A DNA stretch of 32,000 nt, from positions 900,001-932,000 of the forward strand of contig JAUIFI010000001.1 in NCBI GenBank assembly GCA_030429505.1, given 5' to 3'. Positions 1 through 32,000 of the stretch are shown piece after piece. The stretch comes from Candidatus Saccharimonadota bacterium (GTDB taxonomy: Bacteria; Patescibacteriota; Gracilibacteria; UBA4473). Position 1 is the stretch's first letter; every line of letters begins with the position of its first letter. Made by a program: the position numbers and the translations under genes. The notes under the pieces were generated by a model. The model was not told where the DNA came from and made no database searches. It was given only the letters and a program-made list of their open reading frames with translations.

Positions 1-1566
1 ATGGATCTGAATAGCCTTTCCCTCAACCAACCGAGGCTTAAATGCCTGAATACCAAGCCTATGAAGAGTTGGAGCTCGATTAAGTAAGACATGCTTATCA
101 CGAATTACCTCCTCAAGCACATCCCACACAATCTTTTCTCCACTTTTTATAATTTTTTCAGCGCTCTTTACATTAAAAGCCAACTCATACTTCACCAAAC
201 GAGAAATCACAAAAGGCTTAAATAATTCAAGCATAATATACTTTGGCAAACCACACTCATCTATCCTTAGTTGTGGCCCAACCACAATCACAGAACGACC
301 AGAGTAATCCACTCGTTTTCCCAAAAGATTTTGTCGAAAACGCCCCTGCTTTCCTTTTAACATATCAGACAATGATTTGAGTTTTCGTTTTTGAACGTAA
401 TTCATCCCTGCTTTTGAGTTTCTCACTTGATTCGAAATCAAAATATCCACAGCCTCTTGGAGCATTCGTTTTTCATTTCGACAAATAATTTCAGGAGCTC
501 CAAGTTGAATTAGTTTCTTAAGACGCTGATTCCTATTAATAACCCTACGATACAAATCATTAAGATCTGAGGTTGCAAACCTTCCGCCATCCAATTGAAC
601 CATGGGCCGAAGATCTGGAGGAATAACCGGAATAACCGTTAAAACCATCCACTCTGGTTTCATCTTGCTTCGATGAAAAGACCCAGCCAATCTCATCCTT
701 TTTACAATCTTTTTCTGTTTTTGCCCAGAAGATTTTTTATACTCCTCCTTCATATCACTAATAAATTTTTCTAAATTTATACGTTGCAAAAGCTCTCGAA
801 CAGCATCAGCACCCACCCCAGCTCGAAAAATATTTCCAAACTTCATAGAAACATTTCTATAATCACTCTCTGTTAAAACCTCTCCCTCTCGAAGAAGTTT
901 TAGTTCACCCTTTGCGGTGTCAAAATTCTCATTAATGCTTTCTAAATTCGCCACCAATTCCTGCTCAAGAGTAATAATGTCGGCTTCTTTTATATCCCCA
1001 GCCTTTAAAGATTTTTTAGCAGCACTCAAACTCTCACTATTCTCTTTTTTCGTTTGCTCTATCATTTTTTTATACTCCTCTTCTAATTTAACCAACTCTT
1101 TTTCTTTAGCATCTTCATCAACATCAACCACAATATATGAAGCAAAATAAACAACTTGTTCTAACCTTTTCACCGGCAACCCCAAAAGCAAACCTATTTT
1201 TGAAGGGGTTGAGCGTAGAAACCAAGTATGTGTTACTGGCACAGCAAGTTTTATATGCCCCATCTGCTCTCGGCGAACAATTGAGCGCGTCACCTCCACA
1301 CCACACACTTCACAAACAATTCCTCGATATCGAATTCGTTTATATTTTCCACAAGCACATTCCCAGTTTTTTACTGGACCAAAAACCTTTTGACAAAAAA
1401 GACCATCTCTCTCAGGTTTTTGAGTTCTATAATTAATAGTCTCCGGTTTTGTAATCTCTCCACGAGACCATCCTAAAATATCTTCAGGGGAAGCAATCGA
1501 CAAGGCAATAGCATTAAAGTCTTTTGCTGGCTTACGTCCGGAAGAAGTTTGAGAAGGAGGAACCAT
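1..1566 (-). CDS. rpoC: DNA-directed RNA polymerase subunit beta-prime, N-terminal 522 codons (ORF continues past the left edge)
   Basis: The ORF track omits it because no stop codon lies inside the window. Manual reverse-strand translation from the ATG at 1566 gives [75 protein letters not shown]. Further on come [34 protein letters not shown] and [16 protein letters not shown], all hallmark beta-prime motifs. The frame stays open to base 1. Confidence 0.95.
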
Positions 1567-1571
1567 AGGAT

Positions 1572-1604
1572 AAAAAAGAAAGAAAAAAAGACGTTCAAAC
1601 GTCT
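1572..1604 (-). terminator. Terminator-like hairpin plus U-tract inside the rpoC leader (possible attenuator)
   Basis: AGACGTTCAAACGTCT (1589-1604) is a perfect palindrome, giving a 6-bp stem with a 4-nt loop. On the reverse strand it is followed by TTTTTTTCTTTCTTTTTT, which ends 5 nt before the rpoC ATG. Confidence 0.4.
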
Positions 1605-1662
1605 ACACAAACTAAGAAATTGGATCTAAAAGATATATACACCAAAAATCATGATCGCCAGC

Positions 1663-1690
1663 ATTGTAGGAACAAAAAACAAAGCGTCAA
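1663..1690 (-). promoter_or_regulatory. Candidate sigma70-type promoter for rpoC
   Basis: The reverse strand reads TTGACG (1690-1685), a 16-nt spacer, then TACAAT (1668-1663). The same TACAAT -10 recurs at other candidate promoters in this window. It predicts a leader of about 90 nt. Confidence 0.4.
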
Positions 1691-2037
1691 GTTATTTTAT
1701 CCCCATTAAAACATTTCTATTTTATTAGAATTAATAAATATTTAAAAATTAGTTATATAGAAAAGAAAAAATGTGAAAAAAAAAAGATCTTTATTTAAAA
1801 AGGTTTTTTAAATTATTTGACTTTTTTGATCAAAAAATAATTTCTTATTTATTTTCAATTTTTTAAAATTTGTATTCATTATTTTTTCCTTTTCTATAGA
1901 TATTTCTTATGAAACAAAAAAAGATTCTGAAATATCCATTTATTTTTGTGGAAAACTTTTGGAAAAAAAGACAAAAACCTCAATTTTTTTTGTGTAAAAA
2001 CAAAGAAGAGTAAAAAAGTTTTCCCAAATTATTTGAC

Positions 2038-3234
2038 CTATATGAGCTGATTTTCACAAATTTTTACTCCAGGGATTAGGATTGTGTTTTTTTTGATTTG
2101 AGCCCCTTTACCAATAATAGCTCCAAGCTTTGGGCGATAAGAATCAATAAGATTCTTTTTTACTTCAACTTGAATATTTTTTTTATCTGATCGAATGTTA
2201 TTAGTTCTCGACGACTCCCCAAAAGAAACCTCGCGATCAATGATTGAATCTAAAACAAATCCGTTTGTATTTACTCGACTATCACTTCCCAAAAAACTCC
2301 TCTCTACTTTAACCCTATCCCCAAGAATACAACTACGACCAATATTCGACTGCCCAACAAAACTTTCCCTTCCTATAAAAACATCCCTTCCTATAAAACA
2401 TGGACCCTCAATCACAGTGTTTTCTAAAATTTTAACTCCCTTAGAAATAACAATAGATTCACCCCGAAAAACAACACTGGAATCTATTTCAGATTTAGGG
2501 GAAATAAATAATTCTTGTCGACCCAAAAACCCCTGCATCATATCCAAAACATGCCAAGGATATTTAATAGCCTGCCAATATCCTTTATAAGACACAGCTT
2601 TTATTTTCTTCAATACAATAAGTTTTTCCAGCGCATTTGCGTATTTATCATGATGTATTTCTTGAGAAGGAAGTGAAACAAGGGATTGGAAAACTTCTTT
2701 TACATCACTAGCCCTTTGAAAATAATCAGCCACAATACGAACCAAGCTTGAAGGTTCATTTCCTTCCCCTGGTTTTTCAACCATTGATTGAATAATATTA
2801 CCATCATCAATTTCAAAATAACCCCCAGGAAAATAATAATCCATTTGTTTTGCCAAAAAACTACCATCACACCCCTTTGCCTGTTCAACCATTGATTGAT
2901 AAATATTACCATCAACACAGTCATTTCCACCTAAAATAAACAAAGGCTCGTCATCACTTACAAAAGAAAAAGAAGCCTGAATAGCATTAAACATACCACC
3001 TTCAGGATCTTCTTGGAGGGCTATATCTGCTGAAAAATTGTGCTTCTGTAAAACAGATTTAACAAAGTTTTTATTATACTTATTGGCAACCACCACAAAA
3101 TTTCGAAGCCCCCCTCTTTCAGCATTTTTCAAAAGTTTTATCAATAAAGGCTCTCCTCCAAATTCTAGTAAATTCTTATCTGACAAAGGCATGACCCGAG
3201 AGCTTTGACCAGCAACCAAGAAGACAGTTTTCAT
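2038..3234 (-). CDS. Sugar-phosphate nucleotidyltransferase with C-terminal left-handed beta-helix (GlmU / archaeal-type G1P nucleotidyltransferase-like)
   Basis: The likely start is MKTVFLVAGQSSRVMPL, a GxGxR-like NTP-transferase loop. The track start at 3312 adds 26 residues that do not look protein-like. The C-terminal half is hexapeptide-repeat-like (IGRDVFIGRESFVGQSNIGRSCILGDRVKV). The start overlaps the upstream stop by 4 bp. Confidence 0.75.
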   Translation of the reverse strand: MKTVFLVAGQSSRVMPLSDKNLLEFGGEPLLIKLLKNAERGGLRNFVVVANKYNKNFVKSVLQKHNFSADIALQEDPEGGMFNAIQASFSFVSDDEPLFILGGNDCVDGNIYQSMVEQAKGCDGSFLAKQMDYYFPGGYFEIDDGNIIQSMVEKPGEGNEPSSLVRIVADYFQRASDVKEVFQSLVSLPSQEIHHDKYANALEKLIVLKKIKAVSYKGYWQAIKYPWHVLDMMQGFLGRQELFISPKSEIDSSVVFRGESIVISKGVKILENTVIEGPCFIGRDVFIGRESFVGQSNIGRSCILGDRVKVERSFLGSDSRVNTNGFVLDSIIDREVSFGESSRTNNIRSDKKNIQVEVKKNLIDSYRPKLGAIIGKGAQIKKNTILIPGVKICENQLI

Positions 3235-4160
3235 TTTTGTACAAAAATATGAGTAAATCGTTCTGGCAGAGAAGCAAATCGTTCCATAAATTTCGTGTGA
3301 TGATCTGTCCAAAACTGTGATTCAAACATTCGAATAAGAGAAAGTTTTTTAGTATCAATTATTTCAGATTGAGGATTATGTTCATGAATACCATGAATAA
3401 TATATTCATAAACACTCGATTGTATAGCCCCCTCCCTCAAGACTTCTTTTACGAGCCTTGCTGTCACCTGATGGTCAGGATGGACGTCAGAAATTTCAGA
3501 AGGAATAAAAACCTCTCCCACATTCCAACGACCCAACAAGCGAGTAATGTTATGCTTTAGATGATAGCGGCTATAAGGAGAATGTGGAAACATGCTCTCA
3601 AAAGAACTTCTTCCTTGTTGTGTGCTCGAGCTTTTCACTACCCCTTTCTTATCGATGGTATCAAGGTGTCCATCTGGAAAGCCAAGAAAAAATAAATCAG
3701 ATTTTTTTAACCCTAAAGCCTGAGCAGCCCTTTGAGATTCTTCTTTTCTAGTACGACCATATTCTTGAGCCTCATGGGCACTTCCATTAAGCAATCTATC
3801 ACCATTAGTTATATAAATAACCCTTACCGACTCCTTATTCGCTATTTTTTCGCTTATTTTTTGAGAGCAACACAAAATTTCATCATCAGGATGAGGAGCG
3901 AAAATGACCGTAATTTTGTCTGGACGAACTATTTCGCTTTTTTCTTGGTAAGAGGGAGGGGAATTTCGCCCTTTAGTATCAATGAGCTGCCTTTTGGGAA
4001 GTTTTTTCTGAAAGTAAAAAGAGGTATTTTTTTGTGTTTCCATAGGTTTAGTAACCAGTCTCATCTGATTTCGATGAATATTTTCATCACCAGATTTATG
4101 CACTTGAGTCCAAAACAAAGCCGATAAAGCTATATGTTCCATATAAAAAACAATCAACAC
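3231..4160 (-). CDS. PIG-L/LmbE-family N-acetylglucosaminyl deacetylase with N-terminal hydrophobic segment
   Basis: It carries VIFAPHPDDEILCC (the AHPDDE motif) and DVHPDHQVTARL (the HPDH motif). The start could instead be the ATG at 4142. Confidence 0.8.
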   Translation of the reverse strand: MLIVFYMEHIALSALFWTQVHKSGDENIHRNQMRLVTKPMETQKNTSFYFQKKLPKRQLIDTKGRNSPPSYQEKSEIVRPDKITVIFAPHPDDEILCCSQKISEKIANKESVRVIYITNGDRLLNGSAHEAQEYGRTRKEESQRAAQALGLKKSDLFFLGFPDGHLDTIDKKGVVKSSSTQQGRSSFESMFPHSPYSRYHLKHNITRLLGRWNVGEVFIPSEISDVHPDHQVTARLVKEVLREGAIQSSVYEYIIHGIHEHNPQSEIIDTKKLSLIRMFESQFWTDHHTKFMERFASLPERFTHIFVQK

Positions 4161-4726
4161 ACTTCTCCATTATCCAAAGGAATAGTTTTTTTTTCAATCA
4201 CAAAACCCTCATCCCCTCCTTCCTGAGCGAAATCGATCGTACAGTTTTGTAAAAACTTCCAGCTTTCAGTATTGAGGAAAAGTAATACATCTCCACAAGG
4301 AAGTACTCGATCCCCCCTTTCAGGCTTTTCCAGAAAATCTAAAAAATAAGAAACCTCTTTATCGTCACTAGAGAATACGACATCAATTTTAAAGCCAAAT
4401 CCCTCCTGGCCTGACTCTTTTTGAAAATCCTGTACCTTTTTTTGAGCCTTGGAAGTCATGGTCGGAAAAGAATCTTTATTATGACTCTGTAAGATCACAT
4501 CATTAGCTGCTTCATTTAGATCATCCAAAATTCTTGTAAAATCTTCTTCACTATAGCCATGTCCCAAAACCCCCTCCTTGAGAGGCTCATGAACATTAAA
4601 GGCACAACTGACACAGCTTAATCCATGAGACAATAAAATATCAGAAGCTTCTGGCAGAAGAAAAAGAACATCGGCAATCGTTTCATTACCAGTAAAATCA
4701 ATTTTTTTTGTTTTTGGAGAAGCCAT
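4154..4726 (-). CDS. DUF1858 (hybrid-cluster-associated redox disulfide domain) fused to an IscA/HesB-like domain that lacks the usual cysteines
   Basis: From the ATG at 4726 it reads MASPKTKKIDFTGNETIADVLFLLPEASDILLSHGLSCVSCAFNVHEPLKEGVLGHGYSEEDF. HGLxCxxC is the DUF1858 signature. The C-terminal GFGFKIDVV...DFAQEGGDEGFVIE resembles the HesB fold pattern. The track start at 4870 looks like an artefactual extension. Confidence 0.6.
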   Translation of the reverse strand: MASPKTKKIDFTGNETIADVLFLLPEASDILLSHGLSCVSCAFNVHEPLKEGVLGHGYSEEDFTRILDDLNEAANDVILQSHNKDSFPTMTSKAQKKVQDFQKESGQEGFGFKIDVVFSSDDKEVSYFLDFLEKPERGDRVLPCGDVLLFLNTESWKFLQNCTIDFAQEGGDEGFVIEKKTIPLDNGEVC

Positions 4727-4751
4727 AAAATGAGATGTTAATCGAAGTATG

Positions 4752-4967
4752 CTAAATCTCTTTCCAAGTGTTGGGGTGTAGTTCTTGGATGGATTGAATA
4801 CTTTGAGCTGGAATCTGAGAAGTGAAGGAAGGAAAAACGACGGGTTCGAATATGATTTTTCCGTTTTCAACAGAACAGGTGAAATTTTCCACAGGAAATT
4901 GATCCCGAATTTTTTTCGGAATAGTTACTTGTCCTCTTTCTGATACGGAGAGAATTTTTTGTCCCAT
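4752..4967 (-). CDS. AbrB/SpoVT/MazE-type looped-hinge-helix DNA-binding protein
   Basis: From the ATG at 4967 it reads MGQKILSVSERGQVTIPKKIRDQFPVENF, the typical SpoVT-AbrB domain start. The track N-terminus (MWKIINSYFQYFIF...) is a low-complexity extension into the promoter region. Confidence 0.65.
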   Translation of the reverse strand: MGQKILSVSERGQVTIPKKIRDQFPVENFTCSVENGKIIFEPVVFPSFTSQIPAQSIQSIQELHPNTWKEI

Positions 4968-4994
4968 CACACCAAGAACATAAAAAAATAAAAA

Positions 4995-5038
4995 AATATG
5001 TAAATAGGAATTACGGTATTTATGAAAATATGTAAATA
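4995..5038. repeat. Two exact copies of the 12-mer AATATGTAAATA, 32 bp apart, in a divergent promoter region
   Basis: The exact copies are at 4995-5006 and 5027-5038. A related half-copy, AATATGAATTTA, sits at 5051-5062. All lie between the AbrB-like gene (-) and smpB (+). Confidence 0.6.
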
Positions 5039-5147
5039 TGAAATACTGAAAATATGAATTTATTATTTTCCACAAAAACCAAGCACATCACAAAAAAAGA
5101 TTCAAAAAATTCGACACCAAAACCTTTCTCTCTTACATTCAAATCAA

Positions 5148-5591
5148 ATGATTTTGCTCGAAAACAAACGCATTCGATTTGAATACGAAGTGATCGAGAC
5201 ATTGAGTGCCGGCATGGTACTTGAAGGATGGGAGGTAAAATCTCTTCGCTCCAAACACGGAAGCCTTAAGTCCGCTTGGATAAAAATCACAGAAAACGAA
5301 ACATGGCTCGAAAATTTTCAAATCCCCGCTTGGCCCTTCTCTACACAAGAACAAAATAAAAACCGCTCCAAAAAATTACTTCTCACCAAGAAAGAAATTC
5401 ACAAACTTCAACGAAAAACAAAAGAAAAAGGCATTACCCTTGTCCCTCTTTCCATTCAAACACAAGGCAAACACATAAAATGCGAAATTGCTCTTGGAAA
5501 AGGACGAAAAAAATACGAAAAAAAAGAGCGTCTTAAAGAAAGAGATGTTAAGCGACAAACAGCCCAGACATTGAAAAAATTTGCCAACTAA
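5148..5591 (+). CDS. smpB: SsrA-binding protein SmpB
   Basis: ENKRIRFEYEVIETLSAGMVLEGWEVKSLR plus a basic C-terminal tail is the typical SmpB pattern. Confidence 0.9.
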   Translation: MILLENKRIRFEYEVIETLSAGMVLEGWEVKSLRSKHGSLKSAWIKITENETWLENFQIPAWPFSTQEQNKNRSKKLLLTKKEIHKLQRKTKEKGITLVPLSIQTQGKHIKCEIALGKGRKKYEKKERLKERDVKRQTAQTLKKFAN

Positions 5592-5605
5592 GCTAGCCTC
5601 TCACT

Positions 5606-6058
5606 ATGAAAATATCTCGATGTTCTCTAGCGAATTCAAAAGTCATTGATTCAAGAATTAGTGATAACGGAAACGCCATTCGTCGACGTCGAGAATGCGA
5701 AGCCACAGGGATTCGTTTTACTACTTTTGAACGGATCCAAGGCTACAACCTTCTGGTCATCAAAAAGGACGGTACTACTGAGCCCTACGACCGAGAAAAA
5801 CTCGAAAAAAGCATTATTATAGCATGTGGAAAGCGCCCCATCTCTCTCGAAGCTATCCATGAAAAACTATCAGAATTAGAAGAAAGGTGGTCTCAAAAAG
5901 AAAAAATAACTTCACAAAAAATAGGTGAAGATATCATGAATATGTTAGGAGAGATCGACGACGTCGCCTACATACGGTTTGCATCCGTTTACAAACAATT
6001 TAAAGATGTCGAAACTTTTAAAAAAGAATTTGAAAAGCTTTTTGAGTCAAAAAAATGA
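5606..6058 (+). CDS. nrdR: NrdR-family transcriptional repressor (ATP-cone) with a degenerate zinc ribbon
   Basis: It has KVIDSR...NAIRRRRECEATGIRFTTFE followed by the ATP-cone tail VAYIRFASVYKQFKDVETF. An in-frame TAG at 5594-5596 rules out a longer N-terminus. Confidence 0.85.
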   Translation: MKISRCSLANSKVIDSRISDNGNAIRRRRECEATGIRFTTFERIQGYNLLVIKKDGTTEPYDREKLEKSIIIACGKRPISLEAIHEKLSELEERWSQKEKITSQKIGEDIMNMLGEIDDVAYIRFASVYKQFKDVETFKKEFEKLFESKK

Positions 6059-6618
6059 AAAACATTGTTTTAATTGGCATACAAGGATCTGGAAAAGGGA
6101 CACAAGCTCGGATTTTAATCGAAAAATTTGGTTACATACTCTTTGAAACCGGAGCGGAACTCAGAAAAATAGCAGAAGAAAACACTTCTCTGGGAAAAAG
6201 TATAAAAGCCATACTTGAGCGAGGAGACCTTGTTTCAAACGATATTACCATGCAGGTCATAGATAATTTCTTAAACAACACACCGCCCGAAAAGGCAATT
6301 ATCTTTGACAGTATGCCAAGATTTGAAGAACAAAGAATAAGCTTCGAAGCCTTAGCCGCCCAAAAACAACGAGACTTTATCGTCCTTGAAATTCATCTCT
6401 CAAAAGAAGAAGCAATCAAAAGACTCCTCAAAAGAGCTACAATTGAAAAGAGAGCCGATGACACTCCAGCAGGCATTGAACGACGAATTCAAAACTTTTA
6501 CGATCACACCAAGCCCATGCTTGAAGCTTGGAAAAAAGAGGGAAAAGTTATTTCCATTAACGGAGAGCAGAGCGTAGAAGAAGTATCCTCAGATATTTTA
6601 AAAGCACTCTCACGATGA
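6055..6618 (+). CDS. adk: Adenylate kinase (short-lid type)
   Basis: It has the P-loop GIQGSGKGTQ and an adk-like LID/core sequence. The start overlaps the nrdR stop in an ATGA. The adk-map order is conserved. Confidence 0.85.
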   Translation: MKNIVLIGIQGSGKGTQARILIEKFGYILFETGAELRKIAEENTSLGKSIKAILERGDLVSNDITMQVIDNFLNNTPPEKAIIFDSMPRFEEQRISFEALAAQKQRDFIVLEIHLSKEEAIKRLLKRATIEKRADDTPAGIERRIQNFYDHTKPMLEAWKKEGKVISINGEQSVEEVSSDILKALSR

Positions 6619-7364
6619 ATTTTCGACCAAAAACAAAAGAAGAATTAACTCTCATGCGCAAGGCCGGAGATATTTTAAAATCAGTCCAAAAGAGCTTACA
6701 AAAACATATCAAACCAGGAATTACTCTTTTGGAGCTAGACACCATTGCCGAAGACATAATTCGTACAGCCAACGCAAAGCCATCTTTCAAGGGTCATCAT
6801 GGGTTCCCCAAAACCCTGTGCACCATGATTAATAGTGAAGTCGTTCATGGCATTCCAGATCAGAGAAAAGTCCGTCAGGGAGATTTATTATCAGTTGATT
6901 GTGGTGTTATTTGGAAAAATTTTCACAGCGATGCAGCCTTTTCTATTATTGTTGGAGGTGACGAAACTCACCCAGAAAGAGCTCAATTTAGCAATACAGT
7001 TCGCAAAGCTCTTTTAGCTGGTTGTAAAGCAGCCAAATCTGGCAATCATATTGGTGACATTGGACAGGCTGTGCAAACTACCATCGAAAGCGCTGGTTAC
7101 AGTTTATGTAAAGAGTTTACCGGACACGGTATCGGGCAAGAGCTATGGGAAGATCCGCATATTTTTAATTACGGACACAAAGGAGAAGGCGAAAAATTAC
7201 TTGAAGGCATGACTATCTGCATTGAACCAATCGTCGCCGTAGGCAATCCAAAAACCAAAACACTTCAAGATGGTTGGACCGTCGTCACTGTCGATGGCAA
7301 AGATGCATGTCAATGGGAGCATTGTGGAATGGTGACCAAAAACGGACTCGAAATTTTTGCGTAA
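6615..7364 (+). CDS. map: Methionine aminopeptidase type I
   Basis: MRKAGDIL...EVVHGIP...DCGV...HSDAAF...TGHGIG...EPIVA are the MetAP-I metal-ligand motifs. The start overlaps the adk stop in an ATGA. Confidence 0.9.
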   Translation: MNFRPKTKEELTLMRKAGDILKSVQKSLQKHIKPGITLLELDTIAEDIIRTANAKPSFKGHHGFPKTLCTMINSEVVHGIPDQRKVRQGDLLSVDCGVIWKNFHSDAAFSIIVGGDETHPERAQFSNTVRKALLAGCKAAKSGNHIGDIGQAVQTTIESAGYSLCKEFTGHGIGQELWEDPHIFNYGHKGEGEKLLEGMTICIEPIVAVGNPKTKTLQDGWTVVTVDGKDACQWEHCGMVTKNGLEIFA

Positions 7365-7378
7365 AAATTGACTTTCCT
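7361..7378 (+). repeat. Copy 1 of the exact 18-mer GTAAAAATTGACTTTCCT
   Basis: It is identical to 14035-14052 and contains TTGACT. It lies 132 nt upstream of the lipoprotein gene. Confidence 0.7.
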
Positions 7379-7509
7379 GAAAAGAGTATTAAAAAGGACA
7401 AAGTTGCATTAAATAGTCAAAATTTTTTTTTGACCAACTAGAATGCGAAAGCTCTTTTCATAAACGGTCAAAAAAAGTATCTGCATAAACCAGCTTATCG
7501 GAGAGTGCT

Positions 7510-8601
7510 ATGAAGTGTTGGAAGTCAATCATTCTTTTGTTGATGGCGTTTGTATTTGTAGCGTGTGATGACGATGAAAGCGTCATCCTGCGTCCAGACT
7601 TTGAATCCAAGACAATTGTTATGGCTACCGGAGAGGTATTAGACTCTGAGCCGCTCTGGAGTTTGTCAGGCACGGAGGTCTTACTCCTTAATCGAGTAAT
7701 TATAGACAATCTTCAAGAAGAGAGAGGAGGAATAAGAGACAATAGGTTGTTTTTTGAAATCAATGTTCTTGGTTTCGAGAGGGTAACGACTTCTAAGTAC
7801 GAAATAACAGGAACTCCCACAGAGTTCCCGGGAGATACTCTCACGATAGTAAGTGATACTACGTGGGGGACTCCAGAAGACCTCATTGGACTCAGGATCA
7901 ACGAAGAGTTCTGGCCAATCGGTGAACAGGTTACGATTTTGCCAGTCGAAACGGCTGGCATTATGGTACAAAACCTTCACGGCGGTAGAGTAGGTCTGGG
8001 CATGATCATGCTTGGGGATTCCTTACCGAACTTAGTAAGACGAGATAGAATCGTACAAGAGTTGATCTCTCAGGATTGGGCTACGTTGGGAGAATACTCC
8101 GAGGTATGGCAGCCAACGCCGGATAAACTGCAAGAGTACGGAATACTTTCTGCTATTCCGACGTTTGACGCACAACTTGAGCAAAGATTTCTCAATATGA
8201 GAACTTCGGAACTCAATCATCGACGTTTTTTAGAATTTTCATTCACATACCAAGAGCTAGAACGTCGTGCTCCCATGAGGTATGGACAGATTTTTTTTAT
8301 TAGTCCTTCAGGAGAAAATGGTGTTATTTTCATAACATCGTACGAGACATTCGAGTTTGTGTGTGAGACTGCAGAAGGAGTTGCCGCTTTGCAGTCGGAT
8401 TTAGAAATACAATTACAGAATACTCGAAAAGGTGGCACAGATAGAGTTCAATCCACGATTGCTTTAATGCAATGGATGGAGCAATATAACGACCGCGAGT
8501 ACACTAGACGCGTACACCAGATGCTTGAAAATATCGAATCCGAAGAGGCGGCATCCATTGTCAGCTTCATAGAGAACCAATTTGGACATTTTTTACGGTA
8601 G
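7510..8601 (+). CDS. Hypothetical lipoprotein
   Basis: It has a signal peptide plus lipobox, MKCWKSIILLLMAFVFVAC followed by DDDE. A GGAGAG Shine-Dalgarno sits 5 nt upstream. I recognise no family. Confidence 0.7.
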   Translation: MKCWKSIILLLMAFVFVACDDDESVILRPDFESKTIVMATGEVLDSEPLWSLSGTEVLLLNRVIIDNLQEERGGIRDNRLFFEINVLGFERVTTSKYEITGTPTEFPGDTLTIVSDTTWGTPEDLIGLRINEEFWPIGEQVTILPVETAGIMVQNLHGGRVGLGMIMLGDSLPNLVRRDRIVQELISQDWATLGEYSEVWQPTPDKLQEYGILSAIPTFDAQLEQRFLNMRTSELNHRRFLEFSFTYQELERRAPMRYGQIFFISPSGENGVIFITSYETFEFVCETAEGVAALQSDLEIQLQNTRKGGTDRVQSTIALMQWMEQYNDREYTRRVHQMLENIESEEAASIVSFIENQFGHFLR

Positions 8602-8624
8602 CGCATCATATTGACCGTTTCTTC

Positions 8625-8667
8625 AAGACCAGAACAAGAAATATATTTTCTTGTTCTGGTCTTTTTT
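8625..8667 (+). terminator. Rho-independent terminator
   Basis: A perfect 17-bp stem, AAGACCAGAACAAGAAA / TTTCTTGTTCTGGTCTT, encloses a 5-nt loop and is followed by a T-run. Confidence 0.85.
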
Positions 8668-8682
8668 CCGTATACTCAACTC

Positions 8683-10062
8683 ATGATACTAAATCCTGCC
8701 ATATTCCGAGCCTACGACATCCGTGGAGAATCATTTAAGGACTTTGATGAAGACGGATTTTTTTCTACTGCCGCTGGATTTGGAAAATATATCATCGATA
8801 ATTTTAAAATCAAAAATCCCCACATCTTTGTTTCCGGCGACGGCAGATCCTCTCAGCCCCAACTTTGGCCGGCAGTCGTCGCTGGACTCCAGTCAGTCGG
8901 ATGTAACGTCACTTGGGGAGATACTATCCCGACGCCATTAAATTACTTTGCTTTTCATGAAGGCGATTTTGACGGAGCGATTCAAATTTCTGCCTCTCAC
9001 AATCCACCCCAATACAACGGGATGAAATTCAGAAGTCCACGTGATTTTACATGTGGAGAAGAACTCCAAAAGATTAGAAAACTTGCCGAATGTATAGAGT
9101 GTCGCAAAGATGTTTCTTTTCAAGATTCAGCTCAAAAATCAGAAAAAAAAGACTTTTTACCCGCCTATCAAAAAAAACTTCAATCGATTATTCCCAAACA
9201 ACATTCTAAAAAAATAATTGTTGATGCAGGAAACGCCGTTCCAGGAATGTTTTATCCAGACCTACTAGAATCATTTGGACATAAGGTTCAAAGACTCTTT
9301 TGTGATCTCGATCCTACTTTTCCAAACCACCAACCAGACCCAGAACGCAAAGAAAATCTAATCCATCTCATCCAAGCAATGAAAGAATCTTCGGCTGATT
9401 TTGGATTTGCGTACGATGGTGATGGAGACAGACTTGGAGTCGTCTTGTCGGATGGTACTATTTTATCTGGAGACAAAATTATCTACTGTCTCGCCTCAGA
9501 TTTTCTCCAAAGACATCCTGGCGCCAAGATAGCCGTCGATGTCATGATATCACAAACCTTGATTGAAAAGCTTCGCTCAAAAGGCGCAGAAGTTGTAATG
9601 TCTCGAACTGGTCGAGCCTATATCATCGAAACAGCTGAAAAAGCTGGAGCATTGCTCGGAGGAGAGATGTCGGGACACTTCGTCTTTGGCGAAGATTTCT
9701 ACCAACATGACGACGGCATGCTTGCGAGCCTGCGTTTTCTCCAAGCCATTGAAAACAACCCCGATCTTATTACCGAAGTGACACAAGGTTGGCCTGTAAT
9801 GAAAGAAATATCGGATGTCATTACCGTTCCTGACACAGAAAAATTTTCTATTATGGAAAAAATAGCCAAAGATATTCAGCAAAAATTTTCAGATATCAAC
9901 ACCCTAGACGGTATTCGTATCGACCTAGGTCAAAGCGAATGGGTCATCATCCGACCCTCAAACACCACCCCTCTCATACGTATCCGCATGGAAATACAAG
10001 ATGAAAAAAAGATGGCAGAAATGAAAGATTATTTTATGAATATTTTACAAAAACACGTTTAA
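8683..10062 (+). CDS. Phosphoglucomutase/phosphomannomutase-family phosphohexose mutase
   Basis: It has ISASHNPPQYNGMKF (catalytic Ser loop), FAYDGDGDRLGVV (Mg site) and GGEMSGHFVF (sugar-binding loop). I prefer the ATG at 8683 (MILNPAIFRAYDIRG), because the track TTG start at 8611 lies inside the upstream terminator. Confidence 0.85.
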   Translation: MILNPAIFRAYDIRGESFKDFDEDGFFSTAAGFGKYIIDNFKIKNPHIFVSGDGRSSQPQLWPAVVAGLQSVGCNVTWGDTIPTPLNYFAFHEGDFDGAIQISASHNPPQYNGMKFRSPRDFTCGEELQKIRKLAECIECRKDVSFQDSAQKSEKKDFLPAYQKKLQSIIPKQHSKKIIVDAGNAVPGMFYPDLLESFGHKVQRLFCDLDPTFPNHQPDPERKENLIHLIQAMKESSADFGFAYDGDGDRLGVVLSDGTILSGDKIIYCLASDFLQRHPGAKIAVDVMISQTLIEKLRSKGAEVVMSRTGRAYIIETAEKAGALLGGEMSGHFVFGEDFYQHDDGMLASLRFLQAIENNPDLITEVTQGWPVMKEISDVITVPDTEKFSIMEKIAKDIQQKFSDINTLDGIRIDLGQSEWVIIRPSNTTPLIRIRMEIQDEKKMAEMKDYFMNILQKHV

Positions 10063-10147
10063 CACAAAAGCCCCCCAAAAAATTGTCGAGACTAAAAAAA
10101 GAATTCCCCATCCACACACAAATACATAAAATCAGCGAGAAAAATAT

Positions 10148-10176
10148 TTGACATACCCTGAAGACTACATTAAAAA
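10148..10176 (+). promoter_or_regulatory. Candidate promoter TTGACA-17-TAAAAA
   Basis: TTGACA is at 10148-10153, followed by a 17-nt spacer and TAAAAA at 10171-10176. No CDS follows on this strand. Confidence 0.4.
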
Positions 10177-10182
10177 TAATCG

Positions 10183-10304
10183 TGTTTAATCTGCTCTGAT
10201 ATATACGTCTGGAGCAATGCCGTAATCAGAGACAGATTAGATTTTCCCGGCTCCTTCAGTATTGGCTTGACTCTCCTGATCACAAGAGTCAAGCCATTTT
10301 TTTT
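10183..10304 (+). ncRNA. Candidate ~120-nt small RNA (or structured 3' UTR of the mutase gene)
   Basis: It runs from a promoter-like element to a strong terminator. A 13-14 bp stem pairs 10187-10200 with 10225-10239 (one bulge). Loop GGAGC (10211-10215) is complementary to GCTCC (10250-10254). Confidence 0.4.
10264..10304 (+). terminator. Rho-independent terminator
   Basis: GGCTTGACTCT (10264-10274) pairs with AGAGTCAAGCC (10285-10295) across a 10-nt loop, followed by eight T (10297-10304). Confidence 0.85.
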
Positions 10305-10315
10305 AAAGTGCTCTA

Positions 10316-11752
10316 TTAGTTGTTTTTACAGGCTCTTTGAAGTCGCCCCAACGCCTCTTTCTTCCCAATCACCTCTGCAATCTCAAACGGTCCCACAGAT
10401 ACTGCCGCATTGGATAAAGCTATACGAAAAGGATGGAGAAATTGCCCCGTCTTGAGACCCATATCCTCAATCTTTTTTATAGCTGCTTCTTTTATTATTT
10501 CAGCTGTAAACTGACTTTCCTCTATGCCCTGTAACATACCTTCCACTTCTTGTAACACCTTTCGAGCAAGAGACGCATCAATCCCCATTTTTTCTTGTTG
10601 CAAATGAGTTGCATTAAGTCCTGGGTCACTTACAAAATACGTTAGATGTGTCTTAATATCAATCAGCGATCGAGCCTTTTGACGAATAATATCAAACATT
10701 CGCCCCTGTTCTTTGGCACTATAATCAGTTTTTGCAAACTCATTATATTCTTCAATAAGCCTTTCTAAATCCATAGTTCTTATCCACTGAGCGTTAAACC
10801 ACTCCATTTTTGAAAAGTCATACTGAGCGGCCGCTGGGTTAACCTTAGCAATATCAAATACTTTTTCGAGTTGTTCTAAAGAAAATATTTCCTCCGTCGT
10901 CTTTGGATTCCAACCCAGTAGTGCTAGACCATTGACCACTGCTTCACTCACAAATCCTTTTTCCTGAAAATCTTTGATCAAGACACATACGCTTGGGTCC
11001 ACATTCCGTTTCGACAATTTTCTTTTATTTTGATCCAAGACCAAAGGAATGTGACCAAAGGAAGGTGGATTAACATTCAAGGCTTGATACAACAAAATTT
11101 GTTTCGGAGTATTTGAAATATGATCTTCTCCTCGAAGAACGTGAGTCACTCCCTGACTCCAATCATCCAGCACATTTGCTAAGGGGTAGAGTACTGAGCC
11201 ATCACTACGAGCCACCACAAAATCTCCTAAAGTACTAGAATGAGTTTCTATTTTTCCTCGAACGAGGTCATGAAAAATAATAGTTTGCTCCTTCGGACAC
11301 CGAAGACGCCAAACATATCTTTCTCCGCTCTTCATTTTTTCATCCAGCTCAATTCGGCTCATCTCTCGAAAAGGTGACCAAAAAACAAAATTTTGCTTGG
11401 CTTTGGCAGTGTTTTGTCTTTGAGTCTCGATCTCCTCAGGAGTCACAAAGCAAGGAAAAATTTTCTCACGTTCCCAAAGTTTTTGTAGATATTCTTGATG
11501 AAAATCTTCATTTTCGGTTTGCCGATACATTTTTTCAGACTCTTTTTGAAAATCCATTCCTAACCACTTCAAACCCTCTAAAATTTCAGACTCAAACGCT
11601 GTCTTTGATCTTTCTTTATCAGTATCCTCCCAACGAAAAATTATTTTTCCATTTTGGTGTTTTGCAAAAAGATAATTAAATAGAGCCGTTCTTGCTGTTC
11701 CAAGGTGAAGCGGTCCGGTGGGAGACGGCGGCATACGTGTTATAATCATCAA
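10316..11752 (-). CDS. gltX: Glutamyl-tRNA synthetase
   Basis: It has PPSPTGPLHLGTARTALFNYLFAK (HIGH-type motif) and KLSKRN (KMSKS-type motif) and is 478 aa long. Confidence 0.92.
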   Translation of the reverse strand: MMIITRMPPSPTGPLHLGTARTALFNYLFAKHQNGKIIFRWEDTDKERSKTAFESEILEGLKWLGMDFQKESEKMYRQTENEDFHQEYLQKLWEREKIFPCFVTPEEIETQRQNTAKAKQNFVFWSPFREMSRIELDEKMKSGERYVWRLRCPKEQTIIFHDLVRGKIETHSSTLGDFVVARSDGSVLYPLANVLDDWSQGVTHVLRGEDHISNTPKQILLYQALNVNPPSFGHIPLVLDQNKRKLSKRNVDPSVCVLIKDFQEKGFVSEAVVNGLALLGWNPKTTEEIFSLEQLEKVFDIAKVNPAAAQYDFSKMEWFNAQWIRTMDLERLIEEYNEFAKTDYSAKEQGRMFDIIRQKARSLIDIKTHLTYFVSDPGLNATHLQQEKMGIDASLARKVLQEVEGMLQGIEESQFTAEIIKEAAIKKIEDMGLKTGQFLHPFRIALSNAAVSVGPFEIAEVIGKKEALGRLQRACKNN

Positions 11753-11759
11753 TATTCAA

Positions 11760-12644
11760 TTATTTTCTCGTATTACCATAAACCCTTGAAGATGCTGTTG
11801 TTTGCAATAAAACATTTGGAGTCTCAGAAGCTGGAATACCAAAATTTTCTGAATCTCTCAAGGTTGTGTGAAGAGCGATAAAAACATGTGGATGGACCTG
11901 GGCTGATTCCACACGAAAACTCAAAAATGGATCGCGATTAGGAGAAGGTTCAAACGTTAAATCAGTCACCTGTATCTGATCAGGAGAAATGATGGTCCAA
12001 TCGTGTGATTGAGAACAAAAATCTTCATTCGTTGCGTCTCCCAATATTGTGTACCATGTACCGCCTTCCTGAATCTGACAAGTTGGCACACTATTTACAT
12101 CATTCATTTGAGCGCTACCATTCCAGATATCAGCGTCACCATCTCCGTCTTTATCAGCTCCCAATTGACGCAGCATTTCCAATTTTTGATAATTATCGGA
12201 AGCCTGAGCATCAAGAGTTCTCCGCAGAGCAGTCCTGATCGTTCTGTCTCGATTAATAAGGTAGAGAACCGTTTGTGCTGTGCCTTCATCCCAGGCTTTT
12301 GTGTCAGTAGACACGCTTTGTCCATCAGCCGTCATACCACCCATATTACGAGTCTTTCCTCCAACCGCTTTATAAAAATTGCTCACATAAGGCGTTGCGC
12401 AGGTAAAAGATCCCAAAGGGTTTTCACAGTAGGCATCATAATCAAGCGTGTTGTTTCGAACCTCCCTGACAATTTTTTCCATCAAAAAACGAGACTCAGA
12501 ATAAAAATCCTGCGATACACTAATCTTTTTTTGAGACAGATGAATTCCGCTCATCGTTATTACAGCCGTCGTAATGACGACACCAGCAATAGTTATTGCC
12601 ACCAAAAGCTCGATCAGAGAGAAGCCTAAAATCTTAATACTCAT
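11760..12644 (-). CDS. Prepilin-type N-terminal domain protein (PilW/GspJ-like minor pilin)
   Basis: It begins MSIKILG/FSLIELLVAITIAG, a class III signal with Glu at +5. The stop lies 7 nt before the gltX start. The start could also be 12653. Confidence 0.75.
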   Translation of the reverse strand: MSIKILGFSLIELLVAITIAGVVITTAVITMSGIHLSQKKISVSQDFYSESRFLMEKIVREVRNNTLDYDAYCENPLGSFTCATPYVSNFYKAVGGKTRNMGGMTADGQSVSTDTKAWDEGTAQTVLYLINRDRTIRTALRRTLDAQASDNYQKLEMLRQLGADKDGDGDADIWNGSAQMNDVNSVPTCQIQEGGTWYTILGDATNEDFCSQSHDWTIISPDQIQVTDLTFEPSPNRDPFLSFRVESAQVHPHVFIALHTTLRDSENFGIPASETPNVLLQTTASSRVYGNTRK

Positions 12645-13353
12645 CGCGTTCATAATAGTCAAAAAGCTGAGTTTCTAAAACCACTTCCTCTGTCCCCACT
12701 CCTTCATCCCATGCCACTCGAGAAATCACCTGAAGTTTGGCATCTGCGCAAGTAGAAGAACTATCACACAGATCATTTGGATCATCATCAGAAGATGTGC
12801 TTGGATTTGTATCTAGGGATGTTCCCTCAAAAGGTCTTTGGACTCGTAATTCTATCTGCCGATAAAAAATAGTTTCAGGGTTATTTCCGGAATTATCGTC
12901 ATGAGTAAGACGAGAATTTACGCTATCCTCATACAACAAAAAAGAAGAAAAGTCCTGAACACTACTGATATCAAGCTCCACCGCAGAGCCAACTGCGTTA
13001 AGGACATATACTCCATTTACATTATCTACCGTATAGTACGGATCGCTACTCGTGCTCAATTGTTCAGTACATCCATTCGTATCACTAGCAATACACAACC
13101 ATTGATTCCGTCGATCCCCGGAGTACTGAAGCCAATTTGTATCTCGAATATTACGGACTGCCTCAATACCTTCACGAGCAATATTAAGGGCCACAACCCT
13201 ATTTTTCACATTCACATTTTCATTTACAGCTTGATTGAGCACAGTATACGTTCCGGTCAACACGAACACTAAAATCACCACCGCCAAAATTACCTCAATC
13301 AAAGTCTCACCAGATTGTTTGGAAAAGCGAAATTTGAATTGAGAAAAATTCAT
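12634..13353 (-). CDS. Prepilin-type N-terminal domain protein (PilV/GspI-like minor pilin)
   Basis: It begins MNFSQFKFRFSKQSG/ETLIEVILAVVIL, with Glu at both +1 and +5. NIAREGIEAVRNIRD is PilV-like. Confidence 0.7.
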   Translation of the reverse strand: MNFSQFKFRFSKQSGETLIEVILAVVILVFVLTGTYTVLNQAVNENVNVKNRVVALNIAREGIEAVRNIRDTNWLQYSGDRRNQWLCIASDTNGCTEQLSTSSDPYYTVDNVNGVYVLNAVGSAVELDISSVQDFSSFLLYEDSVNSRLTHDDNSGNNPETIFYRQIELRVQRPFEGTSLDTNPSTSSDDDPNDLCDSSSTCADAKLQVISRVAWDEGVGTEEVVLETQLFDYYERDEY

Positions 13354-13362
13354 AGAAAAAAA

Positions 13363-13965
13363 TTACGGAATACAGGGATTTGTGGATCCAATGTTTTGAT
13401 GAAGTGTCGGAAATCCAGCTACTCGGTCAAAGCACAATGCCCATCTTTCAGGATCTGAATTGGACAAAGCATGCTCAAAGACGACTTGAGTTTTTTCATT
13501 ACCAGCCACATTCCATTCACCACTAGGATTTATGCTTTTATCCCAGCGAGCAATCTTTGTCTGAAGTCCATCAACTACAAACAAAATTCGAACCTTATCT
13601 GATTCATGAGTATCAACCAAAATAGGTTTTGGAACGGCTACCGAAGACAAAACCGTATGAGGAGAAAATGCAACTGGGGAAACACTTTGCACTCCATCCA
13701 CATTTTCACACAAAAGCGTAGCTGTCGATGGCGACGTAGTATTATCAACCTCAAACATCCAAATTTTCGCCTCTTTTCCTTCGCATTGTTTTTGCGTTAA
13801 GGCATTCGAACGAGCACTTGCTGTCACACCAAAGATCGTATCTACTTCTCCTCGAAAATTACTCAAGCTTTGTATCTGGGTGAAGGTCGGAGCCGTAGTT
13901 ACAGCAAATAGGGCAGTAATCGCCAAAGCCACCAATAACTCTACTAGTGAAAATCCTTTTTTCAT
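13363..13965 (-). CDS. Prepilin-type N-terminal domain protein (FimT/GspH-like minor pilin)
   Basis: From the ATG at 13965 it reads MKKG/FSLVELLVALAITALF. The track start at 13995 is a GTG that adds 10 residues. Confidence 0.75.
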   Translation of the reverse strand: MKKGFSLVELLVALAITALFAVTTAPTFTQIQSLSNFRGEVDTIFGVTASARSNALTQKQCEGKEAKIWMFEVDNTTSPSTATLLCENVDGVQSVSPVAFSPHTVLSSVAVPKPILVDTHESDKVRILFVVDGLQTKIARWDKSINPSGEWNVAGNEKTQVVFEHALSNSDPERWALCFDRVAGFPTLHQNIGSTNPCIP

Positions 13966-14034
13966 AGATGTCTTTATTCTAGAAAGAAACGACACGAATC
14001 ACAAGAAAACAGCTTTATTATTAACTCAAAGATT

Positions 14035-14052
14035 GTAAAAATTGACTTTCCT
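14035..14052 (+). repeat. Copy 2 of the exact 18-mer GTAAAAATTGACTTTCCT
   Basis: It is identical to 7361-7378 and lies just upstream of lepA, in the divergent region shared with the pilin operon. Confidence 0.7.
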
Positions 14053-14070
14053 AATACAATGCGAGCGCAC

Positions 14071-15870
14071 ATGAACATTCGAAATTTCTGTATTATTGCA
14101 CACATTGACCACGGTAAATCGACCTTGGCTGACCGATTTTTAGAAAAAACCGGCACCATTACCAAAAGAGAAATGAAAAATCAGTTGCTTGATACCATGG
14201 AGCTGGAGCGAGAAAGAGGAATCACCATCAAGCTTCAGCCGGTTCGTATGAGGTGGAAAGATACACAACTCAACCTTATCGATACCCCCGGGCACGTAGA
14301 TTTTTCCTATGAAGTCTCTCGAAGTTTAGCGGCGTGTGAAGGAGCTATTTTGGTCGTAGATGCTACTCAGGGAATCGAAGCGCAAACCCTCGCCAATGTG
14401 TATTTAGCCCTCGAACATGGACTCGAGGTCATACCCGTACTCAATAAAATAGATCTCCCTGCTGCTGAGCCAGAACGCCGAGCCGCCGAAATCGAAAAAT
14501 TACTTGGCTTCAAACAAGAAGAAATTCTTCTTGTTTCCGCCAAAGAAGGTACCGGAGTGGAAGATTTACTTGATGCCATCATCGAAAAAATCCCATCTCC
14601 CAATCAAAACGAAATCTTTCAAAAACATTCAGACATTTTAAATTCAGACGAGACTAGGGCACTAGTATTTGACTCTACCTTTGATAGCTATCGAGGAGTA
14701 GTCTCCAGTGTACGAGTCTTTTCAGGCGCAATCAATAAGGGCGACAAACTAACCCTTCTTCGAACCGGAAGAAAAATTGAAGCTCTGGAAGTCGGTTTTC
14801 TCAATCCCAATTATTCACCAACGCCAAGTCTCCAAACTGGTGAAGTAGGATATATAGTAACAGGACTCAAAAACGTTATCGATGCCAAGGTAGGAGAAAC
14901 ACTTTGGCAGGGAAAATCAGAAAATCCACGTCCTCTTCCTGGGTATAAAGAAGTCACTCCTTTTGTCTTTGCCGGTATTTATCCTTTAGATGCTGACGAC
15001 TTTCCTTTGCTTCGTAAAGCACTCGAAAAACTCTCTCTCAACGATGCGTCACTCCACTTTGAAGCCGAACATTCTGGAGCTCTGGGCAATGGATTTCGCG
15101 TAGGATTTCTAGGACTCCTTCATCTCGACATCATCCAGGAACGTATCGAGAGAGAATTTGACCTCGACATCCTTGTTACAGCTCCATCAGTTTCCTACAC
15201 CATCGTAAAAGCCAATGGTGAAAAATACGATATCGCTAACCCCGGAGACTTACCAGATGCAGGACTCTATGAGACCATAGAAGAACCCTGGATCAAGCTC
15301 AACATCCTCTGTACCGATCAATATATCGGCTCTATCATGGAACTCTGTACTTCTCGACGAGGTATCTCCAAAAACCTCCAATATACCGAGAGCCACAGAG
15401 TCGAAATGTTTTTTGAAATACCGCTTGCTTCGATCATTACCGACTTTTACGATGACCTCAAATCCATCAGCTCTGGTTACGCTTCCATGTCCTACGAACC
15501 GATTGGCATGCGCTCAGGGGATTTGGTCCGACTCGACATGCTCGTCGCCGGAGACAAAGTCGACGCTCTCAGTCAAATCGTTCACAAAAAAGACGCCCAT
15601 CATATCGGCATTCGCTGGTGTGAAAAACTCAAAGAAATCATCCCCAAAGCCCAGTTTGCCATCGCCATCCAAGCCGCTATCGGCGCTCGTATAGTTGCTC
15701 GAGAGACTATTTCAGCCATCCGAAAAGACGTTACTGCCAAGCTCTATGGAGGTGATGTCACTCGGAAAAACAAACTCCTCAAAAAACAAAAAGCCGGAAA
15801 AAAACGACTCAAACAATTTGGAAAGGTTACGATCCCCCAAGAAGCCTTTTTTGCCATGATGAGGAAATAA
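14071..15870 (+). CDS. lepA: Elongation factor 4 (LepA)
   Basis: It has NIRNFCIIAHIDHGKSTLADR, DTPGHVDF and NKIDL (GTPase G1-G4 motifs) and the LepA-specific C-terminus KLLKKQKAGKKRLKQFGKVTIPQEAF. The start may be 14059 or 14071. Confidence 0.95.
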   Translation: MNIRNFCIIAHIDHGKSTLADRFLEKTGTITKREMKNQLLDTMELERERGITIKLQPVRMRWKDTQLNLIDTPGHVDFSYEVSRSLAACEGAILVVDATQGIEAQTLANVYLALEHGLEVIPVLNKIDLPAAEPERRAAEIEKLLGFKQEEILLVSAKEGTGVEDLLDAIIEKIPSPNQNEIFQKHSDILNSDETRALVFDSTFDSYRGVVSSVRVFSGAINKGDKLTLLRTGRKIEALEVGFLNPNYSPTPSLQTGEVGYIVTGLKNVIDAKVGETLWQGKSENPRPLPGYKEVTPFVFAGIYPLDADDFPLLRKALEKLSLNDASLHFEAEHSGALGNGFRVGFLGLLHLDIIQERIEREFDLDILVTAPSVSYTIVKANGEKYDIANPGDLPDAGLYETIEEPWIKLNILCTDQYIGSIMELCTSRRGISKNLQYTESHRVEMFFEIPLASIITDFYDDLKSISSGYASMSYEPIGMRSGDLVRLDMLVAGDKVDALSQIVHKKDAHHIGIRWCEKLKEIIPKAQFAIAIQAAIGARIVARETISAIRKDVTAKLYGGDVTRKNKLLKKQKAGKKRLKQFGKVTIPQEAFFAMMRK

Positions 15871-15874
15871 TGAG

Positions 15875-15903
15875 TTGACCTATTTTGTAAATAATTTATA
15901 TAA
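15875..15903 (+). promoter_or_regulatory. Candidate promoter TTGACC-16-TATATA
   Basis: TTGACC is at 15875-15880 and TATATA at 15897-15902. It predicts a 5' UTR of about 160 nt for the 16071 gene. Confidence 0.45.
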
Positions 15904-15992
15904 CAAAAGCCTTTTCTTTTTCAATTTGAAGAAGGAAGCATAAATACTTGTTCTTTATATCATCAGTTTAAGGAAAAAAAGATAGAACAAAA

Positions 15993-16050
15993 AACAAATG
16001 ATTCACGAGTTTTTTCTGATCAATAATCGAAGATTTATGAGTCATTTGTT
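15993..16050 (+). promoter_or_regulatory. Long 5' UTR hairpin immediately upstream of the RBS
   Basis: AACAAATGATTCA (15993-16005) pairs with TGAGTCATTTGTT (16038-16050), giving 13 bp with one G-U pair. The AGGAG Shine-Dalgarno follows about 10 nt later. Confidence 0.5.
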
Positions 16051-16070
16051 TTACATTCCAGGAGAAAAAT

Positions 16071-16538
16071 ATGTGCGCAAAAAAATGTGAAATTATCGTC
16101 TTTGGAGTAAAAACGGGCACCTACCATGTGAAAAAAAGTGATGAATATGTCGGAACACTAAAGAGTGGAAACCGAGATGGTATTGTGATCTCAGCCCAAA
16201 GTGGAGACACAATCTCTATGAACTCTGCTGCTTGTTACGGAGCAACGGGAACCATTTGCTATAAATTTTCCAATATTGACGGAATGTTACGATTAGACAT
16301 ATGTGTAGCTCAGGAAGTAGTCGCAGAAAATTCAAGAAAGGACCCCAACAATGTGGTTTTTGAGATACAATCACATGGGGAAACACGATACACACATGAC
16401 TTTTCCCGTCAGATAGGAATGACCGTATCAGTATGCGTTAAAAACTATGATGTACTGATAATTCGCACGGGACACAGCAATCTCCACATAAGAGAGCAAA
16501 TCCCAAACTCTTTTGCGAAAGTCCTGCAGAGTAATTGA
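16071..16538 (+). CDS. Hypothetical protein (155 aa, no signal peptide, Cys-containing, beta-rich appearance)
   Basis: A good AGGAG Shine-Dalgarno sits 8 nt upstream, and the gene has its own promoter and terminator. I recognise no family. Confidence 0.6.
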   Translation: MCAKKCEIIVFGVKTGTYHVKKSDEYVGTLKSGNRDGIVISAQSGDTISMNSAACYGATGTICYKFSNIDGMLRLDICVAQEVVAENSRKDPNNVVFEIQSHGETRYTHDFSRQIGMTVSVCVKNYDVLIIRTGHSNLHIREQIPNSFAKVLQSN

Positions 16539-16564
16539 TAATGTAGAGTACAAAATTATATACA

Positions 16565-16605
16565 GCGACCAAGGAAAAAACTCTTTCTTTGGTCGCACTT
16601 TTTTA
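16565..16605 (+). terminator. Rho-independent terminator
   Basis: GCGACCAAGG (16565-16574) pairs with CTTTGGTCGC (16587-16596), followed by a T-run at 16599-16604. Confidence 0.75.
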
Positions 16606-16621
16606 TTATTTCCCTAAAAAC

Positions 16622-16650
16622 TTGACATGTTTAAAAAAATAAATTAAAAA
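16622..16650 (+). promoter_or_regulatory. Candidate promoter TTGACA-17-TAAAAA
   Basis: TTGACA is at 16622-16627 and TAAAAA at 16645-16650, about 27 nt before the ATG at 16677. Confidence 0.45.
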
Positions 16651-16676
16651 AAGATCAAGAATTAAAATAATATTAA

Positions 16677-16985
16677 ATGGTTAGAGGGGTTGATGTCGAC
16701 CAATATAATCTATTTGAAGATCTTACTCGATCCGATCAATACCGCTCCCTCTCAGCTCCAGAAACTCCAAAAACCTTAAAAAGAAACCCAAAACCAGTCT
16801 TGAGGACTGAAGTGATTTTGACAAGCGCAAGAATTACGCAAGCTATTACAGATCTTGAGGATTTATGGGAAAAGGGCAATGATGACTCTTCTGGTGTTCC
16901 AATTGACTTTATGACAATAGATATCGATGGACGTTCATATTCTCATAAAGAATTAGTAGAACTTCGGAAAAAAAGAAATAAATAA
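16677..16985 (+). CDS. Hypothetical protein (102 aa)
   Basis: It is the only sizeable ORF between two promoter/terminator-like elements. It has no Shine-Dalgarno and I recognise no family. Confidence 0.45.
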   Translation: MVRGVDVDQYNLFEDLTRSDQYRSLSAPETPKTLKRNPKPVLRTEVILTSARITQAITDLEDLWEKGNDDSSGVPIDFMTIDIDGRSYSHKELVELRKKRNK

Positions 16986-17059
16986 TTAAATCCCCATACA
17001 AGAATTCTGGACACCCAGAAAACAAGAATTATACTAAACACGTATAAATAATATTTCTT

Positions 17060-17812
17060 ATGGGACCTTTCTTTTTTTTCCTGCCACTTGTCATTCTGTT
17101 TTTTCTCTTTTTCATTCGCCAAGTGAATGAATACGAACGAGGAGTGATGTTTACCATTGGAAAATTTAGCGGAGTAAAAATGCCTGGCTGGAGAATCGTC
17201 GTTCCAGTTTTTCAAAGTATGAAAAAAGTCGATATTCGGACCAAAGCCGTCGATGTTCCAGATCAAGAAGCCATTACCAAAGATAATATCCCTGTTCGTA
17301 TCAACGCCGTCATTTATTACCGAGTGGCGAATACCGAAAAGGCAATTTTAGCAGTCGAAAACTTCTTTTGGGCTATGAGCCAAATGGCACAAACTACCAT
17401 GAGAAACGCCGTTGGTGAAACCACACTCGATGAATTGCTCCAAAAACGAGATCAGATTTCCAAACATATTCGAAAAGTTATCGATGTAGCTTCAGATCCT
17501 TGGGGTATTGCCGTCGAATCCGTAGAACTCAAAGACATCATCATTCCCGAAGACCTCAAACGCACTATCTCCAAAGAAGCCGAAGCCGAACGAGAAAAAC
17601 GAGCTGTCATCATCAAAGCCGAAGGAGATAAAATCGCCGCAGACAACCTCATGGCCGCTGCCAAAATATTGGACAAGACTCCCGGAGCCATGCATCTACG
17701 AACACTACAAACCATCAATGATCTCAGTTCCGACCAATCCAATACTACCGTCTGGATGATTCCCATGGAACTTTTGGATGCCATCAAGGGATTTGCTACC
17801 AAAGGGAAGTAG
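17060..17812 (+). CDS. SPFH/band-7 (stomatin-like) membrane protein
   Basis: It has an N-terminal transmembrane segment, then NEYERGVMFTIGKF...VDIRT...ITKDNIPVRINAVIYYRV...TLDELL...WGIAVESVELKDI, the canonical SPFH pattern. Confidence 0.9.
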   Translation: MGPFFFFLPLVILFFLFFIRQVNEYERGVMFTIGKFSGVKMPGWRIVVPVFQSMKKVDIRTKAVDVPDQEAITKDNIPVRINAVIYYRVANTEKAILAVENFFWAMSQMAQTTMRNAVGETTLDELLQKRDQISKHIRKVIDVASDPWGIAVESVELKDIIIPEDLKRTISKEAEAEREKRAVIIKAEGDKIAADNLMAAAKILDKTPGAMHLRTLQTINDLSSDQSNTTVWMIPMELLDAIKGFATKGK

Positions 17813-17854
17813 TTTTTTCTTCCATTAAAAGTCATTTTATGATATTATAGAAGG

Positions 17855-19135
17855 ATGATAGATAACGTCATTTTTAGTGATATTGCTATAAAACTTCTCA
17901 TTGCATCAGCTTTAGGAGCTTTTTTGGGCGTTCGCCGAGAAATGGAAGCTCAGCATTCAGAAAAACATCGAAGTTTTATGGGACTAAGAACCATGACCTT
18001 ACTTTGTCTGATGGGAGCCTTTTCTACACTTTTTCCTTTATTCCCCAATTTGCCACTGATTTTTTTCGGAGGCATCGTCATTCTCGTCAGTATTGCCTAT
18101 GCCTACGGAAGTTTTCATCTCGAACGAAATGGCTTGACCACAGAGTTCACCGCCATGATTGTGTTTTGGATTGGAGTTTTAGTGGGCGTCGATAAATATA
18201 TTTTAGCCATACTGATGACCCTCTTTCTCGCGGGAATCCATGCCTACAAAGAATCGCTCCACGGTTTTGTCAAAACCCTGAACCAAGAAGAATGGTCTGG
18301 AGCACTCCAATTACTTCTCATTTCCGGAGCTATACTGCCCTTTCTTCCTAAGACTCCTATTGACCCTTGGGGAGCCATTGTTCCTTTTAATGTCTGGTTT
18401 TTAGTAGTACTCATCTCCGGAATTGGCTTTTTAGGATACTTTTTAACCAAATACTTTGGTGCTCGAGGGGGTATTCCTCTCGCCAGTTTTTTTGGTGCTA
18501 TTGTTTCCAGTACTGCCGTTACCATTGCCATGGCCAGTCGTTCCAAAGACTCAAAACTCAGTAATATTTTTGCAGGAGGTATCATGATAGCACTTGCCAC
18601 CATGCAGATACGAGTGATCGGAGAAGTATACTTTCTCGGAACTTCCGACATGCTTCATTTTCTTCTGGTGCCATTAGCCATGGCCGGAGCCAGTTTAGTC
18701 ACAGCCATCTACTTTTTTTCAGTCTCGGAAAGACGGCATGGATTTTATTCTCTCTTTCATAATCCGGATAAAATCAAGCTCGATAGTCCCTTTGAAATCG
18801 GACCGGCCATTAAATTTGGCTTGGTTTTTGTACTCGTATTAATCGCCATTGTACTCGGAAAAAAATACTTTGGTACCAGTGGTGTTTATACCGCTGCAAT
18901 TTTTTCCGGAATCATCGATATTGATTCCATTGTTCTATCCAGTCTCGAATCAGTCAAACACGGACAACTTGCATCCCAAACAGCACAAAATTCAGTTCTG
19001 ATCGCTCTCTTTGTTAATACTGTCGTCAAAATAGCCTACGGAGCCTTTTTGGGAAGCTTCCGCTTAATTCGAAAAATGGCCCTAGCCATCCTCTTTGTAG
19101 CTTTAGTGGGAGGAGGGGTGTATTTTTTGATCTAA
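17855..19135 (+). CDS. MgtC/SapB-family N-terminal domain plus DUF4010 polytopic membrane protein
   Basis: IKLLIASALGAFLGVRRE is MgtC-like. The protein is 426 aa with many predicted transmembrane segments. Confidence 0.7.
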   Translation: MIDNVIFSDIAIKLLIASALGAFLGVRREMEAQHSEKHRSFMGLRTMTLLCLMGAFSTLFPLFPNLPLIFFGGIVILVSIAYAYGSFHLERNGLTTEFTAMIVFWIGVLVGVDKYILAILMTLFLAGIHAYKESLHGFVKTLNQEEWSGALQLLLISGAILPFLPKTPIDPWGAIVPFNVWFLVVLISGIGFLGYFLTKYFGARGGIPLASFFGAIVSSTAVTIAMASRSKDSKLSNIFAGGIMIALATMQIRVIGEVYFLGTSDMLHFLLVPLAMAGASLVTAIYFFSVSERRHGFYSLFHNPDKIKLDSPFEIGPAIKFGLVFVLVLIAIVLGKKYFGTSGVYTAAIFSGIIDIDSIVLSSLESVKHGQLASQTAQNSVLIALFVNTVVKIAYGAFLGSFRLIRKMALAILFVALVGGGVYFLI

Positions 19136-19177
19136 ACTTTTCTTCTCATAAAAAGAGAGAAAGGTATAGTAACAACA

Positions 19178-19957
19178 ATGAAAATCATTTCCTGGAACGT
19201 AAATGGCATCAGGGCAATTGAACGCAAAGGCGAATTACAAAAATTTCTGAAAACCCATGATCCGGACATATTTCTCCTTCAAGAAACGAAAGCCCATCCA
19301 GATCAATTATCGGAAATTATTGCTACATACTCGGACTATACTCAGTTTTACCATGCTGCTGATAAAGCTGGTTATAGTGGCACCGGTATTTGGATAAAAA
19401 ACCCTCTTTCTCTGGATGTAACATTCGATACTGGTATGGATGGCTTTGAGGAAAACGAGGGTCGGATTTCTCGGATGGATATAGGAGATTGGATTATCTT
19501 TAGCGTGTACTTTCCCAACGGACAAAAGTCAGAAGAAGCCTGGCAGGGAAAATTGGTTTTCTACGAAGAATTTTTACAGCACATAAATGACCTTCGTTTA
19601 CAGGGGAAAAAAGTGCTCTGGGGAGGTGATGTCAATTGTGCTCATGAGGAGATTGATCTCGCCCGCCCCAAAGAAAACCAAAATTCAATCGGATTTTTGC
19701 CCGAGGAGCGAGCGTGGGTGAGTAAAGTGATCGGTCATAACTGGATCGATGTCTTTCGTACGCTTCATCCGGAAACAGTTATTTACTCCTGGTGGCATCT
19801 GATTTCTCGAGCACGAGATCGAAATGTTGGATGGCGGATTGATTATTTCTTCCTCGATAAATCATTGCTACCATTGGTGCAAAAAATAGAATACCTCAAT
19901 GATCAGATGGGATCAGATCATTGTCCGGTGATGATAAAAGTGTCGATAGATATATAG
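19178..19957 (+). CDS. xth: Exodeoxyribonuclease III (AP endonuclease)
   Basis: It has MKIISWNVNGIRA, LQETK, GGDVNCAHEEIDL and GSDHCPV, the ExoIII/EEP catalytic motifs. Confidence 0.9.
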   Translation: MKIISWNVNGIRAIERKGELQKFLKTHDPDIFLLQETKAHPDQLSEIIATYSDYTQFYHAADKAGYSGTGIWIKNPLSLDVTFDTGMDGFEENEGRISRMDIGDWIIFSVYFPNGQKSEEAWQGKLVFYEEFLQHINDLRLQGKKVLWGGDVNCAHEEIDLARPKENQNSIGFLPEERAWVSKVIGHNWIDVFRTLHPETVIYSWWHLISRARDRNVGWRIDYFFLDKSLLPLVQKIEYLNDQMGSDHCPVMIKVSIDI

Positions 19958-20064
19958 TCCCTGCTGAAAATGAAGCAAAGGTGAACTCGTTCACTGCACA
20001 AAAAAACAAAAAGAGGTACAAGGAATAAAAAACAAACCTCAAAATTTTTTTGTGTTTCAAAATC

Positions 20065-21972
20065 ATGAAACAAAAGTATCGAGGTTTGGTTTTATTGCTA
20101 TTTGGAAATATTATTTGTCTTGCTCAGACCACAGAATCATCATTTAAATCAGGAGATTTTAACCGTGTTCAAATCACAGAAATTTCTCCACATAAAATAG
20201 AAAATGAGGAAGAATGGTTTGAATTTTCCGTTGAAGGAAGTCAGGCAATTGATATCAGTAACTGGAAAATCTCCAACGGAGCATCGGTAAAAAAAACATT
20301 CCATAGTGTTAAAGATCAATTACACCTTGGACAAGGTGGAGAGTGGCTGCAGGGAAAATCAAGTTTTCTGGACAGTAACGGCACGATTCGAAACGAATGG
20401 CATTATACTGGGAGTGGCTCGTCTGTGACATTATCCGAAGATGCACTAATTCTCCTTCCGAATCCAAAGGCTTTTTTATGGTGGGAAAAGTCGCCAATAT
20501 CCCTTCCGAATAATGGTGGTACCATTCAAATAGTAGATGAAGATGATAGGATCCTTGATGAAATCACCTATCCAGAAGGAAGTTCCGGAACTCGCGATGG
20601 AACTACCTATGCTGACACTTGGAACAGGCATTCAGAAAAGCCTAATACTCTTTTCCCCCTGACATTTCATAAAGAAAACCAGACATTTCCTCACTCCAAA
20701 GGGGAAGAAAACCTTGCATCTCCTACTTTTCCCGAAGAGATAACTCTCCTCATATCAGAAATTTCACCCAAAGCAGATGATGCTATTTTTGATTTTCTAG
20801 AGTTATTTGTGGCGAACGCTCCGATTGACGGAGCGAATCTAAAATACCTAGAAGTTAAACATAATGGCACTCCACTTTTCTTTTTTGACTATGATTTCAT
20901 AGTTCAGGCGGGAGATTTCATCATAATTAACTTCGATAACCTTCCATTTTCTCTTCACTCAATTGGCAATATTCATCATATATCCACCGACAAAAAAGAT
21001 GGCTTATCATCCGGTTCAGGAACTGTGGAAATTATTCTTTATTCAGGAACTGCTTGGGAGGCGCGAGAGGATTTTCTTTGCTGGCAAAAAGATAGTCTAA
21101 GTCAAACCGAATCAAATCGAGTTGAAAGAGTTATACGAGAGCAAAACTGGAAAGGGAGCTGCTATGATATTTCTGATATCATTACCAATGAATCAATAGC
21201 CAGGGCTTCTTTTGCCATCGATTCTGATACGAAAAATGACTTTATTAGCCATTTCAACGGTTCGAAAGGAAAAGAAAACAAGCTACAGAACCACCCCCCT
21301 CAGGCAAAAATAGTCGTACAAGGAGCTCGTCGGATTTTCAAAAGCTCGCTCAATTTTACTGGAGACGAATCAAACGATCCTGATGGGAAACATGATCTGA
21401 AAAATTTTTTATGGAAAGTGAATGGTACTCAGTGTTCAGGTCCGGAAGATGGTTGGTACTGGACTAAAGAATGTCTAGAAGAATCCACTCGTCAAAATCC
21501 CAATTCTATCCAATTCTCAAAACGAGGGGAATATACTGTCAGCTTAACAGTAACTGACTTTTCTGGGGCAGAACATACTACTCAGGTGATAATTGAAGTA
21601 ACCGAAAATGGAATTAATCCATTTGGATTGTCTGCGAGCGGTGGGAGTAGTTCAGCTTTTGATTCATCACTCAGAGATTGGGCGAAAAAAGAAGTTCAGA
21701 AAAAACTTAAAACTCCCGAAACCAAATCTCTCGAAGTTCGAACGAAAGGCAAAAACCAATACCAAGCGTCACCAGATTTTTTTGATACGTTTTTAGACCA
21801 TCTTCCACTAGATTTACTTCAAAAGACTCCACCAGAGCTTGCCAAAGAAAAGGAATATTTTGAGAAAAAATATCTCGTCGAACGTCCTAGGTATCGCTTT
21901 CAGAGAGACAGATTTACAGACAAAGATCGAAAATTAATAGCCAAGAATTTAGGATTTATCTATCTGAAGTAG
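20065..21972 (+). CDS. Secreted protein with two lamin-tail-domain-like modules, a PKD-like domain and a basic C-terminal tail
   Basis: The signal peptide is MKQKYRGLVLLLFGNIICLAQT. LTD-like stretches are VQITEISPH...EEWFEF...IDISNWKIS and LLISEISPK...DFLELFV. The PKD-like stretch is LNFTGDESNDPDGKHDL...WKVNG...GEYTVSLTVTDFSGAEH. The track TTG start at 20050 is rejected. Confidence 0.65.
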   Translation: MKQKYRGLVLLLFGNIICLAQTTESSFKSGDFNRVQITEISPHKIENEEEWFEFSVEGSQAIDISNWKISNGASVKKTFHSVKDQLHLGQGGEWLQGKSSFLDSNGTIRNEWHYTGSGSSVTLSEDALILLPNPKAFLWWEKSPISLPNNGGTIQIVDEDDRILDEITYPEGSSGTRDGTTYADTWNRHSEKPNTLFPLTFHKENQTFPHSKGEENLASPTFPEEITLLISEISPKADDAIFDFLELFVANAPIDGANLKYLEVKHNGTPLFFFDYDFIVQAGDFIIINFDNLPFSLHSIGNIHHISTDKKDGLSSGSGTVEIILYSGTAWEAREDFLCWQKDSLSQTESNRVERVIREQNWKGSCYDISDIITNESIARASFAIDSDTKNDFISHFNGSKGKENKLQNHPPQAKIVVQGARRIFKSSLNFTGDESNDPDGKHDLKNFLWKVNGTQCSGPEDGWYWTKECLEESTRQNPNSIQFSKRGEYTVSLTVTDFSGAEHTTQVIIEVTENGINPFGLSASGGSSSAFDSSLRDWAKKEVQKKLKTPETKSLEVRTKGKNQYQASPDFFDTFLDHLPLDLLQKTPPELAKEKEYFEKKYLVERPRYRFQRDRFTDKDRKLIAKNLGFIYLK

Positions 21973-22969
21973 TCGATCTCCATTCTGCTGGAGTCAAAAT
22001 CACATCAAAAGGATCTTGTGGAAATTGTACTACACGGATATTTTGCACGATTGCGTTTTTGTTCGCCTGAATATTTTCATAAAACTCACGAAGCGAACGG
22101 TCATAACCTTCCATGATTTGAAGAACAAATCGGGTTGATTCAAAATAGGTTCTTCCTTCAATTTGATCTTTTTGGGCTCTAATTTTTTGTTGTAATTGAG
22201 TTTCAATATTCACAGCCGCAAAAGACCCAAAAGCACTATCCAATTCTTGGTCAATCTGAAAAATAGTATCTTCACTTCGTTGAATTTGAGCATACCATTG
22301 ATTGATTTGTCCCGCCAAAGCTTTGCGAAGAAAGACGGAGTCTTGAACAAAAATACGGATATCAGACAAAAGTTGCTCGATATTCTGAGACCTTATTTCT
22401 GGACTATTTCCTAGCCAGTCTTGGTTCACAGGTACTTCAAACAAACGATGTACTTGTCCAATCCAGTCAATAGCCGGACCAATACCTTGTAACGGTACAC
22501 GAGGAGAAGTATTTTGCTCGATATAATCAGCCCAGTCGACAAAATCAGATACCCGTAAGTCTGTAGGTGTGACAGGTGTTTCTCCATCAATTACAACATC
22601 TTTTTTTGGAGATTGTGGTTCTTTTGTGATCGGTGCCTTATCTTCTGCTACAGGTCTATCTCGAGGAGCTTTGTCTCCCAAGGGATGAATATTACTGGTC
22701 CAGATAAACCAGATCGCTACACCCAATAACCCAAATCCAAATACAAACTTTAAAACTCCCCATACAATCCTTTGCAGTAACCAAAAAAAATCGCCATCTT
22801 CTTCAATCAAAAGTTCATCATCCTCTTCATTATCAAGAAGATCTGGGGTGTTGTCCCCTAGAAGGCTTTCTTCCTTGGAAATAGGGATAGGAGGCTTTTC
22901 TCCTTTTTCTCTATCAGAAGAAGGAGCGTTTTCAGTGCTAGAAATGGGCTTTGAAATATCATCTCCCAT
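21956..22969 (-). CDS. Hypothetical single-pass membrane protein (acidic N-terminus, Pro-rich linker, helical ectodomain)
   Basis: The transmembrane segment is VWGVLKFVFGFGLLGVAIWFIW. The 3' end overlaps the convergent LTD gene by 17 bp. It lies downstream of ruvC on the same strand. Confidence 0.6.
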   Translation of the reverse strand: MGDDISKPISSTENAPSSDREKGEKPPIPISKEESLLGDNTPDLLDNEEDDELLIEEDGDFFWLLQRIVWGVLKFVFGFGLLGVAIWFIWTSNIHPLGDKAPRDRPVAEDKAPITKEPQSPKKDVVIDGETPVTPTDLRVSDFVDWADYIEQNTSPRVPLQGIGPAIDWIGQVHRLFEVPVNQDWLGNSPEIRSQNIEQLLSDIRIFVQDSVFLRKALAGQINQWYAQIQRSEDTIFQIDQELDSAFGSFAAVNIETQLQQKIRAQKDQIEGRTYFESTRFVLQIMEGYDRSLREFYENIQANKNAIVQNIRVVQFPQDPFDVILTPAEWRSTTSDR

Positions 22970-23000
22970 AAAGCGATTATAACATATTTTTCATGAAAAA

Positions 23001-23471
23001 TCAATGAGCTTGAGATGCATAATATGCCACTCCAATCGCATCAGCACTATCGTCAATTTGAGGAGATTTTTTTAAGCCAAATAGTTTTTGTGCCATAGTT
23101 TTCATATCAGTTTTTGTAGCCTTTCCGTTCCCCGTAAAGACAGATTTTACCTCTACAGGTTTTGGTTCTACGATTTCAGCACCATATTCTCGAGCTAAAT
23201 AAATCAAAGCCCCCCTCACTTGAGCAACTTTTATTCCGGTTGTTACATTCTGCACAAAAAATAAATCCTCAATCGATACGATATCTGGTTGGTGTTTGTC
23301 TAAAAGTTTCTTAAAGTCATCCGCAATCTCAACCAATCGATCTGGAAAATAACTATTGGACTTGGTTTTAATCACTCCAAATGTTTTGAGTTTTATTTCT
23401 CGCTTCGTATTCGCACAAAGAACTGCAAATCCGCAAATTCCAAAACCTGGATCAATACCCAAGATAGTCAT
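23001..23471 (-). CDS. ruvC: Crossover junction endodeoxyribonuclease RuvC
   Basis: It has MTILGIDPGFGICGFAV, VSIEDLFF and SADAIGVAYY, matching the RuvC DEDD catalytic residues, and is 156 aa long. Confidence 0.9.
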   Translation of the reverse strand: MTILGIDPGFGICGFAVLCANTKREIKLKTFGVIKTKSNSYFPDRLVEIADDFKKLLDKHQPDIVSIEDLFFVQNVTTGIKVAQVRGALIYLAREYGAEIVEPKPVEVKSVFTGNGKATKTDMKTMAQKLFGLKKSPQIDDSADAIGVAYYASQAH

Positions 23472-23556
23472 CAGTATGATTCTCTCATAAGCGAAAGATT
23501 TATAAAAGAGTTGAAATCACTTCCTTTTTATACACAATAACCTTGTTCCGAAATAC

Positions 23557-24204
23557 ATGGACCTACAAACACAAAAAAAACGTTATCAAGATAATTGGAA
23601 AAAATACCAACCCCAATTTGGCAGTATCCCTTGGGAAAGCATTCCTGATTTTTTGTATTTTATAGAAATCATCCCCTCAATTACTCTTCAAAAATCAGGA
23701 GAAAAAATAACTCAGTCACTTAAAAAAGTTGTTCCAAACGCAAAGGGATTGTGGGTGCCTTCGGAACGCCTACACATCACCCTTGCCCTTCCTGGTCGAC
23801 AAGGAGTCCATTTCGAAGGGAATGATATAAAGTTTATGGAAAAAAAATTGAAAGAAATCTTAAAAAAATACCAACCTTTTGAGATACAGCTTGGCTCTAT
23901 CAATTGTTTTCCCAACGTCCTTTTTCGAGAAGTATATGATGAGACGGGGCAACTCTACCAGCTTCATAACGAAATCTGTCACACCATTCCGTTTTCAGAA
24001 AAGCCTGAATATCGATTTGAAAACTATCTTCCTCATATGGCACTCTTTTATGGACAAGCCTCAAAAGGAGGATTCGATAATCCAGGTTTTGATCGGAAAA
24101 TACCACAAGAAAAGATGCTGATCGAGAAAGTGTGCTTTGGTAAAGCCAAAAACATTACAAAGAATACATATCAAAAACAAATTCTTAAAGAATTCACATT
24201 ATAA
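23557..24204 (+). CDS. 2H phosphoesterase superfamily protein (LigT-like)
   Basis: The first motif is RLHITLAL (H73) and the second is LPHMALFYG (H160), 87 residues apart. FEIQLGSINCFPNVLFREV between them matches the LigT fold pattern. Confidence 0.6.
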   Translation: MDLQTQKKRYQDNWKKYQPQFGSIPWESIPDFLYFIEIIPSITLQKSGEKITQSLKKVVPNAKGLWVPSERLHITLALPGRQGVHFEGNDIKFMEKKLKEILKKYQPFEIQLGSINCFPNVLFREVYDETGQLYQLHNEICHTIPFSEKPEYRFENYLPHMALFYGQASKGGFDNPGFDRKIPQEKMLIEKVCFGKAKNITKNTYQKQILKEFTL

Positions 24205-24280
24205 GTTCTCATATTGAGAGAAAATAAAAAGAGAAAACCCTTTTCCTGAGGGATGTTTTCGTATTATCACAAAAAAAGTT

Positions 24281-24309
24281 TTGACAAAAAACATACGTTG
24301 GAGTACAAT
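24281..24309 (+). promoter_or_regulatory. Exact consensus sigma70 promoter TTGACA-17-TACAAT
   Basis: TTGACA is at 24281-24286, followed by a 17-nt spacer and TACAAT at 24304-24309. No ORF follows for more than 600 nt. Confidence 0.7.
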
Positions 24310-24315
24310 GGTCTG

Positions 24316-24891
24316 AAGTTCAAAAGTTAAAAAGGTCAAAAATAAAAACAAACACCTTACAACAAAGAACTTCTTAAAGGGGCTTTCGAAGGGGAAAAAA
24401 GTTCTTTGTCACACACGGACAATAAAACGGAGAGGATTGAGAAAACGGGCAAACTGATCAAATAATTATTATATCTTTTTTTATTCTTTATTGTACGCAG
24501 TTTTGCTGCGTTTTCTCGCTTCTCTCCGCTTTGCGATGACGTTATAGACGCCTTTGACTACGTTTATAATGCACCACAAGACGCGAGAGGCTTGCGATTC
24601 TCAAAAGACGACTTTTTCTTCATTTGAAGAGTTAGCCGCCTTCTCGAGAACCGTTTTGAGGTAAAAACAACAAATTTACAGCTCGTATTGTATCCTTTTT
24701 TGATCTAAAAATCAAGAAAACACAATACACCCAGAGCTCCGACTGGTGACGCGGTCCCGCTTTATAGCGGAAGAAGTTGCACCAAAGCAAGGCTATGAGA
24801 GATTTAGTTCCTAGTCAGGACTTTCCAAAACCGGCTGAAAAGCTTGCCTCACTATTATCAGAGGTATCAGGCTTCCTCAGTCGGTTTTTTT
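24316..24891 (+). ncRNA. Candidate ~575-nt structured non-coding RNA or long leader, class unassigned
   Basis: It is ORF-free and bounded by a consensus promoter and a hairpin plus seven T. Extended helices: 24363-24372/24399-24408 (10 bp); 24428-24434/24522-24528 with 24439-24447/24509-24517 and inner 24496-24500/24506-24510; 24600-24606/24654-24660 with inner 24617-24621/24626-24630; 24680-24691/24722-24738 with an inner TTTTTTGAT/ATCAAGAAAA stem; and 24739-24745/24878-24884. Confidence 0.55.
24831..24891 (+). terminator. Rho-independent terminator (branched/extended hairpin plus seven T)
   Basis: CCGGCTGA (24831-24838) pairs with TCAGTCGG (24877-24884), with one G-U pair. Inner pairings are AAGC/GCTT and CCTC/GAGG. 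The T-run spans 24885-24891. Confidence 0.7.
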
Positions 24892-24942
24892 CTTTATCTC
24901 TATAAAAAATATTCGTACAATAAAAAAGCTTTCGAAAAAATT

Positions 24943-26847
24943 ATGAATTTTTCATTGCCGTCACATCATAAACCACTTGGACCAGATCGTCTGGGTTTTT
25001 TGGAAATATTCAAAAAATCATGTAAACGAACAATCTTGGAAATGTTGCGTACGTCGCAGTCAGGACATCCGGGAGGATCCCTTTCTAGCTTAGATCTTCT
25101 CGCAACCTTATATGTTTTTCGACTCTCACAAACAAAAGAAAAATTAATTGTCTCTAATGGACATATTTCTCCAGGTGTGTATTCGGTACTCGCAGAAATA
25201 GGCGTCGTAAAAAAAGATGATGTTATCAAAGGTTTTCGACAAATGGGTTCCATCTTTGAAGGACACATAACCCGACATATTCCAAGTATTCCGTATGGAA
25301 CAGGTCCTTTGGGAATTGGCGTTTCTGTTGCTTCGGGTATGGCTTTAGCAGAAAAAAAGAAAAAATCAGGACAAAGAGTCTTTGCTTTGCTTGGAGATGG
25401 TGAAGCACAAGAAGGACAGGTATACGAAATGGCTCTTTTTGCTGCCAAGTATCAACTCAATAATTTTACTGTTTTTGTAGATCACAACCGTGTTCAACTC
25501 ACAGATAGCTTAAAAAATATTATGCCTATAGACATTGCAGCTGTGTTTAAGGCAACACAATGGAACGTACTCGAAATCGATGGACATGATCCAGAGGCAA
25601 TTTGGGTTGCTCTCGGGAAGTCAGAAAAAGAAAAAAATCGCCCCACAGTAATCATCGGGCAAACCATCATGGGATATGGAATCAAAGACCTAGAAGAAGA
25701 TGGGAAAAAATTCAAATCTACCTGGCACGGCAAAGCACCTAACCCTGACCAAATTGATGATATGCTCAAGTCTTTATCTCTCACCAAAGACGAACAAAAA
25801 ATCCTCGACACATTCCGAAGAGACACAAAATTCCGCCCCTCAAAACCAGAATTTATAAAAAATCTTACCAAATTAAAAATAAAAACAGGAACACCCATTG
25901 TTTATGATGCTGACATCACTACAGATTGTCGATCAGCCTATGGAAAAGCTTTGTTTGATCTCGCCAAACATAATCCAAATATCGTAGCTGGCACAGCCGA
26001 TCTGGGAGGATCGGTCATGACCAAGTTTGTCAAAGCCGACTTGCCGGAACAATTTATCGAATTTGGCATCTGTGAGCAAAACATGGTTTCCGCCTCCGGA
26101 GGTTTATCCTTGTCTTCATACATTCCGTTTTGTTCGACTTTTGGAGCCTTTATGACGAGTCGCGCCAAAGATCAAGCACGCGTCAATGATATTAACCGCA
26201 CGAATGTCAAAATGGTATCCACTCATTGCGGCTTGTCAGTCGGTGAAGATGGACCAACCCATCAAGCGATTGATGACATGGGATCAATGATCGGACTTTT
26301 CAATACACATGTGATCGAACCCGCCGACCCGAATCATTGCGACCGCATTATTCGTTATGCATCCAGTCATTATGGTAACTTCTACGTTCGCATGGGACGA
26401 CACAAGATTCCGGTTTTGACCAAAGAAGATGGCTCTGTGTTTTTTGATAAAAAGTACAAATACGAATACGGGAAGACTGACGTTCTTCGTTCCGGGAAAA
26501 AAGTCACCATTGTCGCCACCGGCGCATGTGTCATTGAAGCCCTCAAAGCTCGTGAAGAAAGTGGAGTCGATGCGGAAATTATCATTGCCAGTTCTATCAA
26601 GCAGTTTGACGACACTTTGGCAAAATCACTCAAAAAGACCCAAAAAGTTATCACTGTTGAGGATCATAATTATCAGTCGGGTCTAGGGGCGGCAGTTGCG
26701 CTTTTTGCTACCCAAAAAGGCGTTCAATTGAAAAAATTTGAAACTTTAGCCGTCAAAGAATACCAATTGTCCGGGAAAGCTTCAGAGCTCTATCATGCGG
26801 CTGGTATTGATCGGAAAGCAATTGTGAAAGTGTTGAAAAAAATGTAA
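24943..26847 (+). CDS. tkt: Transketolase (N- and C-terminal halves fused, 634 aa)
   Basis: It has SQSGHPGGSLSSLDLLATLY, GDGEAQEGQVYEMALFA (TPP-binding GDG motif), and a C-terminal pyrimidine-binding half with EQNMVSASGGLS and GEDGPTHQAIDD. I prefer the ATG at 24943, because the track TTG at 24844 lies inside the terminator hairpin. Confidence 0.9.
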   Translation: MNFSLPSHHKPLGPDRLGFLEIFKKSCKRTILEMLRTSQSGHPGGSLSSLDLLATLYVFRLSQTKEKLIVSNGHISPGVYSVLAEIGVVKKDDVIKGFRQMGSIFEGHITRHIPSIPYGTGPLGIGVSVASGMALAEKKKKSGQRVFALLGDGEAQEGQVYEMALFAAKYQLNNFTVFVDHNRVQLTDSLKNIMPIDIAAVFKATQWNVLEIDGHDPEAIWVALGKSEKEKNRPTVIIGQTIMGYGIKDLEEDGKKFKSTWHGKAPNPDQIDDMLKSLSLTKDEQKILDTFRRDTKFRPSKPEFIKNLTKLKIKTGTPIVYDADITTDCRSAYGKALFDLAKHNPNIVAGTADLGGSVMTKFVKADLPEQFIEFGICEQNMVSASGGLSLSSYIPFCSTFGAFMTSRAKDQARVNDINRTNVKMVSTHCGLSVGEDGPTHQAIDDMGSMIGLFNTHVIEPADPNHCDRIIRYASSHYGNFYVRMGRHKIPVLTKEDGSVFFDKKYKYEYGKTDVLRSGKKVTIVATGACVIEALKAREESGVDAEIIIASSIKQFDDTLAKSLKKTQKVITVEDHNYQSGLGAAVALFATQKGVQLKKFETLAVKEYQLSGKASELYHAAGIDRKAIVKVLKKM

Positions 26848-26853
26848 GTATTT

Positions 26854-27450
26854 TTATTTCTTTCTGGATCCAATAGCAAACAAAAGGAGGGACCCTATCG
26901 CCCCCAACGTGTCCATCAAGATATCCTTCTGTGCATCCCAGATATCACCCTGACTTCCCAAGAAACTCGCTCCTGCGTCGCCACCGAAAGTCACCACAAA
27001 CCACCACTCAATCAGCTCATACGTCGCCGCCAGACTCATGATCGCAAATAAGGCAAAGAGCCATAAAACAATTTTATTTTGAATGAATTTTTCTCGATGA
27101 AGAAATTCCGCAATCGGAAACGCAAAAAAACCGATGAAAAAATGTCCAAAGCGATCAAAGTGATTTCTTTCAAACCCAAACGTGTCCGTTGTCCAATCAA
27201 ACGGCACTCTCTCAAAGGTAAAGTGTCCCCCCACTGTATGCCAGAAAATCCAAAACGCCATGAGGAAGTAAGCAAGATTGGAAAATCTGAATCTGGTGTA
27301 CGTCAGTACCAATCCCAACACCACCAGCAGAACCGGAATATTTTCCGCCCACCAGACACCACGATCATAGGGATCGAAGGCAAGACAAATCCAGAACGGA
27401 ATGTAGAGAGCAAGAAGGAAATGTGGAAAGAAATGATTGATTTTTTTCAT
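26854..27450 (-). CDS. DUF2238 (YjdF-like) integral membrane protein
   Basis: WWAENIPVLLVV...RFRFSNLAYFLMAFWIFWHTVGGHFTFERVPF matches my recollection of the DUF2238 signature. Confidence 0.6.
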   Translation of the reverse strand: MKKINHFFPHFLLALYIPFWICLAFDPYDRGVWWAENIPVLLVVLGLVLTYTRFRFSNLAYFLMAFWIFWHTVGGHFTFERVPFDWTTDTFGFERNHFDRFGHFFIGFFAFPIAEFLHREKFIQNKIVLWLFALFAIMSLAATYELIEWWFVVTFGGDAGASFLGSQGDIWDAQKDILMDTLGAIGSLLLFAIGSRKK

Positions 27451-27935
27451 GAAACTTTTCTATCAATATCATCTAAATACTCATCCCACCAATTAATAGC
27501 TTTTTCGTACATATCTATAGGATTTTGACCTTCAAAAATGCCTTTGTTAATTACGTATTTTACTTTTACTTCTGGAGGCTTAGTATCTTGCTTGGGTGTT
27601 TGTTTGGTTCTATTTAAGTAAACAGTTTCTGTAAGAGTAATTGCTATTGCTTGCCCTGCAGAGGTTTCATTTTCTTTGAGTAAATCATCTCTTTCCTTTT
27701 TAATAAAGTCTTTGAAAATATCATCGTCTTTCATTTCTTGGTGCTTGTTTTGAATAACTTCTTTCATCTTACTGCTTATTTTACTGTCTTTGTTCTGCAA
27801 AACGTTTCCAATGGATCGTAAGCTAGTCATAGCAGCTTTCCATTTTCTTTTCCAATCCTTCCCCATTGGTTTTTGACGAAGTTCTTGTAAATAATCTCTA
27901 CACTCATCAAGGACAATTTTTGCTTCTTGAGTCAT
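27447..27935 (-). CDS. Hypothetical protein (162 aa, charged/helical)
   Basis: It sits between thrS and the DUF2238 gene on the same strand, and its stop overlaps the DUF2238 start by 4 bp. I recognise no family. Confidence 0.55.
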   Translation of the reverse strand: MTQEAKIVLDECRDYLQELRQKPMGKDWKRKWKAAMTSLRSIGNVLQNKDSKISSKMKEVIQNKHQEMKDDDIFKDFIKKERDDLLKENETSAGQAIAITLTETVYLNRTKQTPKQDTKPPEVKVKYVINKGIFEGQNPIDMYEKAINWWDEYLDDIDRKVS

Positions 27936-27947
27936 AACTAGATTAAT

Positions 27948-29699
27948 TTATTTTTTTAGTAAACTAAGCAACTCCTCCACCTTCATCACCTCATCCTTCT
28001 CCTCTCCATACCTCCGCACCGTTACATTACCAGTCTCCATTTCCTTATCTCCAACAATAATCGCCATCGGGATTTTCTGCGTCTGAGCATTTCGAATGCG
28101 TTTCCCGAGACTTTCACCGCTGTCCTGCATTTCGGCCCGACCATTCACACTTCGAATTTGTTCTAAAAGTTTTTCTGCAAACACTTCATGCTTCTCCGCA
28201 ATCGGTAAAATATGTGCTTGTACCGGTGCCAACCACACCGGAAACGCTCCGGCGAAGTGCTCAATGAGGATCGATAAAAATCGTTCCAGCGACCCCGCTA
28301 CCGCTCGATGGATCATGACGGGGCGATCTTTTTCGCCTTTTTCATTCACATACTCCAAACCAAATCGTTCCGGCATCACAAAATCAATCTGAATCGTTCC
28401 CAACTGCCATTGTCGTCCCAAAGCATCCTTGAACTGGAAATCCAGCTTTGGACCATAGAACGCTGCCTCACCTTCCACCCGAGTAGCATTCAACCCTTCC
28501 TCGGTTGCAATTTCTTCCAAAAATTTTTCAGCCTTATCCCAATTTTTAGATTCTCCTAAGTATTTTTCAGGTTTTTCTGGATCACGAACCGACAAAGATA
28601 CCCAGAAATTGCCTTCGCCCATGAGGTCCAATTTTCCGTAAAATTCTTTGATAACCGAGACGATGTTTTTTCCCTCTTGCTTGATCTGATCCACTCGACA
28701 AAACACATGCCCATCGTCCTGCGTAATCGAACGAACACGAGAAAGCCCCAGAAGCTCTCCCGGCTGTTCATCACGATAGCACGTGGTCACCTCCGCAAAC
28801 CGTAACGGTAAATCCCGATAACTTCGCATTCGCGAAGCATAAATCTGCGTATGATGAGGGCAATTCATAGGTTTCATGACAAACTCTTGATCTTGTTTCC
28901 CCTTCACATGAAAGAGATCATCTTTGTATTTTGCCCAATGACCAGACGTCTCATAAAGTTCTTTTTTAGTAATATGAGGAATGCAAACTGGTTGGTAGCC
29001 ATGCTTTGCCTGGATATTTTGAATAGTAGTAGCAATTTTGTTCCGCAAGAAAGTTCCTTTTGGCGTAAACAAAGGCAACCCAGGACCAACTTTTTCTGAG
29101 AAAGTAAACAAGTCCAGCTCTGCTCCAAGCTTGCGATGATCTCGTTTTTTCGCTTCTTCGAGCAAATATTCATATTCTTGCAGTTGCTCTTCTGCCTCAA
29201 AGGCTACCCCATAAATTCTCGTCAACATCGGTTGCGTTTCATCCCCTCGCCAGTAAGAACCAGCTAATTTCATGAGTTTAAACACTCCGAGTTGTCCCGT
29301 TGACTCTAAATGTGGTCCAGCACATAAGTCCACGTAAAATACCTTTCCATCGTCATTCAAAAAGTCATACAGCGAAATCTTTTCTCCTCGTTCTATGATG
29401 CCATCAATCAACTCAATCTTATATTTATCATGAGAAAACATTTTCTTTGCTTCATCACCCGATACCAACCTTTTTTTAATCTTGAAGTCTTTGTTCACAA
29501 TCCAGCGCATCTTTTTCTCAATAGTTTTAAAATCATGCTCAGATATTTTTTCTGATCCAAAGTCAAAATCCTGATAGTATCCATCATCAGTCCACGGTCC
29601 CACCCCACGTTTGCTATCTGGATACAACATCATAACGGCGGCTGTCATCACATGAGAGCCCGTATGACGACGTCTGACTTCGAGATCTGATTGGTTCAT
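27948..29699 (-). CDS. thrS: Threonyl-tRNA synthetase lacking the N-terminal TGS domain
   Basis: It has RRHTGSHVMTAAV (editing-domain His motif), class II motifs (FRDEQ-like YRDEQPGELLGLSRVRSITQDDGHVF, GAFYGPKLD) and an anticodon-binding C-terminus. I prefer the ATG at 29699 (MNQSDLEV), because the track GTG at 29756 lies inside the leader structure. Confidence 0.9.
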   Translation of the reverse strand: MNQSDLEVRRRHTGSHVMTAAVMMLYPDSKRGVGPWTDDGYYQDFDFGSEKISEHDFKTIEKKMRWIVNKDFKIKKRLVSGDEAKKMFSHDKYKIELIDGIIERGEKISLYDFLNDDGKVFYVDLCAGPHLESTGQLGVFKLMKLAGSYWRGDETQPMLTRIYGVAFEAEEQLQEYEYLLEEAKKRDHRKLGAELDLFTFSEKVGPGLPLFTPKGTFLRNKIATTIQNIQAKHGYQPVCIPHITKKELYETSGHWAKYKDDLFHVKGKQDQEFVMKPMNCPHHTQIYASRMRSYRDLPLRFAEVTTCYRDEQPGELLGLSRVRSITQDDGHVFCRVDQIKQEGKNIVSVIKEFYGKLDLMGEGNFWVSLSVRDPEKPEKYLGESKNWDKAEKFLEEIATEEGLNATRVEGEAAFYGPKLDFQFKDALGRQWQLGTIQIDFVMPERFGLEYVNEKGEKDRPVMIHRAVAGSLERFLSILIEHFAGAFPVWLAPVQAHILPIAEKHEVFAEKLLEQIRSVNGRAEMQDSGESLGKRIRNAQTQKIPMAIIVGDKEMETGNVTVRRYGEEKDEVMKVEELLSLLKK

Positions 29700-29846
29700 C
29701 AAAAATATATTATAAAAAAATCTCCTCATAGTATCGGAGATTCGGTGTTCTATCACGAAACCTCCGAGACTATCGGATCGTTGTTTCGGTGGTGAGGGAG
29801 AAGATATTCACGTTCCAAACTTTACGGCGATACCATTAAAAGTCAA
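29700..29846 (-). promoter_or_regulatory. thrS promoter plus ~110-nt leader with terminator/antiterminator-style alternative hairpins
   Basis: On the reverse strand, TTGACT (29846-29841) is followed by a 16-nt spacer and TAAAGT (29824-29819). Hairpin H1 spans 29754-29791 with inner stem-loop UCCGA-UAGUC-UCGGA (29763-29777). The terminator AAUCUCC-GAUACUAUGA-GGAGAUU (29719-29742) is followed by a U-run. UCGGAG of H1 can alternatively pair with CUCCGA of the terminator 5' arm. Confidence 0.55.
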
Positions 29847-29855
29847 ATATCTTTC

Positions 29856-32000
29856 CTATTTCTTCAGTGAGAAATCAGGTCCTTTTAGGGGATTGCTTTT
29901 AGACAGTTTTTTCCCATTGGGAAGAATAAAATCTAAGTCATCTCCTATATCATAATTAATTCCATCAATCTCTAAAACCATAAATTGAATATTCCCAGGT
30001 GCTGAAGACTCTAAGGTGTCAGTAGTGACAAAAAACTCTTGTTTCATTCCTGATGGAATTTCCAGAAAAATATCATTAAAGCCAACTCCATCATCACTGT
30101 TTTTGAGATTGTGAGCCGACCCTTGTTGAACTCCGTTTGCAAAAAGGGCGACGGTAAAATTCCTGAGATCTGCAGCCTTATCACGACCAATAGCTGACAA
30201 GGTAAAACCTTTGATATGAGCTTCTGCAGCACTGGTATTATTGACCTCAATCTGCATGACCTCTACATCATCAACCCCTGCCGTGATAGCAATTTCTCGA
30301 GGGGATGAAGTTTCTCGAAGAGGAATATCCGAAGTAGCTAATGTAATGACAGGACCTTTTACAGGAAATGTACTATTGAGTACATTGTCTCCGTGAAAAG
30401 TACCGACAAACTGATTAGTTTGAATAGCATGAGCAATTATATCTCTCAAAAAAAGTTGAATAGTTCCAGGTCCAGAGCTCTCTATAGTATCAACATAAAC
30501 AACAAGCTCTTTCTTTTCACCGCTTTTTAAATGTACATTGACATCATTAAAGCCAGTCAAGCCACTACTATGAATATTTTTAGCTGATCCTTGCTGAACT
30601 CCATTTACAAAAAGAGCAACTGTAAAATTAGAAAGATTCTTGGCATTTCCCGTGCCAGTAACCCACATACCAAAACTCGTTGCAAAAACCTCCTCTTTAT
30701 GAGAATTCAATAAATCAAACCGGAGCATTTCAATGTCATCAGCTCCCGCTGTTATAGTGACTGAATCATTATTCTTTCCAAAAACCTCAAGTTCATTCTT
30801 CTCAAAGCTAATACAAGCACCATCTCGACAACCGTGTTCACAATCATGAGATCGATTAGTTAATTTTCCTTTTTCGCAAAATCCTTCCTGTAGTGAACAA
30901 TTAGAGCCAGAACACTCTTTCACTCGCGAATAACGCCAAAACTTATCCCCGACTTTTTCTTTTAAGAGACATCGATCTTCAAAATATCTTCGTCCCCCTC
31001 CCAACAACTTTTCTTCAGCTGTGCCCTTTACAAAATAATCCTTCCCACCATCAGAATCAGTACAAAGAGAAGCCTTTTGTACTACGGAAGAGTTATTGGT
31101 ATTTTGTAACACGTCTTCGGAATGTGCCGGAAAAGAAGAGCCTGTCGGAGAAGAAGCAGAAGAATCAAGGTCTCGAAGACAACGAACCGGATATGCCATT
31201 ACTTTATCTGCCGGATAAGAGATACTCATATCAGAATATTCTTTCAAATATACAAGCTCTCCGTCCGTCTCGCTAATATCAGGAGTAAGCCAGAAAAATC
31301 CTTGTGCTCCAAAAGCATCATTGTATCTCACAAAACTATTGGTAAAAGGATCCCATCCGCCAAATAAAGCACCGTTAAATCCAGACGTATTACAGTTTTG
31401 TCCCTGCCAACAATATTGCTTTTTTTTGAGCTTATCCCCTGAATCTTTTCCAAGAGTATCCAAGAGCACAGAATAATCATGGTGATTTGGGATGCGCCAC
31501 CCAGAAGGACAAATACCTTGATGATTTTCGGGATCAGGTATCTTGTTTGAACAATTATTATACAAACAATCGGCAGAAACTTTCATAGCCGTATGCCATT
31601 GATACATACCACCAGAACCCTCAGAATCATTCGGGGCACAAGTCTGATCAGTATTGAGATAACAAAATTTTTGAGTTCCAGCTTGGTTGTCTTGATAAGG
31701 AAGACCAAAAGAATCTCTCTCTGCCTGATCAGAACGAAGGTGTACTCCATAATTTAAATTTCGCGCAAACCAGCATTGAGGACCAATTTGCACAGTTGGA
31801 TATGATTGTCCGTCTCGAGGATCAAGAGCCATTCGTCCACACTCAGTAAAAGGAGTCGCAGATACAGGAGGTCTCAAAGAAGAAGTCGGTGTTTGGACAG
31901 GTTGGACATTTGCTCCCGTCGCGCCAGCTACGGCACCAGTCGCTGGTTTTGGTATACGTGGAATTCCTTGAACGACTGAAGGCGACGAGGAAGAGGAGCC
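29856..32000 (-). CDS. Large surface/secreted protein: FISUMP domain, Cys-rich module and two tandem ~140-aa C-terminal repeats (5' end beyond the window)
   Basis: DPRDGQSYPTVQIGPQCWFARNLNYG is the Fibrobacter succinogenes major paralogous domain signature. The frame stays open upstream of the track TTG at 31877 through base 32000 (GSSSSSPSVVQGIPRIPKPATGAVAGATGANVQPVQTPTS...). Confidence 0.8.
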   Translation of the reverse strand, partial: GSSSSSPSVVQGIPRIPKPATGAVAGATGANVQPVQTPTSSLRPPVSATPFTECGRMALDPRDGQSYPTVQIGPQCWFARNLNYGVHLRSDQAERDSFGLPYQDNQAGTQKFCYLNTDQTCAPNDSEGSGGMYQWHTAMKVSADCLYNNCSNKIPDPENHQGICPSGWRIPNHHDYSVLLDTLGKDSGDKLKKKQYCWQGQNCNTSGFNGALFGGWDPFTNSFVRYNDAFGAQGFFWLTPDISETDGELVYLKEYSDMSISYPADKVMAYPVRCLRDLDSSASSPTGSSFPAHSEDVLQNTNNSSVVQKASLCTDSDGGKDYFVKGTAEEKLLGGGRRYFEDRCLLKEKVGDKFWRYSRVKECSGSNCSLQEGFCEKGKLTNRSHDCEHGCRDGACISFEKNELEVFGKNNDSVTITAGADDIEMLRFDLLNSHKEEVFATSFGMWVTGTGNAKNLSNFTVALFVNGVQQGSAKNIHSSGLTGFNDVNVHLKSGEKKELVVYVDTIESSGPGTIQLFLRDIIAHAIQTNQFVGTFHGDNVLNSTFPVKGPVITLATSDIPLRETSSPREIAITAGVDDVEVMQIEVNNTSAAEAHIKGFTLSAIGRDKAADLRNFTVALFANGVQQGSAHNLKNSDDGVGFNDIFLEIPSGMKQEFFVTTDTLESSAPGNIQFMVLEIDGINYDIGDDLDFILPNGKKLSKSNPLKGPDFSLKK
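29868..30761 (-). repeat. Tandem intragenic duplication encoding two related domains
   Basis: The units span 30342-30761 and 29868-30296. They share ITAG(A/V)DD(I/V)E, NFTVALF(V/A)NGVQQGSA(K/H)N, GFND and D T(I/L)ESS(G/A)PG(T/N)IQ. Confidence 0.75.

Follow-up and report, generated by a model that had tools for sequence, protein, structure and literature searches.

A 738-nt gap upstream of transketolase in a small CPR genome as a plausible orphan gene for a multi-hairpin non-coding RNA

The gap of 738 nt (24205-24942) between the end of a 2H phosphoesterase gene (24204) and the ATG of transketolase (tkt; 24943) is plausibly an orphan ncRNA gene, of the broadly familiar type in which a bacterial multi-hairpin RNA has a transcription unit to itself. 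We put a probability of roughly 45% on the reading that it encodes a lineage-specific, independently transcribed multi-hairpin ncRNA of ~577 nt on the + strand. This reading draws on a promoter and a same-strand terminator at a sensible distance, on the rarity of non-coding DNA in the clade and on exceptional folding. Shown are the gap itself, its lack of coding signal, the matches to a promoter and a terminator and the excess of folding stability; we infer transcription, the strand used, the ends and function. To our knowledge, CPR genomes are ~1 Mb in size and contain almost no spare DNA, and their regulatory RNAs are almost entirely undescribed; we found nothing relevant in the literature on CPR ncRNAs. 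If the reading is true, the 577-nt non-coding unit would be among the few candidate lineage-specific RNAs in the CPR radiation, and the gap is a concrete target for metatranscriptome mapping.

The observation is itself real and statistically unusual. We analysed a 32-kb stretch of DNA (the window) from a small CPR (Patescibacteria) genome of ~1 Mb, in which the genes relevant here are as follows.

5148-5591, SmpB, in the same window
23001-23471, - strand, RuvC, the gene left of the 2H gene
23557-24204, + strand, 2H/LigT-like phosphoesterase, directly 5' of the gap
24943-26847, + strand, transketolase (tkt), directly 3' of the gap
DUF2238 gene, - strand, next after tkt

No gap in the window is larger; next in size come one of ~435 nt, which lies upstream of rpoC, and one of 277 nt. 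The 4-bp overlaps of neighbouring genes that an earlier note on this DNA had remarked upon occur in three gene pairs. In the 164 related CPR loci, 1.17 Mb in all, we found no internal stretch of at least 350 nt without a 70-codon open frame, meaning that a 738-nt gap is abnormal for these genomes. The G+C content of the gap is not above that of the flanking genes, which we counted against the ncRNA reading. The tkt product, of 634 aa, matches a database copy (P0001) with 100% identity and 100% coverage, and its next-best relatives, from 'Candidatus Gracilibacteria/Peregrinibacteria/Peribacteria' MAGs, are at most 71% identical. The standard genetic code is used: TGA stops 7 of the 28 genes, ATGA overlaps included. 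A code-25 artefact was rejected as the cause of the gap, as TGA is a true stop and the read-through frames yield no gene.

The longest start-to-stop ORF inside the gap is 52 aa, in agreement with the claim of the earlier note that no ORF reaches 60 aa, and nearly all ORFs begin with TTG or GTG. Its six frames gave no credible Pfam match at E ≤ 1; stop-free segments of at least 28 aa from all six frames returned 0 matches at E ≤ 10 against 5.8 billion proteins; and tblastn of 4272 ORFs from the related loci L001-L158, together with a further set from L159-L166, all of them from the neighbourhoods of the relatives' tkt and 2H genes, matched the flanking genes only and left no trace in the gap. 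A decayed protein gene, which the note had listed among the outcomes that would refute its claim, was rejected on the lack of Pfam, protein-database or relatives'-ORF similarity in any frame, and on this evidence the stretch is non-coding. A chromosomal replication origin was likewise rejected, since the gap has no DnaA box (TTATCCACA with at most one mismatch) and cumulative GC skew falls steadily across it with no switch, as was a CRISPR or tandem array, since a repeated unit is absent from the gap.

Three sequence signals on the + strand would frame the putative transcript and separate it from tkt.

24281-24309, + strand, sigma-70-type promoter TTGACA-17-TACAAT, the sole 11/12 match in the window
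24827-24891, + strand, hairpin G and T7, an intrinsic terminator (hairpin 24827-24888, 62 nt; T-run 24885-24891)
24893-24921, + strand, candidate tkt promoter TTTATC-17-TACAAT (-10 box 24916-24921, 22-27 nt before the ATG)

The earlier note had called the first of these the best promoter in the window, and indeed no other site scores 11/12. Dinucleotide shuffles gave 0.76 such matches per window, counting both strands, so that the probability of one falling inside this gap is ~0.02. The rpoC promoter, TTGACG-16-TACAAT at 1690-1663, is of the same type. Transcription would start at ~24316, ~7 nt past the promoter. At the other end, the closing hairpin and run of seven T that the note described were borne out: hairpin G has a basal stem of 12 bp (AAAACCGGCUGA/UCAGUCGGUUUU) and a folding energy of -28.4 kcal/mol on the + strand (z -5.9), and of -22.9 kcal/mol on the - strand. 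Other gene ends in the window also carry a hairpin and T-run terminator, for example at 16554-16607. A simple terminator scan overlooked hairpin G because its loop is complex. As far as sequence signals go, the + strand has both a sigma-70 promoter and an intrinsic terminator, 576 nt apart. The terminator ends 52 nt before the tkt ATG, and tkt is probably read from its own promoter, to judge from the candidate that lies between them; this site is weak, with a -35 element matching at 3/6, and hence was absent from the scan listing. The 5' region of tkt is unstructured (z +0.6). Several other genes in the window also have a -10 box near the ATG, and short leaders appear to be common in this genome.

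Folding of the gap is exceptional. The 580-nt + strand fold has a z-score of -6.6, and z falls below -2 in seven consecutive 150-nt windows (24376-24975), the next longest run in the 32 kb being three; the 600-nt mean z of -3.4 lies ~4.7 sd off the window mean. The predicted elements that precede hairpin G, with energies and z-scores for both strands, are the following.

24316-24361, + strand, A-rich 5' segment of ~45 nt, essentially unstructured on reading the sequence
24362-24409, + strand, hairpin A, with arms of 14 nt that are 93% complementary (-11.6 kcal/mol, z -1.6 on +; -14.8 kcal/mol, z -4.2 on -)
24424-24532, + strand, hairpin B, long and interrupted, whose outer arms of 24 nt enclose an inner stem and an AT-rich apex (-39.3 kcal/mol, z -5.2 on +; -33.7 kcal/mol, z -5.1 on -)
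24538-24572, + strand, hairpin C, a stem of 12 bp, 2 of them G-U (-9.8 kcal/mol, z -4.0 on +; -6.2 kcal/mol, z -0.7 on -)
24577-24658, + strand, hairpin D, forming a 27-29-bp stem on the - strand (-26.8 kcal/mol, z -1.8 on +; -31.9 kcal/mol, z -4.7 on -)
24680-24738, + strand, hairpin E (-16.3 kcal/mol, z -6.4 on +; -20.2 kcal/mol, z -4.1 on -)
24739-24826, + strand, segment F, not significantly structured (z -0.8 on +, +0.2 on -), in which a small hairpin, CCGCUUUAUAGCGG, lies at 24757-24770

Windows over 24226-24450 have + strand z-scores of only -0.3 to -1.2. The six hairpins are mutually unrelated in sequence, and their stems are 83-93% complementary. The earlier note had drawn almost the whole length of the gap as consecutive long helices; the excess of stable structure is real, but 24739-24826 has no significant structure of its own. 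The nested three-helix domain that the note drew at 24428-24528 is instead one long interrupted hairpin, and its helix at 24739-24884 and the terminator stem draw on a single 3' arm, for which the 5' end of segment F (CCGACUGG) can compete (inverted repeats I15 versus I16).

Folding is nearly indifferent to strand: the whole-fold energy is -172.8 kcal/mol on the + strand versus -172.1 on the - strand, with 18 versus 23 G-U pairs, and hairpins B, C and G favour the + strand and A, D and E the - strand. Such strand-symmetric folding is the pattern expected of DNA-level palindromes and was counted against the ncRNA reading. Reading the folds by eye, we saw no GNRA or UUCG tetraloops and no multi-way junctions, features usual in RNAs with tertiary folds. 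The predicted fold matches simple hairpins in a row rather than the tertiary architecture of an 'ornate' RNA, and is also compatible with DNA-level palindromes.

On the reading that we favour, an RNA of ~577 nt would begin near 24316, after the consensus promoter, and would end at the hairpin-plus-U7 terminator near 24891. It is predicted to consist of a 45-nt A-rich single-stranded 5' end, stem-loops A-E, the loose segment F and terminator hairpin G, which would insulate tkt and leave it to its own weak promoter. The RNA may act in trans, with its loops and single-stranded 5' end as the sites of base pairing, or else through protein binding or sequestration; this mode of action we infer by analogy with multi-hairpin bacterial regulators such as RNAIII. 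RNAIII of Staphylococcus aureus is 514 nt long and has 14 stem-loops. The gap resembles it in length, in having its own promoter and a terminator hairpin, in being a chain of independent stem-loops and in its narrow lineage; it differs in showing no sequence or Rfam relation to RNAIII, in lacking both a C-rich loop motif and a conserved small ORF within it, and in having no known targets. A bolder version of this reading, which we regard as a long shot, is that the gap specifies a previously undescribed and highly expressed structured RNA of ~0.58 kb, confined to one Gracilibacteria/Peregrinibacteria-like CPR lineage, driven by a promoter of the rpoC class and having a cellular role of its own, be it protein sequestration, scaffolding or trans-regulation; this would in effect be a new class of large RNA.

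The earlier note could assign the gap to no family, and the Rfam check that it proposed gave the same answer. With cmscan of the whole window against 4227 Rfam families, nothing reached the gathering threshold in the gap, and searches of 951 nt and 421 nt at E ≤ 10 returned only miRNA-like, snoRNA and sRNA noise; hairpin B, for example, matched only miRNA-precursor models, as a generic hairpin would. Like a housekeeping RNA gene, the gap is a non-coding stretch flanked by a strong promoter and a strong terminator in a genome of 1 Mb; the window also holds SmpB, and the minus strand carries a GGAAAGUCC. The absence of housekeeping-RNA hallmarks that the note reported nevertheless held for tmRNA and SRP RNA and for the RNase P motif pair on the + strand, and 6S RNA was absent too. 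The hallmarks of tmRNA are a tRNA-like domain with a T-arm, made by its two ends, and a tag reading frame. ARAGORN found neither tRNA nor tmRNA in the window, and tmRNA (RF00023, including permuted forms) was rejected, with none found by ARAGORN or by Rfam at the gathering threshold or at E ≤ 10; an nhmmer profile built from four relatives' tmRNAs also had no match in the gap. The tmRNAs of the relatives are canonical (Rfam scores of 78-102 bits) and adjoin relA, 5-7 kb upstream of tkt. SRP RNA is recognised by its domain IV motif, and 6S RNA by a closing stem, a central bubble and a terminal stem; both were rejected, having no Rfam match at E ≤ 10, and the apex of hairpin B is an open AT-rich region, in contrast to the internal bubble between two stems of 6S RNA. 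In RNase P RNA, CR-I and CR-V pair as P4 within the P1-P5/P15 catalytic core. The bacterial forms (RF00010/RF00011) were rejected on the + strand, where neither CR-I (GGAAAGUCC) nor CR-V (ACAGAAnnCGGCUUA) is present. No riboswitch, T-box or leader was found in Rfam at the gathering threshold or at E ≤ 10. The covariance models of OLE, ROOL, GOLLD, HEARO and raiA likewise gave no match at E ≤ 10. As far as covariance models can tell, tmRNA, RNase P RNA, SRP RNA, 6S RNA, OLE, ROOL, GOLLD and riboswitches are excluded.

The note had nonetheless put the gap in the size class of OLE, ROOL and GOLLD. Grouping it with these RNAs has length as its sole basis and is not supported; we found six independent simple hairpins, no strand asymmetry and no homolog. 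The likeness to OLE (RF01071), ROOL and GOLLD is confined to size class (~0.6 kb) and to intergenic, non-coding nature. 'Ornate' RNAs as a kind have many conserved helices backed by covariation, multi-way junctions and pseudoknots; the gap, by contrast, has no model match, no evident multi-way junctions or pseudoknots and no conserved family members. ROOL and GOLLD are often found near tRNA genes or phage, whereas the window around the gap has no tRNA; OLE belongs to Firmicute extremophiles that carry OLE-associated proteins, and the host here is not one of these.

Searches of the gap with nhmmer and blastn against 164 related CPR loci found nothing, and a covariance model of hairpin B run over 170 loci recovered only unrelated long hairpins (L045, L034/L113) at E-values of 0.025 or worse. 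Blastn against phages and plasmids showed no similarity to the gap, and two exact-pattern scans of viral contigs gave no match to it. No homolog was thus seen in the searched collections, and with it no conservation and no covariation. The earlier note had taken missing conservation among relatives to count against its claim; formally that is the result, but it is weak evidence against function, as the closest genome is distant, its tkt being only 71% identical. In the nearest relatives, whose tkt is 68-71% identical, the gene comes last in the order tmRNA-relA-hyp-PBP2-(GDSL lipase)-tkt and has 70-140 nt ahead of it, and at the 69 loci where it could be measured the gap upstream of tkt is mostly 0-160 nt, tkt often lying directly behind another gene. 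The order RuvC-(hyp)-2H is kept in loci L163 and L167; what lies downstream of the 2H gene differs there, and the gap is <300 nt. No comparable gap was found beside tkt (69 loci) or beside the 2H gene (four relatives' contexts). Because the 2H side is conserved and the genes that follow it differ, the element sits at a synteny breakpoint.

This position bears on the main alternative, which we hold to be rather unlikely: a rearrangement breakpoint would have left sequence here that has no function or is palindromic at the DNA level, made of decayed MITE-like or IS-derived hairpins or of recombination debris, with promoter- and terminator-like sites that arose by chance or do no more than serve the genes on either side. 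The gap sits exactly where synteny with the relatives stops, the nearest of which have tkt behind PBP2; its hairpins are strand-symmetric in energy and G-U content; no conservation was detected in the searched collections; and long intergenic palindromes are known in CPR genomes, as in L034/L113, where a perfect 31-bp inverted repeat lies directly upstream of tkt. The gap also resembles REP/BIME elements, MITEs and PATE-type IS200/IS605 derivatives in its clustered imperfect inverted repeats, in folding alike on both strands and in its place at a synteny breakpoint. It is unlike them in that all six hairpins differ from one another, in that no second copy of the sequence was found in the 32-kb window or in the phage and plasmid collections, and in that no terminal inverted repeats or target duplications were found around it by eye; the stems, at 83-93% complementarity, are also imperfect, unlike the repeats of young mobile elements. 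A streamlined 1-Mb genome and 1.17 Mb of relatives' sequence free of any comparable gap argue that useless DNA is not kept, and chance is unlikely to supply both a promoter of consensus type and a strong terminator, correctly ordered and oriented. Should the gap prove to be debris after all, it would show that the promoter, terminator and folding signals of one sequence can look like an RNA gene where there is none, a caution for ncRNA scans of single genomes.

We wondered about three further readings. The earlier note had suggested an unusually long regulatory leader for tkt. In the form that we considered, it would be transcribed from the promoter at 24281-24309 and have hairpin G as an attenuator, with read-through set by whether 24739-24752 or 24827-24838 pairs with the shared 3' arm at 24871-24888. 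We consider this distinctly unlikely. The gap is on the same strand as tkt, with a terminator ending 52 nt before the ATG, two upstream segments do pair with the same 3' arm (I15, I16), and the -35 element of tkt's own candidate promoter matches at only 3/6; yet the 0-160 nt upstream of tkt in relatives, 70-140 nt in the nearest, mean that a long leader is not a clade property of tkt, the terminator is strong, and a TACAAT lies 22-27 nt before the ATG. Moreover, Rfam offers no riboswitch, T-box or leader; segment F, where a sensor would be expected before the terminator, has a z-score of -0.8; the competing arm copies the terminator 5' arm, not sequesters it, an unusual geometry for an antiterminator; and attenuation needs no 520-nt string of simple hairpins. 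Very improbable, in our view, is a functional RNA on the minus strand (hairpins D, E and A), or in the extreme a very reduced RNase P RNA, with hairpin G in reverse complement as P3 and the conserved GGAAAGUCC coming after it. A, D and E do fold more stably on the minus strand, which also has a 9/12 promoter-like site at 24715-24687 and the sole GGAAAGTCC of the window (24826-24818; 0.25 expected per window), followed in RNase P order by CAUAG, GUGCAAC, a CCGC-loop-GCGGGACC hairpin and CGAGAAGGCGGCUAA; besides GGAAAGUCC it holds a CR-V-like site with 3 mismatches to ACAGAAnnCGGCUUA. All Rfam RNase P models, however, give nothing at E ≤ 10, even with 421 nt searched; the motif matches were found post hoc; the would-be P4 has only 4 bp, with its 3' strand inside the 27-bp hairpin of -31.9 kcal/mol; and the ~170 nt between the P4 strands would not accommodate the specificity domain of a bacterial RNase P. 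The right-hand end has no good promoter for the minus strand and there is no canonical terminator. The minus-strand RNase P RNA was rejected on its missing model score, 4-bp P4 and buried 3' strand. Finally, we give hardly any credence to one or more unannotated small proteins, as in a type I system of toxin and antisense RNA: a 34-aa ORF at 24461-24357 (- strand) has a hydrophobic N-terminus, ORFs of 31-36 aa exist on the + strand, and both strands are structured, as in sense/antisense pairs, but nearly all these ORFs have TTG or GTG starts and no ribosome-binding site, none has a match in Pfam or, at E ≤ 10, in 5.8 billion proteins, and T-rich sequence is expected to give hydrophobic, F/L-rich frames.

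One further signal lies between the 2H gene and the promoter of the putative ncRNA.

24238-24262, + strand, small hairpin CCCTT...GAGGG with a T-rich tail, from the terminator scan

The surrounding region (24205-24320) is otherwise unstructured (z -0.5), and this hairpin is a candidate weak terminator for the 2H phosphoesterase gene.

On the minus strand of the 738-nt non-coding gap between the 2H phosphoesterase and transketolase (tkt) genes, a series of RNase-P-like motifs keeps the canonical RNase P order from 24826 to 24632: GGAAAGUCC, which has no other copy in the window and lies immediately 3' of a long hairpin, is followed by CAUAG, GUGCAAC, CCGC-loop-GCGGGACC and CGAGAAGGCGGCUAA. The Rfam RNase P models gave no match to this region, and the partner in helix P4 is held within a strong predicted hairpin; because the models are silent and the P4 partner is locked, we set the minus-strand RNase P reading aside and treated the motif series as chance.

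A palindromic TTTCGAA core occurs in two copies:

24383-24391, GGGGCTTTCGAAGGGG, loop of hairpin A, the first predicted stem-loop of the gap
24929-24936, AAGCTTTCGAAAAA, between the ATG of tkt and the tkt -10 box

The two copies may mark a common, putative protein-binding site, or be chance. Many genes in the window have a -10-like box a few nucleotides upstream of the start codon (upstream of 22969 on the minus strand, and of 16677, 17060, 17855 and 24943) and no Shine-Dalgarno sequence, a pattern that suggests, from sequence, that leaderless or short-leader mRNAs are widespread in this genome.

In a Magasanikbacteria MAG (related CPR locus L034, 3846-3954), a perfect 31-bp inverted repeat of TACGAA-type units lies immediately upstream of tkt (-45.7 kcal/mol; folding-energy z, -8.7); the identical sequence is present at locus L113, 2847-2951, and bears no sequence relation to the window's hairpins. 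The window carries an SmpB gene (5148-5591), with no tmRNA gene near it in the window. The closest relatives do have a canonical tmRNA gene, next to relA and located 5-7 kb before tkt:

L159, 3002-3419
L165, 2264-2674
L160, 1-415
L166, 1-408

The tmRNA 3' end is duplicated at L159 2797-2815, which may be an integration scar.

At the left edge of the window, an NTP-transferase gene, rather than rpoB, lies upstream of rpoC:

1-1602, minus strand, N-terminal part of rpoC (Pfam RNA_pol_Rpb1_1/2), the gene crossing the window edge
1603-2037, AT-rich 435-nt gap upstream of rpoC
1690-1663, promoter TTGACG-16-TACAAT in that gap
1729-2018, several palindromes in that gap
443, 1345, 1697 and 1947, four near-matches to the DnaA box within 1-2037

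Elsewhere, strong local RNA structure is predicted at 20776-20925 on the plus strand, within the LTD/PKD-domain gene (20050-21972); with z of -7.2 in the scan of sliding 150-nt windows and -4.2 on refolding, this is the most extreme single scan window apart from the 738-nt gap. The phosphoglucomutase gene (8611-10062) has, shortly after its start, a perfect 17-bp palindrome (8625-8663, AAGACCAGAACAAGAAA / TTTCTTGTTCTGGTCTT), strongly structured on both strands. A 253-nt gap between two convergent genes contains a palindrome with 17-nt arms (10263-10296), and a promoter-like site matching at 10/12 positions (TTGACA-18-AAAAAT, 10148-10177, plus strand) is directed into it; a small RNA could be encoded here, or the gap may just contain a terminator acting in both directions.
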